Part shown: piece by piece, positions 1-64,000 of the stretch
How the letters are laid out: the number at the start of each line of letters is the position of its first letter
How positions within the stretch are numbered: the first letter of the stretch is position 1
DNA from: Escherichia phage vB_EcoM-LTH01
Strand: one strand, 5' to 3'
DNA: 64,000 nt
Sequence record: PP430345
Position numbers and translations under genes: made by a program
The notes under the pieces: generated by a model
Told to the model about the DNA's origin: nothing
Seen by the model: only the letters and a program-made list of their open reading frames with translations
The model's database searches: none

Positions 1-224
1 GCTCGCCTAAAATTTACCGAAAAATATTTTTAAAATGTTGTTGCTTTCGAATCAAAAACGGTGCTATTATATATTCATGGTGATGAGGACGGTTTCACGA
101 GGCAATCACCACCCCTGCCCGCTATTTTGCAAATGAGAATAATTCTCACCCCCCTGAAAAATTTCTTATCAAAGACCTTGACAAGCCTTATATTTTTGTG
201 CATATAAAAAATTTTTCAATTTTG

Positions 225-700
225 AAATGAAACTGAAATTTGAAAAACCCCTCAAGTATCTGGCCTGTAGCTCAAGTTCTCAATTTAAAATGCAAACTCA
301 AAAATGAAAAACCTCTCAAGTTCCTAATCTCTGTATCGAAAAACCTCTCAAGTTCTCGTGCACAGCTTTCAGGTTACGATCTGAAAAATGAAAAACCCCT
401 CAAGTTCTCAAATTATTTTGGTCACTGGTGTTGTATGTTTGCTTTGTATCATAGGTATACTGGAACAGTAACGTATTGAATCTGGATGGTGAGTCTGTAA
501 GAGGGGCATCAACTAAGTTGATCTAGTGGTGCAGGTATGCAGGAATGACACAGTATGGATGGGGCACGGTGGCAGGAGTCTTAAATTTATCTCAAATAGA
601 ATTTCAAATTGAAATCTGAAAATCCCCCATGAAACAAATATCACAGGGAAATATCTCAAATAGATTTTGGATCTGAAATCTGAATTTGTTTCAGCGAGCA
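225..700. repeat. Repeat-rich non-coding region: four copies of GAAAAACC(C/T)CTCAAGT (241-260, 306-324, 338-357, 390-410) and two copies of ATCTCAAATAGA...ATCTGAA (589-624, 653-688); candidate origin, packaging or regulator-binding array
   Basis: Direct repeats read in the sequence; no convincing ORF; lies beyond the 3' end of the minus-strand block. Confidence 0.6.
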
Positions 701-704
701 AATA

Positions 705-1523
705 TCACTCGTTAAAGAGTGTGTACAGGTCGAACGAAACATCCCCATTCACAGCTTTGAATAGTTGGATCTCTTCTTCTGTTGGGGAAAGCCAGTCTTC
801 AAAGAAAGTTTTAAAGTCCTCCTCTTTAAATGACTTACCCATTTTACTATCCCCTGTTGCGAAACGGATATAGTTTACTAGTTTAAATTTCTGATCTCTT
901 TCTTTACCAAAGAGGATGCTCTCTTTTGTCCAGTTGTTATGGACCATCAAGGAACCATCACAAAAGATATTTAACGTAACTGAAGTATCTTTCTTACCTA
1001 CCCGATTGATGTAACGAGTAAGGGAATCTTTCTCATACTCCCAGACAAAAGCCAGACTACCGAATGCTTTTTTGGATTTAAGATAGGCTAAAGGAAACTG
1101 ATCTACACAGGTATGATCAGCCCTTACAAAACCAGGGTCCATGCTGTCAGTAGCGTCAGCTATTTGGCTGAGTAAGGTTATTGCCTTGTCATCATTTATC
1201 GGGTCTTTTGATGAAGGATCAAAAGCTTCATCAAGAATACGCGATACCTTAGTGCGGTACTCATGAAACTTCGTGATTAGCGCCTCTGACTTTTCAATAT
1301 ATTCTTGAACAGAATCATCAGTATCAAGTTCACGGATCAAGTCTTTCAATCCGTGCACAGCACTTTCAATCTCCTCATTCTCTAGATCTCTTAAAGTGTA
1401 CTCTGCATTCCTGATCATTGTTTTATGATCAAGTGGAGTAGGTGATTGCAAACCATGAGGATTGGTAATATTCATCGGGACAACTTCATAAATGATTAGT
1501 GGGTCAAATTTACGGTAGGCCAT
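705..1523 (-). CDS. hypothetical protein (272 aa)
   Basis: Long ORF in the minus-strand block; no recognisable motif. Confidence 0.65.
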   Translation of the reverse strand: MAYRKFDPLIIYEVVPMNITNPHGLQSPTPLDHKTMIRNAEYTLRDLENEEIESAVHGLKDLIRELDTDDSVQEYIEKSEALITKFHEYRTKVSRILDEAFDPSSKDPINDDKAITLLSQIADATDSMDPGFVRADHTCVDQFPLAYLKSKKAFGSLAFVWEYEKDSLTRYINRVGKKDTSVTLNIFCDGSLMVHNNWTKESILFGKERDQKFKLVNYIRFATGDSKMGKSFKEEDFKTFFEDWLSPTEEEIQLFKAVNGDVSFDLYTLFNE

Positions 1524-1628
1524 GTAAGCTCCTGTATGCGTTTGTGAAGACCTTTTATGCTTGGCAAGGTCATTTATCGTCTTGTGTTTGTTTATGCTTA
1601 CAGGGGCCTGTTTAGGCCCCTTCTTTTG

Positions 1629-1856
1629 TTACTGTCTAATCTCAATAAGGGAAAGCTCGTGTTTTGGAGTGGGGCTGTAGCCTTCCCCATCATCATTGCC
1701 CCAAAATTCGAGAACATTCTTTAAGTTCATCTCTCCCATATCCCCTTCGTACCATTCAAAACCATAAAACTCTTCTGTCTCTAAATTCTCGACAAACAGC
1801 ACAGTCTTTAATTTCAGGTCACGATAGAATCGAAAGTTCTTTGGAAGCTTGTACAT
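1629..1856 (-). CDS. hypothetical protein (75 aa)
   Basis: ORF abutting its neighbours in the same operon. Confidence 0.5.
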   Translation of the reverse strand: MYKLPKNFRFYRDLKLKTVLFVENLETEEFYGFEWYEGDMGEMNLKNVLEFWGNDDGEGYSPTPKHELSLIEIRQ

Positions 1857-2170
1857 TACATCACCTCCAGGTCATTGTCATCACAGTATTTAAGAATCCA
1901 GGCCAATGCCGCATTGAATTCTTGTTCGTGATCAGTGTCCGCAGTTAATGTAAAAACTAACCACATGTCTTTGTTCGTTTCTACCCGAACGTAGTCGGTA
2001 AAACCCTGCTTCATAATTTTACGTAGGAAGTCTTCTTCCGTCAAGGGGTAGTTTACAGAAGTATCAATACCCTCTTCGGTCATACGCTCAAGACTAATGT
2101 CTGCAACGATATTTTTACGTACACTGAAAGTCTTGTCAATAACTACTTGCGTTCTTTCATCGATAATCAT
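1856..2170 (-). CDS. hypothetical protein (104 aa)
   Basis: ORF whose stop overlaps the next start. Confidence 0.55.
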   Translation of the reverse strand: MIIDERTQVVIDKTFSVRKNIVADISLERMTEEGIDTSVNYPLTEEDFLRKIMKQGFTDYVRVETNKDMWLVFTLTADTDHEQEFNAALAWILKYCDDNDLEVM

Positions 2171-2173
2171 CTT

Positions 2174-2794
2174 TTATTCTCCTTTAACCAGTTTAGTAAG
2201 CTGTGCAATGAATTGATCCAGATTGTCCTCTGTGACTTCCGCATCCTTAACTCTGACTGTGCGCTTAATGTTCACTTCAAAAACATCCGTATCTACAACT
2301 TCCTGTTCTTTTTCTACAGGTGCAGGAGTGTAATTATCAAACTTAGCCAATGCTTTCTTTAAGCTATCTTCCTGCAAGGTGAAGTATTTTTCCAAATTAC
2401 TTTGCTTAAGCATAACATAATCGTCAGGATTATCGGAGTTATACAGTCGCCACATATTTGGATGACTTGTTTTGATCTTGTAGTCACCCCATTTATCCCC
2501 CAGCAGATACTGATCATCAATAGCCACTTCACCCCTTGGGATCGCTAGGTTAACGATGTATTCTGCCGACTCCGCTGACCATTGAGGGAAGAATGTGAAA
2601 TACTCTTCGATATCTCTGGATGTTAAGAACTGACCCTCAATACGTGGACCCACCGGACGTAAGTAAGAATCGTTATTCTCAGAAGGTCGAACAATGAATC
2701 GATCACCATGATTTTCAATCATACGTCGGTTAGATGGGTCCATTGAAATAAAATAACTTTTCTTACTTTCTTTCAGTTTTGCATATATAGCCAT
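2174..2794 (-). CDS. hypothetical protein (206 aa)
   Basis: ORF in operon context. Confidence 0.6.
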   Translation of the reverse strand: MAIYAKLKESKKSYFISMDPSNRRMIENHGDRFIVRPSENNDSYLRPVGPRIEGQFLTSRDIEEYFTFFPQWSAESAEYIVNLAIPRGEVAIDDQYLLGDKWGDYKIKTSHPNMWRLYNSDNPDDYVMLKQSNLEKYFTLQEDSLKKALAKFDNYTPAPVEKEQEVVDTDVFEVNIKRTVRVKDAEVTEDNLDQFIAQLTKLVKGE

Positions 2795-2864
2795 TTCTTT
2801 CTCCTCTTTGTTTTGATAACTGAAGTTTAGCTCAAGGGGTGACTCTCGTCAACCCCTTTTGTGA

Positions 2865-3386
2865 TTAATTTGGCTTTATAACTTTACGAACAACATCCAA
2901 AATCTCACTTTGATGCGTATATTCAGTATTGATTTTTGTGGGCCAGTCCAGATACCAAGGTTCTTCTAACTCCCTCAGGGGTTGAAGCGCAAAAGGAACC
3001 CCATGAAGGATGTGATCACGGTCAGGGGCAAACGTCTCCGTATAATCCCAAGCCCATCTCGCCTGCCCTTTAGTTATTGAATCGGCCCGGCGTTGCTTCA
3101 AGATCATCTTCTTAATGAAAACAGGATCTTCATCCTTATCTTCAATAAATTTAGGCGCTCGACCCATACATCCGATAAGGTAGTCATTATCTACACGTTG
3201 GATGAAGGACTCTACACTACCTCCCATTGCATTCCATTGGCCTACCCAAGACTTGCCACTTGAGGTGACTATAAGCTTACCTCTGCCATTCTCGTAGTTC
3301 TCAATGATAACCTCGATAGGGTCGAGCCTTTCTTCCTGGAGTTCTTCTATTCGAACCTTTTTAACTAAGCTTTCTGTGACTTTCAT
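2865..3386 (-). CDS. hypothetical protein (173 aa)
   Basis: ORF in operon context. Confidence 0.6.
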   Translation of the reverse strand: MKVTESLVKKVRIEELQEERLDPIEVIIENYENGRGKLIVTSSGKSWVGQWNAMGGSVESFIQRVDNDYLIGCMGRAPKFIEDKDEDPVFIKKMILKQRRADSITKGQARWAWDYTETFAPDRDHILHGVPFALQPLRELEEPWYLDWPTKINTEYTHQSEILDVVRKVIKPN

Positions 3387-3527
3387 TTCTTTTCCTTACG
3401 CTCTGGAAACTTCCACGCGAAGTACGCCATGTTTCGATTATGCTTCACACCATAATACACTTCATGACCGTATCCGAAAAGATATCCAGCAACAACTAGC
3501 GCGTATTCCCAAAACTTCCACTTGATT

Positions 3528-3935
3528 TTACGGATTGCATTTCCCATGTTTTCTCCCTATTAAGACTTTGTGACGTTTCTGAACGGCTCGCTCTAAAGGA
3601 TTAACCCATTTGGTATTAGTCTTCTTAAGCTTACGTGTAATGTTCCAGACAATGATCTTCTTACCAATATCAGTTCCACTCACCTTTAAAAGAACGGCTT
3701 GTTTGATAGCGCCCCCTCTTACCACAATGTTTGCAATAAGGAAAGACAACAAAGCTAAAGGACCCATCAGGATCACAACAATAAACATGAAGTAGTCCAT
3801 CCCACTTACTTTGCCAGTACCTGCCAAAAGGTCAATGTAAAACCAGATCACAAAAGGAATACACAGTAGATAGATACCGATAAATACCCAATCAACCACT
3901 GTCAGTGCAAACACCATACTCAAAAAAGCATCCAT
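3528..3935 (-). CDS. small membrane protein (135 aa, about three hydrophobic helices)
   Basis: ORF with hydrophobic segments (VFALTVVDWVFIGIYLLCIPFVIWF, FMFIVVILMGPLALLSFLIANIVV). Confidence 0.55.
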   Translation of the reverse strand: MDAFLSMVFALTVVDWVFIGIYLLCIPFVIWFYIDLLAGTGKVSGMDYFMFIVVILMGPLALLSFLIANIVVRGGAIKQAVLLKVSGTDIGKKIIVWNITRKLKKTNTKWVNPLERAVQKRHKVLIGRKHGKCNP

Positions 3936-3944
3936 AATAACCCC

Positions 3945-4046
3945 TTAATGACGACCATAGACATAGGTTTGTGCGACTGCACGTTTACCATCACCACCTG
4001 CATTATCATTTGCAGGAACTACAAACAACCACCATTTAATACCCAT
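3945..4046 (-). CDS. possible tiny ORF (33 aa)
   Basis: GAGGTG ribosome-binding site before ATG, stop immediately before the next gene's binding site; not in the supplied track. Confidence 0.25.
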   Translation of the reverse strand: MGIKWWLFVVPANDNAGGDGKRAVAQTYVYGRH

Positions 4047-4055
4047 ACTCACCTC

Positions 4056-4298
4056 TTAAACAGGATGTTGATCACAATAACCAAATACACCAAATCCATC
4101 AATTAGGATCAGATGGTTGTTCCAGTTGATACGCTCATCAACTCCCTTTTCCACAATACTGATCGAATCAACAGAGAAATTAAACGGCTTACCTAACTCT
4201 TTGTTGATATGATCTACAAGAGATTGTTTTGTACCTTCAATCTGTTTAACAGTTTTCAAACTTTCGATCAATGTACCACGATGTTGACGTACTCTCAT
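4056..4298 (-). CDS. hypothetical protein (80 aa)
   Basis: ORF preceded by GGAGG ribosome-binding site. Confidence 0.55.
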   Translation of the reverse strand: MRVRQHRGTLIESLKTVKQIEGTKQSLVDHINKELGKPFNFSVDSISIVEKGVDERINWNNHLILIDGFGVFGYCDQHPV

Positions 4299-4534
4299 TA
4301 CGACCTCCTCTTAATAAATTCCAAAACTATTGAGTAAAACTTTACCCACTGATCCAACAATCATGAAGATCAATCCCAATGTTAGACAGTATATGTAAAA
4401 CTTATCCAATTGACTTTCCTTCTCTTGTTAACTCTACATCTGTTTCATTGTGGTGTCAACACAATTTTGTGGTGACTTAAAAAATTAAGTACCGAACGAA
4501 TGTGAGTGTGGTTAATTTTTTAATAGATATATAA

Positions 4535-4580
4535 ACCCCGTCGAAGCAACCGAGCAGGTTGAGGGGTTTATCATCTAATA
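4535..4580 (-). terminator. possible stem-loop terminator downstream of the 4619-4990 gene
   Basis: AAACCCC ... GGGGTTT inverted repeat with a long loop and a T/A-rich flank; weak. Confidence 0.3.
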
Positions 4581-4618
4581 TAGTATTGTATGCCTAAATG
4601 GGCATAAAGGAAATGTTG

Positions 4619-4990
4619 TTACTTAGACCAACGTTTCAACGTATTCCTTACCATCGTGTGCATACTTTCCTCATCATGACCTGCTGACCACATTGCCGTA
4701 AGTAACGAGAGCAACCTTACAATATCTGGCTCCTCATCTAACAGACTACCAACCGTAGCGGACAGGAAATCAATATCTTCATCAGCAATACGATCAGGAT
4801 ACAGGAAAGTGTCTTCCTTTACAAGATCTATCGGCTTTCCTGATCCAATCTTATGGCGAGATAAAGTAAATCCTTTCCCGTTAAAGGTGGAGGCCCACCA
4901 TTTTACAGCCTCCGCACTTTCATTAATCATGTTGATAGTCATAACCACACCACGCCTACCAACTGATAACTTGTAAGTATACTCGCTCAA
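4619..4990 (-). CDS. hypothetical protein (123 aa)
   Basis: ORF in operon context. Confidence 0.6.
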   Translation of the reverse strand: MSEYTYKLSVGRRGVVMTINMINESAEAVKWWASTFNGKGFTLSRHKIGSGKPIDLVKEDTFLYPDRIADEDIDFLSATVGSLLDEEPDIVRLLSLLTAMWSAGHDEESMHTMVRNTLKRWSK

Positions 4991-5001
4991 AGATCCTCCC
5001 C

Positions 5002-6540
5002 TTATTTAAGATACTTGTCAAAATCAATTGCCTTGCCAAAAGGCGGGGTGAACGAAGACCCGCGACCTAGGATGATCCAAAGAACATTCTTACCATACTT
5101 TTTGGCCCAATCTTTCTTTTGAGATACATCAGCAAAGTAACCGTCAGTATAGATGATGATCTGATCCATAGGGTCTTTCATTTCATCTAATGCTTCAAAC
5201 ACACAAGAAACATCCGTACCAAATGTGGTCTTGATCTTATAGTTAGCAATCTCATTCACATTCTTCTTCGTATACGTTTCAATGTTACCAACCTTTGTTG
5301 ACCAGCAGGCCATCGTGACCTCAAACTCGTCGTAAAGATTACACAATCCACGAATCTCACGCATTGTTGGTCTTAACAGTTCATCGTTAAATGATCCCGA
5401 CACATCAAAGAAAACACCTGCACGGATAGTCTTCTGTTTATTCTTTGATGGTAAACCAATTGTTTGTCGTCCAGACAAGTAACCTGAGCTACGGAGAGTC
5501 CGAGTTAACGAGTGACTACGGCGTGACAAACGACGATATGATACATCATCTTTAAACAGGCGTTCAATAGTTTTACGCAACAAACGAAGATAGTTAATCT
5601 TTGGTTTACCTGCCGCTTCTACAAAACGTCGTGCATCTTCCGGCGCACCGCTTCCTGCTGCCTGTACGGCATTCTCAATAGCTCGACGCATAACCCCATC
5701 GTTGTACTGGCGTTCTTCTGCTGTTTGCTTGGGCTTCGCTTTACGGTCGATTCCCAGTGCATCTTCGATATCATCACCTTCTGAATCTTCTGGATCACCA
5801 TTCTGGTCCATGTGCTGATCAACACCTTTACGACCTTGACCACCTTCTTCACCATCACCCTCTCCACTTCCAGAACCAGAACCTTTCCCTTTGGATTTTT
5901 CTTTATCATCTTGCTCTTTATTCAGTATTTCATAGATCTGCTCAGTATACATATCTTTGAATCGGAAATCACAGTAAGACCAGGCCATAAATCCAAATTC
6001 AGCATTTTTATCAAATACCGTTCTCTCTCCGGCAGGGAACCAGGCTTTACCTAGCTCATCCCCTTTCTGGTGAATAAGCACAGCCGTTGTATTGATACGG
6101 TGATCCGCTGCAATGTTGTAAAGTTCATGATTAAATCCTTTACCACGAGAGGCGTGATCAGAGATCACATGATCACATTCATGCTCAAGAATAAGAGCAA
6201 GCTCACGAGCAGTCTTTCGACGATAGAAGACATTGATAAACTCAATACCCTCTTTCAGCTTTTTAGGATCTTTCTCAGATTTGGAAAGTCGATCAAGTAC
6301 CAATTTTTTACGTTCTTCTGTCATACCTGCAACGAACTCTGGATGGTAATACAGGTTACGTCCATCAGTCGCCATTGTACTACACCACTCCGTCGCCTTT
6401 TTAACAGGCATAGACGAAAGCATCACCCCGTAGAAGGGTTTAAAACGCATCAGTTGTAGACTAGCAGCCTCAATGATACGTTCTGCTTCAGAGACTTGCA
6501 TTTCAATCATGTTGCTTTCTTCAATCGTCAGTTTTGCCAT
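5002..6540 (-). CDS. metallopeptidase-like (HExxH) plus VWA-like domain protein, partner of the adjacent MoxR-like ATPase
   Basis: N-terminal HECDH (HExxH-type) motif, acidic Gly/Ser-rich linker, C-terminal VWA-like FFDVSGSF (DxSxS) motif; sits directly downstream of the AAA+ ATPase. Confidence 0.7.
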   Translation of the reverse strand: MAKLTIEESNMIEMQVSEAERIIEAASLQLMRFKPFYGVMLSSMPVKKATEWCSTMATDGRNLYYHPEFVAGMTEERKKLVLDRLSKSEKDPKKLKEGIEFINVFYRRKTARELALILEHECDHVISDHASRGKGFNHELYNIAADHRINTTAVLIHQKGDELGKAWFPAGERTVFDKNAEFGFMAWSYCDFRFKDMYTEQIYEILNKEQDDKEKSKGKGSGSGSGEGDGEEGGQGRKGVDQHMDQNGDPEDSEGDDIEDALGIDRKAKPKQTAEERQYNDGVMRRAIENAVQAAGSGAPEDARRFVEAAGKPKINYLRLLRKTIERLFKDDVSYRRLSRRSHSLTRTLRSSGYLSGRQTIGLPSKNKQKTIRAGVFFDVSGSFNDELLRPTMREIRGLCNLYDEFEVTMACWSTKVGNIETYTKKNVNEIANYKIKTTFGTDVSCVFEALDEMKDPMDQIIIYTDGYFADVSQKKDWAKKYGKNVLWIILGRGSSFTPPFGKAIDFDKYLK

Positions 6541-6552
6541 TTCATTTTCTCC

Positions 6553-6585
6553 AAATTAAAAAAGGACACCTCTTTCGAGATGCCC
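6553..6585 (-). terminator. stem-loop with GAAA loop followed by U6, between the MoxR and VWA genes; overlaps a TTGACA-N17-TAATAT promoter-like element (6588-6616, minus)
   Basis: Minus-strand reading GGGCATCTC-GAAA-GAGGTGTCC then TTTTTT. Confidence 0.4.
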
Positions 6586-6620
6586 TTATATTAAGTTAAC
6601 TGTTTTTCGTTGTCAAGAGA

Positions 6621-7850
6621 TTATTCGAATTCTTTAATCAGTTGACCATATCGAGTCATGTATTCCATAACTGCGGCAGAAACAGTCGGGCAACTCTTAC
6701 GCATCAGCGGAATCATTTTCTGACGTTTCGGGTTAACAGTTAGGATAGATGGCTTATCGTTTGGACCACGGAACACGCCCAAGATCAAAGCAATCATCGT
6801 ATCCTTGTTGTTTGCATAATAGTTATTGTACATGAACGTAAGGAAGTTACCTGCACGCTCAAGGAACTTATCATCCGTCATGTCATTATCCATAACCTCA
6901 TCTTCCATGCGACGAAGGCCAGTTTGTGCCAGTACGTAAACAAGGTCGTTCTTACTACGATCAAGTTTATGTTCTTTCACTGCCCCACTAAAGATATCTT
7001 CAATCGGTGGAAGTTCTTTAGCACGTAAATGATAAGCAAGGATCTGTACTTCCAGGCCTTCACCAACTGTACCTGCAAGAGCAACCTCTGCGATAAATTC
7101 ATTAATCTCACCTGCATCATACTTGTACAGAATGTCAGATGCTGTTTTCCATTGACGAGGAGATGAATAAACCGGAGTACTTCGGTTTTCTACGTCACCA
7201 GTATAGAAATGCTCTGGAAACTGCTTCAAGAAACCAATAATGTTCGGGTGCAGACGGAACGGAATCGCATAGTCTTCGATCCACACATCCAGATTATAAT
7301 CAACTTCTGCAATAATCATACGGTTAACCAATGGGCCAGGCATAGAAGTAGTCCCTGCTCCATCAGTATCACGGTTACCTGCACCTACAAACACAGTACC
7401 TTTCGGGAACTTATGCTCACCTGCAACGTGATCAAGAATAACCTGATATGCAGAGTGCTGAGTGCCCAATGGTGCATTTGGCAGTTCATCCAGGAACACG
7501 ATACCTTCCCAATCAGGATCAGTAGGCCAAAAGTTTGGAACTGCATATACGGTACGAGTGACTTCTTTACCAGTTTTCGGATCTGGATAAGAGATCGGAA
7601 TCGGAATACCTGCGATATCTTGTGGCTCTTTATCCGACAGACGAACATCACAAAGGTTATTGCCTACACGATGTGGGAACATGGAATCAGCGATCTGTTT
7701 TACTTTTTCAGACTTACCAAGACCAGCACCACCAAAAAAGAATACGGTCTTTCCGATGGAAGCCCCCAGGCGAATCAGTGGTTCCATATCACGGATACTG
7801 ATACGTTTTTTGAACATGGTTTGGTCCATACGTTGATAAGTTGCTTGCAT
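6621..7850 (-). CDS. MoxR-like AAA+ ATPase
   Basis: Walker A FFFGGAGLGKSEK, Walker B IVFLDELPNAP; adjacent to the VWA protein. Confidence 0.7.
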   Translation of the reverse strand: MQATYQRMDQTMFKKRISIRDMEPLIRLGASIGKTVFFFGGAGLGKSEKVKQIADSMFPHRVGNNLCDVRLSDKEPQDIAGIPIPISYPDPKTGKEVTRTVYAVPNFWPTDPDWEGIVFLDELPNAPLGTQHSAYQVILDHVAGEHKFPKGTVFVGAGNRDTDGAGTTSMPGPLVNRMIIAEVDYNLDVWIEDYAIPFRLHPNIIGFLKQFPEHFYTGDVENRSTPVYSSPRQWKTASDILYKYDAGEINEFIAEVALAGTVGEGLEVQILAYHLRAKELPPIEDIFSGAVKEHKLDRSKNDLVYVLAQTGLRRMEDEVMDNDMTDDKFLERAGNFLTFMYNNYYANNKDTMIALILGVFRGPNDKPSILTVNPKRQKMIPLMRKSCPTVSAAVMEYMTRYGQLIKEFE

Positions 7851-7920
7851 TTTATATCTCCTCTTGTTTTTGATGTGATAAGTATATCTTTTCTATTTCT
7901 TAAGTCAACAAGTTTTTAAA

Positions 7921-8454
7921 TTATTTTGAAAAATTTTTACTTCCCCAACGACCAGTAAACATAAAACCCGCATCTTCAAAAACACCATCAGGATTTTCTT
8001 TGAAGAGTTTAAGGTAGTGTTCTAGAACACCGTCCCACTGCTTTTTATCGAAGTATACAACAGATTCACCTGTCAATACAACACCTTCGTCATAACCATC
8101 TTCCTTTTTACCCATGACCATCACGGTATTCTTTTTACGTCGAATAACCACATTATCATGATAGCCTGCACAACCCCCATGACCACAGCTACAAGTAAGG
8201 AATGATGCAAAAGAAAAACCAAATTGCCGATCTCCCTTGTACGTTGGGTTCATAGCTTCAAGGAAAGAAAACATGGTGTAAACACCTTTCGGTTCAGATC
8301 CATTGATCTTACAACCGAGCTTTGTAATGTCACCTTTTGTTTCTTCAGGGAATTCTTTCCAACCATCAGCGTCTTGTACCCCATAATCACCGTAACGTTC
8401 CAAATCGTCAAAGTATGTTGTTGTGAACGGTTCAATACTCAATACCTTTTTCAT
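7921..8454 (-). CDS. hypothetical protein (177 aa), Cys/His-rich segment
   Basis: ORF; CSCGHGGCAGYH cluster. Confidence 0.6.
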   Translation of the reverse strand: MKKVLSIEPFTTTYFDDLERYGDYGVQDADGWKEFPEETKGDITKLGCKINGSEPKGVYTMFSFLEAMNPTYKGDRQFGFSFASFLTCSCGHGGCAGYHDNVVIRRKKNTVMVMGKKEDGYDEGVVLTGESVVYFDKKQWDGVLEHYLKLFKENPDGVFEDAGFMFTGRWGSKNFSK

Positions 8455-9014
8455 TTAAACTCCTTCCACTTTTTAATAAGTTTCTGAACAAATTCTTTAC
8501 GTTCGTCGAGATAGCTACAATAGGCAAAAGAATCACAATAATCGAGATACCTTCCGATACTTTCATACCAACCAACCATCTCCGTAATCAACAAGTGCAT
8601 TGTTACATACTTCCTGATCCGTTGCAAGTCTTTTTCTGTGGTGCTACAAGTTCGCAGAATATCTAAGTTGTGTTTAAGATCCGCAAGCTTAACATGACAA
8701 GCACCCTCACTCTCTAAAATCCCCTCTAGGTAATCAGATGAAGATTGCTTACGTTTCTTTGTCACTGCATCGACAATCACTAAGGTTCTTTCTGAAATCC
8801 CCTTTTTAAAGAGGTGTTCCATAGTGATTTCAGTATCTTCAATCACATCATGCAAAACTCCTGCTGCCATTAAATCTTCCCTTCCCTTTTGCTGCAATGT
8901 TTGCATCACCTGCAAAGGATGAAGAATATAGATATTCCCCCCTTTATCTACTTGGTCAACATGGGCAGAAGCAGCTACGGATATCGCAATGGCTAACTCT
9001 TTATCTTGACTCAT
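8451..9014 (-). CDS. HD-domain small alarmone hydrolase-like protein (RelA/SpoT-type (p)ppGpp hydrolase fold)
   Basis: HPLQV...AAGVLHDVIEDT and KLADLKHNL, matching the SpoT/Mesh1 hydrolase signature (HD...LHDxxEDT...KLADRLHN). Confidence 0.7.
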   Translation of the reverse strand: MSQDKELAIAISVAASAHVDQVDKGGNIYILHPLQVMQTLQQKGREDLMAAGVLHDVIEDTEITMEHLFKKGISERTLVIVDAVTKKRKQSSSDYLEGILESEGACHVKLADLKHNLDILRTCSTTEKDLQRIRKYVTMHLLITEMVGWYESIGRYLDYCDSFAYCSYLDERKEFVQKLIKKWKEFK

Positions 9015-9076
9015 TTGTTATCTCCTTCTCATTTTAGATGTGCACAGTATAATGAAAATAAAATGCAAATCAAGTA

Positions 9077-9105
9077 TTGATCTTCTCCTCAAGTTCTCGT
9101 ATAGT
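9077..9105 (+). promoter_or_regulatory. sigma70-like promoter (TTGATC-N17-TATAGT) for the plus-strand block, in the divergent intergenic region
   Basis: Hexamers read in the sequence about 30 nt upstream of the 9135 start; spacer contains the CTCAAGTTCTCGT 13-mer. Confidence 0.45.
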
Positions 9106-9134
9106 TAGCACATACAAACGACGAGGGGTTAAAA

Positions 9135-9623
9135 ATGAAACATTTCAATACACGAACTTTACATATGCTCGAAGATCACGTCGATGAAAGAGCCTACGAA
9201 TTCTTTATGTCTGATTACCAGGGCAAAAAGACTTGGCATTCTCAAGCAGAGGGAGCCAAACCTACATTGACAGTAGATGCACGAAACTCTGGTGGTTCTA
9301 TTCTTTGTGGGTATTGCGGTAGAAAAGCATTACCTATACAAAATCATATTTTAAGAGTTGTGGGCCACTGCTGTGTTTGTAAAGATGCAATGGACCAATT
9401 AGAGATAGAAAATGAGGAAGAAAAAGTAAAAGAAGAAATGGAAAAACTTCTTGACAAGCTCCGTGAAGTTAAGCCAAAATTAAACAAAGAAATCCTTAAA
9501 TTAACGATGCAGGAAGTGATGAAAGAAGAGATTCGCCGCATCGAAAATGGTTTCTTTTCAACTAATGAAAATCGTTTCGGTATCCAAATAAATAATGGGG
9601 AAGATTATGTTGAAGAAGATTAA
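9135..9623 (+). CDS. Cys-rich (zinc-ribbon-like) plus coiled-coil protein; first gene of the plus block
   Basis: CGYCG ... CCVC motifs, Glu/Lys-rich coiled-coil C-terminus; GAGGGG ribosome-binding site. Confidence 0.6.
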   Translation: MKHFNTRTLHMLEDHVDERAYEFFMSDYQGKKTWHSQAEGAKPTLTVDARNSGGSILCGYCGRKALPIQNHILRVVGHCCVCKDAMDQLEIENEEEKVKEEMEKLLDKLREVKPKLNKEILKLTMQEVMKEEIRRIENGFFSTNENRFGIQINNGEDYVEED

Positions 9624-9945
9624 AAAGATTAGTAACAAAGTTCTTGACAAGATTGACCGTTTTTGGGATAAAGTTATGGGATGGGAAGATGATGTAGAAA
9701 TTGACACTTCACCAACCCAATTCAATAAATATTTTGAAGAAAAAGTATCAAAAGGGTTGCAAGGTGGAAAAGAAATGTATACACTGGCTATGCAAGGCGG
9801 CAATGGAATACCAACAATAGGTAAGGATCACTACTTCTATGGCGACATTAATGACGCAATTGAAAAAAGAAATAGACTTCAAGGCTCTAATAAAGTAAGA
9901 TTAGAGGTACGAAAAGTTAAAGTATTTATGATGGAGGTAAAATGA
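9607..9945 (+). CDS. hypothetical protein
   Basis: ORF; start taken at the second ATG, which follows a GGGGAAG ribosome-binding site (track start 9595). Confidence 0.55.
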   Translation: MLKKIKKISNKVLDKIDRFWDKVMGWEDDVEIDTSPTQFNKYFEEKVSKGLQGGKEMYTLAMQGGNGIPTIGKDHYFYGDINDAIEKRNRLQGSNKVRLEVRKVKVFMMEVK

Positions 9946-10208
9946 AAAAGATTATTGCTGCGATTTTTATGATATGTTTCATTTCCGGTTGTGATCAAAA
10001 GGGCGTTGTCGATAAAACTACTAATTACATTTTACCGCAAGAAATGAAAGAGGCAGGTTGTAAGATTTATCGTCTCAAAGCTAACCCAGGAGATATGAGT
10101 CTGAATGTGGTGTATTGTCCTCATGCAGATACTCATATCAAGACTTCGAACGGCAAGACAAAGAAAAGCACTTCAGTAGTTACAGGAGATGTTGACTATG
10201 GGTACTGA
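9942..10208 (+). CDS. putative lipoprotein (88 aa)
   Basis: Signal peptide with lipobox ISGC; ATGA start/stop overlap with the upstream gene. Confidence 0.6.
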   Translation: MKKIIAAIFMICFISGCDQKGVVDKTTNYILPQEMKEAGCKIYRLKANPGDMSLNVVYCPHADTHIKTSNGKTKKSTSVVTGDVDYGY

Positions 10209-10464
10209 TTTTGAGAATAATCTTTGTCCACTAGAAAAGTTCTTTGGGAGGGATGTTTACAAAGTTGATCGTGAAGCAATTTCAAAGCACGGTATGCCTA
10301 AGTTTGCAAGTGACACCGTAGTTAAAGTCACTGACCCTGTAAGCCAGTTTGCAAATAAAACTTACAGGGTAAAAGGAATTATGTATTCTTGTACTTTTAA
10401 CACCTGGGCTTATAGAGTTTTACCAGGTATCTATGTCGTAGAAGCTGATTTGGAGGAAATTTAA
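10189..10464 (+). CDS. hypothetical protein (91 aa)
   Basis: ORF in operon. Confidence 0.55.
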   Translation: MLTMGTDFENNLCPLEKFFGRDVYKVDREAISKHGMPKFASDTVVKVTDPVSQFANKTYRVKGIMYSCTFNTWAYRVLPGIYVVEADLEEI

Positions 10465-10721
10465 TGTTAGATCTTATTGTTGGTGTTTTTAGTGCTGACG
10501 TACAGTTTTCAGTGTTTGTTGTGGTTCTTACTGGATTAGGATTGATCGGTTTTGCATTTGTAAGAACTCTTTATAAATATTTCAAAATCGCCTCTGATTT
10601 TTACAAAGGTAAACGTACAAAGCTGAAGGCTTATCACTTTATCTCAGGGTTTGTTGATCTATACTTTCTGATCATTGTTCCTCAGGTAATTTATCACGTT
10701 GTTTCTTTAATTTTTAGTTGA
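10464..10721 (+). CDS. small membrane protein (85 aa)
   Basis: Two hydrophobic helices. Confidence 0.5.
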   Translation: MLDLIVGVFSADVQFSVFVVVLTGLGLIGFAFVRTLYKYFKIASDFYKGKRTKLKAYHFISGFVDLYFLIIVPQVIYHVVSLIFS

Positions 10722-10746
10722 CACCATATCAAGGGTCATGTAATAT
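10718..10746 (+). promoter_or_regulatory. sigma70-like promoter TTGACA-N17-TAATAT, followed by the CCTATCAAAACAAA element
   Basis: Hexamers read directly upstream of the 10777 gene. Confidence 0.5.
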
Positions 10747-10776
10747 GGCCCTATCAAAACAAACAAGGGGAAATAA

Positions 10777-11139
10777 ATGACTAAATCAAACAAGCATCCA
10801 GTAATCTTTAAAATTGCAGATCTTATTAAAGACGAGGCAGAATGGCAGCGATTCAAAGAATACGTTGAACGAGATATCAAATTGTACGGCCTTGATGCAA
10901 TATTTATCGAGCAAATGTCAGCAGTGGAGTATGTTAAGATCTCCAACGAAGAAGTTGAAAGCAAAATGGTAGAGATTTATAAACTGTCAAAACAGAACGG
11001 TATCACAGGGCATTATTATGGTAAACGTGCAGCTTTGAAAACGGCGCTTTATACTTTTATGTATACTAGAAACATCGATCCTAAAATTATTGAAGAGATT
11101 ATTGTTAAGCCACATGAAGAAGAAAAAGGTAATAAGTGA
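10777..11139 (+). CDS. hypothetical protein (120 aa)
   Basis: ORF with AAGGGG ribosome-binding site. Confidence 0.6.
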   Translation: MTKSNKHPVIFKIADLIKDEAEWQRFKEYVERDIKLYGLDAIFIEQMSAVEYVKISNEEVESKMVEIYKLSKQNGITGHYYGKRAALKTALYTFMYTRNIDPKIIEEIIVKPHEEEKGNK

Positions 11140-11297
11140 TGAAGTATTATGCTATACTGTGTCTACATTGCGGAGAGGATGCTCAAATTCATCCGACCTT
11201 ATTTGAAGACAAAGAAAAAGCAGAGGAAATCCGAGCAGAGATTGCCAGTTCCTCTGAAACATTAATTGCAGAAATACAAGAGGTATATACAAAATGA
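11139..11297 (+). CDS. small ORF (52 aa), translationally coupled
   Basis: Fills the gap; TGATG overlap upstream and ATGA overlap downstream; not in the supplied track. Confidence 0.4.
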   Translation: MKYYAILCLHCGEDAQIHPTLFEDKEKAEEIRAEIASSSETLIAEIQEVYTK

Positions 11298-11518
11298 TGA
11301 CATTCCAGGATATTGGCGTAGATTATCAGGCAGAAATTAATATTACACCTTCAACTGAAAAAGGTAAAATCCTAATCGGTATTGACTATTGCGATCGCGA
11401 AGGTTGTGATTCTGTTGGTATTCGTGTTACTCGTGAACAAGCTCGCAATCTGGCAGAAAGTTTAAATAATCTTGCTGATGAGTTGTTCTTGCAGGAACTG
11501 AAAGAAAGACGGGGTTGA
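11294..11518 (+). CDS. hypothetical protein (74 aa)
   Basis: ORF. Confidence 0.55.
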   Translation: MMTFQDIGVDYQAEINITPSTEKGKILIGIDYCDREGCDSVGIRVTREQARNLAESLNNLADELFLQELKERRG

Positions 11519-11522
11519 TGAT

Positions 11523-11723
11523 TTGAAAGATTTAATGGGTATAGAGATCAAAGTTGGTGACAAAGTGGCTTTTACTTATGACGATCGTAAAACCATATTT
11601 AAGGGGATTATCACCAGAATCATCCCGAGTAAGGGTCTGGCAGAAATAGAGTATGTTGACCCAACTTGGACAAGGACCCAAAGAATCCGAAGAACTTCTA
11701 AATACATTGTAAAAATAAAATAG
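11523..11723 (+). CDS. hypothetical protein (66 aa; start uncertain, TTG at 11523 or ATG at 11534)
   Basis: ORF. Confidence 0.45.
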   Translation: MKDLMGIEIKVGDKVAFTYDDRKTIFKGIITRIIPSKGLAEIEYVDPTWTRTQRIRRTSKYIVKIK

Positions 11724-11731
11724 GGGATTTT

Positions 11732-12427
11732 ATGAGAAACGTAATGAAACCCGAAGTAAAATTGTCTGAATCTGGCGTATTTGAGCGTGTAATCCAGACA
11801 CACCCAGCCTATGGGTTGGCATCAATCACTCACCCAACTGGTGGGAATGTGGAAATGTTCGGATCAGACACGACCCATAATCAACGTGTTTGTTTACGTA
11901 TTGATACCGCATACCAGGAGATCTCTTATGGTTTGCCGTCTTATTATACGTCACGAAACTCTCGTGTCATTGAGATTGAATTAACATCTTACCAATGGGC
12001 AGAGTTAGTGGCATCCCACAGTGGACAAGGCGTACCAATCACATTAAGATATATCAAGGGCGATGGATATGTTCCTGGCATTGAGGGACAACAAAATAGT
12101 TCTGACATGATCGGCTTGAACGTGGATAAAGACTTAAAAGATCTTTTAAAGGACCACTTGGAAGCAGTAATTGAAGTCCAGCAACTTATTGAGAAAGGTA
12201 AGGCAACAAAGAAAGAATTGACTGAACTTAAGAATAAGATCACTCGTGTTCATTCAAAGCTGCCGGATATCACTCAACATGCGATCAACGTGTTTAAGGA
12301 AAACTCCGAGGTTGTTAAGGCGAAAGCACAAGCAGAGTTCGAAGCTTCTGTAAATCGTAAGGTTGTAGAGGCAGGCTTGGAAGCTTTAGGTATTGTACCA
12401 TTACAAATAGGGAGTACCGATGATTAA
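11732..12427 (+). CDS. hypothetical protein (231 aa)
   Basis: ORF with GGGGA ribosome-binding site. Confidence 0.65.
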   Translation: MRNVMKPEVKLSESGVFERVIQTHPAYGLASITHPTGGNVEMFGSDTTHNQRVCLRIDTAYQEISYGLPSYYTSRNSRVIEIELTSYQWAELVASHSGQGVPITLRYIKGDGYVPGIEGQQNSSDMIGLNVDKDLKDLLKDHLEAVIEVQQLIEKGKATKKELTELKNKITRVHSKLPDITQHAINVFKENSEVVKAKAQAEFEASVNRKVVEAGLEALGIVPLQIGSTDD

Positions 12428-12647
12428 TGTTAAGCTGATCAAAGCCCGTGATGTAAAGAAAGGCCAAAAGTTTAAATATATTGTTGATTGTGACTTTACA
12501 GGCCAGCCAATTTATAATAAAGTATACGCAACCTCTGATGCAGTTGTGTCTGGGGATGCTGTTTTCATAGAGGTCGCGGTCGCAGAAACTCTGAGACTGT
12601 TTTATAAAACTGATATCAATTCTGACGTGGAGATTATTAATGACTGA
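12420..12647 (+). CDS. hypothetical protein (75 aa)
   Basis: ORF overlapping its neighbours. Confidence 0.55.
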   Translation: MINVKLIKARDVKKGQKFKYIVDCDFTGQPIYNKVYATSDAVVSGDAVFIEVAVAETLRLFYKTDINSDVEIIND

Positions 12648-12957
12648 CTTTCTGAAAAATGCTGAAACTACTCTTGTGTTTGCTATTCGTGATAATGATG
12701 CAGGTCACAACATTCCGAGCATGAGTATGGGACAAACTGAAGACGGTAAAGCAATTGTCGCAAAAGCTGTATTTGCTGATCAAGAAAGTGCAGACCTGAT
12801 GGCAAGCCACATGAATAAACAACCTGGTGCTCACGAAAATCGTTTTGATGTGGTTATGGTTGAATTGTGGCGACCAACCGATATCGAACTCTACGTTCGT
12901 GAACGCCTGCGTCAAGCAGAAAAAGAAAAAGGTCCAAAAATCCAACTTATTTCTTAA
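12640..12957 (+). CDS. hypothetical protein (105 aa)
   Basis: ORF. Confidence 0.55.
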   Translation: MTDFLKNAETTLVFAIRDNDAGHNIPSMSMGQTEDGKAIVAKAVFADQESADLMASHMNKQPGAHENRFDVVMVELWRPTDIELYVRERLRQAEKEKGPKIQLIS

Positions 12958-12967
12958 GAGGTAATAC

Positions 12968-13357
12968 ATGGAAAAAGAATATGAAGTCTGGATCAAGTGG
13001 GAAGGTGAAGTTTTTAAATTTTTCAAGGGCTATGATAGTGAACAAGAAGCGCAGCATACAGCTTTGAAAATACAAAAGGAATTTCCTGCGTTGGTCAAGG
13101 TCTATAAGGTATCTCGTGAAGAAATTTCTTATGAAAAGGGATACATTATTGAATGTGTTCGATCAGAAACTAACTCCATTAAGGTAGGTAAGAAACTCCG
13201 TGCACAAATCATCTATAATGAGTATAACAATGTTGAGTTTAAACTCCTAGAAGATTTGCCTAACGAAAATGATCTTTATGACGAAATGATATTTGTTAAA
13301 GGTTCCACTATGCCTAAAGATGGTTATCTTTGGAGTTGGAAAGTTGTTGACGAGTAA
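12968..13357 (+). CDS. hypothetical protein (129 aa)
   Basis: ORF with GAGG ribosome-binding site. Confidence 0.6.
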   Translation: MEKEYEVWIKWEGEVFKFFKGYDSEQEAQHTALKIQKEFPALVKVYKVSREEISYEKGYIIECVRSETNSIKVGKKLRAQIIYNEYNNVEFKLLEDLPNENDLYDEMIFVKGSTMPKDGYLWSWKVVDE

Positions 13358-13444
13358 ATAACTGATAATAGGTTCTATCTTAATCAATAGGGGTTTTACT
13401 CTATGAAGCCCCTATAGAGAAATTTCTTATGAAAGGAGTATGTA

Positions 13445-13639
13445 ATGGAGCATATTATTGAGTTAAAGCCGGAAGATTTTGCTGCTGTTGTTAAGCAGTT
13501 TTCTGTTAAATCTGGCTGGAAACATTCCAATGATATTGGATCATTTAACCCTGTGGACCGCACCCACAAAGGTGACAACCGCCGTAAGCTGAAATATGGT
13601 AACATTATCTTTGTTGAAACGGTTGACTCGGTAGAGTAA
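13445..13639 (+). CDS. hypothetical protein (64 aa)
   Basis: ORF with AGGAG ribosome-binding site. Confidence 0.5.
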   Translation: MEHIIELKPEDFAAVVKQFSVKSGWKHSNDIGSFNPVDRTHKGDNRRKLKYGNIIFVETVDSVE

Positions 13640-13682
13640 GTCATGTATTCTGCCCTCATTGGAAACAGAGAGGGCTTTATAG

Positions 13683-14114
13683 ATGAAATTTGAAATCGGT
13701 AAATATATGGTAACAGTACGGGAAGGTAAGAGTCGCAACAAGATTGAGGTCAGCTTAAATCACCACCCTGGGCTTACTCGTGTGTATGTAGATGCCCCTG
13801 AGGACCTTATCCACCCCGTGTTTCGGAAGTTGTTCGAGTTGAAGGTAAAGGGTATTATTGATGAGGTTCAGAAGCGACTTAGTTATGCCTCTGTTTCCAA
13901 CTACATCCCTACTCGTCATCGTTCTGTCAAGTGGTCTGTGCGCGAGTTCAAAAATGAGTTCACGAACCTACATGGTGATATTGACGAGGCCAAAGATAAC
14001 TGGGATTATAACAAAGCCCCAGCAGGTTCTGCGTTTACGGAAACTAAGTTTGGAGATCTCAAAGCCTTTCTTGAGATGCGGAAAGGTGACAAATTAAATT
14101 TGACAGGAGAATAA
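13683..14114 (+). CDS. hypothetical protein (143 aa)
   Basis: ORF. Confidence 0.6.
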   Translation: MKFEIGKYMVTVREGKSRNKIEVSLNHHPGLTRVYVDAPEDLIHPVFRKLFELKVKGIIDEVQKRLSYASVSNYIPTRHRSVKWSVREFKNEFTNLHGDIDEAKDNWDYNKAPAGSAFTETKFGDLKAFLEMRKGDKLNLTGE

Positions 14115-14115
14115 T

Positions 14116-14367
14116 ATGAAGAAGCCAGTACCCCGTGAAGATATTTATGATTACCTAGCAACAAAAACAAAAGGCTCTGATAATCCAGATGTTCTATTCC
14201 TCCAAAAAATCCCTTATGACAAGGATGGCTGCTTTAAGTTAGACAAAGATGCGAAGGTTCTTGATCTTCCTAAGTTATTTGAAGAGATCGGGATGGATAT
14301 TAAGAATATAGAATACGAAGATTTCTTATGCATCTGTGAAGCTTTCCTTCAACGCTGCGGGGCATGA
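14116..14367 (+). CDS. hypothetical protein (83 aa)
   Basis: ORF with GGAG ribosome-binding site. Confidence 0.55.
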   Translation: MKKPVPREDIYDYLATKTKGSDNPDVLFLQKIPYDKDGCFKLDKDAKVLDLPKLFEEIGMDIKNIEYEDFLCICEAFLQRCGA

Positions 14368-14368
14368 T

Positions 14369-14605
14369 ATGACAGATCGTGATTACTTTGATAAAATAGC
14401 AGATCAAGTTGAAGCATCTGTTTACCATGACCTTCGTATTCTTGTTGAAAAGGACTACGAAAATAAGTATCATGTAGATGTAGAAGAAATTGACGAGGAT
14501 TATGACCCAAGTGACGACTGGAGTTCAGAATACACAGGTGTTGCTTACAAGGTGTTTGACAACTTGAAGGAGGCTGCGGAATGGTTGAAGGAAAAGTACC
14601 TTTAG
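14369..14605 (+). CDS. hypothetical acidic protein
   Basis: ORF; start moved to the ATG just after the upstream stop (track start 14336). Confidence 0.5.
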   Translation: MTDRDYFDKIADQVEASVYHDLRILVEKDYENKYHVDVEEIDEDYDPSDDWSSEYTGVAYKVFDNLKEAAEWLKEKYL

Positions 14606-14772
14606 ACGAGTTAGAGTTTGCAAGAACTGTTCTACACCTTGCAAGATCGGGTGAGTATAAAAGTGGAAGAAGTTTACTTATTAAACTTGTTGAAATTTTT
14701 CCTGAGGTGGATAAGAATGAAATTCTTATTCGTATGAAAGATGTTATTCTTCGTAGCATGGGAGGTTTATAA
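14581..14772 (+). CDS. hypothetical protein (63 aa)
   Basis: ORF. Confidence 0.45.
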   Translation: MVEGKVPLDELEFARTVLHLARSGEYKSGRSLLIKLVEIFPEVDKNEILIRMKDVILRSMGGL

Positions 14773-14966
14773 TGTTCGTAAAAGCAAATTTGTCAGGTGA
14801 GGGTGGTCTTAAAGTTGCTCTGCGTGTAGAAGAGATTCTTCTCTTTCGTGAAGGTAATCATTTTGGTGAAGAAACTACCGTTGTTGTCTTCCGTGATGGA
14901 AGTACAGCACATATCACCCAGGATGTTGAAACTTTTGAACAACTGATCAAGGAAAGTGTAAAATGA
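14772..14966 (+). CDS. hypothetical protein (64 aa)
   Basis: ORF with GGAGG ribosome-binding site. Confidence 0.55.
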   Translation: MFVKANLSGEGGLKVALRVEEILLFREGNHFGEETTVVVFRDGSTAHITQDVETFEQLIKESVK

Positions 14967-15349
14967 CAGCGCACGATAAACTGGCAGCTAAGTATGGCCT
15001 AAAATTCGGTGGTAACTTTGCACTGGAAGGGGTTAGTACGATTTCAGAAGACCTCGAAAAGAAATGCGGGTTTGCAATTGATGGAACTCAAAATCTGGTA
15101 AATCTGATAGGTTATATTGAACACTCCGAACTGGAATACCAAAAGACAGGGTTTGCGGGTCGTCGTGTAACAACCTCTCTTGTACGGGGTCTTGCTGTAC
15201 GTGATGGAAGTATCTATGCGATCACAGATGACTACGTATACCGCCTGTATGGCCCCTGGTTGGGCGAAGTCATCACAAGCAACCCTTTCCTTAATGGTTT
15301 GTGGAAAGGTATTGCTGATCAAATTCAGAAGCATATCGAAGGTAGTTGA
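14963..15349 (+). CDS. hypothetical protein (128 aa)
   Basis: ORF. Confidence 0.6.
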   Translation: MTAHDKLAAKYGLKFGGNFALEGVSTISEDLEKKCGFAIDGTQNLVNLIGYIEHSELEYQKTGFAGRRVTTSLVRGLAVRDGSIYAITDDYVYRLYGPWLGEVITSNPFLNGLWKGIADQIQKHIEGS

Positions 15350-15374
15350 CAAGAGGGTGACCCAGTGATAAGCT
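15346..15374 (+). promoter_or_regulatory. promoter-like TTGACA-N17-TAAGCT overlapping an inverted repeat GACCCAG-N7-CTGGGTC
   Basis: Read in the sequence upstream of the hydrolase gene. Confidence 0.35.
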
Positions 15375-15395
15375 GGGTCCTCAATTGGAGGTAAA

Positions 15396-15911
15396 ATGAA
15401 AAAATTAGTTTTATGTGGTTTGATTTGTACTCTGTCTCTGGCACCAGGCGTCACTTATGCCAAAGAGAGAGCACAGAAGGTTATTCATAAATGTACGAAA
15501 AAGGATAATTCTGTAAATGCCTTAGCCTGTAATGTCTATATGGAGTCCCGAGGCGAGACGATAAATGGTCAAATGGCTGTTGCCTTCGTTACAATGAATC
15601 GGATGAAAAATGATAAATTCCCGAGAACAATGAAAGGAGTTGTGTATCAAGCCTCTCAGTTTTCATGGACATTAACTAAATCCTCTTATAGCATAACAGA
15701 TAAAGACTCCTGGGAGGGCGCTCTAAGCATCTCCAAGTTTGTACACAAGATAAAAAATAATGAGGTTTTGTATAAAAGGTTTGACCCAACACATGGATCT
15801 CTGTACTATCATACTAAGAAGGTTAAACCTGTTTGGCGTAAACTTCTAAAAAGAACAGTCACCATAGAAAATCACATTTTTTACAAAGACAAAGAGGAGA
15901 AAAAGAAATGA
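15396..15911 (+). CDS. secreted cell-wall hydrolase, SleB/CwlJ-like (Hydrolase_2 family); candidate endolysin
   Basis: N-terminal signal peptide (MKKLVLCGLICTLSLAPGVTYA); NVYMESRGE...GQMAVAFVTMNR matches the SleB-type hydrolase motif. Confidence 0.6.
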   Translation: MKKLVLCGLICTLSLAPGVTYAKERAQKVIHKCTKKDNSVNALACNVYMESRGETINGQMAVAFVTMNRMKNDKFPRTMKGVVYQASQFSWTLTKSSYSITDKDSWEGALSISKFVHKIKNNEVLYKRFDPTHGSLYYHTKKVKPVWRKLLKRTVTIENHIFYKDKEEKKK

Positions 15912-16120
15912 TAAAACGCATGATACTGACATTTGCTGTAGTTATGACATTTTGGCTAGTAGGTGTCAGATATGTAAAGAATGCTTACTTTGATCATGTA
16001 GCCGACGAGGTTTTCATCCAGATCAGTGTGACTTCCATTGTAATGTATATGGCAATGATCTTATCCCTTGTAGCAGCGGAGATGTTATATGAAAAACGTA
16101 AAAATAAAACTACTAGATGA
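15908..16120 (+). CDS. small two-helix membrane protein (70 aa); holin-like candidate
   Basis: Two hydrophobic helices and a charged C-terminus, immediately after the hydrolase gene. Confidence 0.45.
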   Translation: MIKRMILTFAVVMTFWLVGVRYVKNAYFDHVADEVFIQISVTSIVMYMAMILSLVAAEMLYEKRKNKTTR

Positions 16121-16286
16121 TTTCAGTGATCGCGATGACCATCCAAAGAAAGGTGATATTCTTATAATTGAAGAAATTCACTATGATGATGATTTTTACC
16201 TTGAGAGTGTTATAGCCGTAGCACTAAAAGACAACAAAGGATATCTACTCTACCCATATGAATATGAGGAACTAAATAATGACTAA
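16089..16286 (+). CDS. hypothetical protein (65 aa)
   Basis: ORF. Confidence 0.45.
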   Translation: MKNVKIKLLDDFSDRDDHPKKGDILIIEEIHYDDDFYLESVIAVALKDNKGYLLYPYEYEELNND

Positions 16287-17637
16287 GACAGTGATCGGTA
16301 ACGAAGCAGCGATGCAGGCAATCATGAATGGTGAAAACGTTTTTATCACCGGACCTGGTGGTAGTGGTAAAAGTATGATGATCGCTGCATTGCGTGACTT
16401 CTTTGCCGATAGTTTTCTGTTTGTTGGTCCTACAGGTGTAGCATCATTAAACATCCGTGGTGTTACTGCCCACAAAGCATTTGGTTTGACATTTGGGGTT
16501 ACAACATCTGAAGATTACAAAGCCAAATCCAAAAAGGCATCTATGCTTATGGCATCTGACGCATTAGACGGTATTGTATTTGATGAGATCGGCATGACTC
16601 GAAGTGACAAGCTGAAAGAGATCGATATGAAACTTCGTCACCATCGTAAGTCTGACAAACCTTTTGGTGGCCTACAGGTCATCATGTTTGGTGATGGTTT
16701 CCAGATCAAGCCTGTACTTAAGAAAGAAGAAGTCCCTCTGTTTCGTGAACTACACGGCAAGGAAATCCCTTTTGGATGTGAAACTTGGGAATCTTTGAAT
16801 TTGACCTATGCCTACCTTCCTAAAGTGCATCGTCAAAGTGACCCTGTGTTTGCAGAACACCTGAATAATATCCGTATCGGGAAAAACATCCCTGATGCCG
16901 TTAACTTCTTTAACCAGCGTTGCTTTGGTCGTCCACTTGACGGGGCAGTAACTTTAACTACCACAAACAAGCTGGCAGAAGAGATTAACAACAAAGAGTA
17001 CGCAAAGATTAATGCTGAACAGCATGAATTTAATGCCCGTATTACTGGTGAGTTTGTTGAACGTCCAGTTAATGAAAAACTCTTTCTCAAGGAAGGTCTT
17101 AAAGTAATGATTGTTGTTAACGACAATGATCAGAAGAAGAAAGTGCCTGATTATGTCAACGGTACAGTCGGCATTGTTCGTCGTATCGCAAAAACCTTTG
17201 TTGTTGTAGATATTGATGGCAAGATGGTCCCAATCGGCCCTGCAACATGGAACAACGTCGCTCAAGTACCTGAGAAAAAGATGATGCTTGAAGAGGAAGA
17301 GGTTGATATGCCTGACGGGACTAAAAAGATGATCAAGAAGATGGTTGAAAAGACTGTTCTTGTTGATAAATCTATTGGTGAATACATTCAATACCCATTC
17401 AAGTTGGGCTATGCGATCACTGGTCACAAGGCACAAGGTTTAACTTTAGGTAAGGTAAACATCGATCTCGGCTTTGGTACTTTCACACCTGGTCAAGCAT
17501 ATGTTATGCTTTCCCGTGCCACGAGTGTAGAAGGTCTTCGCCTTTTGAAACGCTTACGAGTAAAAGATATCATTGTTGACCAAGATGTTGTAAACTTCTA
17601 TCACGAGAAGTTCCCCAGTATCTTCAAGGATCAATAA
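16279..17637 (+). CDS. SF1B DNA helicase (Dda/PIF1/RecD-like)
   Basis: Walker A ITGPGGSGKS, Walker B IVFDEIG, C-terminal ITGHKAQGLT motif. Confidence 0.75.
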   Translation: MTKTVIGNEAAMQAIMNGENVFITGPGGSGKSMMIAALRDFFADSFLFVGPTGVASLNIRGVTAHKAFGLTFGVTTSEDYKAKSKKASMLMASDALDGIVFDEIGMTRSDKLKEIDMKLRHHRKSDKPFGGLQVIMFGDGFQIKPVLKKEEVPLFRELHGKEIPFGCETWESLNLTYAYLPKVHRQSDPVFAEHLNNIRIGKNIPDAVNFFNQRCFGRPLDGAVTLTTTNKLAEEINNKEYAKINAEQHEFNARITGEFVERPVNEKLFLKEGLKVMIVVNDNDQKKKVPDYVNGTVGIVRRIAKTFVVVDIDGKMVPIGPATWNNVAQVPEKKMMLEEEEVDMPDGTKKMIKKMVEKTVLVDKSIGEYIQYPFKLGYAITGHKAQGLTLGKVNIDLGFGTFTPGQAYVMLSRATSVEGLRLLKRLRVKDIIVDQDVVNFYHEKFPSIFKDQ

Positions 17638-17719
17638 ATAATTCAAAAAGATGCAATAAACTTGTTGCATCTTTCTCTCAAAGTGATAAAGTAACTGAAC
17701 ACAAACAAGGAGATTAAAC

Positions 17720-17944
17720 ATGAGTTTCAAAGTTGATGATTTTTCTGTAGACTTGTCTGTACTCAATCGTGCACAACTGCTAAGTCTTCGTGACATTAGT
17801 GCCGATCATATCAAAAAGTGCAAACAAGAAGTTAAGGAATCTGAAGAATTTTATGATTCTGTCATTAAAGCGTTAAAAGTTGTTGAGGAGAAGGCGACAA
17901 CTCTGTATACTATTAACGGTAAGCTCGAAATTATTGAGGGATAA
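17720..17944 (+). CDS. hypothetical protein (74 aa)
   Basis: ORF with AGGAG ribosome-binding site. Confidence 0.55.
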   Translation: MSFKVDDFSVDLSVLNRAQLLSLRDISADHIKKCKQEVKESEEFYDSVIKALKVVEEKATTLYTINGKLEIIEG

Positions 17945-17947
17945 ATA

Positions 17948-18157
17948 ATGATGTTTGATATTGTTAAGTTTGAGGAGAGTGGAAAGTGGTACTTTATCAA
18001 TCGTGATAATTCACAGCCCGAAGTGTTCCGCGCGGTCGATGGCATACTGCTGCAATCTTCATCTGTAAATTTCGAAACTGTCGATCTTGCGTTACAATCT
18101 GGCAGTGCAGAGGTAATTGGTCAAGCTAAAGTCACAATAGAGATTTCACTAACTTAG
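17948..18157 (+). CDS. hypothetical protein (69 aa)
   Basis: ORF. Confidence 0.5.
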   Translation: MMFDIVKFEESGKWYFINRDNSQPEVFRAVDGILLQSSSVNFETVDLALQSGSAEVIGQAKVTIEISLT

Positions 18158-18166
18158 GGGAATGAT

Positions 18167-18535
18167 ATGGATCAACTCGGAAAGTTAAAAATCCCACCTC
18201 ACCTATTCAGTAAGCATATTGGTGAGATCATGGAGACTTTTTCAAAATATGGTCATACACAACAATTACGGGAACGTATTGTTAAAGTAATCAATAAACA
18301 CGTTGTTCCTGACCACAAGGGGGAAAGACTGATGAAAAAGATGGTTCGTTGTTTAGTTAAGAAAGAAAACGGTGATTTTGAACGAGCAGCTAAACTTGGC
18401 TATGGTGTCAATGTTTATTGTGCTGAAGGCTATATGTGGTTGCACAGAAACATAGAAGAAGGTAATATCGGCTTTGTTAAGACACTGATCCAAAATGATG
18501 GTTTTGAAATGATCAGTGAGGTTGAATACGCATGA
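18167..18535 (+). CDS. hypothetical protein (122 aa)
   Basis: ORF with GGGGAA ribosome-binding site. Confidence 0.6.
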   Translation: MDQLGKLKIPPHLFSKHIGEIMETFSKYGHTQQLRERIVKVINKHVVPDHKGERLMKKMVRCLVKKENGDFERAAKLGYGVNVYCAEGYMWLHRNIEEGNIGFVKTLIQNDGFEMISEVEYA

Positions 18536-18723
18536 ATAATGTGTTCAAATACGCAATCAATGATGATGTAAGCTTCGATCAGATTGGCGAAAAGTACGGT
18601 AAGAAAGGTGATGGTAAGATCTTGATGCTGCAAGAATACATTCTTTGCAATGCCTACCTTGTCGAGATGAAAGATGGCACTAAGCTTCAAGTTCGTGAAG
18701 AACATATCATTTCCAAAAAGTAA
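18532..18723 (+). CDS. hypothetical protein (63 aa)
   Basis: ORF with ATGA overlap. Confidence 0.5.
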   Translation: MNNVFKYAINDDVSFDQIGEKYGKKGDGKILMLQEYILCNAYLVEMKDGTKLQVREEHIISKK

Positions 18724-18759
18724 GCAGTAAATAAATATAAATTATCAGGAGAAAATAAA

Positions 18760-19035
18760 ATGCGTACAGTAAACTTCGAATTCACACATTTTCATAAAGC
18801 GATCGGTAAAGAGGTAGTAGTTGAGGCCGAGGTTATTATGTACAAGGGTATTCCAGATGCAGAATCAGATTGGGATGCCGAAGATTACTTAGATATTTTT
18901 TCAATCACTGTTTATGAAGATGGTGAAGAAATTGCTCTTGATATCCCTTATGAAGTGGTGTATCGTTGTATTGAAGAACGTGTCCGTGATGCACAAGTAC
19001 GTCAGGTATTTAATGAAGAAACTGGAGGTTTTTGA
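18760..19035 (+). CDS. hypothetical protein (91 aa)
   Basis: ORF with AGGAG ribosome-binding site. Confidence 0.55.
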   Translation: MRTVNFEFTHFHKAIGKEVVVEAEVIMYKGIPDAESDWDAEDYLDIFSITVYEDGEEIALDIPYEVVYRCIEERVRDAQVRQVFNEETGGF

Positions 19036-19193
19036 TGGACGTTAAGATCTTATCATATACAAATCTATTGGCTCTTCAAAAATTTATACTGAAGCATTAC
19101 GATTACGGTTATAAATTGATTGGTCCTGTAACAACAGGTATTAATTCAAACGGTAACACTATTTATTTGGCGACAATGATCAAGGAGCAGTAA
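19035..19193 (+). CDS. small ORF (52 aa), translationally coupled
   Basis: TGATG overlap upstream, TAATG overlap with the primase start; not in the supplied track. Confidence 0.4.
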   Translation: MDVKILSYTNLLALQKFILKHYDYGYKLIGPVTTGINSNGNTIYLATMIKEQ

Positions 19194-21238
19194 TGAGCAC
19201 TATTGGCGAAAGTCTGTTTGGCGGTTATAAGTTTGGACATAAAAATCCTAAAGCTTCAGTAGCACGTAATTATGGTGGTGGTGTGTCTCGTGTGGAAGAA
19301 ACAGTTGAAGACGTATTGACTTATCCGTGTAAAAGTATCCCTGAGCGTGGTATCGACGAAAAGACAGCTAAACGATTTGGTATTCGTACCAAGTTGTCAG
19401 CTAAAGACGGTATGACACCAGAGGCGCATTATTTTCCGTACACATTGGAAGGTAAGGTTGTAGGTTTTAAGAAGCGTGATCTTACGATCCCTAAGCAACA
19501 GAAAGGTCACTTTACAACTATTGGTTTCCAATCTGTGGCTTGTGATATGTTTGGGCTGGAAGGTGCAAATAAGTCTTCCAAACGTATGATCTTTATCACT
19601 GAAGGTGAATACGATGCTGCAATCTTGTGGCAGGTATTGACAGAGAAGTACAAACCGAAGGATGGTTCCACCCGTAAACCAAACTTCACAGTTGTATCTA
19701 TCTCTAACGGTACATCAAATGCCGTGCAAAACTTATCACAGAAGAATAACTATAAGCTTCTGAGTAAGTTTGAAGAGATTATCGTAGCTTTCGATGCTGA
19801 CCGTGCGACAGAAGCAGAGAAGGCCAAAGGGATCATGAAAGGTAAAGATGCAGTTGCAGCGGTATACTCTGTAATTCCACAAATGAAGGTCGTGGATATT
19901 CCAGAAGATATGGACCCTTGCGATATGTATAACAAAGGTCTTTCTGATCAGTTGTTTTGGGCTGCAATGAAGCCAAAAGAATATGTGCCTGATGGTTTCT
20001 CGACTTATTCACAGTTCCGCGAAAAGGCACATGAGATCCCTAAACTCGGCAAGAAGTTCCCTTGGCCCACCATGACCAAGCTTACTTTAGGCCGTCGCCC
20101 AGGTGAAGGTTACTTTATCGGGGCAGGGGTCAAAATGGGCAAGAGTGAACTTCTTAACCAGATGGTAGAGCACATCACAGGTATTGAGAAGTCAAAGGCT
20201 GCGGTGTTTAAGTTCGAAGAAGAGAACGAAATTACCTGTAAAAAGATCGCAGGTAAGCGTTATCATAAAGACTTTGTTAACGCAGAAAAGGTAATGATTC
20301 CTCAAGAAGATGGAACTTTCCGTGACATTTGGGGTAATGAAGTATTTGAAGGGCAACGTGGCTACTTTAAGCAAGAAGAACTGATCAAAGCTACAGATGA
20401 GGTTGGTGATAGTGTCATCTATTATAACAACTATGGTCGTGCAGTATGGGATGAACTGAAAGGTGCTATCCGTCACGCAGTGATTGTAGAAGGTTGTGAA
20501 GATATCTTTATTGACCCGATCACTCGTCTTGTGCAAGGTATGAGTGCTTCCGAAGCTAACCAGGAGCTGGAACGATTCTCGGATGAGATCTCTAAACTGG
20601 CAAAAGAGCTTGGCTTTACTTATTATTGCTTCTGTCACCTTAACAAGCCTGAATCTGGTAAGCCTCATGAATTTGGTGGTCAAGTCCAGTCGGCACAGTT
20701 TGCTGGTAGCCGTGCAATGATGCGTAACACTTATTACATGTGGGGTATTGAACGTAACAAAGATCCAGAACTCCCGATGAAACAACGTAACACTTCTTAC
20801 TTTGTTATTCTAGATGACCGTAAACACGGTCGTGCTGGTAAATTCCCTGTATTCTATGACATTGATACAGGTGATTATCTGGAACCGCCAGAGGGCTTCT
20901 TAGAGAGTCCTTATGAAACTCTTCGTGAGTGGTATGCCGCTCATCCAGAAGATGATCATCGTTCTCCAGACTTCAAGCCTAAGGCAGCAGAGATTCAACC
21001 CCTATCTGAACAAAACAGTGATCTCACTCGTTCAGATATTAAAGAGGAAGATATTCCTGAGCCGGATGATAACTTCCTGCGTGAGCAAGAGGAAGAGATC
21101 AAGAAGGTTATGGAAGAAATGGAACAACCCTCAGAAGAACCTACATGGGAGCAACAAAGTATCGTTGAATCCGCAGGTGATATTCCTGATGTGCCGGACA
21201 CAGAGCCGGATGATTGGGACGACAACGCACCTTTCTGA
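19193..21238 (+). CDS. bifunctional DNA primase/helicase (T7 gp4-like: Toprim primase plus DnaB-family helicase)
   Basis: Toprim-like IFITEGEYDAAILW; helicase Walker A GAGVKMGKSEL; 681 aa. Confidence 0.75.
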   Translation: MSTIGESLFGGYKFGHKNPKASVARNYGGGVSRVEETVEDVLTYPCKSIPERGIDEKTAKRFGIRTKLSAKDGMTPEAHYFPYTLEGKVVGFKKRDLTIPKQQKGHFTTIGFQSVACDMFGLEGANKSSKRMIFITEGEYDAAILWQVLTEKYKPKDGSTRKPNFTVVSISNGTSNAVQNLSQKNNYKLLSKFEEIIVAFDADRATEAEKAKGIMKGKDAVAAVYSVIPQMKVVDIPEDMDPCDMYNKGLSDQLFWAAMKPKEYVPDGFSTYSQFREKAHEIPKLGKKFPWPTMTKLTLGRRPGEGYFIGAGVKMGKSELLNQMVEHITGIEKSKAAVFKFEEENEITCKKIAGKRYHKDFVNAEKVMIPQEDGTFRDIWGNEVFEGQRGYFKQEELIKATDEVGDSVIYYNNYGRAVWDELKGAIRHAVIVEGCEDIFIDPITRLVQGMSASEANQELERFSDEISKLAKELGFTYYCFCHLNKPESGKPHEFGGQVQSAQFAGSRAMMRNTYYMWGIERNKDPELPMKQRNTSYFVILDDRKHGRAGKFPVFYDIDTGDYLEPPEGFLESPYETLREWYAAHPEDDHRSPDFKPKAAEIQPLSEQNSDLTRSDIKEEDIPEPDDNFLREQEEEIKKVMEEMEQPSEEPTWEQQSIVESAGDIPDVPDTEPDDWDDNAPF

Positions 21239-21246
21239 TCCTAAAA

Positions 21247-21274
21247 ATAAACCGCCTTCGGGCGGTTTATTTCT
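21247..21274 (+). terminator. rho-independent terminator after the primase-helicase gene
   Basis: AAACCGCC-TTCG-GGCGGTTT hairpin followed by a T-tract. Confidence 0.7.
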
Positions 21275-21275
21275 A

Positions 21276-21304
21276 TTGACACCCTCATCAAACTCCCCTA
21301 TACT
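21276..21304 (+). promoter_or_regulatory. sigma70-like promoter TTGACA-N17-TATACT
   Basis: Hexamers directly after the terminator and upstream of the 21336 gene. Confidence 0.5.
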
Positions 21305-21335
21305 TCTCCCATACCAAACAGAAAGGAGAAAACAA

Positions 21336-21599
21336 ATGCACTACTCACAAAATGACAAAATCGAATTTGAAGTTGGCGACCTGATTGTAAATCGCTCTTA
21401 CGATAATACTCCATTCGTAGAGGTTGTTACCTTTGTTGGTGAAGAAGGTGTTGTTGTGCATTCCATTGGTGGTGTTGTCGGTATGCTTGAGCGATACATC
21501 AAATACGGCAAAGTAACCGACAGCTATCCTCAGATTTATCATAAACGAAATGCAGAATCTTATATCGAATTCGTATCCACACTGAACAAAGGAGAATAA
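21336..21599 (+). CDS. hypothetical protein (87 aa)
   Basis: ATG preceded by AAAGGAG; the track ORF 20913-21599 is a 5' over-extension through the terminator. Confidence 0.6.
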   Translation: MHYSQNDKIEFEVGDLIVNRSYDNTPFVEVVTFVGEEGVVVHSIGGVVGMLERYIKYGKVTDSYPQIYHKRNAESYIEFVSTLNKGE

Positions 21600-21600
21600 A

Positions 21601-21897
21601 ATGACCAAACTTATGACTACTGTTGTTAAAGATGATATGGCAGATGAACAACAGAATACTGCTGGCGACGAGGTAGAGGTTCTTGTCAAGGTTCCTGCAT
21701 ATACAACATTGACCTTCGTCGAAGGTCACCGTACAACAAAAATAAATACTCGTCGTGAAGTTTATTTGGTAAACTCACCACGACCACGTACCCGCCGGAG
21801 CGGACCGACAGGAGAGATTGTCAAAGATATTCTGATCTACTACAAAGGTTATGAAGGTAACGATATTTACAGTGCAAAAGAACTTGGTATTAAATAA
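21601..21897 (+). CDS. hypothetical protein (98 aa)
   Basis: ORF. Confidence 0.55.
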   Translation: MTKLMTTVVKDDMADEQQNTAGDEVEVLVKVPAYTTLTFVEGHRTTKINTRREVYLVNSPRPRTRRSGPTGEIVKDILIYYKGYEGNDIYSAKELGIK

Positions 21898-21923
21898 AAT
21901 TTCTTGACCTCAAGGAAACACAA

Positions 21924-22136
21924 ATGATACAATCAAAGACAGTTACAAGATGGTACGTTAAATGCCAAATGAGTGTTGATGAAATAGCACATACCGCAGG
22001 TTGGGGTGCTGATGAGGAACAAATGAGAATCCTCGTTGAGAACCTTAAAAAGACGTGGCGTTATGTAACACCGATCAGTTATCAACAAAAAGTTTGCGAT
22101 GTAAAACCTGAGAAAAAGGAGAAAGTTAAAAAATGA
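21924..22136 (+). CDS. hypothetical protein (70 aa)
   Basis: ORF with AAGGAAA ribosome-binding site. Confidence 0.5.
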   Translation: MIQSKTVTRWYVKCQMSVDEIAHTAGWGADEEQMRILVENLKKTWRYVTPISYQQKVCDVKPEKKEKVKK

Positions 22137-22537
22137 AACCTGTATATCGTTACGACTTGGTTGGTGATATGGACGGCAATTGCAATATCAATGAAGCCCG
22201 TATGGAAAAATCAGAGGACGGCCTTTATGTGAAATATCGTGAATACAAAGAATTACTGCGGGCATTTAAAAGGGCAACTGGTCACCGTGACGATATTGTG
22301 ATTTTTAAGGAACAAGCTGTTCAGTTACCGACTGGTTGGAAATTACGAGAAACTGAGCGGGTTGAACTTATTAATCCGAAAGGAGAGTGTGTTGCCTACC
22401 TTTCCGAAATTGAAAGCATTGATTATTGGCAAGTTATTTACAAAGACAAGGCTGTTTTTAATAGCCATAATGTTCAATGTGAATGTATTGAATACATGAC
22501 TAAGATTGCATATGCAGAGGAGGAAAGTTCCCAATGA
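22133..22537 (+). CDS. hypothetical protein (134 aa)
   Basis: ORF with ATGA overlap. Confidence 0.6.
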   Translation: MKPVYRYDLVGDMDGNCNINEARMEKSEDGLYVKYREYKELLRAFKRATGHRDDIVIFKEQAVQLPTGWKLRETERVELINPKGECVAYLSEIESIDYWQVIYKDKAVFNSHNVQCECIEYMTKIAYAEEESSQ

Positions 22538-22788
22538 AAAATCCAGATCCTTGCTTACCTTATGAGGATAAGCTTTACGATGGTTGCCTTGCAATGGTCC
22601 ACAGCCATGAAGATGCCGGACTATCGGTAAGGGTTAAAATGGTTTGCAAAACAACATGTTTAGTAGAAACAAGTTCCGGCAATCTTTGCTATTATTTTAA
22701 AGAACATCTGATGCCACTGACAGTAGAAGGTTCAGACGACAGTAAAGATCTTGATGAATTCTTATATGAAGCGAGGTATGGTTTATGA
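22534..22788 (+). CDS. hypothetical protein (84 aa)
   Basis: ORF. Confidence 0.55.
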   Translation: MKNPDPCLPYEDKLYDGCLAMVHSHEDAGLSVRVKMVCKTTCLVETSSGNLCYYFKEHLMPLTVEGSDDSKDLDEFLYEARYGL

Positions 22789-23108
22789 TCGAAGCAATCA
22801 TTAATGTTTTTGTTTTTTGGGAGGCGTTTAGCCGTCAATTTGTAACCGCACCTTGGTTGATTGGTATATTTTCTGTAGGTTCTATTGCTGGATTGTTTTT
22901 AAAATTGCGGCATAATTATATCAATTACTCAAAGATGTGGCTAGGCACAGAATTCCTGTTTGCTAGTGCTTTTGGGCTGATGGTTATGGTTCTTATTTAT
23001 GGGTTTCCTTTTACAGTCTTTGCTCTCCTTTTGGCAGGGATTGGGAAGTTTATTGTGTGTCTGGTCGAAAAGGCTGTTATTGCATCTGTACCGAGGAAAA
23101 CTGAATGA
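22785..23108 (+). CDS. membrane protein (107 aa)
   Basis: Several hydrophobic helices. Confidence 0.55.
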   Translation: MIEAIINVFVFWEAFSRQFVTAPWLIGIFSVGSIAGLFLKLRHNYINYSKMWLGTEFLFASAFGLMVMVLIYGFPFTVFALLLAGIGKFIVCLVEKAVIASVPRKTE

Positions 23109-23413
23109 TTGAATTCTACAACATGTGGTTTGATATGGTTAAGTCACACATGACTTTATTTCCTTGCATTTTGTACTTTTTATTCTGGCTCGTCCTTAGC
23201 TCCGTAGTAATAACATGGGACAACATTAAAAAGGCAAGAGATCCATTTCACTATTTCGTGCCGGATCTTATTGCAAGCATAGGTATTTCAGTCTTTGCAG
23301 TGATTATGACGATATTCTTACCTATAGCATTGACTTGTGTTATTACTCTTGCTACACTGATCGGGATTTTCTGGTGTATTTGTAAATTAACCACTATATG
23401 GATGCTACGATGA
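23105..23413 (+). CDS. membrane protein (102 aa)
   Basis: Several hydrophobic helices. Confidence 0.55.
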   Translation: MIEFYNMWFDMVKSHMTLFPCILYFLFWLVLSSVVITWDNIKKARDPFHYFVPDLIASIGISVFAVIMTIFLPIALTCVITLATLIGIFWCICKLTTIWMLR

Positions 23414-24114
23414 ATAAAAAGATTATCTGGAGTCTCTTTTCTGGCTCAGGGATTGATGTTCTTCCCTGGGCGAAGGCAGGGCACAAATGCTACTGCTTCA
23501 ACTATGATGATGCTGATCACGGGGATTATGAAGGCGTAAAGGAAATTCATCCAAACATCACTTACGTTAACGCCTTTATCGATATGGAATGGATGGAGAA
23601 TGTAGAGAACTTAGGATTGCCTGCGCCGGACCTGATCCTTGCCTACCCACCATGTACGGATATGGCTGTTAGTGGTTCTCGTCACTTTGCATCGAAGAAA
23701 GCAAAAGATCCTTTCTTCCAGATCAAGGCGGTAAGAACTGCAAAGATTGCAGCCTGGCTTGCGGAATTTGTTTTTGATTGTCCGTACATGATCGAGAACC
23801 CTGTTAGTGTTTTAGCTGGACAATGGCGAAAGCCTACGGTATATTTTAACCCTTGGGAATATGGTGGTTACCTTCCGGTAAATGATGTTAACCCTTATTT
23901 CCCCCAGTACATTAAACCACGGGATGCTTATCCTAAAAAGACTGGACTTTGGACAGGGAATGGGTTTATAATTCCAAAAACCTCTCCGGTCCCTGTTGCA
24001 CCTGGTTGGTCAGATCAGCAGAATAAGTTAGGAGGTAAGTCAGCAAGAACTAAGATGATCCGGTCACTAACTCCACGGGGTTTAGCTGAAGCAATTTATC
24101 AATACAACAAATAA
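23410..24114 (+). CDS. minimal C5-cytosine DNA methyltransferase-like protein (about 235 aa)
   Basis: Motif I LFSGSG (FxGxG), motif IV AYPPCTDMAVSG (PC dipeptide), motif VI-like IENPV, in canonical order; too short for a normal target-recognition domain. Confidence 0.45.
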   Translation: MNKKIIWSLFSGSGIDVLPWAKAGHKCYCFNYDDADHGDYEGVKEIHPNITYVNAFIDMEWMENVENLGLPAPDLILAYPPCTDMAVSGSRHFASKKAKDPFFQIKAVRTAKIAAWLAEFVFDCPYMIENPVSVLAGQWRKPTVYFNPWEYGGYLPVNDVNPYFPQYIKPRDAYPKKTGLWTGNGFIIPKTSPVPVAPGWSDQQNKLGGKSARTKMIRSLTPRGLAEAIYQYNK

Positions 24115-24126
24115 GAGGGTAAATAA

Positions 24127-25344
24127 ATGAAACAGATTAAATTGAGCATCACTGAAAATTACGTCAGTCACTGGTCATGGTGGCAAGGTGCTCGTGAACT
24201 CATGCAAAACGCTATCGATACGGAAGATTTCAATATTTATTTTGGCAACGACGACAGTAATCAAGGTAAGATCACAATCATCTCTCGTGGTGGCGTTGTT
24301 CCTGTCTCCGGCCTTTTGATGGGTGTTTCAACCAAACGTGATGATGACAGTAAGATCGGTAAGTTTGGTGAAGGTCTGAAAGTGGGTCTTCTGGTGCTTG
24401 TTCGTGAAGGCGCAGATATCGTTATCGAAAATGGTAATGATCTTTGGATTCCAAATATGGTTTACGATACCACATACGAACAGAACATTTTGGCGGTGGA
24501 TATCCATGAAAACGCCTTATCGGGTCGTGATTCAAATACTGTGACCGTTATCATTGAAAACATCCCTCAGTACGCTATGTCGGAAATTATGGATAACTAT
24601 GCACCAACTACTGAACGTACAGTCGTTATTCAGAATGATCGCGGTAAAGCTTATACTAAGCTGTACAATGCTGCGGACGAATACCAAAATGAAGAAGAGG
24701 ATGGCTCTATCACAGGTGGCGACTGCAACCTGTTTGTAAATGGACTGTTCGTTACTCGTGTCCCAGGCAATTTTAAATTCGATTATGACTTTAAGCCGGA
24801 AGCTTTTACTCTCGACCGTGATCGTGACAGTGCAAATACTTTTGAGGTTAAGTATGAAGCAAACCGACTACTGTCAGAAAGCGACGATATCGAGCTTCTG
24901 GCGCGTTTAGCTCTTGAGCAGTACGATGACCTTGCTTTGTTCTCAGAGCGTCGTGCTAAGACCTCTGGTGGCTATTATTGGGGTCAAAGTCGGTCACAAG
25001 AAGATCAGGATGACTTGACAAAAACAGCAGTTAAGTTATTCTCTGAAAAATACGGCAAAGATTCTTTCCCGATCGATGACTCATGGACCGATGGCAAGAA
25101 GCGTGTTGTTACCCAAATGGCGATCAGTAAGGGTTATACTCCTGTAACTGTAAAAAATCCGGTTTATCGTATGGTCCAGAAAGAGTATGCTGTTGACGAA
25201 TCAGTACAGGAAGTGTTATCCTTTAAACCGTTAGAGTTCTTAGAAGGCTTCCTGAAGCGACACGAACGTCGTTTAGTTGCCAAACCTCGTAAAGAACTGG
25301 AGAAAACTATCCAAATGTTACGCATCGCAGGGGGTAAAGAGTGA
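24127..25344 (+). CDS. hypothetical protein (405 aa) with possible GHKL/Bergerat-fold ATPase-like motifs
   Basis: N-box-like RELMQNAIDT (ExxxNxxD) and G2-like IGKFGEGLKVG; no clear DxGxG G1 box, so assignment is tentative. Confidence 0.3.
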   Translation: MKQIKLSITENYVSHWSWWQGARELMQNAIDTEDFNIYFGNDDSNQGKITIISRGGVVPVSGLLMGVSTKRDDDSKIGKFGEGLKVGLLVLVREGADIVIENGNDLWIPNMVYDTTYEQNILAVDIHENALSGRDSNTVTVIIENIPQYAMSEIMDNYAPTTERTVVIQNDRGKAYTKLYNAADEYQNEEEDGSITGGDCNLFVNGLFVTRVPGNFKFDYDFKPEAFTLDRDRDSANTFEVKYEANRLLSESDDIELLARLALEQYDDLALFSERRAKTSGGYYWGQSRSQEDQDDLTKTAVKLFSEKYGKDSFPIDDSWTDGKKRVVTQMAISKGYTPVTVKNPVYRMVQKEYAVDESVQEVLSFKPLEFLEGFLKRHERRLVAKPRKELEKTIQMLRIAGGKE

Positions 25345-25673
25345 GTGACAACCGATTGACTATTGGTGTTATTGCAAAGCTTGAGCCGGATTCTCCGGCT
25401 ATTGCTTGGGAAAATGATCCCCATATCCAACTCACCTACGATGGTAAGATGGTTGTGTATGTTCACGATGAGAAATCTCTCCACGATGCTTACGGGGTGA
25501 ACTTGCTGGATGATTACATCTTACAATCTTTCTTCAAGGGGATTGAAAGAGCAGGGGCAAAGATCGTGAAGGATTCCCAAAAGGTTTTCGTAGAAGTGTG
25601 GTATGATGGTAGCGATCCTGGATACCTCAGTTCAAAAATTAAAGATATTTACGGAGAAGATTATGAAATTTAA
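25341..25673 (+). CDS. hypothetical protein (110 aa, GTG start)
   Basis: ORF overlapping the upstream stop. Confidence 0.5.
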   Translation: MSDNRLTIGVIAKLEPDSPAIAWENDPHIQLTYDGKMVVYVHDEKSLHDAYGVNLLDDYILQSFFKGIERAGAKIVKDSQKVFVEVWYDGSDPGYLSSKIKDIYGEDYEI

Positions 25674-25989
25674 CAAATCGCCCAGTGGATTTTATGGTCA
25701 TGTCAATGTAGAAAAGAAAGATCAAGACACCCTTGTGTTATTCCACGATGGAGATAAACCGTGGGAATACGTGGAGCTTAAACGTGAGCACTGGAAAGCT
25801 TTTGGGTTGGGTTTTTCAGAATCCGATCCCCTGGTTGAAAAAATTACTTACGGAAATTGCTTTTTAGAGAAAATAGAGCATAATTATGGACTTGATGCTG
25901 AAAAGGGATATGTTGCATTTGGTAATGATCATGAAGAAATTTTCAAGTATATTCGTAGCCTAGCTGAAGGAGATGATTCAAATGTTTAA
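25663..25989 (+). CDS. hypothetical protein (108 aa)
   Basis: ATG after GGAGAAG; track start 25603 over-extends. Confidence 0.55.
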   Translation: MKFNKSPSGFYGHVNVEKKDQDTLVLFHDGDKPWEYVELKREHWKAFGLGFSESDPLVEKITYGNCFLEKIEHNYGLDAEKGYVAFGNDHEEIFKYIRSLAEGDDSNV

Positions 25990-26461
25990 AGATTTAAGTA
26001 AGCGTAAATACCCTGCGGTATTTAATGATAACGGTAAATGGTTTACTGGTTGGGATAAGGATGCTCTTTCTACCGAAGAGATCGAAAAGCTGAAATTAAA
26101 GCATCCACATTATTCCGAAGAATACTTCGAAAATCGGAAAAAGATGAAGACGAATGAACATGAACATCGCCATTTACGTTTACAGTTTCGTCAATTCACC
26201 CAAGGACGTAGCTCTGTTGTTGCAGTTATGGAGGACGAAGATGGTTTCTGTTACAACATGACGTTGGCAGATTTTGAGCATATTTTGTTAGTGACCCAAC
26301 GGTCAGACAATAATCTTGCTGATCTGATCCTTGTTCATGAAGAAACTTTCATCAACATGGATATTGGTACTTGGTATGTTGGAACTTTCAATCAGTGTAA
26401 GCGGGGGCAGAATTACTTCATCACCCCTTCCGAGTATGAACAAACAGAAGAGGATTGGTAA
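25973..26461 (+). CDS. hypothetical protein (162 aa)
   Basis: ORF. Confidence 0.6.
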   Translation: MIQMFKDLSKRKYPAVFNDNGKWFTGWDKDALSTEEIEKLKLKHPHYSEEYFENRKKMKTNEHEHRHLRLQFRQFTQGRSSVVAVMEDEDGFCYNMTLADFEHILLVTQRSDNNLADLILVHEETFINMDIGTWYVGTFNQCKRGQNYFITPSEYEQTEEDW

Positions 26462-26466
26462 TACCT

Positions 26467-26700
26467 ATGAAAGATAATTCTGTATACTCGGAGATCAGCA
26501 GTGTTCGAATAATCAATGCTGAAAATAAAGATATCAATAACAAAGACCTACAAGCTTACGGTGTAAAAGTTGGTGACATTTACGAAGCGAGGGTGTACTA
26601 TCTATCTAGGAATGGCAAACCTACAACTGCCCGATTGAACATGGGCTACGGTGAGACTATTGTAGCTTTTAGTAGTGAATTTGAGGTAATAGAAGACTGA
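26467..26700 (+). CDS. hypothetical protein (77 aa)
   Basis: ORF; start at the ATG after the upstream stop. Confidence 0.5.
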   Translation: MKDNSVYSEISSVRIINAENKDINNKDLQAYGVKVGDIYEARVYYLSRNGKPTTARLNMGYGETIVAFSSEFEVIED

Positions 26701-26792
26701 TGCCTACTTTACTGGGTTTAATCTTCTTAGGTGGGGTATTCGCTATTTTAGTTATGCTTTACTTTATTGATGAAGGATACCTGCACTTTTGA
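26700..26792 (+). CDS. possible 30-aa hydrophobic peptide
   Basis: TGATG-coupled ATG; MPTLLGLIFLGGVFAILVMLYFIDEGYLHF; followed by a hairpin; not in the supplied track. Confidence 0.3.
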   Translation: MPTLLGLIFLGGVFAILVMLYFIDEGYLHF

Positions 26793-26865
26793 TAACCTAG
26801 CCGAAGGGTAATACCTCCGGCTGGGCTTTGTTTTAGTCTAGTTGGAGTTTAAAGAAGGAGAAAAA

Positions 26866-29202
26866 ATGAAAGGCTTATTTATTGGAGATGCGGAAGCTAA
26901 CGGCCTGTTGACAGAGGTTGATCTCATTCACTGCGTCCTGTTTAAAGAGTATAAAAAAGATAACTGGAACATCTTTCTTGATCCCCAACGGGAAGGTTAC
27001 GATCAAGCTGTTAAATTTATCCAATCTAAAGGTAAAAACTTTAAGATTCGCACTATTGAAGAATTAAACGAATGGTTTGTCACAGAGCCTAAGGCAATTG
27101 CTATCCACAACATCTTCGGCTATGACCTCCAGTTGTTTAAGAAGATGCTAGGAACAACTTACGATATGTTTGCAGACCCTGGTTGCATGGGGACGATCAA
27201 TGGTAAACAAGTAACCATCTTCGATACACTTTCAATGTCCCGTACATTGTATCCAGATCGCCCTCTGCCTCGCGGTTGTCCTGAGATGGTAAAGAACCCC
27301 GTCACAGGTAAAATGAAGCCTGTAGGGCCACACGGGCTTGAAGCTTGGGGTATGCGAGTAGCCAACCAGAAAGTGGCGATTGAAGATTGGCGTGGCCTTC
27401 CACTTTGGAAGTATTGCGATCGTATTATTGAAGACGTAATTATCAACGAAATGGTGTGGGATGCTCTGATGAAAGAGATCTCTTGTGAATCTATGCCGGA
27501 TGATAAACGCTTCATGTATAAGGATGAAACAGACAAAGATCAGAAGAAGTATAAAATGATCAACTGGAAGAATGCCCTGCGTCGAGGTATGTTGACTGAC
27601 TACCTGATGATTGAGCAAGAAATTCAAGGTGTTTCATTTGATGAAGAAAAAGCACTCAAGCTTCGTGATCGTATCGATAAGATGATGACTGACATTGAGT
27701 TAGAGGTTGAACCTAAGTTGCCGAAGAAAGAGATGTCGAAATCAGCACAACCGACATTCCCATCCAAACCTTTCAAGGGCGATGGCTCTCTTTCCGGTAC
27801 AGGTTGGAAATGGTTAGAGAAGTTAGGTTATAATATCAATTGGGAAGCCTTGGAATTTAAAGGTGCACCAAGTAAGCCGTTTAAGGCTGACGGATCTCTT
27901 ACTGCCGCCGCGATCAAGTATTGTGTTGAACACGGTGTAGAAGATGAATCCAAAATGGGTGATTTTATCCGTGCACAAAACGTTAAGCAGCAAGGGCTTG
28001 TTCCTTTGCCGCCGGAAGATATGGCTCGTGCTTTGATGGATATCAAAGAACAAAAGATGCCGGACATTATGATCCCGATGCGTATTGGTAACCAGGACGA
28101 CGTTAAGAAGTTCCTGATCCGTGATGCAGGGTGGATTCCAACAATTTGGCGTACAAAGGATGCAACTAAAGATCAGTTCAAGAAACAACGTCCAGATAGT
28201 GAGGTTGACCTGATTGTTCGTCAATATATTGAAGATTTGGATCAGACAGAGTATCGGGATTTGATTCTGAAAAGCTTATCGATCACCCCTAAACAGTGGT
28301 CCGATAAAGAAAAGATGTTCAAGTTCTTCCGTAAGAAAGCCCGTGCATTACCAACATCTCCACAACTTAAGGATCAGCAGGGTCTTTGCCCTAACCTTGA
28401 GCGAGTAGATGGTGAAATGGCTAAACAGATTGTTAAATGGCTGTCTTTACGTAACCGACGATCTGTTCTTGACCCACTGAAAGAAGAGAAGGTTGATACC
28501 GGATGGCTTAACCATCCACGTCTACGAGTTGACGGTAAACTTCCGGCCCGTTATAGTGGAATAACTAACACAGGTCGTCGTAAGCATACGATCGTAGCAA
28601 ACGTACCTAAGCCGGATGAGAAAGTTCTTCTCGGTAAAGAGATGCGTGAACTGTTTAGAGCCTCCGAGGGTAAATATCAGGTAGGTATCGACGGTTCAAA
28701 CTTGGAAGGTATGATCGCGGCATGGGGCGCGTATGATTTCGATGGTGGCGCTTATCTTCGTATCATGGAATCTGGAGATGCTCACTCCCGAAACGCAGAA
28801 GCGTATACCAAAGCGGCAGGGAAGAAGGTTTCTCGTGGTGAAGGTAAAGGTGTGACATACGGAATTATGTACGGGGCACAGGCAGCGAAGATTGCATCAA
28901 TGCTGGGGATCACTCTTGAGAAGGCCCAGGCAGTAATCGACGCATTCTGGGATAGCAACATCGGCTTGAAAGGTCGTAAAGAAGCATTAGAGAAGTTTTG
29001 GGAAGCTAACGGTAAGCGATTCATCTACGGTCTTGATGGACGTAAGATCTACACTCGTTCCAAACACTCATTGCTTAATGCTTATCAGCAGAATGGTGGT
29101 GCTGCACTGTTTGACTTGGTGGGTATCCTCCTGCACTGGCAGTTGGTCAAGAAAGGTTGGTATGATGAAGGCGTTAGACGTATTATCTATTACCATAAGT
29201 AA
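26866..29202 (+). CDS. family A DNA polymerase (T7 gp5 / Pol I-like), 5' exon; the ORF runs into the intron and stops at 29202, true splice junction unresolved
   Basis: AAGGAG then ATG at 26866; exonuclease-like FIGDAEANGL; motif B RGEGKGVTYGIMYGAQ; ...GLDGRK...LLNAYQQ..RRIIYYH aligns with the pre-motif-C region of Pol I/T7 polymerase (recalled from memory). Confidence 0.75.
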   Translation: MKGLFIGDAEANGLLTEVDLIHCVLFKEYKKDNWNIFLDPQREGYDQAVKFIQSKGKNFKIRTIEELNEWFVTEPKAIAIHNIFGYDLQLFKKMLGTTYDMFADPGCMGTINGKQVTIFDTLSMSRTLYPDRPLPRGCPEMVKNPVTGKMKPVGPHGLEAWGMRVANQKVAIEDWRGLPLWKYCDRIIEDVIINEMVWDALMKEISCESMPDDKRFMYKDETDKDQKKYKMINWKNALRRGMLTDYLMIEQEIQGVSFDEEKALKLRDRIDKMMTDIELEVEPKLPKKEMSKSAQPTFPSKPFKGDGSLSGTGWKWLEKLGYNINWEALEFKGAPSKPFKADGSLTAAAIKYCVEHGVEDESKMGDFIRAQNVKQQGLVPLPPEDMARALMDIKEQKMPDIMIPMRIGNQDDVKKFLIRDAGWIPTIWRTKDATKDQFKKQRPDSEVDLIVRQYIEDLDQTEYRDLILKSLSITPKQWSDKEKMFKFFRKKARALPTSPQLKDQQGLCPNLERVDGEMAKQIVKWLSLRNRRSVLDPLKEEKVDTGWLNHPRLRVDGKLPARYSGITNTGRRKHTIVANVPKPDEKVLLGKEMRELFRASEGKYQVGIDGSNLEGMIAAWGAYDFDGGAYLRIMESGDAHSRNAEAYTKAAGKKVSRGEGKGVTYGIMYGAQAAKIASMLGITLEKAQAVIDAFWDSNIGLKGRKEALEKFWEANGKRFIYGLDGRKIYTRSKHSLLNAYQQNGGAALFDLVGILLHWQLVKKGWYDEGVRRIIYYHK

Positions 29203-29917
29203 CATTGTGGCTTTGTGAGGTAACTCACATCGAAAACTCCTTTAATTGCTGGAAGACTAAGGTTGATATTAATTCAAGTGTGAGTTAGTATGAGACTATG
29301 TTAATCAGCAGCGAAGAGGATCATGTGGAATATAAAGATTATTTCGGTTACAAGGTTTATGAAGACGGGACCATTATAGGTCGTCGAGGGAAACCAATGG
29401 CGGCAGTTGATAATGGACGTGGGTATCTTATTGTAAGTCTGTATCTCAACAAAAGGACGACTACAAAGGCTGTTCACGTTTTGGTGGCAGAGTGTTTTGT
29501 ACCAAACCCTGAAGGTTTGCCGGAGGTTGATCATAAGTGGCCTGACAAAAGGAATAACCACTATTCAAACCTCCAATGGACAACTCGTGGTGGAAATATC
29601 AAGAAAACCTTTGCTGATAAATGTCGTTCAGCAACAGGGGTTGATAACGCCAGAAGTATAGTTACCGAAGAAGAGGTTAGAGAGATTTGCAACTTCCTGG
29701 GGCAAGGTTATGGAAGTGCACAGATTCGGGATATGGGTTATCCTTACAACGTGGTAAGGTCCATAAAAATCCGTAAAAACTGGACACACATCTCTTGTGA
29801 CTACACATGGTCCTAACGTTCAGAGACTAGCCGAGAGGCGTAGGCGAGCAAGTGCCGTCGAAATGGGGAGCATCCTGAAAAGGATGGTGATATAGTCCGA
29901 TCCATACGTGAAAACGT
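29203..29917 (+). mobile_element. group I self-splicing intron carrying an HNH homing-endonuclease ORF, inserted in the polymerase gene at or near motif C (boundaries approximate; the 3' end may lie as far as about 30116)
   Basis: After the HNH stop: GTTCAGAGACTA (J6/7-P7) ... GATATAGTCC (P7 3' strand) and a P9-like hairpin CCATACGTG-AAAA-CGTATGG, matching the conserved group I core as I recall it from the Tetrahymena and T4 td introns. Confidence 0.65.
29298..29816 (+). CDS. HNH homing endonuclease (intron-encoded)
   Basis: YKDYFGYKVYEDGTIIGRRGKP...GYLIVSLY...AVHVLVAECFVPNP..LPEVDHKWPDKRNNHYSNLQWTT is the typical free-standing HNH homing-endonuclease pattern; different frame from both polymerase segments. 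Confidence 0.75.
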   Translation: MLISSEEDHVEYKDYFGYKVYEDGTIIGRRGKPMAAVDNGRGYLIVSLYLNKRTTTKAVHVLVAECFVPNPEGLPEVDHKWPDKRNNHYSNLQWTTRGGNIKKTFADKCRSATGVDNARSIVTEEEVREICNFLGQGYGSAQIRDMGYPYNVVRSIKIRKNWTHISCDYTWS

Positions 29918-30268
29918 ATGGCAACATGTAATGATGTGGGCGAGAGTAACGACCTCGTTAAACTTTTGGATGAATACCAGCTTGAAGTGCCGCACAAGTT
30001 CAAAAAGACTTGGACCTTTGACAACGAAGCTGACGCGAAGAAATTTGTAGAAGCTTGCTTGGCTAAGAAAATGATCTTGGATGGTCATTGTGTGAAAGAA
30101 GGGAAGTTTAAGTGTGATCCTGATGAGAATGGAATCTACACGATCATGTATTGTCCAGTTGGAGAGATGGTTGTTCGTTGCGTAGAGCAAGCAGCACGAA
30201 TGATGAAATCTCCTGTACACATAACAGGTGAATACCTCACAGGGATGAACTGGGGGGCGTGCCACTGA
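29918..30268 (+). CDS. family A DNA polymerase, 3' segment (C-terminal palm region); real exon start unresolved (between about 29930 and 30117)
   Basis: C-terminus ...CDPDENGIYTIMYCPVGEMVVRCVEQAARMMKSPVHITGEYLTGMNWGACH aligns with the (H)DE...NW..AH C-terminus of Pol I and T7 gp5, including the terminal His. Confidence 0.6.
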   Translation: MATCNDVGESNDLVKLLDEYQLEVPHKFKKTWTFDNEADAKKFVEACLAKKMILDGHCVKEGKFKCDPDENGIYTIMYCPVGEMVVRCVEQAARMMKSPVHITGEYLTGMNWGACH

Positions 30269-30274
30269 TAATTT

Positions 30275-30304
30275 AAACCACCCTTCGGGGTGGTTTTCTT
30301 TTAT
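30275..30304 (+). terminator. rho-independent terminator after the DNA polymerase
   Basis: AAACCACCC-TTCG-GGGTGGTTT then TTCTTTT. Confidence 0.7.
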
Positions 30305-30317
30305 GTGCAAAAAGTTA

Positions 30318-30347
30318 TTGACAGGACATACCCACATCAACTAAGAT
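30318..30347 (+). promoter_or_regulatory. sigma70-like promoter TTGACA-N18-TAAGAT
   Basis: Hexamers directly downstream of the terminator, upstream of the paralog array. Confidence 0.5.
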
Positions 30348-30376
30348 GTATCCATCAACTGAAGAGGAGAACAAAG

Positions 30377-30748
30377 ATGGAAATCGGAAAGACTTATATT
30401 CTTAATAAAGACTTAGAAAAAGCTTTTATTAGTATGGACCCTAGCTACAATCAAGAATTGGCTGATCTTCTTTATAAACACGGTCCTAAATTTGTTGTCA
30501 ACACCACCCACGTTTATGATAATGTTACATACGTTAACAATGTCATATTTGAAGATGGTACTTTAGGTAGTGACAGTCTTCACGGCTGCGAAGGTAACAA
30601 GGGTGTATACTTTGAACTTGCAGAGAGTGAATTTCCCTTCTTTAAGGAAGTCGGGGAAGATGAAGACCCTATTATCCAGGTTGCCGTTTCTCGTGGTAAT
30701 GCACAAGAAACCGTAGACCTGATTAAAGCTACCTTTAACCTAGTATAA
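30377..30748 (+). CDS. small protein, paralog family member 1 (MEIGKTYILN...QETVDLIKATFNL)
   Basis: GAGGAG ribosome-binding site; shares N- and C-terminal motifs with the next two genes. Confidence 0.65.
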   Translation: MEIGKTYILNKDLEKAFISMDPSYNQELADLLYKHGPKFVVNTTHVYDNVTYVNNVIFEDGTLGSDSLHGCEGNKGVYFELAESEFPFFKEVGEDEDPIIQVAVSRGNAQETVDLIKATFNLV

Positions 30749-30759
30749 GGAGGACAAAA

Positions 30760-31119
30760 ATGCAAGTCGGTAAAACTTATAAACTTAATCCAAAATTCGT
30801 GGAAGAATTTATTAAGGCTGACCCAAGTTACAATCACGAGATTGTTTCTTTTCTGGATGAGCACGGGCCGCGATTTATTGTTAACAACATGAGCATGATT
30901 GAAGGTGATGAGTATGTTAATAACATCACAACAGAAGATGGTGCTGTAGGGTGTGATTCATTCAGTGTGGGCTGCGGGGCAATGTACTTTGAACTTCGTG
31001 AATCTGAGTTCAAATACTTTGAAGAGGTCAGCGACCTTAAAATTATTCAGGTATCTGTGTCAGACCGCAACGCACAAGAAACTATTGACCTGATCAAATC
31101 CACATTTAACTTACCATAA
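30760..31119 (+). CDS. small protein, paralog family member 2 (MQVGKTYKLN...QETIDLIKSTFNL)
   Basis: AAGGAGG ribosome-binding site; paralog of the flanking genes. Confidence 0.65.
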   Translation: MQVGKTYKLNPKFVEEFIKADPSYNHEIVSFLDEHGPRFIVNNMSMIEGDEYVNNITTEDGAVGCDSFSVGCGAMYFELRESEFKYFEEVSDLKIIQVSVSDRNAQETIDLIKSTFNLP

Positions 31120-31129
31120 GGAGATTGTT

Positions 31130-31519
31130 ATGATGCAAGTAGGAAAAACTTATATTCTCAACCCTCTGTATAAAGATGATTTTACCCGCAAGTACCTCGC
31201 AAACGACAAGATTTCAGATTTGCTAGAGCGGCATGGTCCCAGTTTCGTTGTAGACGAGTTAAAAACCTACAATCTTGAGAATAAATTTGTAGCCCGTGTA
31301 ACTCTAGAGGATGGTACTGTATCTTCTAGCAATATTGAAGATGATTTATTTTTTGAGGTTTATCCTGATGAATTCGAATACTTCACCGAGGTAACTTTAG
31401 AACAGCCCCAACCTATTGCCGAAGATACAGTTTCAGGTGTAGCAAAAGTTCATTGTGTTGTGGATGAAAACAACGTCGATGAAATCATCAAACTTTTGCA
31501 AAAAACTTTTAAAAAGTAG
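31130..31519 (+). CDS. small protein, paralog family member 3 (MMQVGKTYILN...)
   Basis: AAGGAG ribosome-binding site; N-terminal motif shared, C-terminus more diverged. Confidence 0.65.
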   Translation: MMQVGKTYILNPLYKDDFTRKYLANDKISDLLERHGPSFVVDELKTYNLENKFVARVTLEDGTVSSSNIEDDLFFEVYPDEFEYFTEVTLEQPQPIAEDTVSGVAKVHCVVDENNVDEIIKLLQKTFKK

Positions 31520-31530
31520 TATACAAGCGG

Positions 31531-31566
31531 ATAGGACTATGTTATAGTAGTCCTATCAAAACAAAT
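31531..31566 (+). promoter_or_regulatory. perfect 10-bp inverted repeat GATAGGACTA-N8-TAGTCCTATC followed by CCTATCAAAACAAA; operator or stem-loop upstream of the 31579 gene
   Basis: Palindrome read in the sequence; the same CCTATCAAAACAAA 14-mer follows the promoter at 10741-10765. Confidence 0.45.
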
Positions 31567-31578
31567 GAGGAGAACAAA

Positions 31579-31905
31579 ATGAAAAGCAGCCCACAACTTC
31601 TGAATTTCTACCAAGAATATAAAAAATGGTTAGATATCGGTGCACCAAAAGATGGTGCTTTTTACCGAGGCGCTGGCCTTTGTTTTAATTTGTCCTCATT
31701 CCTGGGTAAAAATGATCCAGACATGAAAGTGCAATTCGAAATGAAGAATCAATTCTTTGATGCGGGTCTTAACACCGAAACACCTTTTGATTTTGATTTT
31801 GACGAATATGCCCATCATGGTTCAAAAGGTAAATCTTACCTCAACATTTATCGTCGTGGTTGGGTAGAAGATCGAATTCGCGACATGGAGAATACACATG
31901 AGTAA
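31579..31905 (+). CDS. hypothetical protein (108 aa)
   Basis: ORF with GAGGAG ribosome-binding site. Confidence 0.6.
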   Translation: MKSSPQLLNFYQEYKKWLDIGAPKDGAFYRGAGLCFNLSSFLGKNDPDMKVQFEMKNQFFDAGLNTETPFDFDFDEYAHHGSKGKSYLNIYRRGWVEDRIRDMENTHE

Positions 31906-32164
31906 TCTGGCAGTTACAGCGATTGTTAAATATGACTTGTTTCCTCGTTATCGGGTGATCAAAGGCCGACTGCTGCCAAATGGTAATGTTCAACTTATCG
32001 GATCAACGTCCTACATGAAGGCAGAGCACATTATTCGTATTCTTCCACTCGACCAGTTCGATGAAGAAGAAAAGAAAAAGGATAAACTTGTTTCCGATTA
32101 TCGTGAAAAAGAACTTAAATTAAGACTTGACTTGTTGGAACAAGCTGGTGTAGACTATATCTAA
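31898..32164 (+). CDS. hypothetical protein (88 aa)
   Basis: ORF. Confidence 0.55.
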   Translation: MSNLAVTAIVKYDLFPRYRVIKGRLLPNGNVQLIGSTSYMKAEHIIRILPLDQFDEEEKKKDKLVSDYREKELKLRLDLLEQAGVDYI

Positions 32165-32187
32165 CTTGAAACGAAGAGGATAATATA

Positions 32188-32454
32188 ATGTCAGAAAAAA
32201 CTTTAGTTGGTATTGAAAAAGCTTTCATCGAATCTTTTGATGGGTGGGATGAAATTGATTGTGGGGTGATGTATTTTTACGACGTTGTGTTAAAAGAAGA
32301 ATATAAGCATCTCGTACCAGAAGGAACTGCCTCTGTAGGTATGGCTGTTAGTTCGACTGAGAGCTATGTCCAATTTAATTTCTTCGACAAGGACGACAAA
32401 GCTACAACAAAAGCTTTCGAGATTAATCTTACTTTAGGTAAAGAAAAGTTATAG
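32188..32454 (+). CDS. hypothetical protein (88 aa)
   Basis: ORF with AAGAGGA ribosome-binding site. Confidence 0.55.
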   Translation: MSEKTLVGIEKAFIESFDGWDEIDCGVMYFYDVVLKEEYKHLVPEGTASVGMAVSSTESYVQFNFFDKDDKATTKAFEINLTLGKEKL

Positions 32455-32475
32455 ACTACCGAGGGGAATAAATAA

Positions 32476-32733
32476 ATGAAATTTTACTCAGCAAAACATA
32501 AATTTAGCGGTGAATTTGTTTCATTTTGGCAGACTGCCGACGATGATGGTTTTGTACATACAAAATTAAGTCTTTCTAATAACGAAAGGGACACACCTTT
32601 TGTGACCTCGTTAGAACAGGTAGCCAAACTGATCAAAGGTAATCTTAACAATGATTGGTCTATTATTGTATACGATGAGCTTAAGGAAGCTGTTGAAAAT
32701 TCAATGCTTGAAATCGTAGTAATTGATATCTGA
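32476..32733 (+). CDS. hypothetical protein (85 aa)
   Basis: ORF with GAGGGG ribosome-binding site. Confidence 0.55.
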   Translation: MKFYSAKHKFSGEFVSFWQTADDDGFVHTKLSLSNNERDTPFVTSLEQVAKLIKGNLNNDWSIIVYDELKEAVENSMLEIVVIDI

Positions 32734-32915
32734 TGAAAGTCAAAATCTTAGAATCAAAGACCAAACTGCTTGAGCAACTTAAGTATTACGGTGTCCAAAA
32801 AGATTCAATTCTTTTCGTGACAAAAGAAAGCGCGTCTGGTACTATTATTGCGAATAAGGGCAAGGGCTATCAATTTATGCTCTTGAAAGATGAATACGAA
32901 ATAGTTGAAGAATAG
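32733..32915 (+). CDS. hypothetical protein (60 aa)
   Basis: ORF. Confidence 0.45.
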   Translation: MKVKILESKTKLLEQLKYYGVQKDSILFVTKESASGTIIANKGKGYQFMLLKDEYEIVEE

Positions 32916-32923
32916 GAGTCACC

Positions 32924-33160
32924 ATGTGGCCTTTTAAAAAGAAAGAAACTGAAGAAAACAAACCAAGTTGTAAACATGATTTTGTCATTACTCAATGTAA
33001 TCAAGTTACAAAGGTAATGTCTCGCTTCTACGATACAGAAGAGATCAAGACAACAGTTGTGTCACGTATTTGTCGGCAATGCCTTGTACAAGAGGCTCAC
33101 ACTGTTCCAGGTCACATTGATTATTCTAAAGCTTTAAATATTTTTGGAGGTACTCGATGA
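32924..33160 (+). CDS. hypothetical Cys-containing protein (78 aa)
   Basis: ORF with AGGAG ribosome-binding site. Confidence 0.5.
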   Translation: MWPFKKKETEENKPSCKHDFVITQCNQVTKVMSRFYDTEEIKTTVVSRICRQCLVQEAHTVPGHIDYSKALNIFGGTR

Positions 33161-33543
33161 GTTTATCAAAAAATAGAAAAGAGTTTAATGAATTTATTGA
33201 CAGCTTGGCAGGAAAGCCTTATATTAATGCCATCGTCTCTAAATATCCTTTGGCGCATCTGACCTTTGTTCCAGAAAAGCGATTGTACCAACTGGAAGAG
33301 GATGAAGTATTTTGCTGTACGTGCGGTTGTGGTGAGGTAAAACCTATTATGGTCCCTTACCCAACATTGAGTGTTGTATCACATACCGACGGACTGGAGG
33401 AGGCAGTAATCCACGGTTTTTGGGTATCACCTTGTAAACAAAAAAGTTCTTTTGATGATGAAGGTATTGTTGAATACTATGACATTGAAGTATTCAATGA
33501 TAAAACTGGTGAAATTGTTAAAGTGGAGATCAATTACGAATGA
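33157..33543 (+). CDS. hypothetical protein (128 aa) with CCTCGCG cluster
   Basis: ORF. Confidence 0.55.
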   Translation: MSLSKNRKEFNEFIDSLAGKPYINAIVSKYPLAHLTFVPEKRLYQLEEDEVFCCTCGCGEVKPIMVPYPTLSVVSHTDGLEEAVIHGFWVSPCKQKSSFDDEGIVEYYDIEVFNDKTGEIVKVEINYE

Positions 33544-33857
33544 AAATTGTATGGGGTTTTACTAAAATAATCTTTATGATCCTGTGCCTTGCTGTACTAA
33601 ACCCACATCGTTTACTGCTGGCCTTGATTCACCTTTTAGCTGCAATATTTAGTTTTATCGCTTGGCGACTAGAAGACCTCGCGGGCTTTATGGGGAAGTG
33701 CGTTAAGAAAGGCATGAAGAAATTCTGGCTTTTTGGTGAGAAGTTATTATCTGAGCCTTTACATAAGGAAATCGAAAAGCTGGATATTATTTTGAAGGCC
33801 GCAGAAAAGAAACTCAATCCGAATAATGTTGACAAGGAAAAGGATGATGGTGTATAA
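33540..33857 (+). CDS. membrane protein (105 aa)
   Basis: Hydrophobic N-terminal helices. Confidence 0.55.
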   Translation: MKIVWGFTKIIFMILCLAVLNPHRLLLALIHLLAAIFSFIAWRLEDLAGFMGKCVKKGMKKFWLFGEKLLSEPLHKEIEKLDIILKAAEKKLNPNNVDKEKDDGV

Positions 33858-34050
33858 AGTATTCTGCGAATGGGATATTGGTCAAGAAGGTATTGCATTT
33901 GTTTCAGAAAAGGCAGCACTCAATTGGATAGAGGGTCAAAAAGATATTCTTCTGTCTGACATTGATGAGACTATAAAAAGTCTTATGAAGCAACGTCTTT
34001 TAGTTATTGAGCCACTAATTGTTATTGATGAAAAAGGAGAAAGAGTATGA
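33826..34050 (+). CDS. hypothetical protein (74 aa; start uncertain)
   Basis: ORF. Confidence 0.45.
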   Translation: MLTRKRMMVYKVFCEWDIGQEGIAFVSEKAALNWIEGQKDILLSDIDETIKSLMKQRLLVIEPLIVIDEKGERV

Positions 34051-34655
34051 TCAAGAAGTTTGTTGCTTGGGTAAAATCGCTGTTTATTCCTCTGGAAGTA
34101 GAAACTGCGGCGATCGACAAGTATATTGCAAAGCAGGCCGAACAGCGTAAGGAGACTGAAAGCGTTAAATTCGGCCCAGTTGAAACACGCGATCTGGAAG
34201 AACCATTAAAAGAAAATGAGGTATTGGTTGGGGTAAACATCAAAGATAAGACGATGAAGGTTGTTGATATCTCTGTTGAACGACCAAAATCACAGGCTAC
34301 GCCGCCGAAACCGTTGGATGAACAACTGAAGGGTGTTGAATTACCGTCCTATGCTCAAGGTAAGAAATTACCACCGAAGGCAAAGCGACAGTATATTGAT
34401 CAGGCCCGTCGGGCAGCACCACGTAAGATGAGCGACTCTCCAAATGGGTATGGAACTAGCCAGGTTGATCCTCAGGTGGCAGCTTTAGGTGGTGTGGCAA
34501 CGTATACTGCTGTAATGTCCTCCAGTGAAGATCGTACAAGTAGTTCAAGTTCTCACTGTTCTTCAAGTCGGTCAAGTTCGTATGATAGCTCATCATCGTA
34601 TGATAGTTATTCTTCTGATAGTAGCAGCAGTAGTTCTTCAAGCAGTTGTGATTGA
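34047..34655 (+). CDS. hypothetical protein (202 aa) with a Ser-rich low-complexity C-terminal tail
   Basis: Last ~46 residues (from SSSEDRTS to SSSSSSCD) are about 70% Ser, with Tyr/Asp interspersed. Confidence 0.6.
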   Translation: MIKKFVAWVKSLFIPLEVETAAIDKYIAKQAEQRKETESVKFGPVETRDLEEPLKENEVLVGVNIKDKTMKVVDISVERPKSQATPPKPLDEQLKGVELPSYAQGKKLPPKAKRQYIDQARRAAPRKMSDSPNGYGTSQVDPQVAALGGVATYTAVMSSSEDRTSSSSSHCSSSRSSSYDSSSSYDSYSSDSSSSSSSSSCD

Positions 34656-34722
34656 TATTTAAGAGAGGGGCCGAAAGGCTCCTCACATCGGGAGTAAGAG
34701 TTTTAATTAGAGGAGTGATGAA

Positions 34723-35124
34723 ATGCGTAAAGTATACCCTAAGAAGCCAAATGCCACTAAAACCCCACGCTACGGTTCTGAAGAATGTCCGCGAATCACG
34801 GATGAAGAATCTCGTATCGTTAAGGAAAATTTTGCAGAAATATTTTTGTTTGGTCCCACTAATAATGATCCGTACACTCTGTTGGCTGAACGTTTAGGCT
34901 CAGATCGCAATCGAGCAAAAACTGTATACTATGCTTGGGTTTATCGACAGAAAGGTCATTATTTTCGTCATGTTACTCGGGAGCGTCAAGTTCGTTCACG
35001 TTTAGTCTGTCGTATCAAAAAGTACACAGAATTCTTAAACAATCCAGAAACTATCTATCAGATTATGTGTCGTGCAGAAGATGAGGTTGACGAACTGATT
35101 GCTAAGGGGACTATCAAACAATGA
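34723..35124 (+). CDS. hypothetical protein (133 aa)
   Basis: ORF with GGAG ribosome-binding site. Confidence 0.6.
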   Translation: MRKVYPKKPNATKTPRYGSEECPRITDEESRIVKENFAEIFLFGPTNNDPYTLLAERLGSDRNRAKTVYYAWVYRQKGHYFRHVTRERQVRSRLVCRIKKYTEFLNNPETIYQIMCRAEDEVDELIAKGTIKQ

Positions 35125-35276
35125 TGATTTCTCCAGAGATTTTTGTAACGTTTTTCATTATGGTTTCTCTTGCAGGATCAAGGTTTTTACCTTTCAACGT
35201 ACTAAGTGCGACATGGTTCATACTTGGGACAATATTTGCAGTAGAGACTACAAAATATTTTGGAGGTAGCTATTGA
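35124..35276 (+). CDS. possible small membrane protein (50 aa)
   Basis: TGATG-coupled start, hydrophobic; not in the supplied track. Confidence 0.35.
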   Translation: MISPEIFVTFFIMVSLAGSRFLPFNVLSATWFILGTIFAVETTKYFGGSY

Positions 35277-35572
35277 AAAGGTTAATCATTTTATGTATAC
35301 TTCTTCTTGTTGGTTGCGGAGAGGGTGAAGATGAGCAGACAAAGCGATACAAAAATCTACCTTCTCTGATGCCAACAGAGGTTAAGGAGTTACACGAATT
35401 TTGCAAGAAGCAACACAATTATTACAACAGTTATGCGGTTGTTGTTGATGGTGAAGCAAAATCTGTAATTTGCAAGTTCAAAGATAGTGAACGTGAAAAA
35501 GGTATCTCCTCAGGTTATACGTGGGATGCTCAAAGTTTAAGAGATAAAATGAAGGGGGTTAAAAATGAGTAA
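35273..35572 (+). CDS. putative lipoprotein (99 aa, TTG start)
   Basis: GGAGG ribosome-binding site; signal peptide with lipobox LVGC. Confidence 0.55.
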   Translation: MKRLIILCILLLVGCGEGEDEQTKRYKNLPSLMPTEVKELHEFCKKQHNYYNSYAVVVDGEAKSVICKFKDSEREKGISSGYTWDAQSLRDKMKGVKNE

Positions 35573-35753
35573 TGATCTTAGTTCACATGCGGTAATGGGA
35601 CCTGGTGGTGCACTGATCGGGATCGCAATCACAAAAGGTATTGCAAATGAAATTATCATGGAGTTTCAAAAGAAAGGTCGAACGGGTTACTATGCAACCC
35701 CTGTAGAAAGTTGGATGTTAGATTACTTTAAAGACGATACCGAGGAGGCTTAA
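35565..35753 (+). CDS. hypothetical protein (62 aa)
   Basis: ORF. Confidence 0.5.
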   Translation: MSNDLSSHAVMGPGGALIGIAITKGIANEIIMEFQKKGRTGYYATPVESWMLDYFKDDTEEA

Positions 35754-36340
35754 TGGAATACATTAGTTGGTTGTTTATCTTATCTGCGTGGGTTATCTTT
35801 GCTATCTGGTTAGCCCCTGTGATCATCGCTTTCCGTCGTAATCACAAGAACAAGGTTGTAATTTTAGCTTTGTCATTCTTTACTTCAATGATCCCTTACC
35901 CGCTTGCATTGTTTGCTTGTTGGATAGTTCTGTTGGCTTGGTCATTGTATAAAGTTTCAGTGGTCAATGATGGCTCAAAGTCTGCATATTTAGATTCTAA
36001 GTATCTTGAGTATGCAAAAGGACCGCAAGGTTTACCTGGTCCAATGGGTCCCCGTGGAGAGTCTGCTTATGAAACATACCTGAGAATTCTTCGTAAAGAA
36101 GATCCTAGCGCTATCCCACTAAATGAGAAGGATTGGCTGGATAGTTTAAAAGGGTTGGATGGTGACAAAGGTGATCGAGGGCCATCTGCATACGATCTGT
36201 ATTGCTTATCTGTATGGTCCAAAGGTGATGGTAAAGTACCTCTGTCTTTAGATGAGTGGCTAGAATCTCTCCGTGGTAAAGATGCAGACGAATTACCTTT
36301 ATCTAAAAAAGGTGTCGTTAGTCCACCAAAACGTCCTTGA
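35753..36340 (+). CDS. membrane-anchored protein with a tail-fibre-like repeat domain
   Basis: N-terminal hydrophobic helices; then GPQGLPGPMGPRG and two repeats of the SAYE/D.Y...(D/E)WL(D/E)SL(K/R)G type. Confidence 0.6.
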   Translation: MEYISWLFILSAWVIFAIWLAPVIIAFRRNHKNKVVILALSFFTSMIPYPLALFACWIVLLAWSLYKVSVVNDGSKSAYLDSKYLEYAKGPQGLPGPMGPRGESAYETYLRILRKEDPSAIPLNEKDWLDSLKGLDGDKGDRGPSAYDLYCLSVWSKGDGKVPLSLDEWLESLRGKDADELPLSKKGVVSPPKRP

Positions 36341-36394
36341 CAGAAAGTTAAGTGTGGGGCATAATGGCCCCACTTAAACAACAGAGGAAAGAAG

Positions 36395-36775
36395 ATGAGT
36401 ATTTTTGACGGTAAAGATTATTTGGTTGCTGATTGGATTCCTATCTCTGCGACACGTAACATTCACATTTACGATGGTGTTAAGAATTTGAATACGACGA
36501 TCATCTACACAAACAGTGAAGAAGACCGTGAAATGCAAATCATGAGTGTCTTCGGTATTGATGATGAGAATAAGATTGAAAAAGGTCGTGCTCGTATTGG
36601 TATCGACATTTTCGACCTGTCTGGTGACCAAAGTGCAGATCCCGTAAACATTGACCGTTCTCGTGTGTTTGCTCACAAAGAAGAACAATTTACGGAAGAA
36701 CTTATTAAAGACTTGCAGATGATCAACACTTTGTTTGATAATGTTCATGAAAAAGTTAAGCGAGTTTATCTCTAA
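36395..36775 (+). CDS. hypothetical protein (126 aa)
   Basis: ORF with GAGGAAAG ribosome-binding site. Confidence 0.6.
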   Translation: MSIFDGKDYLVADWIPISATRNIHIYDGVKNLNTTIIYTNSEEDREMQIMSVFGIDDENKIEKGRARIGIDIFDLSGDQSADPVNIDRSRVFAHKEEQFTEELIKDLQMINTLFDNVHEKVKRVYL

Positions 36776-36858
36776 AAGTTGTTTGCAATTCAAATAAGTT
36801 AGTTGTAATATAGTTTCTCGGCCTTAAGTGGTGTGTTCAATAGTTAAAGGAGATTTAA

Positions 36859-38034
36859 ATGTCTGAAGTTAAAGTTATCAATGCTGTATACGATGCTGTT
36901 TCCGATACCACAGTAAACATTGCAGCAGGTACGATTGAACGTATCCTCATTAAACGTATTAATGAAGATGGTAGTCCACGCGTTACCACCTTTAAAGATA
37001 AGAATACAGGTCAGCAAAAAAGCATTAACAATACCCACCGCTATGCAGTTCTTCTGAAAGAAGGTGAAGACCAGGCTTGGATTTCTTTTGGTGAAGGTGA
37101 AGTTAAAAACCTGAAGTATGAGAATCAGTTCCAGATTAAAAATCCTGAAGGTGGTTACACTGATCTTAAAGAAGGTATGAAAATTCGCTTACCTGTTGTT
37201 ATCAAGACCTACACCAAACAAGATGGTAGTCAGGGTTCTTCTACGGAAGGTAAGAAAGCACGTATCAAGATTACTGACGCATCCGGTGCTCGTGAGCCTC
37301 GTCAGCAACAGCAGCAATCAAGTGGTTCCCAACAGCAGCAAAAGCCGTCTGGTGGTGCAGCTAAGAAGATTTATGGTGATATCACATCTATCGAAGGCAA
37401 TAAGGTAGTTGTTAAGCTGGAAGACGGCACAGAAGTTACTGTAAACCTCACTGATGAACAGACGGGTCAGATTACAGAAGGTGGTCGTATTGCAGGTGTT
37501 CGTTCAGATGATGGTACGGTTACAAGCTTTAAAGCTTACGGTCCAAAAGGTGCAAATACTGGAACAGGATCACGTTCAGGTAAAGGTAAAGACGATCTGC
37601 CTATTCGTTTAGGTAATGCACTGTCTATCACAGATGCGATGTTCCCGAATGAAACGATCGCAAATCAGGGTATTGTTGTAGAGCAAGTTCTTGCAGCGAT
37701 GGACTCCATTAAAGCAAAACTTCGCGAAGAGTTTAAATCTATGGATGATTATTCTTTTGGTGCTCGTTTAGGCCAGTGTGGTATTCTTTCTGCCCGTTGG
37801 GGAAGTAATAACATTGAAACGTTTATTGCTAAAACAGAAGAGAATTTCCGATTTATCTGTCAGTTGGAAGATAAGATCCGTAACGGGGCTTCAACCCCTA
37901 AGCAAGAAGAAAAGAAATCTGAGCCGGAACCGCAGTTAACTCCGTCAGCAGAAGATTCACCTACACCTGATATCGAAGGCCATGTGAATATGTCTGTAGA
38001 TGATATGGATTTTGACGACGATATTCCGTTTTGA
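36859..38034 (+). CDS. ssb: single-stranded DNA-binding protein (unusually long, 391 aa, Gln-rich linker)
   Basis: C-terminal acidic tail DDMDFDDDIPF matches the conserved bacterial SSB tip (DDDIPF); AAGGAG ribosome-binding site; last gene of the plus block. Confidence 0.7.
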   Translation: MSEVKVINAVYDAVSDTTVNIAAGTIERILIKRINEDGSPRVTTFKDKNTGQQKSINNTHRYAVLLKEGEDQAWISFGEGEVKNLKYENQFQIKNPEGGYTDLKEGMKIRLPVVIKTYTKQDGSQGSSTEGKKARIKITDASGAREPRQQQQQSSGSQQQQKPSGGAAKKIYGDITSIEGNKVVVKLEDGTEVTVNLTDEQTGQITEGGRIAGVRSDDGTVTSFKAYGPKGANTGTGSRSGKGKDDLPIRLGNALSITDAMFPNETIANQGIVVEQVLAAMDSIKAKLREEFKSMDDYSFGARLGQCGILSARWGSNNIETFIAKTEENFRFICQLEDKIRNGASTPKQEEKKSEPEPQLTPSAEDSPTPDIEGHVNMSVDDMDFDDDIPF

Positions 38035-38048
38035 TCGTAAAATTTAGA

Positions 38049-38084
38049 TAAAAATAAAGGCGCTCATTTGAGCGCCTTTTCTTT
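38049..38084. terminator. bidirectional rho-independent terminator between the convergent plus and minus blocks
   Basis: AAAGGCGCTCA-TTT-GAGCGCCTTT flanked by an A-tract and a T-tract. Confidence 0.7.
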
Positions 38085-39318
38085 ATGCTGGAATAACTAT
38101 ACCTTCCAAGTTAAACTTCTGAGCTATCGTATTAGAGGCCGTAAAGTCAGCAGGGTACATAGCCCCTGTGTAACCTCTCCCTGTCCAGTAAAGATTACCA
38201 TTGCCACTAACAATTACTTTAAAAGTGTCAGCCAATGAGCCAGTCATATGGAGAATGCCGCCATCATCTATAATATCTTGATGTATGCTTTCAAAAGATG
38301 TTGCGTTGGTGGTTATAGGAAGATCTCTAAATAAGGAGTATGTGTATCCACCTTGTCCACCTGTCGATTGATAAACTCCATTAACCCTGTCAGAGATGAA
38401 TACTTGCAGTGCTGCCCTAGTGCTCACACTTGCGTTTGTATAACTGATCTGGTTAGTTAGGTAAACTTCAACTCCAGCAGGAATGCTTGCCATAGGTGCT
38501 AAATTAGGACCGAGGACGTTGGTTGAGTTTATCCCTGCTCTTGCTGCCGATCCAACTGCATCCCATGACCCATCTTCCCTCTGTGCAACAATAAGTATAA
38601 TAGATTGAGCACCTGAACCGCCAGCCGTGTTAGCCACTTGACCACGAGCACATTTTGCCCTAATATATCTTACAGAAGGGTCCCCAATAGTTGTCCAAGT
38701 TGATAATATTGTTCCGGCAGAAGTACCTGCTACTTGATCTACACCATTGTCGCCTCGGTATTTTAAAGTCCCATCAACCTCGACACGAATAGCATTATAG
38801 TTTGCAAAATACAGATATTTTGTTTTTTCACCCCAAGCTATTTGGGGTCCGTCTGGAAGAAGTCTATAAACAGTGCCGTCAGGTTGGATCGCATATGATC
38901 TAGCTATTTGTATTGCGGAAGATAAGATATTTACGCCGTCAACAATGTATGCAGATTCAGGCAAGACGTTCCAACTGTTTTGGAGAGTTGTGTCAACAGC
39001 GGGGAAGATTACGGCAGAGATATATTCATAGTGGTTATTATTTTTCTTAACCCATACACCGCCGTACAGTGTACTGTCTGTGCCTGCCTCATAAACTTCT
39101 TCGACACCCGTGTTAGTGAGTGTCCATCCAGAAGTTGCATTATTTGTGGTCCCTGTTTTACCAAGCCCGTTTAAATAATTAGATCCGGTTACATACAGAT
39201 GCCCATTAGTAAGCAAAATAAAAATATTTCCTGTACTGGTGCTTACGGCATATTTGATTGTAACGCCTACAGGCAGCGGAACACCGCCGCCGAAGTTAAT
39301 AATTGGAAAAGGGATCAT
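38083..39318 (-). CDS. putative distal tail fibre / receptor-binding protein (411 aa)
   Basis: Last gene of the structural operon, next to the 1077-aa fibre gene; Gly/Thr/Asn/Tyr-rich beta-type composition. Confidence 0.4.
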   Translation of the reverse strand: MIPFPIINFGGGVPLPVGVTIKYAVSTSTGNIFILLTNGHLYVTGSNYLNGLGKTGTTNNATSGWTLTNTGVEEVYEAGTDSTLYGGVWVKKNNNHYEYISAVIFPAVDTTLQNSWNVLPESAYIVDGVNILSSAIQIARSYAIQPDGTVYRLLPDGPQIAWGEKTKYLYFANYNAIRVEVDGTLKYRGDNGVDQVAGTSAGTILSTWTTIGDPSVRYIRAKCARGQVANTAGGSGAQSIILIVAQREDGSWDAVGSAARAGINSTNVLGPNLAPMASIPAGVEVYLTNQISYTNASVSTRAALQVFISDRVNGVYQSTGGQGGYTYSLFRDLPITTNATSFESIHQDIIDDGGILHMTGSLADTFKVIVSGNGNLYWTGRGYTGAMYPADFTASNTIAQKFNLEGIVIPA

Positions 39319-39356
39319 TTATCCTCCTAAAAAGAAAAGGCCCCGAAGGGCCTCTA

Positions 39357-42300
39357 TTAGCGACGAGTGATGAATACGTCAATCAATGGGCCTTTGCCAC
39401 GATAAACCATGTTAACTACCGATACAGTGTTTGCATCTGTGTTGATGGTTTCAGTACCGTGTACAACAAACTCCGATCCGAATGTTACCGCATGTCCACC
39501 TGTACCATCCTGTTCAAAGAAGAGGAACACTGACTCACCTTTTCCTGAACTCAACAGGCCAATCGGTGCTTTCACTTCAACATCATTTATAACGTTTACG
39601 TTATATATGCTCGTTGAGCCGTCTGGGATATAAGAAGAAGAGGTGGTGCTTACTTCTTTTGGTGTGGTGCTGAACTTGCTTGCGGAAATGGCGTTTTCAG
39701 AACTAAGGGATTGAACATTTAACGGTACAGTCGGGATATTAAACTGACCAGTTACAGTCAGGTCTGTTATGTTCGCCGTCGTTAACGTAGCTGTCGTGGT
39801 AGACAAAGATGCAGGCTCGATCGCCTTTCCAGACAAGTCGATATTGCCAGAGATGTTACCAACAACAGTCAGGTTTCCACCAACTCGAAGGTTCTTGTTG
39901 ATGTTTGCACCGGAAAGAGAAGTTATCCCGTATGTAGGTGCACCTTCATAATCTTCACCGAATGTACCAGATAATCCAGTTACCGATGTACGAGACTCAA
40001 TGGAAAGGGCACTTACTGTTCCCGTTGAGGTCATAGAAGCAACGTTAACGTCTTGAGAGCTAAGGTCAATGTTGCCAGTTACAGTTCCTGTTACGTTAAG
40101 GTCGCCCTGAATCTCACCTGGTCCACGAACTTCAAGAGCAGGATCACTAGACCCGACAGTACGAGTGATAACCGTGTTACCTGAAGTTACTTTACCAGCA
40201 CGGATATCATCGGTGATGACTTGATCAATGTTGCCTATCCCTGAAACCTCTAAGCTTCCTGCCATTACTTGTCCAGTTGAAATCAAAGAACCAACTTCAG
40301 CTTGACCTGTGGCAACAATTGCAGTAGTCTGAATCTCAACTTGAGCGGTTACGCTACGGGGAGAGATATCTTTACCGTTTATGCTTTCCGCTGTCCCTAA
40401 GGCGTTACCATTCGCGTCCAGAAGAGATCCAAATACCTGTACGTCATTGAAGCTTGCTTGACCTTGAACAGATGTGATATTACCAGCGGTGATAGTCAAA
40501 CCATCATTTAAGGTAACAGCACCTTCCAAGAGGCTAGTCTCTTCGACACGTAGCGTTTTAGTTCTCACAGACGTTGCAGACTGCACACTATTTGGAAGAA
40601 TGTCTTGACCAGTGACGTTTGCAAAGAATTGCTCACCATTGGCATTTGTCAGGTTTCCAGTTACCTGAAGATCTACCGTAGTAATCTTTTGATTGTTGGT
40701 TATGTTATTAGCAGTAACCTCGTCAAAAGTTGATCCACGAGTAACCGTCAGGGTATTAACCTGAATGTCCCGCCCAGTGAGGTCTACTTCAAAACCTGTT
40801 ACAGTTCCCGTGATTGTCAGGTTATTTACCTGAGTTTCTCCAGTGGCTGTCAGGTTTGCCGTTGTAACGCTCTCAGAAGCTTCTACAGACGTTGTTTCCA
40901 CAGAGGATGGGAGAATGTCTTGTCCGTCAACATTTCCCGTTACAGTGATTCCTGTGGTGGTTCCTGTGACTACAAGATTGTTAACCGTTGTGGTCGAAGT
41001 TGTTCCTGCGGTAATGTCGCCACTAACTGAGAGGCTCGCACCATCAATTGCAGCAGCCGTTATGTCCCCAGTATCTAAGCTTTGGATACTTAACTCACCG
41101 TCTAGAGTAATATCACCACGAACACGCATGTTGTTACCAACATCGATGTTTCCTGTGGTTGTCACCGAAGAAGGAGAGATTGCTTCACCATCAATAGAGA
41201 CTGTAACTCCCGTCAGGTTTCCAGTGATCTCAAGATCCTTGATCGTTGCCTTGTTAGTCACTGTCAGATCTTGGAATTCAACAGCAGAAGTTCCAAAGTC
41301 GATATCGGCCCTGAGTGTTCCATTAACCGTCAGGTTGTTTACCGTAACATCGCCGGAAGCAGTAGTAGGTCCAGTAATGTTTAAGCTCTCTGCCACAGTA
41401 ACAGATGTTGCACTCACATTACGAGGGGAAATGTCTTTCCCGTCAACACCGATTCCAGCACCCGTGAGAGTACCTTCGATTCTTACATTTTTCAATACTG
41501 TATTGCCAGCAACGGCAAGATCTGCACCGAGAGTTGTATTTCCCTTGACCTCCGCAGTTCTTTCAACCACAATGCTGTTAGGATTAATATCCAGACCTTC
41601 AACGTCAGCCTTCAATCCTTCAATGGTGTTCGTCACACGAAGAGTATTTATTTCCGCAATACCGTCAACGATCAGCTGTGGGCGGTCTTCTGCGTTATTG
41701 GCATTACCCTCTAAGTGAAGATAGTCACCTTGCATGAATCCATCAACATCAAGAGAATTCGTGGAAACAGAGGTATTTCCAACCTTGATCTCTCTCGCAG
41801 TTATATTATCGCTATCAACAACACCAGTGGTGACTTGGAAAGGCTTTATATTTGTTCTTTTGGTTAACCCTGCCTGGGGTGGAACGCCATTTTGTTCAAA
41901 TGCGATTTCTGCGTCTGTGCCTGTCATTCGTAATCTTTTTAAAGATAATTCGGCATCAAGAGCAGCGATCCTGTCGCCAGTGAAGATGGTTTCTCCACTT
42001 ACATAGAGATCTTTCAGACTCGCATCATCTGCAACGATAATGTTTTGGAATTCACCTTTGGACTCTTCAAGAACCTCACCACGTACTTTTTCTATTTCTC
42101 GGCTAACCCAAGCGGTGTTCGCGATAGTAAATGAGCTATCACCTTCAGCAGCAAGAGGTACAGTAGGGTTTCCACGGAAGACAGGGGAAAGGATAGGGGC
42201 GTAAGTTTCTTGAATGTTACCTTTATCGAAGAAAGGTCTGAACTTCCCGTCGTTGATCGGACTGTCTCGCATAACGACAGGGGTACTAGTAGTTGCACCT

Positions 42301-42590
42301 GGGGCATACCACCAAGTTACGTTGCCATTTACATCGGTAAAGGCATACAACTGATTGAATTCAATAACTGAACTTCCATTTCTCCACGGTAACGGTGGAG
42401 TTTTGAAATAAAAGTTATCAATTATTGCTTTACGTACACTCGGGATTAAGCTACCATCTTCTGTAACAGCTTGTTCAGTTGCTGTGCCGTTGACGATCAA
42501 ATGAAGTCTTCGAGAGTCTTCGATGATCTGATCAACAGCAAGGTCTGCTTCGGTGCTTACCAGTGCCAATATATCAGTATTAGACGACAC
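39357..42590 (-). CDS. large tail fibre / spike-like protein (1077 aa) with internal Thr/Asn/Val/Gly-rich repeats
   Basis: Long ORF in the tail module; repeated NLT(V/I)(T/N)G..TG and VTV motifs. Confidence 0.55.
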   Translation of the reverse strand: MSSNTDILALVSTEADLAVDQIIEDSRRLHLIVNGTATEQAVTEDGSLIPSVRKAIIDNFYFKTPPLPWRNGSSVIEFNQLYAFTDVNGNVTWWYAPGATTSTPVVMRDSPINDGKFRPFFDKGNIQETYAPILSPVFRGNPTVPLAAEGDSSFTIANTAWVSREIEKVRGEVLEESKGEFQNIIVADDASLKDLYVSGETIFTGDRIAALDAELSLKRLRMTGTDAEIAFEQNGVPPQAGLTKRTNIKPFQVTTGVVDSDNITAREIKVGNTSVSTNSLDVDGFMQGDYLHLEGNANNAEDRPQLIVDGIAEINTLRVTNTIEGLKADVEGLDINPNSIVVERTAEVKGNTTLGADLAVAGNTVLKNVRIEGTLTGAGIGVDGKDISPRNVSATSVTVAESLNITGPTTASGDVTVNNLTVNGTLRADIDFGTSAVEFQDLTVTNKATIKDLEITGNLTGVTVSIDGEAISPSSVTTTGNIDVGNNMRVRGDITLDGELSIQSLDTGDITAAAIDGASLSVSGDITAGTTSTTTVNNLVVTGTTTGITVTGNVDGQDILPSSVETTSVEASESVTTANLTATGETQVNNLTITGTVTGFEVDLTGRDIQVNTLTVTRGSTFDEVTANNITNNQKITTVDLQVTGNLTNANGEQFFANVTGQDILPNSVQSATSVRTKTLRVEETSLLEGAVTLNDGLTITAGNITSVQGQASFNDVQVFGSLLDANGNALGTAESINGKDISPRSVTAQVEIQTTAIVATGQAEVGSLISTGQVMAGSLEVSGIGNIDQVITDDIRAGKVTSGNTVITRTVGSSDPALEVRGPGEIQGDLNVTGTVTGNIDLSSQDVNVASMTSTGTVSALSIESRTSVTGLSGTFGEDYEGAPTYGITSLSGANINKNLRVGGNLTVVGNISGNIDLSGKAIEPASLSTTTATLTTANITDLTVTGQFNIPTVPLNVQSLSSENAISASKFSTTPKEVSTTSSSYIPDGSTSIYNVNVINDVEVKAPIGLLSSGKGESVFLFFEQDGTGGHAVTFGSEFVVHGTETINTDANTVSVVNMVYRGKGPLIDVFITRR

Positions 42591-42602
42591 AGTTTTCTCC
42601 TC

Positions 42603-42863
42603 TTACTTGTTTTCGTCGGAAGGGTCTTTATCTTTTTTCAAAGATAATCCCCAACGGAGGTTGATGAGGTCACTCAACAGGTGTGGGGCCACTACCGTAG
42701 GGGCATAAAGCCATACGTACCATTCAGGCAATGTATTGTTGAATCCATACCAGAGAAAGACGGCAGTCATAGCAGCCATACCTACGTTAGACCAAAACTT
42801 CGTATGAGAAGCTTTATCTGGTTCCACCGCAGAGGTCACTAGGTCTTTGAGAAATTTTAACAT
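42603..42863 (-). CDS. small membrane protein (86 aa)
   Basis: Two hydrophobic helices. Confidence 0.5.
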   Translation of the reverse strand: MLKFLKDLVTSAVEPDKASHTKFWSNVGMAAMTAVFLWYGFNNTLPEWYVWLYAPTVVAPHLLSDLINLRWGLSLKKDKDPSDENK

Positions 42864-42885
42864 AGATCACCTTCATTATCAATGT

Positions 42886-43344
42886 TCATACCATGTGGGC
42901 AATGAGCACTAGAAATATCACTACTGCTGTTCTTATCCATTCCGGTACGGTATTATCCTTCCAAGAATAAACGAACACAAAGGTTTCTATGAAATATTTG
43001 TGAGCGTCTCTAAGAGCGAATTCGTAAACCCATAAGGGGAACAATTCTGGATATTGGATTGCAAACACTTGAATAAGCATGAACGGAATACTTAGGCATA
43101 CGATAAGTTTTTGTCGTAATCCTTTCACTGTACAACCCATAGTGAAAAGCAGTATCGAATCCAATGTCCAGACGACATTAAAATAAAGAGTGATATCGAA
43201 ATTGATTTGCGTAGAGAAGAACCAAAGGATCAGGTTCTCCAATACGAGATAGGCCAGGCAAAGCCCAGCCATTATCTTTGTTCCACTCTCTTTTCGAGTA
43301 GCAAGGATTACGAAACAAATGCCATATATTATGGCTGTAATCAT
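42886..43344 (-). CDS. polytopic membrane protein (152 aa)
   Basis: About four hydrophobic helices. Confidence 0.55.
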   Translation of the reverse strand: MITAIIYGICFVILATRKESGTKIMAGLCLAYLVLENLILWFFSTQINFDITLYFNVVWTLDSILLFTMGCTVKGLRQKLIVCLSIPFMLIQVFAIQYPELFPLWVYEFALRDAHKYFIETFVFVYSWKDNTVPEWIRTAVVIFLVLIAHMV

Positions 43345-43706
43345 TTGCGGTTCTCAATAATTTTGTTTAGTAATTCTCGAATATCCTTCTGTAGAGCGTG
43401 GTTTTCTTCTTTTGCTTCCTTTCGCATATCTGTGATATCGGTCCTAATATCTTGGATCGTATCGGTGATATGTTTTATCTTACGGTCAAGAATGGCATCG
43501 ATACTATCCTTAGTAACCGCAGATTCCTTCAAGCGAAGAACATCTTTTTCAAGCTCACTTTGACGTGACTCTAATTTTTTAAAGTCGGTGTAAAAGATCT
43601 TTAATGCACCCAGCAAAATGAATGTTAAAAGACCCCAAAGTGCTTTCAGAACTGCCATTATATCAACAATCATAAGTCTCCATAGTCGGGCCGAAGCCCG
43701 ACTCAT
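43341..43706 (-). CDS. membrane-anchored coiled-coil protein (121 aa)
   Basis: N-terminal helix (IVDIMAVLKALWGLLTFILLGALKIF) then heptad-like charged region. Confidence 0.55.
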   Translation of the reverse strand: MSRASARLWRLMIVDIMAVLKALWGLLTFILLGALKIFYTDFKKLESRQSELEKDVLRLKESAVTKDSIDAILDRKIKHITDTIQDIRTDITDMRKEAKEENHALQKDIRELLNKIIENRK

Positions 43707-43712
43707 CTAAGG

Positions 43713-44225
43713 TTAAAAGGTGAACTCTGACCAGTCGATATCACCAGGGGAGGTGCTATCAGGGATACGCATGACTTTAACTCTCATCTTGCGAAGATCG
43801 TTATATCTCTCAAGCTCATCGTCTGTAGCATCTCCCAATTCAACAGCATCCTGAAGCGGAACGATAACAGAACCGATCACTTGCAGAATGCCAGCCTTTC
43901 TTGCAGCGGTGCTAAAAGCAGGGTCATAATCTGCCTTAACTACCTGTTTACCGTTGAATGACCAAACACCGCCTTGCAAAGAAAAATCTTTGGGAAGTGT
44001 ATTAAGATCCACAACAGACAAACCACCTGGGTGAAGACGAGTAACCTCTTCACTCTTTGCCCAGCCACGGACAATACTATGTTCATCAAAGAAAACAACA
44101 TATTTCTTTTTGAACAGTTCGCGAGAGTCGTAGAAATCACGACCTTTATCGTCCTGAAAATACTGAACACCTTCTCCAAAAGCTTTAACTTCCGGTGTAT
44201 AAAGCTTGAAGTTATTCATTCTCAT
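43713..44225 (-). CDS. tail fibre assembly protein (Tfa-like chaperone)
   Basis: C-terminal LQDAVELGDATDDELERYNDLRKMRVKVMRIPDSTSPGDIDW resembles the Tfa motif; start moved to the ATG after GGAGGG (track start 44333 overlaps the fibre gene). Confidence 0.65.
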   Translation of the reverse strand: MRMNNFKLYTPEVKAFGEGVQYFQDDKGRDFYDSRELFKKKYVVFFDEHSIVRGWAKSEEVTRLHPGGLSVVDLNTLPKDFSLQGGVWSFNGKQVVKADYDPAFSTAARKAGILQVIGSVIVPLQDAVELGDATDDELERYNDLRKMRVKVMRIPDSTSPGDIDWSEFTF

Positions 44226-44227
44226 AA

Positions 44228-45862
44228 TTAGCCCTCCACCGTTACCCATACGCCAGACATACGCTTCTGGATTGGTTTGTAATAACCTTGGTTTAATCCA
44301 AGTCCCGCTGAAACAACACCAGTGATTACGCAACCTGCCGGAGCACGTACAGGACTGGTATAGTTGTCCCCATTCATTGTCGTTTGTTGCTCAATACCTA
44401 AACGAACATCTTCGATAGTTTGAACAACTACGGCTGGAATAACTGTAACCTGCCTTGTTGCTTGGATTCCCGTAATAGATCCACGAACAGTAATAACAGC
44501 AGTACCTGGAGCAACACCCGATACATATCCACTTTGTGTAACGACAGCAACGTTAGCATTACTGGTGGAATACACTAGCGGCTCGTTGGAGTTGGCAGGT
44601 GTTCTGTTAACAGGGATCACTTCAGAATCGTTAACTTCCACACTAGGGATGCTGCCGATACTGATCGCTGTCAATGGTGTGTATGAAACTATTTTAACCT
44701 GTGCCGATATACCTGTGGAGATAGAGGCAATGATGTTAGTTTCACCTGGTCCAGTCAATCTTACATTACCAGCGCTATCCACGGTTGCAACATTACCATT
44801 CTGAGAGGTCCAAGTAACAGGATATTGGCTCGCCAAGTTTGCAGGGAGAACTTGAGCAGATATCCCTTGGGTAAAACCTACACGATTTGTAATGCTATCT
44901 GGTGTAGTAACAAGTGCAGTTGGTGACAGACTTCCAGTACCTTGTGCCTGATCAGTCTTGATAATGTACATCACTGCGACGTTCTTAGGTCTGTTTTCCG
45001 GTGCAGTCGGAACTACACGGCTTGCATCGAATCGAACATCACCTGCTGGGTTTTTACGATCGTGGTCAGGACCCGAGTTTGAGTTATATTGCGTATAAAG
45101 CGCACCTTGTTCACGATAACCGTGATCAGTACGGATACTTTCGTAACCCATTACACCCGTAATGTTTCGAATCGCATCACCTTGAATAGAACCTAAAGCA
45201 CGACCAGAGTCAGGGTCGTAAGCTCCAGATCCGTGCGCCCATCCACGAAGGAACAATCCACGATAATCAGGGACTACGTTTCGTCCTAAAACTTGGTACA
45301 GTCGTGGGTTCTGAGATGTACTGAATACTTGCCCGTTACACTCCAAGAATCCCGCCGGAGGAACTTGACCAGCCCAAGTAAGAATTGCACCAATCGGAAC
45401 CAGACGAGGCTCAAGCTCATCAATACGTGCGTTTAATCGGGAAACTGCATTATCTAAGTCTTGAGATAAACGAGTAACACGCTGATCAACCGCAGTGATC
45501 TCACGACGAAGATCTGCAACAGTCTGCTCTACATAAGTTCTTAAAGTTGCAACAGATTGTCTTACGTTCGCAACATCTTCACGAATAACTTCCAGTTGAT
45601 TGTTTACTCGTGTTTCGAGTTCCTGAATCAGTCGCTTGTATTCTTCTTCAACCTCTGGAAACTTCTCTTCTACGATCCAATTAAGCCAAGCACCAGACTG
45701 GTGAAGAATATAGTTGAATTCTTCTGCCGCTGGTTTTTGCCCTTTGTCATAGCCCTTTGCTAAAAGGTCATCAATCGGTTTTGATTTGTTAGGTCTTCCA
45801 GTACCAGGAAGGTTAACATCTTGTGCCGCAAAGACAACAATCGGTGTTGTTGGTCTAGCCAT
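44228..45862 (-). CDS. tail fibre protein with coiled-coil, phage tail collar domain and two BIG2-like Ig domains
   Basis: PIGAILTWAGQVPPAGFLECNGQ...NPRLYQVLG...VPDYRGLFLRGW (collar-domain pattern); TSQNGNVATVDSAGNVRLTG and SNANVAVVTQSGYVSGVAPGTAVITV (BIG2-like). Confidence 0.7.
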   Translation of the reverse strand: MARPTTPIVVFAAQDVNLPGTGRPNKSKPIDDLLAKGYDKGQKPAAEEFNYILHQSGAWLNWIVEEKFPEVEEEYKRLIQELETRVNNQLEVIREDVANVRQSVATLRTYVEQTVADLRREITAVDQRVTRLSQDLDNAVSRLNARIDELEPRLVPIGAILTWAGQVPPAGFLECNGQVFSTSQNPRLYQVLGRNVVPDYRGLFLRGWAHGSGAYDPDSGRALGSIQGDAIRNITGVMGYESIRTDHGYREQGALYTQYNSNSGPDHDRKNPAGDVRFDASRVVPTAPENRPKNVAVMYIIKTDQAQGTGSLSPTALVTTPDSITNRVGFTQGISAQVLPANLASQYPVTWTSQNGNVATVDSAGNVRLTGPGETNIIASISTGISAQVKIVSYTPLTAISIGSIPSVEVNDSEVIPVNRTPANSNEPLVYSTSNANVAVVTQSGYVSGVAPGTAVITVRGSITGIQATRQVTVIPAVVVQTIEDVRLGIEQQTTMNGDNYTSPVRAPAGCVITGVVSAGLGLNQGYYKPIQKRMSGVWVTVEG

Positions 45863-45874
45863 TAAATTCTCCCA

Positions 45875-46516
45875 TTAAAAGCCCCAAGGGTCTTCGTCGT
45901 CAGATACATAAACTAAAGTTGCAAGTCCACCCGCGCCAGTACGATCAGTGTCGTAGACGGATGCCCACCCAAATGCTTGTTCGTCACCCTCAAATCCAAA
46001 CGGGTATCCCTGATTCTCCACAACTCGCAAGTGAGTCACCAGAGGGAGCATATCAAGTATTTGGTCAAGAATAAGCTCAACTTCCACACAGGTATTGAAG
46101 ATGTTAATATCCATACGGTAATTTCTACCCTTATAGGTAGTCACACCCTCCTCACCGAATAATTGCTTCAGTGTGGATATAATTTCAGATCTTGTTCCAC
46201 TTTTAGATCCAATAGCTGTAAGGATTATAATAACAGCCCTGTACTCAGGATCATTCAATCCGTTACGGAAGATACCGTTTTGTCTGCCTATTTCGTCGAG
46301 AGTGTCGCCCTCTGCATTGATGATTGTTCTCATCTCTGCCAGTTCAACAGCTTTCTGATCTATGAGTTCAAGACGTTTCAAGAAGATCTCAAGGACCTTT
46401 TGGATGTTATCTTTATTCTCAAAGATCTCAGGGGGTAAATAATCAATACCCCCTTTGACGAAATCAGGCAGAGGATGGATGTGGTTAACATCCTTCTTTT
46501 CTGTAACCTCTGCCAT
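45875..46516 (-). CDS. putative baseplate / tail fibre attachment protein (213 aa)
   Basis: Position between the baseplate genes and the tail fibre gene. Confidence 0.4.
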   Translation of the reverse strand: MAEVTEKKDVNHIHPLPDFVKGGIDYLPPEIFENKDNIQKVLEIFLKRLELIDQKAVELAEMRTIINAEGDTLDEIGRQNGIFRNGLNDPEYRAVIIILTAIGSKSGTRSEIISTLKQLFGEEGVTTYKGRNYRMDINIFNTCVEVELILDQILDMLPLVTHLRVVENQGYPFGFEGDEQAFGWASVYDTDRTGAGGLATLVYVSDDEDPWGF

Positions 46517-46525
46517 TCTTTCTCC

Positions 46526-48010
46526 TTAAACTATCTGACGGAATTCAATATTCTCTGCGGACAGGGCGAATACTTCAGTAACATCGGCAGATACATCTGT
46601 TCCAACATAGGAAGACTCAGGTTCTTCTACGTTCTTAATCTCAACAAAAACTTGAGTGAAACGAGATGATGCCGTTGAACTGATAACTGTACCTACCAAC
46701 TGAACGTTGTACAGAGTTCCGGCTATAATAGTCCCATTTATCGCAGTAATCAAGCTATTTGAGATAGTTGTTTCTTCGACAACAGAAAGAGGTCTTCCAC
46801 GATAGCTGATTCTCATACTCAGGTTACGAGCTTGGGCCTTCGTGTGCCAGATTGTTTCTACTTGGTCATCTTCAGTGGTGATGTTGTAGAAAGTACTCCC
46901 TGACGTATTGTTGGAACCAGCGATAGTGTCGTAAAGTACCTGACTGATTTCAGCAGTGTTACCACCGTAAACAACAGGCATGAAGGAGTAAGGAGGCACA
47001 CCAACAGAGTTTGTCTTGTCGGTATTGTTTGCAAAGATCCTTACCTTCTCTATACCCTCAACTTTGTTCAGCAGTGCAGAAAGGATCGCTGCACGAGTGG
47101 CCTTTCCTGTGTTAACTGCATCAATTGCACGGAGACGGTATTCATTATCTGATTCTACGTCTGACCCTGGGGTGAATGCAATCAGGTTCGTCAAGTCAAG
47201 GAAACCCGCCGGAACCGGACTTATTCCACGAACACTGAAAGCATCACGAGATGTTAAACCAGGCTCCGTAGCTCTAACATCCATTGTGATAGTTCTAGTA
47301 CCTGCCAATGGTTGAGTACGGAAATCGATTCTGCTTGACAAGCCGATAAGGTTCTTGTTACTATCATACCCAATGTGGATAGAGTTGGCTACGGAATCAA
47401 TAATGATTTTATCACGGTTGGACAGGATAGTGTTCTCCACAATGAAATCTTTAATTGCAGAGAAGAATGCGATAACAGGCGCACCAGTGGTGGCTGTCAA
47501 TTGATATGTCATGGTCTTGATCGATTGATCATTGATGTTCTGGATCTGTAATCGGTAACTTCCGACAGAAAGATCCGAACCACGGATGACCTGAGCAAAA
47601 ATGTTTCCTGCAACCTGAACATCGTTAGATAGACGATAATCGTTGTCGATGGTGTATGCAGAGGCAGAGTAAATCATGTTGTAAGGGATAGTGGAATCAA
47701 TGGTCAACTGAACCTGACCTGTGCTTCGAGTCTTCCCGTTACGATAAATACCACGCTTAGATAAAAGGTCGTCAAGGTAAATACCTTCTGCACCTTGCAT
47801 TGTCTGTGCGTAATAAACAGAACCCATCAACAACCAGAGTTGATATTCACGTTCGTTAAAGATAGAAATGAGTTTGTCAGCAACTGAGTTACTTTCGGTA
47901 TTGAAATCTTCACCAAATTCATTCTTGAAAGTTTTCTTCGTTTCCTGAATCAAGTCTTCCATCGGCGGGAGGTTAAATCCACTACCCGTTAGACCGTAAT
48001 TGGACGCCAT
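46526..48010 (-). CDS. putative baseplate protein (J-like by position, 494 aa)
   Basis: Size and position in the baseplate cluster; no motif verified. Confidence 0.4.
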   Translation of the reverse strand: MASNYGLTGSGFNLPPMEDLIQETKKTFKNEFGEDFNTESNSVADKLISIFNEREYQLWLLMGSVYYAQTMQGAEGIYLDDLLSKRGIYRNGKTRSTGQVQLTIDSTIPYNMIYSASAYTIDNDYRLSNDVQVAGNIFAQVIRGSDLSVGSYRLQIQNINDQSIKTMTYQLTATTGAPVIAFFSAIKDFIVENTILSNRDKIIIDSVANSIHIGYDSNKNLIGLSSRIDFRTQPLAGTRTITMDVRATEPGLTSRDAFSVRGISPVPAGFLDLTNLIAFTPGSDVESDNEYRLRAIDAVNTGKATRAAILSALLNKVEGIEKVRIFANNTDKTNSVGVPPYSFMPVVYGGNTAEISQVLYDTIAGSNNTSGSTFYNITTEDDQVETIWHTKAQARNLSMRISYRGRPLSVVEETTISNSLITAINGTIIAGTLYNVQLVGTVISSTASSRFTQVFVEIKNVEEPESSYVGTDVSADVTEVFALSAENIEFRQIV

Positions 48011-48049
48011 TGTTCCTCCTGCTCCAAAATTAGACGATAAGCGTATTTT

Positions 48050-48084
48050 ATCATAATATCCAGAGAATTAAAAGAAAAGGGAGC
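48050..48084 (-). terminator. internal terminator or attenuator in the tail operon
   Basis: Minus-strand GGGAGC-CTCGT-GCTCCC followed by TTTTCTTTTAATT. Confidence 0.5.
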
Positions 48085-48101
48085 ACGAGGCTCCCTTGAG
48101 G

Positions 48102-48626
48102 TTATTTCCAGGTATTGACCCAAGTAGAGTCACCATATTTCGGTAATCTGAAGTTAATCAGGTAGTAAAGCTTGTTCTTGAATTCAATTAAAGAACCTTC
48201 GTCACCACACAGTTCAACGTTACCTTCCGGCGGTGTTGGATACTCATAAGTATCATCACCTAAGAATGCGAAGTTAATCTCTTCACCCTCTGACGTTACA
48301 ACCGTAAAGAAGCATTTATAACTACGGCTGTAAATCTCTACAGAGGAATTGAAATCTTTTATCGCGATCACATCCGGCTCTTGACGAACCTCTTGCTTTA
48401 TCCTATTATCCAGTACAGTTTTTGATAGTTTCTTGGCAATAAACATTCCGTAAGGGAAGCCTATTGTTTCATCGAAATACCAAGTTCCCTGCCAGATCCC
48501 GAAGCGAAGATAAAGCCTTTGACGTAAACTCATCTGGTTAGAGGTAACAACCTGCAAAGTCCTTGTCGAGAAATCAAGATCCCCTGTTAAGGGATCTAAA
48601 AGGAAGTCTTTAAATACTGTAGCCAT
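48102..48626 (-). CDS. putative baseplate protein (174 aa)
   Basis: ORF in the baseplate cluster. Confidence 0.45.
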   Translation of the reverse strand: MATVFKDFLLDPLTGDLDFSTRTLQVVTSNQMSLRQRLYLRFGIWQGTWYFDETIGFPYGMFIAKKLSKTVLDNRIKQEVRQEPDVIAIKDFNSSVEIYSRSYKCFFTVVTSEGEEINFAFLGDDTYEYPTPPEGNVELCGDEGSLIEFKNKLYYLINFRLPKYGDSTWVNTWK

Positions 48627-49318
48627 TATACTTTAACCCCACTGGTATCACCACCTCTTTCAACGCCACTATGTCTATGGTTGAGGTAGTCGGCATAAAA
48701 ATCTTCCAGATCAACACCGGAAGCTGTGATCACGTTACCGGAGGTTGTTATGGTGCAACCATTCACCCTTACCATTCCAGACTCCATCACTTCTATGTTG
48801 GCAGGACCATTCGAAAACGTCATCTTACCACTTTGCTCAATCTTTAGATTGGCAGCAGGATTCTGAAACGTCATCGTCCCATCAGGCATCAGTGTCATAA
48901 CACCTTTATCGTTCTCAAGAACAACGTTGTCGGGATGAGCAGCCTTTCCATTACCTTCGGTAAATATCTGCGTCACAGCCCAACCAGGGAATAATTGATG
49001 GGTATTCACATCCTTAAAGTCACCTTCGTTCCTTTCAGAGAAAGCAACACCCACCAAATCTCCGACTTTTATAGGCATAGATAATCTTGCCTTTCCACCT
49101 GCGCCGGAAGGGAAGTTAATCGGAACATCGTAAATAACTGGATAAGCTTCTACTGTTCCGTTATCAAATTCCGTTTGTGCCATAGGTTTAACATCGACAG
49201 AGGGGATGGCGTAATTAACGCCAACCACTGTTCCTCGGATGTTAGTATGCACGTTGTTTCGCAGATATCTTCCGACAAAGACAGATAGTGCTGCATCATA
49301 ACGATCTACGTAAGCCAT
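48626..49318 (-). CDS. putative baseplate protein (230 aa)
   Basis: ORF; stop overlaps the downstream start. Confidence 0.45.
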   Translation of the reverse strand: MAYVDRYDAALSVFVGRYLRNNVHTNIRGTVVGVNYAIPSVDVKPMAQTEFDNGTVEAYPVIYDVPINFPSGAGGKARLSMPIKVGDLVGVAFSERNEGDFKDVNTHQLFPGWAVTQIFTEGNGKAAHPDNVVLENDKGVMTLMPDGTMTFQNPAANLKIEQSGKMTFSNGPANIEVMESGMVRVNGCTITTSGNVITASGVDLEDFYADYLNHRHSGVERGGDTSGVKV

Positions 49319-49321
49319 AAG

Positions 49322-50278
49322 TTATCTTATCAACTCCCCTCGTGTTTCTGCAAGACCTAATTCGGTTACCCAGTCGCCTGTTTCGTAACCGCCCCTGTGT
49401 GTCAACTCAATGACTTTGTAAAAACCCTTAATGTATCGAGTGTTCAGGTATACTGTAGACTCAGGAAGGATCGCACCATTAAGGAGTGTAGTCACTGTCA
49501 AACCAACGTCCTCCTTTACATTCTTCTCCTTCTTCTTTGAAGTCTCTTTTGTATCTTTTTTCTTTTTCTTCTTCGAGATGTTTGGTTGCTTTAACGTTGG
49601 AGTGCCAACCATCCCGCCTTCCTCGGAGATCTCGAACATCACATTTGCAAACCTGGAGCCTTCTTTTGTCCAATAAACAGCACCATCCTGTATGGAAAAG
49701 GTAGATCCAGTATTTTTTGCAAGGTTTTCTAAGTTCTGTGCCGCATTACCAGTAAATGCCATAGAACTCTGCAATGTGTCAGCACTAAAAGGAACAACAC
49801 GCCCTTTGGGTAGCTTAAGATCAGAGATAAGGTCATTAAGAACCTGATTCACAGGCGTTCCCTTTCGGTAAGATCGGGAGGTTGTGGCGGTAGTCAAGTT
49901 TAGCGTTCCATCACCAAAAATAAACTTAGTCTCTCGTGTTTCCTCTGAGAAAGTATCCTCTACAAACTCGATTGTTCCAGAAAAGATAAGTTTTTCGTCA
50001 CCATTGTACCCCGCTTTTAAAAGGACAGCGAGGGATTCTCTTTGGTTTATACTGAGGTAGTTAACAACGTCATCGGAAAGGTTAAATACACTTACGTATC
50101 CCTTGTTAGGTTCCTTTGAGTTGTCTTTCTTTAACTGAAAGGTAATATGAAGATCCTTGATCTCATATGCTTCACCTTGGTTACTGTTACTGGCGTAGCG
50201 CTCAATGTTGACGGGCTTTTCACCAATATAAACAGGTCTTCCGATAACTAAAGTATATGTCCTTTCCAATGCCTTCAT
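49322..50278 (-). CDS. putative baseplate / tail protein (318 aa) with an internal Lys-rich tract
   Basis: ORF; KKKKKKDTKETSKKKEK segment. Confidence 0.5.
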   Translation of the reverse strand: MKALERTYTLVIGRPVYIGEKPVNIERYASNSNQGEAYEIKDLHITFQLKKDNSKEPNKGYVSVFNLSDDVVNYLSINQRESLAVLLKAGYNGDEKLIFSGTIEFVEDTFSEETRETKFIFGDGTLNLTTATTSRSYRKGTPVNQVLNDLISDLKLPKGRVVPFSADTLQSSMAFTGNAAQNLENLAKNTGSTFSIQDGAVYWTKEGSRFANVMFEISEEGGMVGTPTLKQPNISKKKKKKDTKETSKKKEKNVKEDVGLTVTTLLNGAILPESTVYLNTRYIKGFYKVIELTHRGGYETGDWVTELGLAETRGELIR

Positions 50279-50646
50279 TAATTAATCGCCTCCACATCTT
50301 CCTCTCTGGATGCATAAATCATCTGGACACCAGAAAGAGGTCCAACATTATAACGACCCACACGAGTAGCAATATCTCGCAATGGGAATAAATACAGGTT
50401 ACCATCGGGAACATTATCCAAATAACGATAAGGTCCGATAATATCACTATAGCAAGTCAATTTGGTAGTTATCGTAGGAGAAACACCGATATCACCTAAA
50501 GAGAATAACCAAGACTCATCCCTTTCATTCCATGTAAAACGAACCTCGTAAGTTACGGAGTCGAGGACCACACGGAATGTTTCGTCAGGGTATCCAGTCA
50601 ATTCAAAATCGAATGTTCTCACATATTTCTTGTTAAGATCAATCAT
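50278..50646 (-). CDS. putative tail protein (122 aa)
   Basis: ORF with overlapping boundaries. Confidence 0.5.
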   Translation of the reverse strand: MIDLNKKYVRTFDFELTGYPDETFRVVLDSVTYEVRFTWNERDESWLFSLGDIGVSPTITTKLTCYSDIIGPYRYLDNVPDGNLYLFPLRDIATRVGRYNVGPLSGVQMIYASREEDVEAIN

Positions 50647-50648
50647 TA

Positions 50649-51524
50649 TTACCTCTTCAAAGATGCTGGATCAAATTCATATTTCTTACCTGCCTCTCCA
50701 GAGAAATCTGTCGTTCCTGTAAGTGCGTTTTCGATTCGCTCTTTTGCAGCAGCATTCTTTCCGAGATACGGTGTTTTACGCTTACCTTGAGCGTTGTCGC
50801 TAACAGAACCATTCTCTGCGGTCTGTTTAGTGCCAGAGTTTACATTCTTAGCTTTCTTAGGATCAGCAGTAGTTCTTGCTAAAACTGTTTTAGAAATATC
50901 ACGGAAACGGAACTCTTCTAGGGTCAAACTAACAGCAATGCTACCTCCCTGACCATTGTCACGAGTAACAGAGAAGTTTGTGATCACATAGTTCGTCAGG
51001 ATATCATCTTCTGTTACCAAGGTAACAAGTTGATGACCATCACCAATTTGCTTAAGGATCTCTACAGCTTTTGCTGGACGCTTGGATTGTAACGGGTTAT
51101 TTTTGTCTGTATCGAAATCAATATAGTTTCTCTCGTTTATAATTAAAGGAGAGTCAGTGATGACTGCCGAAAAACTAAATTTACCATCTTGAGTTACAAC
51201 ATGATCAGATGCTTTAGCTTTTGACTCTACAGCATAGCTGGTCTTGTTATAATCCTTTGTGTAGGTGTGGGTAGTAACAACGTCAAACAGGATAGCAATA
51301 TCGTCTGTTTGGTTCTTGTCGTAAAGAAGTGGTGCTCTACCTGTATTTATACCAGAAGCGAAGAGTGTGTATTGAACATCTTCACGCAACTTGGTATTCT
51401 GTGCCGTCTGTTTTTGACGGGCCTCTTCAGCTTGACCTTGCTGATACGCCTTGTCGATAGCAGCAATCTGCTCAGGTGAATACGTACCCATTTTGTAAGT
51501 GCTAGGTTTTAAATCAGTAGCCAT
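50649..51524 (-). CDS. putative tail protein (291 aa) downstream of the tape measure gene
   Basis: ORF with AAAGGAGG ribosome-binding site. Confidence 0.5.
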   Translation of the reverse strand: MATDLKPSTYKMGTYSPEQIAAIDKAYQQGQAEEARQKQTAQNTKLREDVQYTLFASGINTGRAPLLYDKNQTDDIAILFDVVTTHTYTKDYNKTSYAVESKAKASDHVVTQDGKFSFSAVITDSPLIINERNYIDFDTDKNNPLQSKRPAKAVEILKQIGDGHQLVTLVTEDDILTNYVITNFSVTRDNGQGGSIAVSLTLEEFRFRDISKTVLARTTADPKKAKNVNSGTKQTAENGSVSDNAQGKRKTPYLGKNAAAKERIENALTGTTDFSGEAGKKYEFDPASLKR

Positions 51525-51561
51525 AAGTTTCCTCCTTTCAGTATTTTAACACGAATAAGTA

Positions 51562-51590
51562 CAATAAAAAAGGGGGCCGAAGCCCCCTGT
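51562..51590 (-). terminator. rho-independent terminator or attenuator after the tape measure gene
   Basis: Minus-strand GGGGGC-TTCG-GCCCCC followed by TTTTTTATT. Confidence 0.6.
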
Positions 51591-51592
51591 AA

Positions 51593-54016
51593 TTATTGGT
51601 TACCACCCTGAGTGAGCAGGTTGATATTGAATCCGTTCTCTTCATCCACAATTGCACGGATATATTGACGAATCTCTCCACTCTTGATCTCAACGGTGAT
51701 CTTACCTTCAGGTGGTGCTGCTGGAGTTTCCAGAGGAAATCCGCTAGGGCGAATACCAGATGGAGTCGAGATAGTGTTAGGATCTACAGTTATGTCACGA
51801 GAGCCACCAAACAACTCTCTGAACACATCAGTTAACCCGACAGGTTGTGGAGTTACACCATATTGCTGCTGGAAAGCTGTTGCGTCAAGCCCTGCTCCAG
51901 CCAATCGGCTCTCTCCACTTTGGATAAAGCGGTCATTGATTTCTGACCCTGCTGAATAAAGCGTACCAAGGCCAAAAAGATTACCAAGCTTACCAAGTTG
52001 ACTGAATCTTCCAGCTACACTTGTCTTACCTGGGGTAGTTGCGCCACCAGAGGCTGTGGTGTTTGCACCAGTTGTGGTTTTTCCACCCGTAGCTAAATCT
52101 CCACCAAGGGTTCCACGAATCTCCTTAAGTGCACCTTTTAATCCTGCAATCTTAGCTAGGATATTAAACACTTTAGTTAGACCGCCGAGGAACAATCCGA
52201 TACCAAGGAGATAAGAACCCCAATCAAACACTTGACGAAGAGTATCACCTTCAACACCTATTTTCTTGAAGTAATAAGACACCACACGATCCAAAAGGAC
52301 AAGGTTATCATGTATTTCAAGAACCATGTCTGTAAATCCTTCAATTACGTTACCGAAGAATCTACCGATGGTGCTTGCAACGTTACCATTACTTGATAGG
52401 ATTGTAGCTAAGTTATTGAAAACTCTTGTCAGTTGTTCACCAAAGCCACCTTGGAATATTCTGTTTTGAAACTCTGCAAAAGTCTGAGTTAAACGCTGGT
52501 AAGCAACACGGTTACTTTCCAAAGCTTTATCCAGTGCACCACCTTTGTTAGCAGCCTCTGCATAGTATTTACCAACCAAAGGTATGATCTTGGAGGCTTT
52601 CAATTCACCATCTTCCATCAACTTCAACAATTTTGCAATGTCGATAGAGGTGTCGCCGAATGCTTCTTGAGTTGCTTTCAAGAATACCTGTAAAGAACCA
52701 GGAATTGCTTCAGCCAACTGACCCTTTAGTTCTTCAGCCATTACTTGACCTTTACCAAGGATCTGTTGAATTGCTGTAATGCCACGCTGATATCTTACAG
52801 GATCGACCTGAAGTGCGGTGGAATATTCAGAAAATGCACTAAATAATTCGTCTGTTTGAGATTTACTAATAACACCATCAGCAGAGATCGCTAACTGGGT
52901 AAATCCCTGCGATGCAGTTTTCAGATCCAAACCTAAACGGTATGCTTCGTCACGAACAAACTTAACACGCTGACCAGCTTCTTCTGCCGAATCAGAGATC
53001 AACAGAGATGTTGCATTGATTCCTTCGAAGAATTGACCTTGACGAGTTATTGATGCACCTGCTGAGAAAACTCCATATGCGGCAGTAGCACTTACCAAGC
53101 TGGAACGAACATCTTTAAGTGTGGAAGAGAAAGATCCAGCACTTGACTGTGCAGCACGGAATTGTCTTTCTAGCGCCTGTATGCTTTGACGATACTGCCC
53201 AGATGATAACGTACCAGCACGAAATTGTCTATTAAGATCTTCAATCCCACGACCTTCCGAGTCACGACCCAAAGCACCTGCATAACCACGACCATATCGA
53301 GAGGATAGACGAATACGTTGTTGTGCTGTAACATCATCAATACGGGCAGCAGCACGAGCAGCGCGGACACGTTCACGTTCCTGTTCTTGAGTTTGTTGCT
53401 TCTGCATTCTCTCTTTGATACGAGAACTACGTTGCATCGCTCTGTTTTGTGCAGCAATTAAATCAGGGTTGAATCGGCTATTAGGATCTCCAACAATACC
53501 TGACCCTGGCTCTCTGTTACCGCGAGATAATAATTGATTTGCAGCTTCCACACGTTGGATGTTGAAAGGCGGTAAAGGTGTCGCTGTACGGTTTGCAGAT
53601 CTTGCAGCAGCACGGGCAGCTTTCTCCTGTTCCTGATAGAACTTTCTCATCTCAGCAGAACCAGGGGATGCAGCCGTCAGGCTTTTAACCTGTTGTCGTA
53701 TTCTTGCAGCAGAAACCTTCTGAATTGCCTCTTTTGCCTTGGCTTCTTTCTTTGCCAGAGCAATACGATAATCAGTGGCCTTCTTCTCCTCACGCTTCCG
53801 AGTTTCTTCCAGACGTTTACTGACTAGTCTCATTTCACGAGCGGATTGTTTATAAGCCTCAGCAGGAGAATTCTTTCCGGCAGCGGTAGCCTCTGTTGAA
53901 GCCTTTTTCCATTCGTTGGAGAGTTTTCGGATCTCCTCACGAGCTTTTCGATAGGAACCTTTGTCAGTTTCAAATATGACTCGGTTCTTTGTTGTTGCAA
54001 TTACTTCAACAGCCAT
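51593..54016 (-). CDS. tail tape measure protein (807 aa)
   Basis: Long Ala/Gln/Arg-rich ORF immediately downstream of the frameshifted chaperone pair; Gly-rich C-terminal half. Confidence 0.7.
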   Translation of the reverse strand: MAVEVIATTKNRVIFETDKGSYRKAREEIRKLSNEWKKASTEATAAGKNSPAEAYKQSAREMRLVSKRLEETRKREEKKATDYRIALAKKEAKAKEAIQKVSAARIRQQVKSLTAASPGSAEMRKFYQEQEKAARAAARSANRTATPLPPFNIQRVEAANQLLSRGNREPGSGIVGDPNSRFNPDLIAAQNRAMQRSSRIKERMQKQQTQEQERERVRAARAAARIDDVTAQQRIRLSSRYGRGYAGALGRDSEGRGIEDLNRQFRAGTLSSGQYRQSIQALERQFRAAQSSAGSFSSTLKDVRSSLVSATAAYGVFSAGASITRQGQFFEGINATSLLISDSAEEAGQRVKFVRDEAYRLGLDLKTASQGFTQLAISADGVISKSQTDELFSAFSEYSTALQVDPVRYQRGITAIQQILGKGQVMAEELKGQLAEAIPGSLQVFLKATQEAFGDTSIDIAKLLKLMEDGELKASKIIPLVGKYYAEAANKGGALDKALESNRVAYQRLTQTFAEFQNRIFQGGFGEQLTRVFNNLATILSSNGNVASTIGRFFGNVIEGFTDMVLEIHDNLVLLDRVVSYYFKKIGVEGDTLRQVFDWGSYLLGIGLFLGGLTKVFNILAKIAGLKGALKEIRGTLGGDLATGGKTTTGANTTASGGATTPGKTSVAGRFSQLGKLGNLFGLGTLYSAGSEINDRFIQSGESRLAGAGLDATAFQQQYGVTPQPVGLTDVFRELFGGSRDITVDPNTISTPSGIRPSGFPLETPAAPPEGKITVEIKSGEIRQYIRAIVDEENGFNINLLTQGGNQ

Positions 54017-54073
54017 TTCGACTCCTCATAATAAAAATAAAGGCCAGAGTCTTTCGACTCCAGCCCTATTTAT

Positions 54074-54460
54074 TTACTTTCTCCGTTTTAACTGGGCCTC
54101 TTGTTGTTCCATTCGCTGGCGTTCGTATTCCTTCTCTTTCTCTTGAACACCTTCCAAATATTCTTGAATATCTATATATTCATTTTTCTTAAGAAGGTCT
54201 TCCATGTCCCCACTTTCAATAGAAAGTTCATTAACTCCCTTGAATTTCTCCATGACACGGAAATAAAGATAGTCATACCATTTCAGACTGGAGTTTTTCC
54301 TACAATACTCCAAGGCCCTTTCCACCGTACTCAGCGGCCTCAGGCTTCCGTCTGATCCAGTTGGTCCACCTTGCGAACCAGACCGAACTTCTGAAGGAGA
54401 TTTTCGATTGTCCCGAAACCGCTCTTGCCGAAAAAACAGCCGTAGTTCACCTGTATGATT
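54074..54460 (-). CDS. tail assembly chaperone, -1 frameshift extension (T-like part); the annotated GTG start at 54325 is probably not used independently
   Basis: Reading frame is open upstream to 54460 and overlaps the upstream chaperone ORF in the -1 frame; slippery T-TTT-TTC lies in the overlap. Confidence 0.55.
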   Translation of the reverse strand, partial: NHTGELRLFFRQERFRDNRKSPSEVRSGSQGGPTGSDGSLRPLSTVERALEYCRKNSSLKWYDYLYFRVMEKFKGVNELSIESGDMEDLLKKNEYIDIQEYLEGVQEKEKEYERQRMEQQEAQLKRRK

Positions 54461-54810
54461 TCAGCAAGTAACTTGAACAAATCTTCTACGTGACCATCAA
54501 ACACTTCATCGATATCAATCGGGCCGCCCATGTTGTCTACTTCAACGCCTTCCAGTAAAAGGTTGATAATTTCCAGACCACCTTCATCGATACGATCCAG
54601 AATATAAAGAATTGCGGTTGGGACAGCATCTTGAAAATCTTGTCCACCGGAAATAGCAGAGCCTGCCATTGTACCCAAAGGAACAGCTACCAGCTTGCCA
54701 ATTTTAGGCATATTACGGATAACTTGAGTAGGCGACCAATGATAAATCGTGAATCGCTTACCGCCGCAGAGAGTGATCTCTGTAGTCTTTTTAAATTTAA
54801 AACCTTGCAC
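54340..54810 (-). CDS. tail assembly chaperone (G-like, 156 aa)
   Basis: ORF between the tube and tape measure genes; contains the slippery heptamer. Confidence 0.6.
   Translation of the reverse strand: MQGFKFKKTTEITLCGGKRFTIYHWSPTQVIRNMPKIGKLVAVPLGTMAGSAISGGQDFQDAVPTAILYILDRIDEGGLEIINLLLEGVEVDNMGGPIDIDEVFDGHVEDLFKLLAEIIQVNYGCFFGKSGFGTIENLLQKFGLVRKVDQLDQTEA
54430..54436 (-). other. candidate -1 programmed ribosomal frameshift site (T TTT TTC)
   Basis: Heptamer in X-XXY-YYZ register of the upstream chaperone frame (codons TGT TTT TTC), inside the two-frame overlap. Confidence 0.55.
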
Positions 54811-54889
54811 GTTTACACTCCTGTGTCCACTTTGTTAATATAAATATGTCCATAGCGTGAGAAGGGCCTCATCCTTGAGGCTCACGTAA

Positions 54890-55372
54890 TTATTGATCCA
54901 GTCCGAGTATTCCACCGATACCAGCAGCAACGCCTTGAATCTGATCAGCGCTCAACTGTGCATCGACTACGCCAATTTCCCAGTCCATCTGACCTACTTC
55001 AGAACCGTAGGTCAGGTCTGGTTGACGTTGAATCCATCCGAAGGTGTTCAGAGATAGACCCTGAGAACCTTCAATCTGAATCGGGAAGTAAACAAGTCCG
55101 GTAAGACGGGCTTGCAACTGCCATTGAGAGAGATAACCGTTCCATACAGAGGTATTCTGCAAAGAGATGGTCACTACGCCGGAGTTATCACGGACGATAG
55201 CAGAACTCACTTCACCATCTACACCCGACAGCGGAGTAATGTTATCATTGTTACGAGAAACAACGACTTTCGTATCAGCGGCGAATCCAGAAACACGTTG
55301 ACCACCGATAAAGATCAGGACTTTGGCTGGGTCATACGCCTGGAGACTAATTAACTTAGGATTCAGTGCCAT
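54890..55372 (-). CDS. putative tail tube protein (160 aa)
   Basis: Size and position directly downstream of the putative sheath gene and upstream of the chaperones. Confidence 0.5.
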   Translation of the reverse strand: MALNPKLISLQAYDPAKVLIFIGGQRVSGFAADTKVVVSRNNDNITPLSGVDGEVSSAIVRDNSGVVTISLQNTSVWNGYLSQWQLQARLTGLVYFPIQIEGSQGLSLNTFGWIQRQPDLTYGSEVGQMDWEIGVVDAQLSADQIQGVAAGIGGILGLDQ

Positions 55373-55375
55373 CTA

Positions 55376-56791
55376 TTACACCCCTACAGAAGAAGTAGTG
55401 AAAGAAGTCTGAGTGCTTTGGGTCGTAGTTTGAGGACGATCCAGAACAACAGCAGCGCGAATTTTAACGTAGTGCAGGGAGTTGTTGTAAACTACTTCAA
55501 CTTTAACATCACGCAGGATACGGTTAGCCAAGTCGTTGCTTGGAATTTCAGCACGACGAGGAATAGTAATGATTGGATCGTAGCTCACACGGTTCACTGT
55601 ATCATAACCAGTCAGAATACCACCGTTACGAATACCGATGTTGATTGGATTATTGAACAGGATAGAACGCAGAACCGGAAGATCTTCATCACTCATCTTC
55701 ATGGACTGGCCTTGATCAGAACGACGCTTCATGTATCCGAATACAGATTCTTCCATGCGGAATTTCAGCCAATGGGAGAAACGAATAACGTCAACATACT
55801 GACCGCTGGAGGTACGACCTTCGATGTAGCTGTTAGTGCCGTACATTGCACGATAGATGTTTGCGTTACGTCCCCAAGCGTTGCTACGCTGAGTTTCGGA
55901 GATGGTAGAAGGCTTCATGCCAGGCATTGTCTTCAGGTGAATAGAGTCACCGTAAGAAGGATCGTTGGCAGCCATTGCACCGATAACAGAACCTTCGGTG
56001 AATTCTACATCCGCTTCTTTGTCGTAAGTACCCAGAGAGTTGTAACCCAGAGCTTTCAGTGTATCAAACACGGAAGCGCTTTGGTTAGCTGCTGCCAGAG
56101 CATCGCTGTCACTGGAATTATATACGTGCAGTTTATAATTGGCTTGTGCAAATTCAGCCGCTGCAACGATATCTGCATCAGAACGTTGTTCGTGAGACAG
56201 GAAGTACCAGTTGTGGTTTTCAGCAAGTACCTGCGGAAGAACAGTTGCAACAGTTTCAACAGAGGTGTTTACAATCTTGTAATTACCTTCGCCTTTTCCT
56301 ACGCTGATAATTTCTGCGGATTGTACAACAACGACGACACCACCTTCAACAGTTGCAGTAACGCGACCAGCCAAATCCGCATCGTTGTTAATGCCTTCTG
56401 CCAGAGCGGTTGCGATCTGACCAGGGGTGTTTCCAACGTTAACCAAAATGGTGATTGCTTTAACAACCTTATTGATGGTAATATTTACAACAACACGTTC
56501 GGTATTGGTAGTGCCAGTAAAGTCGATTCGAGAACCCGACATAGACATACGACCAATAGCCACCAGTTGCGGAGCAAAAGAACCGCCAAATGCATTGGAT
56601 GCAAACTGATGCGCTGCGGAACCAACTGCAAATCCATCACCAACCAGACTTTCCAAAGACCCGTACAGACGGAGACGTTCAGGGAAGTTGTTGTGTACTG
56701 CTAAGAACATTGGGGTTTCAAACCCTACGGTATCAATAGGTTGAGTGCCAAGAGTTACCTCGACGTCAACTACCTTATCTTCATAAGCCAT
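55376..56791 (-). CDS. putative contractile tail sheath protein (471 aa)
   Basis: Size and gene order (sheath, tube, chaperone pair, tape measure); AGAGGA ribosome-binding site. Confidence 0.55.
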   Translation of the reverse strand: MAYEDKVVDVEVTLGTQPIDTVGFETPMFLAVHNNFPERLRLYGSLESLVGDGFAVGSAAHQFASNAFGGSFAPQLVAIGRMSMSGSRIDFTGTTNTERVVVNITINKVVKAITILVNVGNTPGQIATALAEGINNDADLAGRVTATVEGGVVVVVQSAEIISVGKGEGNYKIVNTSVETVATVLPQVLAENHNWYFLSHEQRSDADIVAAAEFAQANYKLHVYNSSDSDALAAANQSASVFDTLKALGYNSLGTYDKEADVEFTEGSVIGAMAANDPSYGDSIHLKTMPGMKPSTISETQRSNAWGRNANIYRAMYGTNSYIEGRTSSGQYVDVIRFSHWLKFRMEESVFGYMKRRSDQGQSMKMSDEDLPVLRSILFNNPINIGIRNGGILTGYDTVNRVSYDPIITIPRRAEIPSNDLANRILRDVKVEVVYNNSLHYVKIRAAVVLDRPQTTTQSTQTSFTTSSVGV

Positions 56792-56902
56792 GTTTATCCT
56801 CTGCTTCTAGACGATTATTGACTAGCACCGGAAGTGCCAATTGATTAGGGGCCGAAGCCCCTCATTTGTCACTGATAAGCGTGGGCCTATCAATAACCGG
56901 AT

Positions 56903-57562
56903 TTACTTCTCGTTTACAGTAACGATAGTATCGATGTAAGTGAAAGGAATATCCGGTTCTGGCGGGATACTAGGACCATCACCACCTGGTTTGACGTTGA
57001 TATCGATAAGGGCTTCATTTTCGATCTTGTTTCCAGAGGGATCTGAAACACTAGTGTCGATAATGATGCTTTCGATATTTTCAAACTGACCGAAGTCACT
57101 TTCAACGAATGTAACGTTAAAGGTAATCAGTACCCTTGCCCTGTTTTCGTAATATTGCTCATTAAGGGGAATTCTTAATCTTGCAATAGAAGAAGTGGAC
57201 GAGTAAGCATAAGGTGATCCGACAGGGAAGTATTTATCTCTTATCCATGCAAGGCTCAATGCCTGATGAAAACGAGTCAATGCCCAGTGAGGTTTTCCAC
57301 GATATGCGGTGAGTGTGTATGTTGCAGTGTAGTTGTGAACAGTGTGGGTGATACCATTCTCAACAATCTGATTTGTTTCCCAATCGAGAGGGCTTAAATC
57401 TGATAGGTCTACGAGGATGAATGGTCCCTCAACTTTAGGGATTGTTTCACCAGCTTCAACCACCTTGTAAGTGGTTACGTCTTTCAAGAGACGACCGATA
57501 ACCTTTGTGAGATTGCCCATAATCTCGTCGGAGTTTGTAAACTCATTAGGCAATTGATCCAT
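56903..57562 (-). CDS. putative neck / tail completion protein (219 aa)
   Basis: ORF upstream of the sheath gene. Confidence 0.45.
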   Translation of the reverse strand: MDQLPNEFTNSDEIMGNLTKVIGRLLKDVTTYKVVEAGETIPKVEGPFILVDLSDLSPLDWETNQIVENGITHTVHNYTATYTLTAYRGKPHWALTRFHQALSLAWIRDKYFPVGSPYAYSSTSSIARLRIPLNEQYYENRARVLITFNVTFVESDFGQFENIESIIIDTSVSDPSGNKIENEALIDINVKPGGDGPSIPPEPDIPFTYIDTIVTVNEK

Positions 57563-58002
57563 TATAATCCACCCTCTGTTCCAACAGGTACAGCGATCAG
57601 ATAGTAACGATATCTCATGTTGCCTGCACTTGGATAACGGTCAGCTTTCATTACTGTAAACCAACTGTTCTCACCAACAGAATTGGGAAGCCACAATTGA
57701 TCAGAAAGTTTATCCGTTCCTTCTTGTGCACGATACAATACAGTTTCTGAATACACAGTATAGGAGTCGTAATCTTCCTCACCTGCTGTAGTCAGTTGGT
57801 TGTTTTGATCACGAAGCGCTTTGCCTCGGATTGGTTGAATGACACACTCAACAGCCGTGAATGGTGTGTATTCAATTTCCAGACCACCGTTGTCGAATGG
57901 GTCATCCAAATCAACCTTTTTATAAGAACGTCTGCGACCTTCAACCTCGATACGAGGGATAAGCTGGTTGCGACGACTTAACAATAAATAGCCACGAGAC
58001 AT
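57562..58002 (-). CDS. putative neck protein (146 aa)
   Basis: ORF with overlapping stop/start. Confidence 0.45.
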   Translation of the reverse strand: MSRGYLLLSRRNQLIPRIEVEGRRRSYKKVDLDDPFDNGGLEIEYTPFTAVECVIQPIRGKALRDQNNQLTTAGEEDYDSYTVYSETVLYRAQEGTDKLSDQLWLPNSVGENSWFTVMKADRYPSAGNMRYRYYLIAVPVGTEGGL

Positions 58003-58011
58003 TATGCCTCC

Positions 58012-58473
58012 TTAGTCTTTCGTAAGAGGAACAATCTTAAACTTCGCTGCATCTGAAAGATCGCCGTAATGGATCATTGCATCACTGAATCCTTTATAGC
58101 TCGCCCATGCAGTGGATACTCGGTTATTGGAGAACGTACCTTGATCAATTGTAAAACGAATGCTGTCAGCGTAGTCCTTACCGATTTTCTTGAGTGCAGG
58201 GCTATATGACTTACCTTTCAGCAAATCATCATTAAGCCTTTTGAGGTTCTTGATGAGTCCACCGCGATAATGAATCGAAGTAGAAAGCATGAAGTTACGT
58301 TCAGGAAGATTGTTCCATCCTAATTCGTGAATTGCTGCAAGAGTCGCCATATTTAGACCAGAATAGTGAGCCTCATCAAAGAAGCCCACCTCAATCTCTT
58401 TTGTTTCCAATTCAGAGAGTTGGTCGAAATAGTGATCCATGACAGAAAAATCAACTGTTGATGTTTTCTTCAC
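58012..58473 (-). CDS. putative neck / head-tail joining protein (153 aa)
   Basis: ORF. Confidence 0.45.
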   Translation of the reverse strand: MKKTSTVDFSVMDHYFDQLSELETKEIEVGFFDEAHYSGLNMATLAAIHELGWNNLPERNFMLSTSIHYRGGLIKNLKRLNDDLLKGKSYSPALKKIGKDYADSIRFTIDQGTFSNNRVSTAWASYKGFSDAMIHYGDLSDAAKFKIVPLTKD

Positions 58474-58536
58474 GGTTATTTCTCCATGAAAGTTATTTTA
58501 CCACAATAGATGAGCAAAAGCAACAAAGTCAAAGCT

Positions 58537-59094
58537 TTAGTTGACCATCCAAGGATTACGCTTTCTTACACCAGTTCTTGTACCCACAGCAGGGAAAATA
58601 CCTGGTTCCATGAATCCATTGAAGGAATCCCGATTTCTTTTAACTCTCGCAAATTCACCATTCCTTGTTCCACCGATAATGATCAAACCGAGGCCAGAAC
58701 CTACGGCGTTGTCTTTAAGGCACGGGTCAATATACTCAGGATGCTCAGTCAACCAGTCGAGAAAGTCTTGCCAGTTTCCAGAGTTAGACCCGTATTTCAC
58801 AGATATGGTTTCATCGCCAACTTTTTCGAATCGTTCACGAATTGAAGAAGCACCACTTGAAACTTCCTGAACAATAAGCCAACGTACACAATCAAGAACG
58901 GTATTGTAAAGAATGATGGAGAACTGATCCGGCCTGTTTTCTAGGTCGTAACAAATCTTCCATTTATTATAGAAAAACAGAATCATGCTGTCAGGCATTT
59001 CATCTTCAGTAAGTCCACCTAAAAAGTTACGGACAAGTTGTACTACTTCTTCATCAGTCATGTTATCCTCCAGTGTATTAAAACATATTATCAC
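58537..59094 (-). CDS. putative head-tail connector-associated protein (185 aa)
   Basis: ORF. Confidence 0.45.
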   Translation of the reverse strand: MIICFNTLEDNMTDEEVVQLVRNFLGGLTEDEMPDSMILFFYNKWKICYDLENRPDQFSIILYNTVLDCVRWLIVQEVSSGASSIRERFEKVGDETISVKYGSNSGNWQDFLDWLTEHPEYIDPCLKDNAVGSGLGLIIIGGTRNGEFARVKRNRDSFNGFMEPGIFPAVGTRTGVRKRNPWMVN

Positions 59095-59153
59095 AAAATA
59101 AAGAGAAAGTCATTTGTATAAAAATAAAGCCACCCGAAGGTGGCCTTATACAT

Positions 59154-60851
59154 TTAATAGACATTACCGGTTTGAATAGTTTGTGTAGCTCCGTCAAAAA
59201 TACAAATAGAATATATTGACAATCTCCCACCTGTGTCACTTGAAGAAGATTTATTCATCGTTGCTGTTATCCAAACCCTCCAACAACTTCCGTCGTTATT
59301 GTCTGTAACAACAAGGTGCATTGTATCTGGATACCCTACAGTCGCCGACGCATTTTCAACATAAGCAACAGTATTGCTCAATGTTGCATTACTTACCCTC
59401 CCTGTTTTTATTCTATTAATATCCGTGTAGTTAGCCGTCAAGTACCATCCAAAATTTATTTGTCTGGAAGAAGACGATGTTCCTGCGGAGAAACCTACCT
59501 TAACTTGACTAGCCAAACCTGCGGCGTCAATAATAAGCCTTACATTACCATTATTAGTACCGGGTAAAGGTAACCACATTTTTTTAGTCCCAGTAGGTGT
59601 ATTATAAACCCCAGCTAAGGTAGGAGTAGCAGCTGGACCTACATCTCCTTTATCCCCTTTGTCCCCTTTCTCGCCCTTAGGACCTTGAGGGCCTATCATA
59701 CCTGCCGGACCTTGTGGTCCAATAGCACCTGTCTCCCCCTGAGGGCCAGTCGGACCCCTGATACCCTGAGGGCCAGCTATGCCTTGAGTGCCTTGAGGGC
59801 CTGCTGGGCCGATATCTCCTTTATCTCCCTTAGGACCTTGCGGACCCTCTGGGCCAGTTGGTCCTGCATCACCCTTCACTCCCTGGGGACCTTGTGGACC
59901 TTGAGGACCAGTCGGACCTATATTACCTTGAGGGCCAGTTGGACCCGTTGCACCAATTGGACCTTGAGGACCTTCAGGGCCTGCTGGACCTTCAGCGCCT
60001 ATATCCCCTTTAGGTCCTTGTGGTCCCATAGGACCCTGAGGTCCTTCAGCACCTTGATCACCTTTGGGACCAACAGCGCCTGCAATCCCCTGAATACCCT
60101 GGGGACCCTGAGGGCCTGTTGGCCCTTGTTCCCCCCTTGCACCTTGATCACCTTTTGGACCCTGCGGTCCTTGTGGACCTGTTGGCCCTTGAGATCCTTC
60201 TAAGGCTAAGATAACCCAATCTTCATTTGTACCAGGTTCTGAGCCAATACTGGCAGAACTGGCAAAATACGTTGAACCATTGTAAGAAACCGAATCATTT
60301 TCAGAATAAGATTCCTCAGCGTCCCAAGTACCTTTGAAAGTCAAACCAGCAGGGCCAACCTCACCTTTTTCCCCTTTAGGGCCTGTAAGTCCGATCGGTC
60401 CTTGCGGACCTTCTGCTCCAGTCTCACCCTTAGGACCTTCAGGGCCAACAAGTCCCTGAGGACCTTGCTCACCTTTTTGTCCTTGTGGCCCTTGCGGACC
60501 CATAGGTCCTTGAGGGCCAACAATACCAGCTGCCCCCGCTATACCTGCGGGACCTTGTTCTCCTTTATCACCCTTAGGACCTGTAAGGCCACGGACACCT
60601 TCATCTCCTTTGGGACCAATAGGACCTTGCGGTCCAATATCCCCTTTTGGACCCTGAGGGCCAGCAGGTCCAACTGGACCTTGTTCTCCCTGAGGTCCGC
60701 GAGGACCAGTGTTACCAACATCACCTTGTTCTCCGACACGGGAAAACAAATCTTTAAACAAATACCTCTTTCTTGCATTAAGATCGTAAACGGCAGTCCC
60801 GAAATAAACCCCGCTGTGATCTCCCGTAATACCTTTAGCTGTAGAAGGCAT
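59154..60851 (-). CDS. collagen-like fibre protein (565 aa) with an embedded carbohydrate-binding-like module and a C-terminal globular domain
   Basis: Long Gly-X-Y tracts ([20 protein letters not shown]...), interrupted by [39 protein letters not shown] (W...Y..GD.V.YNG..Y...W pattern), then ~150 aa without collagen repeats. Confidence 0.7.
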
Positions 60852-60863
60852 AGATTACTCCTA

Positions 60864-61502
60864 TTAAACAGTGCGGAAAGATTCAGGTACGGAAGGAAGT
60901 TCTTCAATATTTTTTGCAATATTCACTTCTTTAATAAAAGTCCCCATATTATTGTAACTTTCTACATAAACGGAGATTATTTCTTTGATAAGTTCGATTA
61001 CATCTAGACGAAGATGCTCGATCACTTTATTATCATAAGTTAACAGACTAAATAATTGATCGTCTTCAGCCAGTTCTGCAACAGAAAGAATGGAGTGATA
61101 AAGAGACAGTGAATTTGAATCTACAGAATAGAAACTACCATCAACCTCTACGCCGCCCATGTTTTCATTTTCGAAATTAGATTTGGCAGAGTAGATTAAT
61201 TGTTCTTTTTCACGAGTCAAGTTATCAGCTAACTCTTCCTCGGTAAAATCCCTAACGTTCCAAGTTCTGTACCAGAAACCGTCTTCTCGCAATTCTGGAA
61301 GTCCTTCCGTCACAACATCCCCTTGCGGCATCGGTACATCATAAACCGCATGATATCCAACTTCAGCCATACCGACAGCGTAAACAAAGCTACCAATAGA
61401 TACGTTAGGATATTCAGCACGGTAGTCGGCCAGGTATACCGGATAACGCATGTCAGACATGCGGATCATGGGGGTCCAGCCATAAATCTTATCGATCACC
61501 AT
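60864..61502 (-). CDS. hypothetical protein (212 aa) between the two collagen-like genes
   Basis: ORF. Confidence 0.55.
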   Translation of the reverse strand: MVIDKIYGWTPMIRMSDMRYPVYLADYRAEYPNVSIGSFVYAVGMAEVGYHAVYDVPMPQGDVVTEGLPELREDGFWYRTWNVRDFTEEELADNLTREKEQLIYSAKSNFENENMGGVEVDGSFYSVDSNSLSLYHSILSVAELAEDDQLFSLLTYDNKVIEHLRLDVIELIKEIISVYVESYNNMGTFIKEVNIAKNIEELPSVPESFRTV

Positions 61503-61509
61503 ATTAATT

Positions 61510-61540
61510 CCTTTCTGAAAGAGGGGGCCTAAGCCCCCAT
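61510..61540 (-). terminator. GC hairpin GGGGGC-N4-GCCCCC, possible attenuator
   Basis: Same hairpin family as at 51572 and 56847; weak U-tract. Confidence 0.35.
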
Positions 61541-61547
61541 TTAAAAA

Positions 61548-64000
61548 TTAACCTATAGTCATTGCTTGAGTACCCGTCAGGAACTCACCATCCCAGAACA
61601 AGGTCAGGATAGTGCGAGTAGCCCCGAGAGTAGGTGCTGTTCCGTTAGACCAAGCGATCTGGCTATCCCAGTTAATCTGACCACCGTTACCAGTGAATCG
61701 TAAGACTATGGTTTTAGCCCTTCCTGCTGGCAATCCGGTGATGACTAAGGATTTGTTGGTAGTCCCATCTAAAGTCCAAGCGTTACCTGTGCTTGCATCA
61801 ATTGCCCCTGTAGAAGCAACAACACGCAAATCGTACTGGTCCAGCTTAACCCATGCGCCGTTTTCACGAACATAGAACCCACCTTCCAGCGGTGCTTCCA
61901 GAACTGGAACCGTCAATGTAGACCAAGCACCATCTTTACGGACGTACTGGTTACCATCACGAGGTGCTTCCAGAACTTCTGCGGTAGGCAGTTCAGTCCA
62001 ATCACCGTCGGTACGGACATACAGCTTTCCGTCCCCTGGTGCGTCATACACGTTACCACCACCTAAGAATCCGAGCAGTGCCCAGTTCGTTGCGGAAGTT
62101 TTACGGTAATATTCCAGAGTGGAAGAGTTCAGGTACAAATCGTTAAGACGACCATCGCTAACCATCGGTGCACGAGGGAAAACAACCCACAATGTACCTT
62201 GATCACCTTTAGCACCTGTCGGACCAGAAGGGCCTTGCGGACCTTGGTTACCCGTTGGACCAACTGGTCCTACTGGACCTTGGATACGTCCTAAGTTTTC
62301 GTATGCTGCACCAGTCCAACCCCAGAAGTCACCTTGGATAAGATAACCTTGACCCAAAGTACCAGTTGAAGGTAATTCATCAGAGGTATCAAATCGACCA
62401 ATGATCTCTACACCAGGACCAATATCTCCCTGAGGACCTTGCTCACCCTGTGGGCCTTGGTCGCCTTGTGGTCCTACTTCACCACGTTCACCCTGAGGAC
62501 CTTGCTCCCCTTGTGGCCCTGTGGCTCCAGTATCACCTTTGTCACCTTTAGCGCCAGTCAATCCCTGAGGGCCCTGAGTACCCTGAGGACCTTGCTCCCC
62601 TTGTGGGCCACGGGCAACCCCAGCCTCTACAAAAGCAGTTCCGTCGAAAGCGTAACCGATCCCAGTGTCGTCTGTGACATAGAAATCACCTACAGCACCA
62701 GTTTGAGGAAGGTCTGCTTGAGATGGTACAGTTCCTTTAGGGATCAGGCCAGAGCCAACATCCCCCTTGTCGCCTTTGTCTCCTTTTGCACCAGTTTCAC
62801 CAGCAGGTCCTTGTGGTCCTTGGTCACCCGTAGAACCTTTCTCACCTTGTGGACCTTGAGGACCAACTTCTCCTTGAGGGCCGACCTCACCCTGCGGTCC
62901 GCGAACGGTTCCGGCAGAAACGAATTCCACGCCATCCCAAGCGTAACCGATCCCAGTGTCTTCAGCTACGTAGAAGTCACCTAATTCAGCAGTAGAAGGA
63001 AGTTCAGCGGAGGTTGCAACCAAACCTTTCAGCTTCAGTGCATCACCTGCGTCGCCTTTGTCTCCTTTGTCTCCTTTCTCACCAGTGTCGCCTTTGTCGC
63101 CCTTCAGACCCTGAGGTCCACGAGTAAGACCAGTCAGTACCCATGCAGTGCCATCCCAAGCATAACCATTACCTTCAGACTCTACAACGTAGAAGTCACC
63201 AGTGGTGGCATCGGCAGGAAGTGCTTCTTGAGTTGCAACAATACCACGAGCAACGATACCAATTCCAGTATCACCCTTATCACCCTTATCGCCCTTGTCA
63301 CCTTTTTCGCCAGTCTCACCCTGTGGACCAATACCACCTTGTGGACCAGTCTCACCTTGGGGGCCAGCAGGACCTTGTGCCCCTGTTGCACCCTGCGGTC
63401 CTTGTGCACCAGTCAGACCAATAGGACCTTGTGGACCTTGTGGTCCTACATCCCCTTGGGGACCTTTGATGTTACCAACGTTAGTCCACTGACCGCCAGT
63501 AAAGATATAAAGATCAGCTTCAATCAGATAAGCATCACCTTCACTAATACCAGTCTGAGGCAATTGGTCTTCGGAAGCTACTGAGCCAAGGATATTCAGA
63601 CCCGCACCAACAGGACCTTGTTCACCTTGTGGACCAGTTAATCCACGAGGGCCAGTTGCACCCACGTCACCTTTTTCACCCTTCAAGGTTGCAAGGTATT
63701 CATTAACTGAACCTTCGAAACCGTTAGCAACCGCGATAGTGTAGTTGTCGTCTCCTTTATCGCCTTTATCGCCTTTGTCCCCTTTATCGCCTTTATCACC
63801 CTTAGCACCAACTGGGCCTTGTGGGCCTTGGAAAGATCCCAAATCTTCCCAGTTACCAGTACCATCAGAAACGAAGACATTAGTTCCGATCAGGTAAGCA
63901 TCACCCGCATCAGCACCTGCTGGCAAACTTGCTTCATCGGCAACAGAACCTAAGATATTAATAGCGTTAGCATTCTTACCGTCAACACCAGGTTCACCCT
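61548..64000 (-). CDS. collagen-like modular fibre protein, 5'-partial (N-terminus lies beyond the window end)
   Basis: Frame stays open to position 64000; at least five repeats of a ~25-aa module (LP.TG..GD.Y......Y.W.G..W...G...GP.G) alternating with Gly-X-Y tracts; non-collagen C-terminal domain. Confidence 0.7.

Follow-up and report, generated by a model that had tools for sequence, protein, structure and literature searches.

Imm of phage T4 has been known since the 1960s–80s and is, to our knowledge, the only PF14373 protein whose function has been tested. A mechanism for it, tape-measure binding, was proposed only in a 2026 preprint (bioRxiv 10.64898/2026.03.06.709160), which reports that Imm blocks genome translocation and that its partner is gp29, the tape-measure protein, bound at the helical-bundle domain; the W50 loop of Imm contacts the tape-measure protein, and the substitutions R33A and W50A weaken exclusion. 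The N-terminus of T4 Imm faces the periplasm according to work cited in the same preprint. T4 uses Imm and Spackle together (PMC7677548). A functional study of an Imm relative outside the T-even phages was not found in the literature.

The DNA analysed here, called the window, is the whole 64,000-nucleotide stretch from Escherichia phage vB_EcoM-LTH01. A complete open reading frame (ORF) at 35753..36340 on the + strand (195 aa plus stop codon in the ORF list), given exactly so in an earlier sequence-only reading, is interpreted as the gene of an Imm-like membrane protein with a fibre-type stalk. Its ATG, preceded at a distance of 6 nt by a Shine-Dalgarno-like GAGGAGG (35740..35746, +; read from the sequence), overlaps the stop codon of an upstream 62-aa ORF (TAATG). 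Region 35000–37000 was 94–96% identical to Escherichia phages UPEC06, A73, W70, A5-4 and A7_1, which are ~140-kb myoviruses of the subfamily Vequintavirinae, genus Septuagintavirus (for the genus placement see also PMC11370258), and the protein itself was 91–97% identical to their products, labelled 'hypothetical protein' in all GenBank records compared. In the comparison with UPEC06, omega was 0.19 for the whole gene, 0.05 for the membrane part and 0.13 for the fibre-type units; a degenerate unit remnant at aa 75–90 was the fastest-evolving part (omega 0.28), and the last 20 aa were identical, with zero substitutions. On account of the values for the gene, its membrane part, its units and its C-terminal 20 aa, 35753–36340 is a real, constrained gene, and purifying selection acts on every part of it. 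Models of defence systems in PADLOC gave 0 matches, as did an Rfam scan over 33000–39500.

The gene lies near the end of a + strand non-structural block that starts with DNA polymerase, and is separated from the convergent structural block by two genes and a bidirectional terminator hairpin (38056–38079); its earlier assignment to an 'early/middle block' is positional only. Its immediate upstream neighbours are a two-helix membrane protein of 51 aa, a lipoprotein and the 62-aa protein. The lipoprotein (35273..35572, +; 99 aa, TTG start, read from the sequence) has the lipobox LLVGC and two conserved Cys in its mature part, and it matched PHROG 15849 (function unknown) and no named family. In a promoter/terminator scan, counts were no higher than in shuffled sequence; a promoter-like site overlapping the stop codon and a hairpin at 36354–36373 were picked up in the same scan.

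The N-terminal transmembrane-type stretches of the sequence-only reading were recovered by Kyte-Doolittle hydropathy as two hydrophobic stretches (aa ~4–27 and ~35–66) with the basic loop RRNHKNK between them. Stretch 1 carries the conserved motif P22-x-I-I-A and stretch 2 a P-Y-P turn at aa 48–50; AF2 modelled the membrane part with a pLDDT of 84–90 as four helices (2–19, 21–28, 34–44 and 50–65). The Imm-like membrane core was set at aa 1–67 (35753..35953, +) from hydropathy, PF14373, PHROG 1039, hhalign, a core profile and AF2. Pfam PF14373 (Imm_superinfect) matched aa 18–43 with E 6.5e-4 over profile positions 1–26 of 42, at 20.0 bits and thus below the gathering score of 27.9 bits. Eight of the 12 family members matched PF14373 at E<0.01 (best 1.8e-5), the annotation was found precomputed on the relatives P0154, P0157, P0161, P0162 and P0168, and the UniRef name of the homologue of phage PBES 02 is 'Superinfection immunity protein'. 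PHROG 1039, 'immunity to superinfection', matched the protein at 2.7e-6. When the family profile was aligned with T4 Imm (sequence from NC_000866) by hhalign, a probability of 78% and an E of 1.8e-5 were obtained over 59 aligned columns, the alignment spanning both hydrophobic stretches (aa 5–67 versus Imm 7–67). A search with a core-only profile found 52 proteins, 47 of them annotated with PF14373; the annotated ones are 56–127 aa long, none exceeding 110 aa except the protein of Salmonella phage SSBI34 (P0157, 127 aa), which belongs to the same subfamily, and the only extra domain among them is one SHOCT. Among viral models, Foldseek picked out a superinfection immunity protein from Aeromonas phage pIS4-A, with a probability of 0.93 and an rmsd of 3.9 across 68 columns.

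At the level of single residues, P26 of T4 Imm aligns with P22, which is invariant among the 12 members (I25, A26 and N33 are nearly so), and R33 of T4 Imm aligns with the conserved R29; both the P-x-(I/F)-I-A-x-x-R motif of Imm/PF14373 and, between the two hydrophobic stretches, its short basic loop are present. The centre G-W-x-x-x-G-W, the W50 loop of T4 Imm, is absent from stretch 2, where a 6–7-residue insertion with a conserved P48 (SMIPYPL) stands in its place; this replacement and the PF14373 score under the gathering threshold speak against the Imm-type reading. By profile and motif comparison, aa 5–67 is a remote homologue of the T4 Imm/PF14373 superinfection-immunity core. Because the protein's own PF14373 score is below gathering and its relatives match, it is classed on these sequence comparisons as a divergent sister subfamily of PF14373, outside Pfam membership. 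A role in superinfection exclusion, suggested earlier for a membrane-anchored fibre-like domain, therefore draws its support from the Imm homology of the membrane part, the fibre-like part not being the source of it. The companion suggestion of receptor masking found no support, the predicted anchor being in the inner membrane and no resemblance to a receptor-binding domain being found.

The extension behind the core contains the degenerate fibre-type unit remnant, SKSAYLDSKYLEYAKG (aa 75–90; 35975..36022, +; from sequence and alignment), in which A73, W70 and A5-4 have a 5-aa in-frame deletion. Then come a collagen-like run of four Gly-X-Y triplets, GPQGLPGPMGPRG (aa 90–102; 36020..36058, +), fibre-type unit 1, ESAYETYLRILRKEDPSAIPLNEKDWLDSLKG (aa 103–134; 36059..36154, +), a Gly-X-Y linker, LDGDKGDRG (aa 135–143; 36155..36181, +), and fibre-type unit 2, PSAYDLYCLSVWSKGDGKVPLSLDEWLESLRG (aa 144–175; 36182..36277, +). 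The linker, read from the sequence, amounts to a second run of three triplets between the two units when G134 is counted (GLDGDKGDRG). The collagen-like segment had been noticed in the sequence-only reading and is present as described; on its two runs of four and three triplets, Pfam Collagen (PF01391) gave E 0.028 and 14.6 bits against a cut-off of 27.2, and the same model was matched by 5/12 family members (best 6.5e-8), relatives reaching 13 triplets. The two repeats reported earlier were also recovered: the units are 32 aa each with a 41-aa period and follow the pattern SAY..Y...WL.SL(K/R)G, and the BLOSUM62 local score of unit 1 versus unit 2 was 60 as compared with 18.9 ± 4.1 for shuffled sequences (z ~10; none of 20,000 shuffles reached 60). 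AF2 predicted each unit with low confidence as a helix-loop-helix (helices 105–116 and 125–131 in unit 1, 146–156 and 166–173 in unit 2).

That the repeats are of tail-fibre type, as had been claimed, was borne out by PHROG tail-fibre families, which matched aa 70–150, and by an exhaustive phmmer search, which returned 295 mostly long proteins with up to 15–18 matched stretches and E down to 1e-71. The strongest matches in the database are long fibre proteins in which as many as 21 copies of the unit occur; P0003 (1,418 aa) has 21 units of the form SAY.xY....TP(L/K)S..DWL.SLKG, spaced by one to four Gly-X-Y triplets. In total, 130 distinct fibre-type units were collected. A Pfam or NCBIfam model for the unit was not found, matches to PF04328/KCU-star and Lcl adhesin were weak and under threshold, and neither a PDB sequence search (with the single sequence and with a 60-unit profile) nor a PDB fold search gave a match. 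Of the fibre genes of the window with which a comparison had been proposed, only the large one at 61548–64000 (−) bore it out, with one short-type unit inside the window and three in the full W70 orthologue; the ORF at 44228–45862 has neither fibre-type unit nor collagen triplets, and the ORF at 59154–60851 has collagen triplets only and no unit. The gene at 61548–64000 (−) has foldon-like Fibritin_C repeats, shares with P0003 and P0004 their C-terminal part, and has as its W70 counterpart W70_131, which of the fibre-like proteins is the most abundant in the W70 virion (PMC11370258).

Two recent origins of the units were ruled out. Tandem duplication does not fit, since there is no repeat at the DNA level within the gene and the two units resemble units of other members more than they resemble each other: the best match of unit 1 is the only unit of P0007 (58% identity), and unit 2 has higher similarity to the P0012, P0020 and P0160 units than to unit 1. 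Copying from the phage's own fibre gene does not fit either, as the identity is 32–56% and those units are of the short subtype. Since syntenic orthologues have 0 or 1 unit, the fibre-type units look like interchangeable modules for stalk length or spacing, or for oligomerisation, and not like the active part. By analogy with the same modules in foldon-bearing fibres, the stalk most likely trimerises the protein; trimerisation is put no more strongly than this because the two collagen-like runs are short, with four and three triplets, and the AF2 confidence in the stalk is low (pLDDT <60).

The last part of the protein is a family-specific C-terminal motif with a basic tail, KDADELPLSKKGVVSPPKRP (aa 176–195; 36278..36337, +), delimited by the alignment of 12 members and without substitutions relative to UPEC06. 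Across the subfamily the motif is kept as G(K/R)DADE(I/L)PLSKxGV followed by 3–5 basic residues (Lys/Arg); P182, S184 and G187 are invariant in the 12 members, and D177, A178, L183 and V188 nearly so. The motif was absent from the rest of the 168 retrieved proteins, fibre proteins included, when these were searched outside the subfamily, and from the other ORFs of the window. The members share an architecture (Imm-like core, variable stalk, C-terminal motif) and a genome position; their stalks comprise 24–114 aa with 4–13 GXY triplets and 0, 1 or 2 fibre-type units, the stalk of the 35753–36340 protein being the longest among the members compared. One unit is found in a close relative with the same gene order (L010), and orthologues without any unit exist. 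Syntenic orthologues were found in Certrevirus (KaOmega gp38, CR9_038, CR3, CR8, PBES 02 and Pectobacterium phages), in Salmonella phage SSBI34 and in metagenomic Vequintavirinae-like contigs; the subfamily is small and syntenic, and was found only in Vequintavirinae-like phages. Because the fibre-type units are optional, the invariant C-terminal peptide is read as the functional end of the extension. A prior description of a protein with an Imm-like core and a collagen/fibre-type stalk was not found in the searchable literature; new here are the Imm homology of the membrane part and the fusion of a divergent core to a fibre-type stalk with a conserved C-terminal motif.

Taken together, the sequence comparisons suggest that the product of 35753–36340 is a superinfection-exclusion protein of the inner membrane, similar in type to T4 Imm, with a fibre-derived, probably trimerising stalk that presents a conserved peptide, probably in the periplasm; this account is given about an even chance of being correct. 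By analogy with T4, the N-terminal 67 residues would be the Imm-like core, which would meet the tape-measure protein of a later related phage at the inner membrane and, judging by the homology, stop the incoming DNA from crossing it. The tape-measure protein encoded at 51593–54016 (−), W70_120 in phage W70, is a candidate target, with a hydrophobic helix at ~aa 601–625 as expected of a target that inserts into the membrane. The C-terminal 128 residues would be an add-on made of Gly-X-Y triplets and two helix-loop-helix units and ending in KDADELPLSKKGV and the basic tail. The stalk would trimerise the protein and hold the conserved peptide off the membrane, in the periplasm, where it may raise the avidity for the incoming tail tip or let contact with it begin sooner. 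A trimeric stalk is consistent with the match of the unit and its GXY linkers to those of foldon-bearing, hence trimeric, fibre proteins. In a bolder form, regarded as unlikely, the protein would be a trimeric 'periplasmic antenna', in which the fibre-derived stalk projects up to ~10–15 nm from the Imm core, the PLSKxG-basic peptide intercepts the superinfecting tail tip, the tape-measure protein or the ejected DNA before the inner membrane is reached, and lineages adjust the length of the stalk through exchange of collagen triplets and fibre units with the fibre genes that they carry. If that were true, exclusion proteins would borrow modules of virion fibres to match the geometry of the injection machinery that they block.

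The stalk is probably periplasmic (N-terminus out, basic loop in, C-terminus out), because the positive-inside rule puts the RRNHKNK loop inside, the N-terminus of T4 Imm is reported to be outside, and stretch 2 of canonical PF14373 proteins (23–25 aa) fits a single span. A cytoplasmic stalk, reached through a re-entrant hairpin in stretch 2, could be a real alternative because this stretch is 32 aa long here and broken by P-Y-P. In that case the protein would serve as a tether at the membrane, with a basic tail that binds DNA or a partner in the cytoplasm, for instance to hold phage replication or packaging in place or to act from within on DNA that comes in. A stretch of 31–32 aa with a turn in its middle (G-V-P-G instead of P-Y-P in P0161–P0165) exceeds one span yet falls short of two, 3–5 Lys/Arg always close the C-terminus, and fibre modules normally fold in the cytoplasm. 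Nevertheless, this tether is judged improbable: a strongly basic loop inside combined with an N-terminus outside, as cited for T4 Imm, places the C-terminus outside, and by the positive-inside rule RRNHKNK followed by a long hydrophobic stretch resembles an uncleaved signal-anchor that exports what follows.

As a further possibility, the protein would be a holin or antiholin controlling the timing of lysis; small size, two hydrophobic stretches and a charged, basic C-terminus are features that holins generally have, and the protein has them. We know of no holin with a collagen/fibre-type extension of 128 aa, however, the homology is to Imm and not to the T4 holin, and the neighbouring genes gave no endolysin, spanin or other lysis domains in Pfam or PHROGs, so a lysis function is held to be very unlikely. 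On the side of a holin, none is annotated in Septuagintavirus genomes, the papers on KEC4 (PMC12942863) and W70 (PMC11370258) making no mention of one; moreover, a review states that T4 Imm 'reportedly molecularly resembles a holin' (PMC6832632). The upstream lipoprotein, a possible partner of the Imm-like protein by inference, opens another reading, in which the two form an envelope module and the stalk extends from the inner membrane to the lipoprotein, to peptidoglycan or to the outer membrane. There it would remodel or mask the envelope (for instance by receptor masking or blocking of tail penetration, as with T5 Llp and T4 Spackle) or act as a spanin-like bridge. The position directly upstream is occupied in both Septuagintavirus and Certrevirus by a lipoprotein that has a lipobox and two conserved Cys, its stop codon overlapping the start of the Imm-like gene in KaOmega and CR9; the region has other small membrane proteins, and the invariant C-terminal peptide resembles a binding motif. 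Asp at the +2 position means inner-membrane retention by the Lol-avoidance rule. The +2 residue is Asp in Certrevirus versus Gly in the window, which gives no consistent outer-membrane partner; in L008, a more distant locus, the homologue is not preceded by the lipoprotein, and a stalk of 24–114 aa across the family is not a fixed ruler. As a whole, the envelope module is therefore considered rather improbable. Its two-component form with the protein as i-spanin was ruled out, the lipoprotein-first gene order, the two hydrophobic stretches and the Asp+2 of Certrevirus misfitting i- and o-spanins and a separate Rz-like spanin pair being annotated, together with two endolysin candidates, elsewhere in the genome of Septuagintavirus KEC4 (PMC12942863). 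Finally, the matches of the C-terminal half to tail-fibre PHROGs and to fibre proteins with many copies of the unit would fit a minor structural protein of the virion (fibre or whisker). Such a role is held to be extremely unlikely and has been largely ruled out by the membrane core and the W70 proteome: the orthologue W70_103 is missing from the 28 virion proteins of W70 identified by ESI-MS/MS, among which the products of the next genes, W70_106 and W70_107, and both collagen-like fibres were detected (PMC11370258); presence in virions, which the sequence-only reading had named as a refuting observation, was not seen for this orthologue. The location in a non-structural strand block and the orthologues without a fibre unit point the same way.

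The preferred Imm-type reading concerns an unusual architecture that is easy to test. The subfamily offers natural variants of one core, with stalks of 24–114 aa and a strict C-terminal peptide, in the tractable E. coli K-12 phages W70, A73 and A5-4. It lets one ask whether exclusion of the Imm type also operates in other myoviruses, what is gained from an extension outside the membrane, and whether a non-virion protein can use fibre modules as portable devices for spacing or trimerisation. In practice, exclusion genes of this kind influence how phages behave jointly in cocktails.

Among known systems, Ltp of Streptococcus phage TP-J34 is a membrane-anchored protein with tandem small helical repeats outside the membrane and has been proposed to stop DNA entry via the incoming tape-measure protein, a parallel to be read as analogy only. 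The same has been proposed for the membrane-anchored gp15 of HK97 (as cited in bioRxiv 10.64898/2026.03.06.709160). Both differ from the protein described here in that they are expressed from prophages, Ltp being moreover a lipoprotein of a Gram-positive host, and a sequence relationship was not found with either. T5 Llp and T4 Spackle, which act in superinfection exclusion from the periplasm, are, like the upstream lipoprotein, small exported phage proteins, and any functional link among them would be by inference. With collagen-like fibre proteins (W70_131; PHROGs 3904, 4440, 15437 and 19976; P0003 and P0004) the stalk shares a unit of 24–32 aa with 1–4 Gly-X-Y triplets in between. Those are virion proteins of 450–2,800 aa with foldon or receptor-binding ends and no membrane anchor, whereas here only two units, with 32–56% identity to the fibre units of the genus, are grafted on a membrane core. 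From the small single-domain PF14373 proteins (canonically 56–110 aa) the protein is set apart by its C-terminal extension. T4 Imm is the closest in its homologous hydrophobic core of ~60 residues, with both stretches, P-x-x-I-A-x-x-R and a short basic loop, in its gene position downstream of DNA polymerase on the same strand of a virulent myovirus, and, by analogy, in a presumed block of genome translocation at the inner membrane via the tape-measure protein; unlike the 83-aa Imm, the 35753–36340 protein has 195 aa and carries a 128-aa stalk with a conserved C-terminal motif.

Directly 5' of the Imm-like gene (35753-36340, plus strand), which encodes a T4 Imm-like membrane core with a collagen/fibre-type stalk, lies a lipoprotein gene (35273-35572, plus strand; 99 aa; PHROG 15849, labelled function unknown) with a TTG start, the lipobox LLVGC and two conserved cysteines in the mature part. 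This arrangement is kept in Septuagintavirus and Certrevirus; residue +2 of the lipoprotein is Gly in the window, whereas it is Asp in the Certrevirus versions. The lipoprotein may be a second factor acting in exclusion or on the envelope. Two further small products of this plus-strand block are predicted to be membrane proteins: that of 35121-35276 (51 aa; PHROG 22594), which has two hydrophobic helices, and that of 33540-33857 (105 aa; PHROG 5603). By appearance, genes directed at the envelope are clustered in this region. In the 202-aa protein of 34047-34655 (plus strand; PHROG 13005), the C-terminal 50 or so residues form a tail made up almost wholly of Ser, interspersed with small numbers of Cys, Tyr and Asp (SSSSSSHCSSSRSSSYDSSSSYDSYSSDSSSSSSSSSCD).

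At the 3' end of the Imm-like ORF (36337-36373), a promoter-like site (TTGACA-17-CATAAT, 11/12) overlaps the stop codon. This site is followed by a GC-rich hairpin lacking a T-run (36354-36373; GTGGGGC..GCCCCAC), and the DUF7325 gene comes just after it at 36395. Overall, site counts across the region did not exceed chance. Between the Imm-like and DUF7325 genes, Certrevirus phages carry an additional gene, labelled as of unknown function and coding for about 215 aa (KaOmega gp37, L003 3330-3983; CR9_037, L004 3317-3961), which has no counterpart at that position in the window. A perfect hairpin with a 10-bp stem and T-runs on both strands (38056-38079) was found where the non-structural (plus) and structural (minus) blocks converge, and is likely a bidirectional terminator.

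Within the structural genes, a large collagen-like 'tail fiber' protein is encoded at 61548-64000 (minus strand) and extends past the window end; its orthologue W70_131 (L012 1504-5304) is the most abundant fibre-like protein of the W70 virion. The collagen-like protein contains a foldon-like motif (AP.DG..YVR.DG.W) in three tandem copies (Pfam Fibritin_C, 1.3e-10) and, between collagen runs, repeated 'GDxYxV...G..Y.W.G..W' modules.

The 391-aa product of 36859-38034 (plus strand) is annotated as 'hypothetical' in GenBank and belongs to PHROG 4477 (labelled function unknown). Its middle is Gln/Gly/Ser-rich and its C-terminal end reads ...MSVDDMDFDDDIPF. This is the acidic tip with which E. coli SSB also ends (MDFDDDIPF). 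The product may bind single-stranded DNA as a phage SSB, or mimic the SSB tail and so recruit host SSB partners.

Follow-up and report, generated by a model that had tools for sequence, protein, structure and literature searches.

Why are three small membrane-protein genes placed in the middle of a run of tail-fibre genes, and what are their products doing? The question is raised by a 64,000-nucleotide stretch of Escherichia phage vB_EcoM-LTH01 (PP430345; called here the window), a Vequintavirinae myophage of the rV5-like type that shares about 97% identity with Escherichia phages A73 and W70. The three genes, referred to here as gA, gB and gC (Table 1), were originally predicted to form either a lysis cassette with holin- or spanin-like members or a membrane-acting exclusion module. 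The reading that we favour, with about as much belief as doubt, is that all three encode non-structural inner-membrane proteins co-expressed with the fibre genes, and that at least two of them act in lysis, gC as a holin-type protein and gA as a lysis modulator. What the analysis demonstrates is the reality of the genes, their family membership, their genomic contexts and their signatures of charge and topology.

Table 1. Features of the fibre locus and of the distant endolysin locus, in positions of the window
Feature	Coordinates	Strand	Remark
gA as listed, 121 aa	43341-43706	-	open reading frame
gA, 110-aa bitopic inner-membrane protein, PHROG 5345	43341..43673	-	preferred start
gB, 152-aa polytopic membrane protein, PHROG 7451	42886..43344	-	six predicted helices
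gC, 86-aa protein, PHROG 1322, candidate class II-type holin	42603..42863	-	
Tail-fibre assembly protein (Caudo_TAP)	43713..44225	-	immediately upstream of gA
Collar/Big_2 fibre gene	44228-45862		upstream of assembly gene
Distal or lateral tail-fibre gene, 1077 aa	39357..42590	-	immediately downstream of gC
Intercistronic hairpin, AGUCGGGC-UUCG-GCCCGACU	43684..43703	-	between assembly-gene stop and gA ribosome-binding site
SleB-like (Hydrolase_2) endolysin	15396..15911	+	N-terminal signal or SAR-like segment MKKLVLCGLICTLSLAPGVTYA
70-aa protein, two TMDs, basic C-terminus	15908..16120	+	overlaps endolysin stop

Three membrane-protein genes in a fibre operon

That three small membrane-protein genes lie between the assembly gene and the large fibre gene is confirmed by the open reading frames, by their neighbours and by a third-position substitution bias. 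Judged from the pattern of substitution, these are real genes under purifying selection: compared with A73 and UPEC06, the nucleotide differences in all three fall mostly in third codon positions (7-9 changes in gA with no amino acid change, 15 in gC with one), and third-position differences also dominate in the comparison with CB7. Two of the predicted sizes, 152 and 86 aa, stand as they were. For the first gene, listed with 121 aa, the start is most likely ATG 43673, giving a protein of 110 aa. This start is preferred because a GGAGA Shine-Dalgarno sequence lies 3 nt upstream of it, nearly all gA homologues begin with M-x-x-D at the equivalent position and the relatives are annotated in the same way, whereas the alternative ATG 43706 is placed 6 nt past the upstream stop codon and before the intercistronic hairpin, whose stem is perfect and is not followed by a U-tract. 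All three products were predicted to have transmembrane helices, one of them with a coiled-coil tail. This describes gA well, which has one strongly hydrophobic N-terminal segment (TMD at about residues 5-27) followed by a charged helical tail of about 80 residues, and also gB, with five to six hydrophobic helices (six in the AF2 model, pLDDT 81.5), but the two helices of gC are only moderately hydrophobic. The start of gB overlaps the stop of gA (ATGA) and its helices hold many conserved polar residues. Homologues of gB carry a precomputed match to Pfam PF26221; our family searches with gB gave no informative match. Scans of the three proteins against Pfam, NCBIfam and PADLOC returned nothing useful, and searches for close homologues led to nothing but relatives without informative names, carried on short fragments or on large contigs of phage size.

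How might these genes be transcribed? Sigma-70-like matches occur near gB and gC, yet promoter-like sites across the region are no commoner than expected by chance, so no promoter of their own is evident for gB and gC. A scan for intrinsic terminators between the fibre genes and gC found none. The 1077-aa fibre gene has a GTG start with a strong Shine-Dalgarno sequence, and a terminator-like hairpin (39355-39336) follows it. Also downstream of gC is a 411-aa gene, the CB7 homologue of which has been confirmed in virions by mass spectrometry (MS).

gC and the holin slot of Mu-like phages

What kind of protein is gC, the informative one of the three? It has an amphipathic N-terminus, a SHTKFWSN motif, two weakly hydrophobic helices (residues 20-41 and 48-72 in the AF2 model; Kyte-Doolittle maxima of about 1.1 and 0.9) joined by a short loop, basic juxtamembrane residues at both ends and a hydrophilic charged tail, KKDKDPSDENK. 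Holins are recognised by a length below about 150 aa, by one or more TMDs and by a C-terminus that is hydrophilic and charged, and gC has these features with a hydrophobicity that is only moderate. The AF2 model (pLDDT 57.6) is too poor for a fold search. Some relatives have a third TMD, located N-terminally, and no TMD is entered for the homologue gp29 in the supplementary table on rV5. The protein belongs clearly to PHROG 1322 (E=1.3e-29, residues 1-83) and shows strong conservation among phages that infect Escherichia, Klebsiella, Pectobacterium, Aeromonas and other hosts, with 50% identity to its rV5 homologue and 35% to the phi92-type one. A family profile search, clustered at 50% identity, yielded 93 representatives. 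Of these, 91 were scanned: every one matches PHROG 1322, and six also match Pfam DUF2644, a model that gC itself does not match. Members from prophages match Vequintavirinae gC back in plain tblastn, and the pattern SHTKxWSN ... SKxLSLRYG is shared between gC and PHROG 1322/DUF2644. PHROG 1322 is distantly linked to DUF2644 (PF10841). Across the sources checked, members of both are labelled 'hypothetical' or 'membrane protein', no sequence relation of gC to named holin families was detected in Pfam, NCBIfam or PHROGs, and a literature search for DUF2644 returned nothing.

In Mu-like phages and prophages the relatives of gC lie directly downstream of endolysins and upstream of Rz/Rz1 spanins, which is the classic position of a holin gene. 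The endolysins represent at least five families of enzymes. Pseudomonas phage Bise has the order Mor, M15 endolysin, gC-family member, i-spanin with an embedded lipobox o-spanin, TM-helix protein and small terminase; phage VW-6B has lysozyme, gC-family member and Rz; and in metagenome contigs VanY/M15_4, GH108, M15_3 or Hydrolase_2 endolysins are followed by the gC-family member and then by spanins. Peptidoglycan hydrolases make up at least 20 of the 27 distinct upstream neighbours (GH108 six, Amidase_2 five, VanY/M15_4 at least four, CHAP four, Phage_lysozyme one). In 42 betaproteobacterial prophage loci, collected with an alignment narrower than the full gC family, the upstream ORF usually ends a few nucleotides from the start of the member. 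The endolysins of Bise and of contigs L021 and L023 have no evident N-terminal signal sequence, so a holin is needed, and no other membrane protein was seen in these three between endolysin and spanin. On one contig (L016), genes for a fibre, a TM protein, a Hydrolase_2 endolysin, a small protein with two TMDs, a DUF2644 protein and a spanin-like product occur together; since both the 2-TMD and the DUF2644 types are present there, gC-type proteins could instead be antiholins or other accessories. The family also extends to T4-like Menderavirus phages, where the member stands as a single gene next to that of the DNA polymerase. Upstream of the member in Menderavirus-type loci there is no exact T4 late promoter (TATAAATA). 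A ATAAATAGTTC motif is shared by these loci in the same upstream region.

Does this make gC a holin? As its relatives occupy the holin slot of Mu-like cassettes, gC is most likely a holin or a holin partner, and by association with these neighbours PHROG 1322, with the distant DUF2644, would be a holin family. The part of the original prediction that concerned a holin-type lysis gene is thus partly supported, through the gC family, and its comparison with T4 fits as regards location: the holin gene t lies beside tail-fibre gene 38, and gC is likewise found beside fibre genes, in a structural operon and far from the endolysin. On this reading gC is most likely a late-expressed class II-type holin, or the partner of one, displaced into the fibre operon like gene t. 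The proteins themselves are not alike: unlike the two-helix gC, T4 T has a single TMD, and its periplasmic domain is large. The resemblance is rather to class II holins and pinholins (e.g. S68 of phage 21); like them, gC is small and has two helices joined by a short loop, with basic residues next to the membrane and a charged hydrophilic C-terminal tail, and its relatives are found between endolysin and Rz/Rz1. However, gC lacks a dual-start motif, its sequence is unusually conserved and its helices are weakly hydrophobic, and we infer its hole formation, its timing and its partner relations, as we do every functional role proposed here. Late timing is presumed from the place of gC in the structural operon; confirmed holins are late genes (PMC9239132). 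The location also favours gC over the rival 70-aa protein of Table 1, the gene of which lies among replication genes. In the rV5-like group, used in therapy, a holin has never been firmly identified (PMC6658697, PMC3606486, PMC7344957, PMC12210895, PMC13031394), and gC may be that holin.

Several observations count against a holin. Besides its conservation, its weakly hydrophobic helices and its poor AF2 model, gC is encoded 27 kb away from the SleB-like endolysin, which lies among replication genes and is the only endolysin found in the window. This enzyme is the probable partner of the lysis membrane proteins (PMC7344957). Overlapping it is the gene for the 70-aa protein, which by its position is the conventional holin or pinholin candidate and the rival of gC for that role, CB7_82 being its analogue (PMC7344957). 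Similar 2-TMD candidates exist in relatives (CB7_82, rV5 gp129 and KP12 peg.320); CB7_82 has no detectable homologue in the window.

Predicted topology of gA and its likeness to releasins

On which side of the inner membrane is the helical tail of gA located? The charge is 0 in the N-terminal flank of the TMD and +1 in the C-terminal flank, with conserved D4 and KK32-33. Among gA-type proteins the N-flank has a net charge of 0 or -1 and a conserved acidic residue, and the C-flank has +1 to +3. Read with the positive-inside rule, these charges fit an N-out/C-in arrangement of gA, with the helical domain probably facing the cytoplasm. Most of the Mu gp25-type proteins tested display the same pattern; the N-flanks of four control i-spanins carry +2 or +3. 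A comparison is offered by the Mu gp25 releasin (DUF2730, PF10805; PMC9239132): both proteins are about 100 aa long and have an N-terminal TMD predicted to be N-out/C-in followed by a helical tail, and the genome that encodes gA likewise has a gC-type gene and an exported endolysin. But how far does the likeness go? gA gave no match to DUF2730 at E<0.1 and hhalign gave a probability of 6% against Mu-like TM-helix proteins, so the resemblance is claimed for architecture and topology only; sequence homology of gA to releasin is not supported. Releasins are marked by a predominantly anionic cytoplasmic domain, whereas the gA tail is not anionic (K+R 20, D+E 19, net +1), and by a gene placed within five genes downstream of the endolysin, with a SAR endolysin as partner. 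gA instead follows the fibre assembly gene, and the SleB-like endolysin, whose N-terminal segment may be either a SAR domain or a cleaved signal peptide, is encoded 27 kb away. DUF2730 has been reported only in transposable phages (PMC9239132).

There may be an indirect, weak family bridge through PHROG 462. Its members include the TM-helix proteins found in the cassettes of Bise, VW-6B and L012, at the position that the releasin has in its own cassette; such proteins accompany gC-type genes in Mu-like cassettes and share their architecture with gA. The ukendt protein gp234, the phi92-type counterpart of gA encoded directly after the assembly gene, matches PHROG 462 (5.7e-7) and also PHROG 5345, the family of gA (1.1e-4; hhalign 74%). 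Another gA-type protein, PVP-SE1 gp44, has a weak match to PHROG 736 (E=0.0099). Run against every ORF of the loci analysed, the gA profile recovered only known homologues, ukendt gp234, a coiled coil of a fibre protein (E ~1e-4) and, weakly, a single ORF from a prophage (E=0.012). With a coiled-coil fibre protein at that level, weak matches to gA-type profiles are unreliable.

Competing roles and the meaning of the cluster

Could gA be an i-spanin, with the cluster serving to disrupt the outer membrane? It shares the gross architecture of the i-spanin in two-component spanins such as lambda Rz/Rz1, a TMD followed by a helical domain, and it has weak matches to the Rz-like PHROGs 739 and 7686 (E=2e-3 to 5e-3). 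The charge signature is nevertheless opposite to that of the four controls, hhalign of gA against i-spanins gives a probability of 0.6%, inspection by eye revealed no lipobox ORF in alternative frames under gA and gB or after gA, and the N-terminus of gB has no lipobox. The spanin pair of CB7 likewise has no homologue in the window. Moreover, the genuine Rz/Rz1 pair of the relatives is encoded elsewhere, next to the terminase (PMC7344957, PMC6658697, PMC6139136). We regard a spanin as very improbable and rejected it on the charges, the missing lipoprotein partner and this literature; the spanin-like component of the original prediction is not supported. Equally improbable is a place for the three proteins in the virion, as minor parts of the fibre network or baseplate. 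The genes do sit in a structural operon, the record of phage Paula labels its gC homologue 'conserved phage structural protein', and in KP12 a 12-kDa membrane protein has been matched to an SDS-PAGE band on size alone. Yet in CB7 virions MS detected the products of the neighbouring genes (CB7_24-31, 36 and 37) and not CB7_33-35, and hydrophobic multi-pass proteins are implausible in tails. MS of virions readily overlooks proteins that are small and hydrophobic. Presence in virions, which the original prediction had named as evidence against itself, is reported neither for CB7 nor in the portions of three other studies that bear on it: rV5 gp29 and gp31 carry no MS flag in the accessible part of the rV5 table, the baseplate and fibre sections of the phi92 cryo-EM paper name no such small protein, and none appears in the fibre and gene-number text of the phiTE one.

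Absence from the virion would also suit a chaperone, which leads to an unlikely proposal: gA, gB and gC as membrane-anchored assembly factors that tether fibres or organise the trimerisation or attachment of fibres at the inner membrane and stay out of the particle. Inspection of the same position in relatives, as the original prediction suggested, is in line with this. The Caudo_TAP assembly gene followed by gA is the order in every lineage sampled, and in Vequintavirinae, phi92-type phages (ukendt) and Aeromonas Plateaulakevirus the counterparts of gC and gA are always within the baseplate/fibre module, that of gA always directly after the assembly chaperone; in rV5-type phages a fibre gene separates the two. 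gB is missing from rV5 itself and from rV5-type relatives and has a patchy distribution. The fibre and baseplate company that all three genes keep counts against the lysis reading and fits an assembly role equally well. However, the baseplate modules of the three lineages are homologous, and common descent, not function, may account for the conserved synteny. Outside them the association disappears, with Mu-like gC relatives adjoining endolysins and spanins, just upstream of terminase and head genes and not among tail genes, and with the Menderavirus relative standing alone beside the DNA polymerase. Do the genes then form a module for superinfection exclusion or for protection of the membrane, in the manner of T4 Imm/Sp or of the exclusion genes that adjoin receptor-binding genes in T5 and T1-like phages? 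The surroundings of fibre genes are known insertion sites for exclusion-type genes, all three products are inner-membrane proteins of small size, the category given to PHROG 1322 is 'moron, auxiliary metabolic gene and host takeover', and patchiness, as seen for gB, is expected of an accessory gene. Against this, the PADLOC, Pfam and NCBIfam scans gave no matches, gB and gC have no evident promoter, and a position in the structural operon speaks against early expression. A blocker specific for a receptor should be more variable than gC, which is conserved across many host genera, and the context of its family is lysis cassettes. A literature search on superinfection exclusion in Vequintavirinae gave nothing bearing on the three genes. 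The exclusion module of the original prediction is unsupported and seems improbable, though less so for gB.

How would the proteins work under the lysis reading that we prefer? gC would accumulate harmlessly in the inner membrane as a two-helix protein with N-in/C-in topology and at a set time would form lesions, depolarising the membrane and releasing or activating peptidoglycan hydrolases. gA would remain tethered to the membrane and modulate lysis: it might set free the exported SleB-like endolysin, or it might adjust the timing of the holin. gB would be an accessory, translationally coupled to gA; that it is a lysis-timing partner is a guess. A bolder and rather unlikely extension is that large virulent myophages (Vequintavirinae, phi92-type Stephanstirmvirinae and Aeromonas Plateaulakevirus) have in common a conserved, split control of lysis, in which gC (a DUF2644-type holin) and gA (releasin-like, tethered to the membrane and facing the cytoplasm), both in the fibre operon, would govern an exported SleB-type endolysin with its gene at another locus. 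In that case the releasin principle would extend beyond transposable phages and the timing of lysis might be coupled to the expression of the virion parts that are assembled last.

The rV5-like and phi92-like phages have a broad host range and are widely used in therapy and biocontrol. Papers on their genomes have repeatedly left the holin without a firm identification, and gC, as a holin candidate, offers a handle on their lysis timing and engineering. If the lysis reading is true, it would make the scope of the Mu releasin mechanism testable in virulent phages, and it would give a function to PHROG 1322/DUF2644, which is found in hundreds of phage records and many prophages.

A trio of membrane-protein genes in the fibre operon

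The genes gA, gB and gC, encoding three small membrane proteins, lie among the tail-fibre genes of a Vequintavirinae myophage. Over 2.5 kb surrounding the trio, identity is 97-98% to Escherichia phages A73, W70, A5-4 and A7_1, and 95% to UPEC06. The coordinates and sizes in the original prediction correspond to mechanical ORFs, and on sequence grounds all three are real genes. Most changes relative to A73 and UPEC06 are synonymous (gA, 7-9 nt changes and 0 aa changes; gC, 15 nt changes and 1 aa change), and third-position changes also dominate against the CB7 genes, which are 65-80% identical.

Features of the fibre operon and of the SleB-like locus
Feature	Coordinates	Strand	Remark
SleB-like endolysin gene	15396-15911	plus	Hydrolase_2 match, E=2e-23
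70-aa 2-TMD gene, basic tail	15908-16120	plus	overlaps SleB-like gene end (ATGA)
Structural gene, 411 aa	38083-39318	minus	
Fibre, 1077 aa	39357-42590	minus	
gC, 86 aa	42603-42863	minus	
gB, 152 aa	42886-43344	minus	
gA, 110 aa	43341-43673	minus	
Assembly protein, Caudo_TAP chaperone	43713-44225	minus	
Fibre, collar/Big_2	44228-45862	minus	

Where does gA start? The 121-aa form first proposed is unlikely, and ATG 43673 (110 aa) is the favoured start. This codon is preceded by a GGAGA Shine-Dalgarno, M-x-x-D begins nearly all gA homologues at its position, and the annotations of relatives use the 110-aa form; ATG 43706 lies 6 nt past the upstream stop codon, immediately before a hairpin. Separating gA from the fibre assembly gene (43703-43684, minus), this hairpin has a perfect 8 bp stem and a UUCG tetraloop and, lacking a U-tract, is unlikely to be a terminator. 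In CB7 a hairpin of other sequence stands at the equivalent position (~7223-7242 of locus L003), so structure rather than sequence is conserved; none is present in PVP-SE1, Bas55, ukendt or 2L372X. Ahead of the membrane-protein genes, the hairpin may stabilise mRNA, mark a processing site or dampen translation. Downstream, gA and gB overlap by stop and start codon, suggestive of translational coupling.

The minus-strand series closes with a bidirectional terminator after its last gene (10-bp hairpin, 38056-38079), parting the fibre operon from a convergent transcription unit. The protein encoded there (36859-38079, 391 aa) has a linker rich in Gln and Ser, and its acidic C-terminus, DDDIPF, is SSB-like. 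Within the baseplate operon, a terminator-like hairpin with a T-run (48077-48097) lies between a gp25-like gene and a 494-aa wedge gene, overlapping an ORF of 44 aa, the counterpart of which carries an annotation in UPEC06 but none in A73.

Do relatives carry the same genes at the same position? In several groups they do: Certrevirus-like, Seunavirus, Mydovirus and Avunavirus phages retain all three, and tblastn of 50,697 phage records matched gA in 219, gB in 106 and gC in 373. gB is missing from rV5-type and phi92-type phages. The rV5-type Vequintavirus keep gA and gC and have a short tail-fibre gene in place of gB; in Escherichia phage JeffSchatz/Bas55 (L004, 5324-7049) a 347-aa short tail-fibre gene holds this position, flanked by gA-like and gC-like genes. 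gC also occurs in phi92-type Phapecoctavirus and Aeromonas Plateaulakevirus, both of which likewise have a TM-plus-helix protein after the fibre assembly gene (phi92-type protein versus gA, hhalign 74% probability).

The gC family and its genomic contexts

gC belongs to PHROG 1322 (E=1.3e-29). Searching 1.84 billion representatives with a profile returned 93 relatives, mostly of 75-90 aa, with a common layout of SHTKxWSN, helix, short loop, helix, SKxLSLRYG and hydrophilic tail; some have an extra N-terminal TMD. PHROG 1322 matched 91 of the 91 relatives scanned, 6 reached Pfam DUF2644, and every checked member is 'hypothetical' in public sources. In Bise, a Mu-like Pseudomonas phage, the order is Mor, Peptidase_M15_4 endolysin, gC-family member, i-spanin, TM-helix protein and small terminase; the member's start overlaps the endolysin stop, and the i-spanin gene embeds a proline-rich lipobox o-spanin. 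The same slot is occupied in phage VW-6B (lysozyme, gC-family member, Rz) and in metagenomic contigs with VanY/M15_4, GH108, M15_3 or Hydrolase_2 endolysins. Among 185,579 species genomes scanned, 42 prophage loci emerged, most with an ORF ending within a few nt of the member's start. The upstream neighbours comprise 27 distinct proteins, at least 20 of them peptidoglycan hydrolases; five hydrolase families are represented. The contexts are consistent: a small two-helix membrane protein located between interchangeable endolysins and Rz/Rz1, an order that is the standard holin signature. Some such cassettes have an endolysin without evident signal sequence and no other membrane protein seen before the spanins.

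T4-like Menderavirus phages carry a 3-TMD member alone, on the opposite strand, beside DNA polymerase. In Stenotrophomonas phage Moby (L011, MN095772; 6932-7315, plus) this gene is unannotated, overlaps the annotated opposite-strand gene CPT_Moby_033, and has an annotated plus-strand terminator after it; in L025 (4001-4408, plus) the 3-TMD member likewise lies beside DNA polymerase, opposite in strand to its neighbours. Both genes have upstream a common ATAAATAGTTC motif resembling the T4 late promoter core. On a MAG contig (DASVDK010000199.1, L016, 171-4144), a Mu gp48 baseplate gene comes first and is followed by one for a fibre protein, whose C-terminus is collar-like by eye, with no recorded Pfam match. 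After genes for a 97-aa product and a TM protein of 110 aa come, in order, those for a Hydrolase_2 endolysin, a 2-TMD protein (81 aa), a product of 203 aa and a DUF2644 protein, and lastly an i-spanin-like gene. The component types that lie apart in the window are all joined here, beside fibre genes.

Architecture of gA and gB

gA has the gross form of an i-spanin, hence its weak PHROG spanin matches. However, its N-flank has net charge 0 and a conserved acidic residue, with a basic C-flank, whereas genuine i-spanins (n=4) carry +2 or +3 at the N-flank. A spanin role is thus improbable, leaving the spanin part of the originally suggested lysis cassette unsupported, while the holin-slot contexts of gC favour its holin part. 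Most Mu gp25-type proteins tested show the gA flank-charge pattern. Mu gp25, 'releasin', is a membrane-tethered cytoplasmic protein, N-out/C-in, which frees SAR endolysin (PMC9239132). In Mu-like cassettes, gp25-position TM-helix proteins (PHROG 462 or 736) accompany gC-type genes, and the phi92-type gA counterpart matches PHROG 462 at 5.7e-7. Direct homology of gA to the gp25-position proteins is unsupported (hhalign 6%), its tail is not anionic, and weak gA-profile matches carry little weight, since a fibre coiled coil scores ~1e-4. For gA, therefore, only a releasin-like architecture is proposed, not membership of the releasin family.

The gB AF2 model is a confident six-helix bundle (pLDDT 81.5) with invariant polar residues in its helices (D50, D62, S63, Q78, Q92, Q97, H115, E120, D130, H150). 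Fold searches yielded nothing beyond generic helical bundles and viral proteins without a name; a precomputed Pfam PF26221 match is present in all gB homologues.

Lysis control and its rivals

Which other lysis genes does this group possess? In relatives, Rz/Rz1 spanins adjoin terminase (PMC7344957, PMC6658697, PMC6139136), and a SleB-like hydrolase in the replication region precedes a small 2-TMD protein taken as a 'class II holin' candidate (PMC7344957). rV5 gp129 is a proposed holin (PMC3606486), and several papers regard the group's holin as not firmly identifiable (PMC6658697, PMC12210895, PMC13031394). Within the window, the CB7 spanins have no counterpart. The SleB-like protein of the window starts MKKLVLCGLICTLSLAPGVTYA, with a signal- or SAR-like N-terminal segment; its gene and the 70-aa gene sit among helicase/DNA polymerase genes, not late genes, and the replication region is an odd location for a lysis pair (15396-16120). 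This conventional 2-TMD candidate is the main caveat to gC being the holin. gC could also be an antiholin or other accessory, as both protein types occur together in the L016 cassette.

Could the products instead be structural? CB7 virion MS left CB7_33-35 undetected and detected the flanking CB7_24-31, 36 and 37. rV5 gp29 and gp31 have no MS flag in the part of the supplementary table examined and are missing from the main-text list of detected proteins; the baseplate and fibre sections of the phi92 cryo-EM paper name no such small protein, nor did text searches of the phiTE cryo-EM paper find one. As far as reported, the products are not virion parts, but such absence counts only weakly, since small hydrophobic proteins readily escape detection; a structural role is a weak rival. 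So is superinfection exclusion, the other option originally offered. A membrane-anchored role in fibre assembly is the chief rival, with conserved synteny as its sole support. The best reading overall, at roughly even odds of being right, is that gA-gB-gC form a late-expressed lysis-control cluster within the fibre operon, in which gC would serve as the holin or as a holin partner, with a releasin-like regulatory role for gA and an accessory one for gB.

Follow-up and report, generated by a model that had tools for sequence, protein, structure and literature searches.

Introduction

Among the closest known counterparts of the locus analysed here is the G/GT pair of phage lambda, in which two overlapping open reading frames (ORFs) separate the major tail (tube) gene from that for the tape measure protein. 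The lambda frameshift was reportedly worked out by Levin, Hendrix and Casjens in 1993, and the class of G/GT-type chaperones is said to have been set out by Xu, Hendrix and Duda in 2004. The lambda slippery heptamer, which we take to be G_GGA_AAG, is to our knowledge generally described as needing no stimulators. The contractile-tailed phage P2 likewise uses a −1 shift, for its E/E+E′ pair; the chaperone gene there again precedes that for the tape measure protein, and the slip site is presumably a T-run heptamer. Neither lambda G nor lambda GT is present in the virion, and the shift efficiency of P2-like phages is 2- to 3-fold above that of lambda (PMC5009743).

Among large lytic myophages said to be related to the Vequintavirinae, a −1 frameshift giving TAC-N/TAC-NC has been proposed for the Vandenendeviridae (Pakpunavirus Adele) and Andersonviridae, with a GTTTTT motif (PMC12846349), and a frameshifted ‘tape measure chaperone’ is annotated in the FelixO1-like phage Moogle (PMC4319497). 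These cases involve the same tube–tape measure locus as the one described here and, as here, records routinely mislabel the downstream part as a hypothetical protein. The chaperone-locus analysis in PMC12846349 concerns the Vandenendeviridae and Andersonviridae, not the Vequintavirinae or Stephanstirmvirinae. Bacterial −1 shift sites of the Escherichia coli dnaX and IS911/IS3 type provide a further comparison, with a Shine-Dalgarno-like element 5′ of an X_XXY_YYZ heptamer and a stem a few nucleotides 3′ of it.

Here we analyse the equivalent locus in Escherichia phage vB_EcoM-LTH01 (PP430345), using a stretch of 64,000 nucleotides, hereafter denoted the window. Its chaperone gene is very probably decoded in two ways, via a programmed −1 ribosomal shift at U_UUU_UUC, a reading that is drawn from sequence analysis.

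The tube–tape measure locus

The window derives from an rV5-like myophage (Vequintavirinae), about 94–98% identical to Escherichia phages UPEC06, W70 and A7_1. On the minus strand the genes are arranged in the order sheath, tube, chaperone G, T and tape measure:

55376..56791, minus strand: tail sheath gene, 471 aa (phrog_205 tail sheath, E=6.5e-104)
54890..55372, minus strand: tail tube gene, 160 aa (PF11681, E=2e-9; phrog_280, E=1e-38)
54340..54810, minus strand: tail assembly chaperone ‘G’, 156 aa (PF21822 Phage_TAC_15, E=7.9e-22; phrog_3840, E=2.9e-63)
54074..54460, minus strand: −1-frame ORF ‘T’ (phrog_10409, E=1.1e-21; phrog_8811)
54040..54067, minus strand: terminator-like hairpin with 12 bp in its stem and a T tract after it, located between the stop of T and the start of the tape measure gene
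51593..54016, minus strand: tape measure protein gene, 807 aa (PF20155 TMP_3, E=4.5e-14; phrog_5255, E=1.1e-290)

The sheath–tube–chaperone–tape measure order, which had been put forward from the sequence alone in the original prediction, is backed by these Pfam and PHROG profile matches. The CR3 and phiTE homologues of the sheath gene are tail sheath proteins in RefSeq, and the newer Pfam label for PF11681 is Phage_Tube_PhiTE. The match of G to PF21822 scores 78.6 bits (curated cutoff 22) and covers positions 1–127 of the 127 in the profile; G initiates at a GTG codon, with AGGAG 7 nt upstream, and terminates at a TGA (54342–54340). The rV5 and phiTE records have terminators annotated at the position equivalent to the 54040..54067 hairpin.

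Two overlapping ORFs are present between the tube and tape measure genes, as in lambda G/GT. The locus differs from that of lambda in having a sheath gene upstream, the phage being a contractile-tailed myophage, in the Pfam family of its chaperone (Phage_TAC_15) and in its heptamer (U_UUU_UUC). P2 shares the contractile tail, but its chaperone belongs to another protein family and its genome, that of a small temperate phage, is of another type.

A slippery heptamer in an open −1 frame

The proposed shift site is located close to the G gene's 3′ end:

54430..54436, minus strand: slippery heptamer T_TTT_TTC, proposed −1 shift site (codons 125–127, Cys-Phe-Phe)

Codon 125 (TGT) ends with the first T of TTTTTTC (54436–54430), which places the heptamer in the X_XXY_YYZ register; the 156-aa ORF and its in-register heptamer, expected about 30 codons before the stop, are both present, the actual distance being 29 codons. 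In E. coli, U_UUU_UUC ranks with the more efficient heptamers, and some IS elements make use of it (PMC4066793). The last stop in the −1 frame lies at 54463–54461, and the frame is open from 54460, exactly as predicted, for 128 codons to the TAA at 54076–54074, overlapping the slip site. Relative to the GTTTTT motif of the Vandenendeviridae and Andersonviridae, the base before the T run is here G or C, and the full heptamer and its register are defined.

In-register X_XXY_YYZ heptamers (Y = A or T) number 35 per about 18,750 ORF codons in the window, so that the chance of finding any such heptamer in the 40-codon overlap is ~7% and that of finding TTTTTTC specifically is ~0.4%, when the window alone is considered. 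T_TTT_TTC is the sole in-register heptamer in the zone of open −1 frame, and the only one in a real gene of the window that is followed by a −1 continuation of at least 30 codons beyond the 0-frame stop. The −1 frame of G contains 11 stops in its first 116 codons and none in the following 128; at that stop density, the stop-free run has a probability of about 3e-6, and the 40-codon overlap by itself one of about 0.02. By itself a single genome is weak evidence; the question is settled by comparing relatives.

Conservation of the proposed slip site

The comparison set comprised 37 distinct relatives, including members of the Vequintavirinae and Stephanstirmvirinae, an Aeromonas phage and a Vibrio phage. 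T_TTT_TTC is identical at the homologous place in 36 of these, down to about 27% protein identity; the sole exception is the Vibrio phage, which has A_AAT_TTT there. This conservation excludes a chance occurrence of the heptamer. The codon preceding Phe-Phe varies between TGT, AGT, TCT, CCT and GCT (Cys, Ser, Pro or Ala), with the third base always T. The two Phe codons are TTT then TTC in all 31 of 31 sequences, whereas neighbouring genes use 59 TTT and 60 TTC, and the final C of the heptamer is kept although the −1-frame residue that begins with it can be Arg, His or Gln. Where the residue is identical, the codon is also identical with a frequency of 0.97–1.0 at the heptamer codons, compared with 0.52 gene-wide.

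Every relative has an open −1 frame and a closed +1 frame, the latter ruling out a +1 shift. A homopolymer sequencing error was likewise ruled out, given that dozens of independent assemblies agree on T6 and that the 0-frame tail is conserved. Within the overlap zone, identity is 0.39 in the 0 frame and 0.41 in the −1 frame; as both are about equally conserved, this zone alone does not tell which frame is read.

The T region and its possible start

Decoded from 54430 after a shift, T would comprise 118 aa, ending at the TAA at 54076–54074. It is under purifying selection (dN 0.12–0.33 with dS saturated; dN/dS 0.06–0.07 where computable) and contains a conserved block, KNSSLxW[FY]D[YF]L. Together with the heptamer and the open −1 frame, the selection on T seen among the relatives strongly supports a programmed −1 frameshift of the G/GT type, as was originally proposed.

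The T frame contains one possible independent start:

54323..54325, minus strand: GTG in the T frame, possible independent start, with a weak GAGG 12 nt upstream

T has no conserved start codon accompanied by a ribosome binding site. Of 29 distinct relatives, 15 have no ATG, GTG or TTG in the −1 frame ahead of the conserved T block, and independent initiation therefore cannot make T in these phages. Relatives that do have a T-frame start codon usually have no Shine-Dalgarno sequence before it, and in KB57-like phages the first such codon leaves 43 of about 90 residues. Gene callers place the start of T inconsistently, giving lengths of 59–138 aa, and the annotated starts vary likewise (39–122 aa). 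A GTG start of its own for the downstream ORF had been named as the alternative; this GTG does exist at 54325, but its GAGG is weak and distant, and the codon is not conserved.

Proposed decoding and products

From this anatomy we infer the shift itself, its efficiency and the functions of the proteins. Most ribosomes would read codons 1–156 and stop at the UGA (54342–54340), giving the chaperone ‘G’. A minority would slip with the Phe codons UUU and UUC of U_UUU_UUC (54436–54430) in the P and A sites, both tRNAs re-pairing one base back, on UUU_UUU. The shifted ribosomes would then read 118 −1-frame codons to the UAA (54076–54074), giving a 245-aa ‘GT’. In this predicted product the whole G core (1–127) would be followed by a basic RxxRFR motif, then by a linker rich in Gly, Ser, Asp and Pro, and lastly by the conserved T domain (~80 aa). 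On the lambda G/GT model, the G parts may coat the tape measure protein whilst the T domain recruits tube subunits, and both G and GT would be absent from the virion. The predicted tryptic peptide of G is LLAEIIQVNYGCFFGK, and the GT junction peptide predicted for a shift at the heptamer is LLAEIIQVNYGCFFR (junction ...GCFFRQER).

An AlphaFold2 model of G has a folded core (residues 6–127) and a low-confidence tail (128–156; pLDDT <50 from residue 128). The slip site would thus be located at the end of the modelled core, which we count in favour of the shift. Single-sequence AlphaFold2 modelling of the 245-aa fusion gave a pLDDT of 39.8 and was unusable.

A natural in-frame fusion of G to T would have independently marked the two as one functional unit. 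A search with the 245-aa fusion against 5.8 billion proteins returned 45 matches, all of 153–161 aa and covering ~53% of the query, with no natural fusion among them; the T part, searched against 1.84 billion representatives, gave 11 matches of 59–138 aa, none fused to a G domain.

Candidate stimulators flanking the heptamer

Unlike the lambda site as it is generally described, the site in this phage is flanked by candidate stimulators:

54447..54452, minus strand: Shine-Dalgarno-like AGGTGA, candidate upstream stimulator, 10 nt 5′ of the heptamer
54412..54423, minus strand: 5′ arm of a predicted 12-bp stem, AGCGGUUUCGGG, beginning 6 nt after the heptamer
54333..54344, minus strand: predicted 3′ arm of the stem, CCUGAGGCCGCU, which includes the G stop UGA (54342–54340)

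The predicted duplex of AGGTGA with the 16S rRNA 3′ end has an energy of −8.4 kcal/mol; across the gene background, the mean is −3.8 and the 5th percentile −8.55. Its position fits the spacing of 9–14 nt reported for −1 stimulators of the Shine-Dalgarno type (PMC5009743). GGAGGT or GAGGTGA is found at the equivalent place in many relatives, with a strong element in about half; it is absent in CR3-like phages, KB57, 2L372X, L045 and L048.

The original prediction had called for a check for a downstream stimulatory RNA structure, and a 12-bp stem is indeed predicted in the window, although several clades do not have it and covariance-based folding missed it. The stem is present in the minimum free energy fold (−42.8 kcal/mol, z=−2.7), and the duplex of its arms (−21.9 kcal/mol) is more stable than in shuffled sequences (−13.6 ± 2.0), none of 300 being as low. 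The GGT and TTC of the 5′ arm are nearly invariant at synonymous sites (30/32 and 22/32, respectively). Its outer 6 bp are 92.9% paired in 14 sequences, as against 18–54% with the partner slid, and 17 of 30 distinct sequences form at least five of these six pairs, the arm variants being AGCGG:CCGCU, GACGG:CCGUC and GGCGG:CCGCC. Compensatory changes are seen at two pairs, resting on about 2–3 independent events. The stem is absent from the rV5-like, ABPH49-like and Stephanstirmvirinae lineages; RNAalifold applied to 14 sequences recovered just a trivial U-run hairpin and not the long-range stem, and an Rfam search of 54000–54900 gave no family match. UPEC06, A7_1 and W70, with 0–3 substitutions in 150 nt, have too few changes for the stem to be assessed from them.

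In predicted spacing and order these candidate elements resemble those of dnaX and the IS911/IS3-type sites. The functional dnaX stem is 11 bp, against a predicted 12 bp in the phage, and the 6-nt spacer of the phage stem compares with 5–9 nt for the downstream structure of such signals. The stem predicted here differs in that it is not a compact hairpin but closes a ~67-nt loop and pairs with the 0-frame stop region; moreover, both stimulators in the phage are predicted and neither is universal among the relatives. The dnaX shift is about 50%, whereas the chaperone ratio is expected to be a few percent.

That the shift is tuned by the AGGUGA 10 nt upstream and the 12-bp stem 6 nt downstream is a plausible proposal, which we would put at slightly below an even chance. 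The lineages without the stem all have a strong Shine-Dalgarno-like element, and no lineage is without both. A signal that is modular and evolvable, consisting of an invariant U_UUU_UUC with two interchangeable stimulators, a Shine-Dalgarno-like element and a long-range stem, is a more speculative extension that we consider rather unlikely as it stands; if it were true, stimulator swapping would hold the G:GT ratio constant.

The predicted stem encloses the whole dual-coding overlap, pairing the post-slip sequence with the region of the G stop. Since its 3′ arm holds the 0-frame stop, the stem might couple G termination to shifting or suppress stray T initiation. The GAGG before the GTG at 54325, which in this phage is the sole Shine-Dalgarno-like sequence preceding that codon, also falls within the 3′ arm.

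Alternative explanations

The same G–T fusion would result if RNA polymerase added one U at T6 and the U7 mRNA were then translated normally. The conserved core of the site is indeed a homopolymeric T run, and the protein product of a one-U insertion equals that of a −1 ribosomal shift; sequence alone cannot formally separate the two routes. In bacteria, productive transcriptional slippage is described for stretches of some 9 A or T (PMC5009743), a length of which T6 falls short, and the run is exactly T6 in every distinct sequence, flanked 5′ by G or C and 3′ always by C, never being extended even though TTC to TTT is synonymous. The T run also always keeps the X_XXY_YYZ register, and the candidate elements around it, which would act on the ribosome, lie at canonical spacings (Shine-Dalgarno-like sequence 10 nt 5′, stem 6 nt 3′). 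Slippage of the polymerase is, on this evidence, very improbable. We give slightly less credence still to an absence of any recoding, with T a separate small gene read from its own start (GTG 54325) and the heptamer and overlap incidental. Gene callers predict separate T ORFs, every GenBank/RefSeq record inspected carries a separate small ‘hypothetical protein’, and in the window the GTG with its weak GAGG might permit some independent initiation of T. Such a gene is difficult to reconcile with the missing start codons in about half of the distinct relatives (15/29) and with the inconsistency of the annotated T starts; the GTG is not conserved, its GAGG is too distant and lies inside the predicted stem, and both the nucleotide conservation of T_TTT_TTC and the invariably open −1 overlap would be left unexplained.

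A −1 shift might instead, or in addition, occur at the U_UUC tetramer formed by GGT TTC (codons 131–132, 54418–54415), where the −1 frame is also open; the predicted junction would then be ...GCFFGKSGFRDNR. The near-invariance of GGT TTC at synonymous sites favours this, as does the tendency of U_UU.[U,C] to shift in E. coli, which places it in the top three tetramers; tetramers, however, need a strong and correctly spaced stimulator and remain ~10-fold below the best heptamers (PMC4066793). GGT TTC sits in the 5′ arm of the predicted stem and hence has no stimulator at the correct spacing, the stem and the RFR motif conserved in the −1 frame account for its conservation equally well, and the rV5 clade has TTA in place of TTC. 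We regard the tetramer as the least probable of these alternatives, and a programmed −1 ribosomal shift at U_UUU_UUC as the preferred reading.

Discussion

The GT fusion is annotated in none of the 17 feature tables inspected, nor among the feature names of ~60 further matches, from rV5-like, phi92-like and related phages. In the inspected records the T part is a ‘hypothetical protein’ with an arbitrary start, or is left intergenic. No published report of a shift or fusion protein in rV5-like, Vequintavirinae or PVP-SE1 phages was found in the searchable literature. Some of the inspected phages are therapy candidates.

The programmed −1 shift proposed here does not reveal a new mechanism; it is a known strategy of tailed phages that is unannotated in this phage group. 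Recognising it would give the correct 245-aa product and remove one spurious small gene from the annotation. With its invariant heptamer and variable flanks, the locus would lend itself to a clean comparison of what determines frameshift efficiency, and the nearly universal G/GT strategy would be extended to another large myophage lineage.

Organisation of the tail chaperone locus

The tail genes concerned lie on the minus strand in the order sheath, tube, chaperone, tape measure, as originally predicted; profile searches against PHROG and Pfam confirm the four identities and thus bear out the order.

56791–55376, minus: tail sheath, 471 aa (phrog_205, E=6.5e-104)
55372–54890, minus: tail tube, 160 aa (PF11681, Phage_Tube_PhiTE; phrog_280)
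54810–54340, minus: tail assembly chaperone (G), 156 aa (PF21822, Phage_TAC_15, 78.6 bits against a cutoff of 22, E=7.9e-22; phrog_3840, 'tail assembly chaperone', E=2.9e-63)
Between chaperone and tape measure, minus: short ORF (T) in another frame
54016–51593, minus: tape measure, 807 aa (PF20155; phrog_5255)

G starts with GTG, preceded by AGGAG 7 nt upstream. The heptamer TTTTTTC occupies 54436–54430 (minus); since codon 125 (TGT) ends on its first T, the heptamer reads T_TTT_TTC (Cys-Phe-Phe) in the G frame, and it stands 29 codons ahead of the G stop (TGA, 54342–54340). The −1 frame contains 11 stops across the first 116 codons of G, the final one at 54463–54461, and is then stop-free for 128 codons up to a TAA at 54076–54074. 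The original prediction of a programmed −1 frameshift was right throughout in what it observed, with the chaperone ORF, the in-register heptamer and the −1-frame opening all found as described. A tandem −1 slip would yield a 245-aa protein (GT), comprising chaperone residues 1–127 followed by 118 residues from the −1 frame.

In-register X_XXY_YYZ heptamers number 35 in the approximately 18,750 ORF codons of the window; the probability of any such heptamer within a 40-codon overlap is about 7%, and of TTTTTTC specifically about 0.4%. At the local stop density, the probability is about 0.02 for a −1 frame open over 40 codons and about 3e-6 for the full 128-codon stretch. Among the real genes of the window, only this heptamer has a −1 continuation running far past the 0-frame stop. 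The case against chance from the window alone is moderate only. An in-register A_AAA_AAT, located in a lysine run (KKKKKKD) at codon ~186 of 49322–50278 (minus; 318 aa, homologous to the CR3 'baseplate hub'), has a −1 continuation of 77 codons ending inside the gene, and is probably incidental.

A terminator-like hairpin (54040–54067, minus; 12-bp stem and 4-nt loop, then TATTTTTATT, with the T tract extending to about 54030) lies downstream of the T stop (54074) and ahead of the tape measure start (54016), so the tape measure gene may be partly separated from the sheath-tube-chaperone transcript; rV5 and phiTE have annotated terminators at the matching position. In phiTE (NC_020201), two extra genes (2747–3847), phiTE_226 (49 aa) and phiTE_227 (316 aa, similar to a phage JSE protein), are inserted after the T ORF and ahead of the tape measure gene, which shows that chaperone and tape measure need not be adjacent. 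Elsewhere in the window, 59154–60851 (minus) encodes a protein of 565 aa in which long collagen-like Gly-X-Y repeats occur alongside central and C-terminal non-repeat regions; it is probably a fibre, and its UPEC06 homologue is annotated as a collagen triple helix repeat protein.

Conservation of the proposed slip site

The window is 94–98% identical to Escherichia phages UPEC06, W70, A73, A5-4 and A7_1 (unclassified Vequintavirinae). The homologous locus was compared in 14 diverged GenBank phages, 24 IMG/VR loci and eight metagenomic contigs, the GenBank set covering six Vequintavirinae genera (rV5; CR3 and phiTE; SSE121 and 4MG; KB57; Av-05; pEp_SNUABM_01) together with Acinetobacter phage ABPH49, three Stephanstirmvirinae-like phages, Aeromonas phage 2L372X and a Vibrio phage. 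The claim of a conserved G/GT arrangement holds across these relatives, whose chaperones are as little as about 27% identical to the window's: the exact T_TTT_TTC is in register at the homologous position in 36 distinct relatives, and in all of them the −1 frame stays free of stops from a few codons 5′ of the heptamer to the end of T, with the +1 frame closed. The sole exception to the heptamer is the most distant relative, Vibrio phage 193E37-1 (OX241576), which has A_AAT_TTT in register at chaperone codons ~142–144 with the −1 frame open, and looks like a case of a slippery sequence switched within one chaperone family.

Constraint on the heptamer is visible at the nucleotide level. The Phe-Phe codons are TTT then TTC in 31/31 distinct genes, against a TTT:TTC ratio of 59:60 in neighbouring genes. 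The preceding codon is TGT, AGT, TCT, CCT or GCT, the third-position T being constant despite the change of residue (Cys, Ser, Pro or Ala); the terminal C is likewise invariant, whilst the −1-frame residue that begins there varies (Arg, His or Gln). Given an identical residue, the codon is identical at a frequency of 0.97–1.0 at the three heptamer codons, compared to 0.52 for the whole gene. Within the overlap, the 0 and −1 frames are equally conserved.

Candidate stimulatory elements

54452–54447, minus: Shine-Dalgarno-like AGGTGA, 10 nt before the heptamer
54423–54412 (AGCGGUUUCGGG) with 54344–54333 (CCUGAGGCCGCU), minus: predicted 12-bp stem, starting 6 nt after the heptamer; the G stop codon lies within the 3′ arm

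A candidate for the downstream stimulatory RNA structure, for which a check had been proposed, is seen in part of the family only. The 111-nt segment has a folding energy of −42.8 kcal/mol (z=−2.7) and the stem duplex one of −21.9 kcal/mol, which 0/300 dinucleotide shuffles of the downstream sequence reach (mean −13.6 +/- 2.0). In 14 sequences drawn from the clade of the window and from the Certre-, Seuna-, Mydo-, Avuna- and Henunavirus clades, pairing of the outer 6 bp reaches 92.9%, as against 18–54% with the partner slid by 1–3 nt. A-U and G-C switch at two stem pairs (arm variants AGCGG:CCGCU, GACGG:CCGUC and GGCGG:CCGCC), although this covariation amounts to only about 2–3 independent events. 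The stem-arm codons GGT and CCG show no synonymous variation, even though CCG is a rare Pro codon here. However, the long-range stem was not recovered by RNAalifold, and rV5-like, ABPH49-like and Stephanstirmvirinae phages lack it; no Rfam family matches at the locus. In Aeromonas phage 2L372X (NC_048770) the place of the long-range stem is taken by a compact local hairpin (GGCGCUGAACCAG...UUGGUUCAGGAAGCGCU, −15.9 kcal/mol in 45 nt), 5 nt 3′ of its T_TTT_TTC.

The predicted pairing of AGGTGA with the 16S 3′ end (−8.4 kcal/mol) is at about the 5th percentile of the gene background, and its position is within the 9–14 nt spacing reported for Shine-Dalgarno-like −1 stimulators (PMC5009743). GGAGGT or GAGGTGA is present at the matching position in many relatives, but not all. 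In each of the seven distinct stem-less sequences the Shine-Dalgarno-like element is strong (at least as stable as −8.5 kcal/mol); several sequences with a strong stem have no such element, and none is without both. The two thus look complementary in distribution, a lead rather than a result, with about four independent lineages only. From in-silico folding and limited covariation we infer, with moderate confidence at most, that the two may act as stimulators.

Alternative routes to the T domain

The T conserved block (...KNSSLxW[FY]D[YF]L...) starts shortly after the G stop; dS is saturated, dN is 0.12–0.33 and dN/dS, where computable, is 0.06–0.07, values indicating that T is under purifying selection. 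Were T a separate gene with its own start, as the original prediction had considered for a GTG, an initiation codon would be expected, yet 15/29 distinct relatives lack any −1-frame ATG, GTG or TTG from the slip site up to the T block, and in KB57-like phages the first possible start leaves 43 residues only. Relatives with a start codon usually lack a Shine-Dalgarno sequence; the GTG does exist in the window (54325), with only GAGG 12 nt upstream, but is not conserved. Since T starts are absent, poorly provided with Shine-Dalgarno sequences or non-conserved, and annotated T lengths are scattered, independent initiation, judging from these sequences, cannot in general be how the T domain is made, and we consider a separate gene very improbable. 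Transcriptional slippage at the T run, which would give a product identical to that of the ribosomal shift, is also improbable, if slightly less so: the run is always exactly T6, flanked 5′ by G or C and 3′ by C, is never lengthened although TTC to TTT is synonymous, and is well below the ~9-nt run described for productive bacterial slippage (PMC5009743).

Least probable of all is a shift at the conserved in-register U_UUC tetramer (54415–54418, minus; GGT TTC, codons 131–132, 15 nt downstream of the heptamer). The tetramer is almost invariant at synonymous sites (GGT 30/32), but tetramers need a strong, well-spaced stimulator (PMC4066793) and this one sits inside a stem arm. GGT TTC is part of the stem 5′ arm and encodes the −1-frame RFR motif, so that three constraints overlap at 54415–54418. 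The best explanation is a tandem −1 ribosomal slip on U_UUU_UUC.

Annotation of the locus is inconsistent across records. Annotators and gene callers give T anywhere from 39 to 138 aa, the T ORFs of the records themselves spanning 39–122 aa; the UPEC06 chaperone (MW250786) is annotated from an internal ATG (123 aa), rV5 ORF50 and ORF51 overlap by 109 nt, and the T region of ESCO5 is left without annotation. No joined G-T CDS was present in the GenBank/RefSeq records inspected, and protein database searches with the 245-aa fusion and with its T part found no natural in-frame G-T fusion.

Proposed mechanism and relation to known systems

The proposed mechanism is a classical tandem −1 slip on U_UUU_UUC, a heptamer that ranks with the more efficient ones in E. 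coli and also serves IS elements (PMC4066793). In an AlphaFold2 model (pLDDT 67, pTM 0.60) the chaperone has a folded core at residues 6–127 and low confidence from 128, placing the proposed shift exactly at the core end; on this model, G and GT would share the whole core domain and differ in their tails only. Beyond the proposed shift, a conserved basic motif, RxxRFR, is followed by a variable linker rich in Gly, Ser, Asp and Pro and then by the T domain. Structural comparison of the G core with solved chaperone structures (HK97 2OB9, YqbN 3KLU) gave no significant similarity. Function is inferred by parallel with lambda. There, the tape measure protein is the partner of G and of the G portion of GT, and the major tail protein that of T; the two chaperones stand at a molar ratio of about 30:1, and both are missing from the virion (PMC5009743).

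The locus has the G/GT arrangement of Xu, Hendrix and Duda (2004). In related large myophages the chaperone is treated likewise: it is annotated as frameshifted in the FelixO1-like phage Moogle (PMC4319497), and a 2025 paper makes the case that a −1 shift at a GTTTTT motif is conserved in Vandenendeviridae and Andersonviridae, described as relatives of Vequintavirinae (PMC12846349). Literature searches found no published report of the shift in rV5-like, Vequintavirinae or phi92-like phages, the paper on the genome and proteome of rV5 is silent on it, and all records inspected lack its annotation; the present case is therefore an addition to an established group. It would not surprise specialists, and its value lies in annotation and in comparative work on how frameshifting is tuned.
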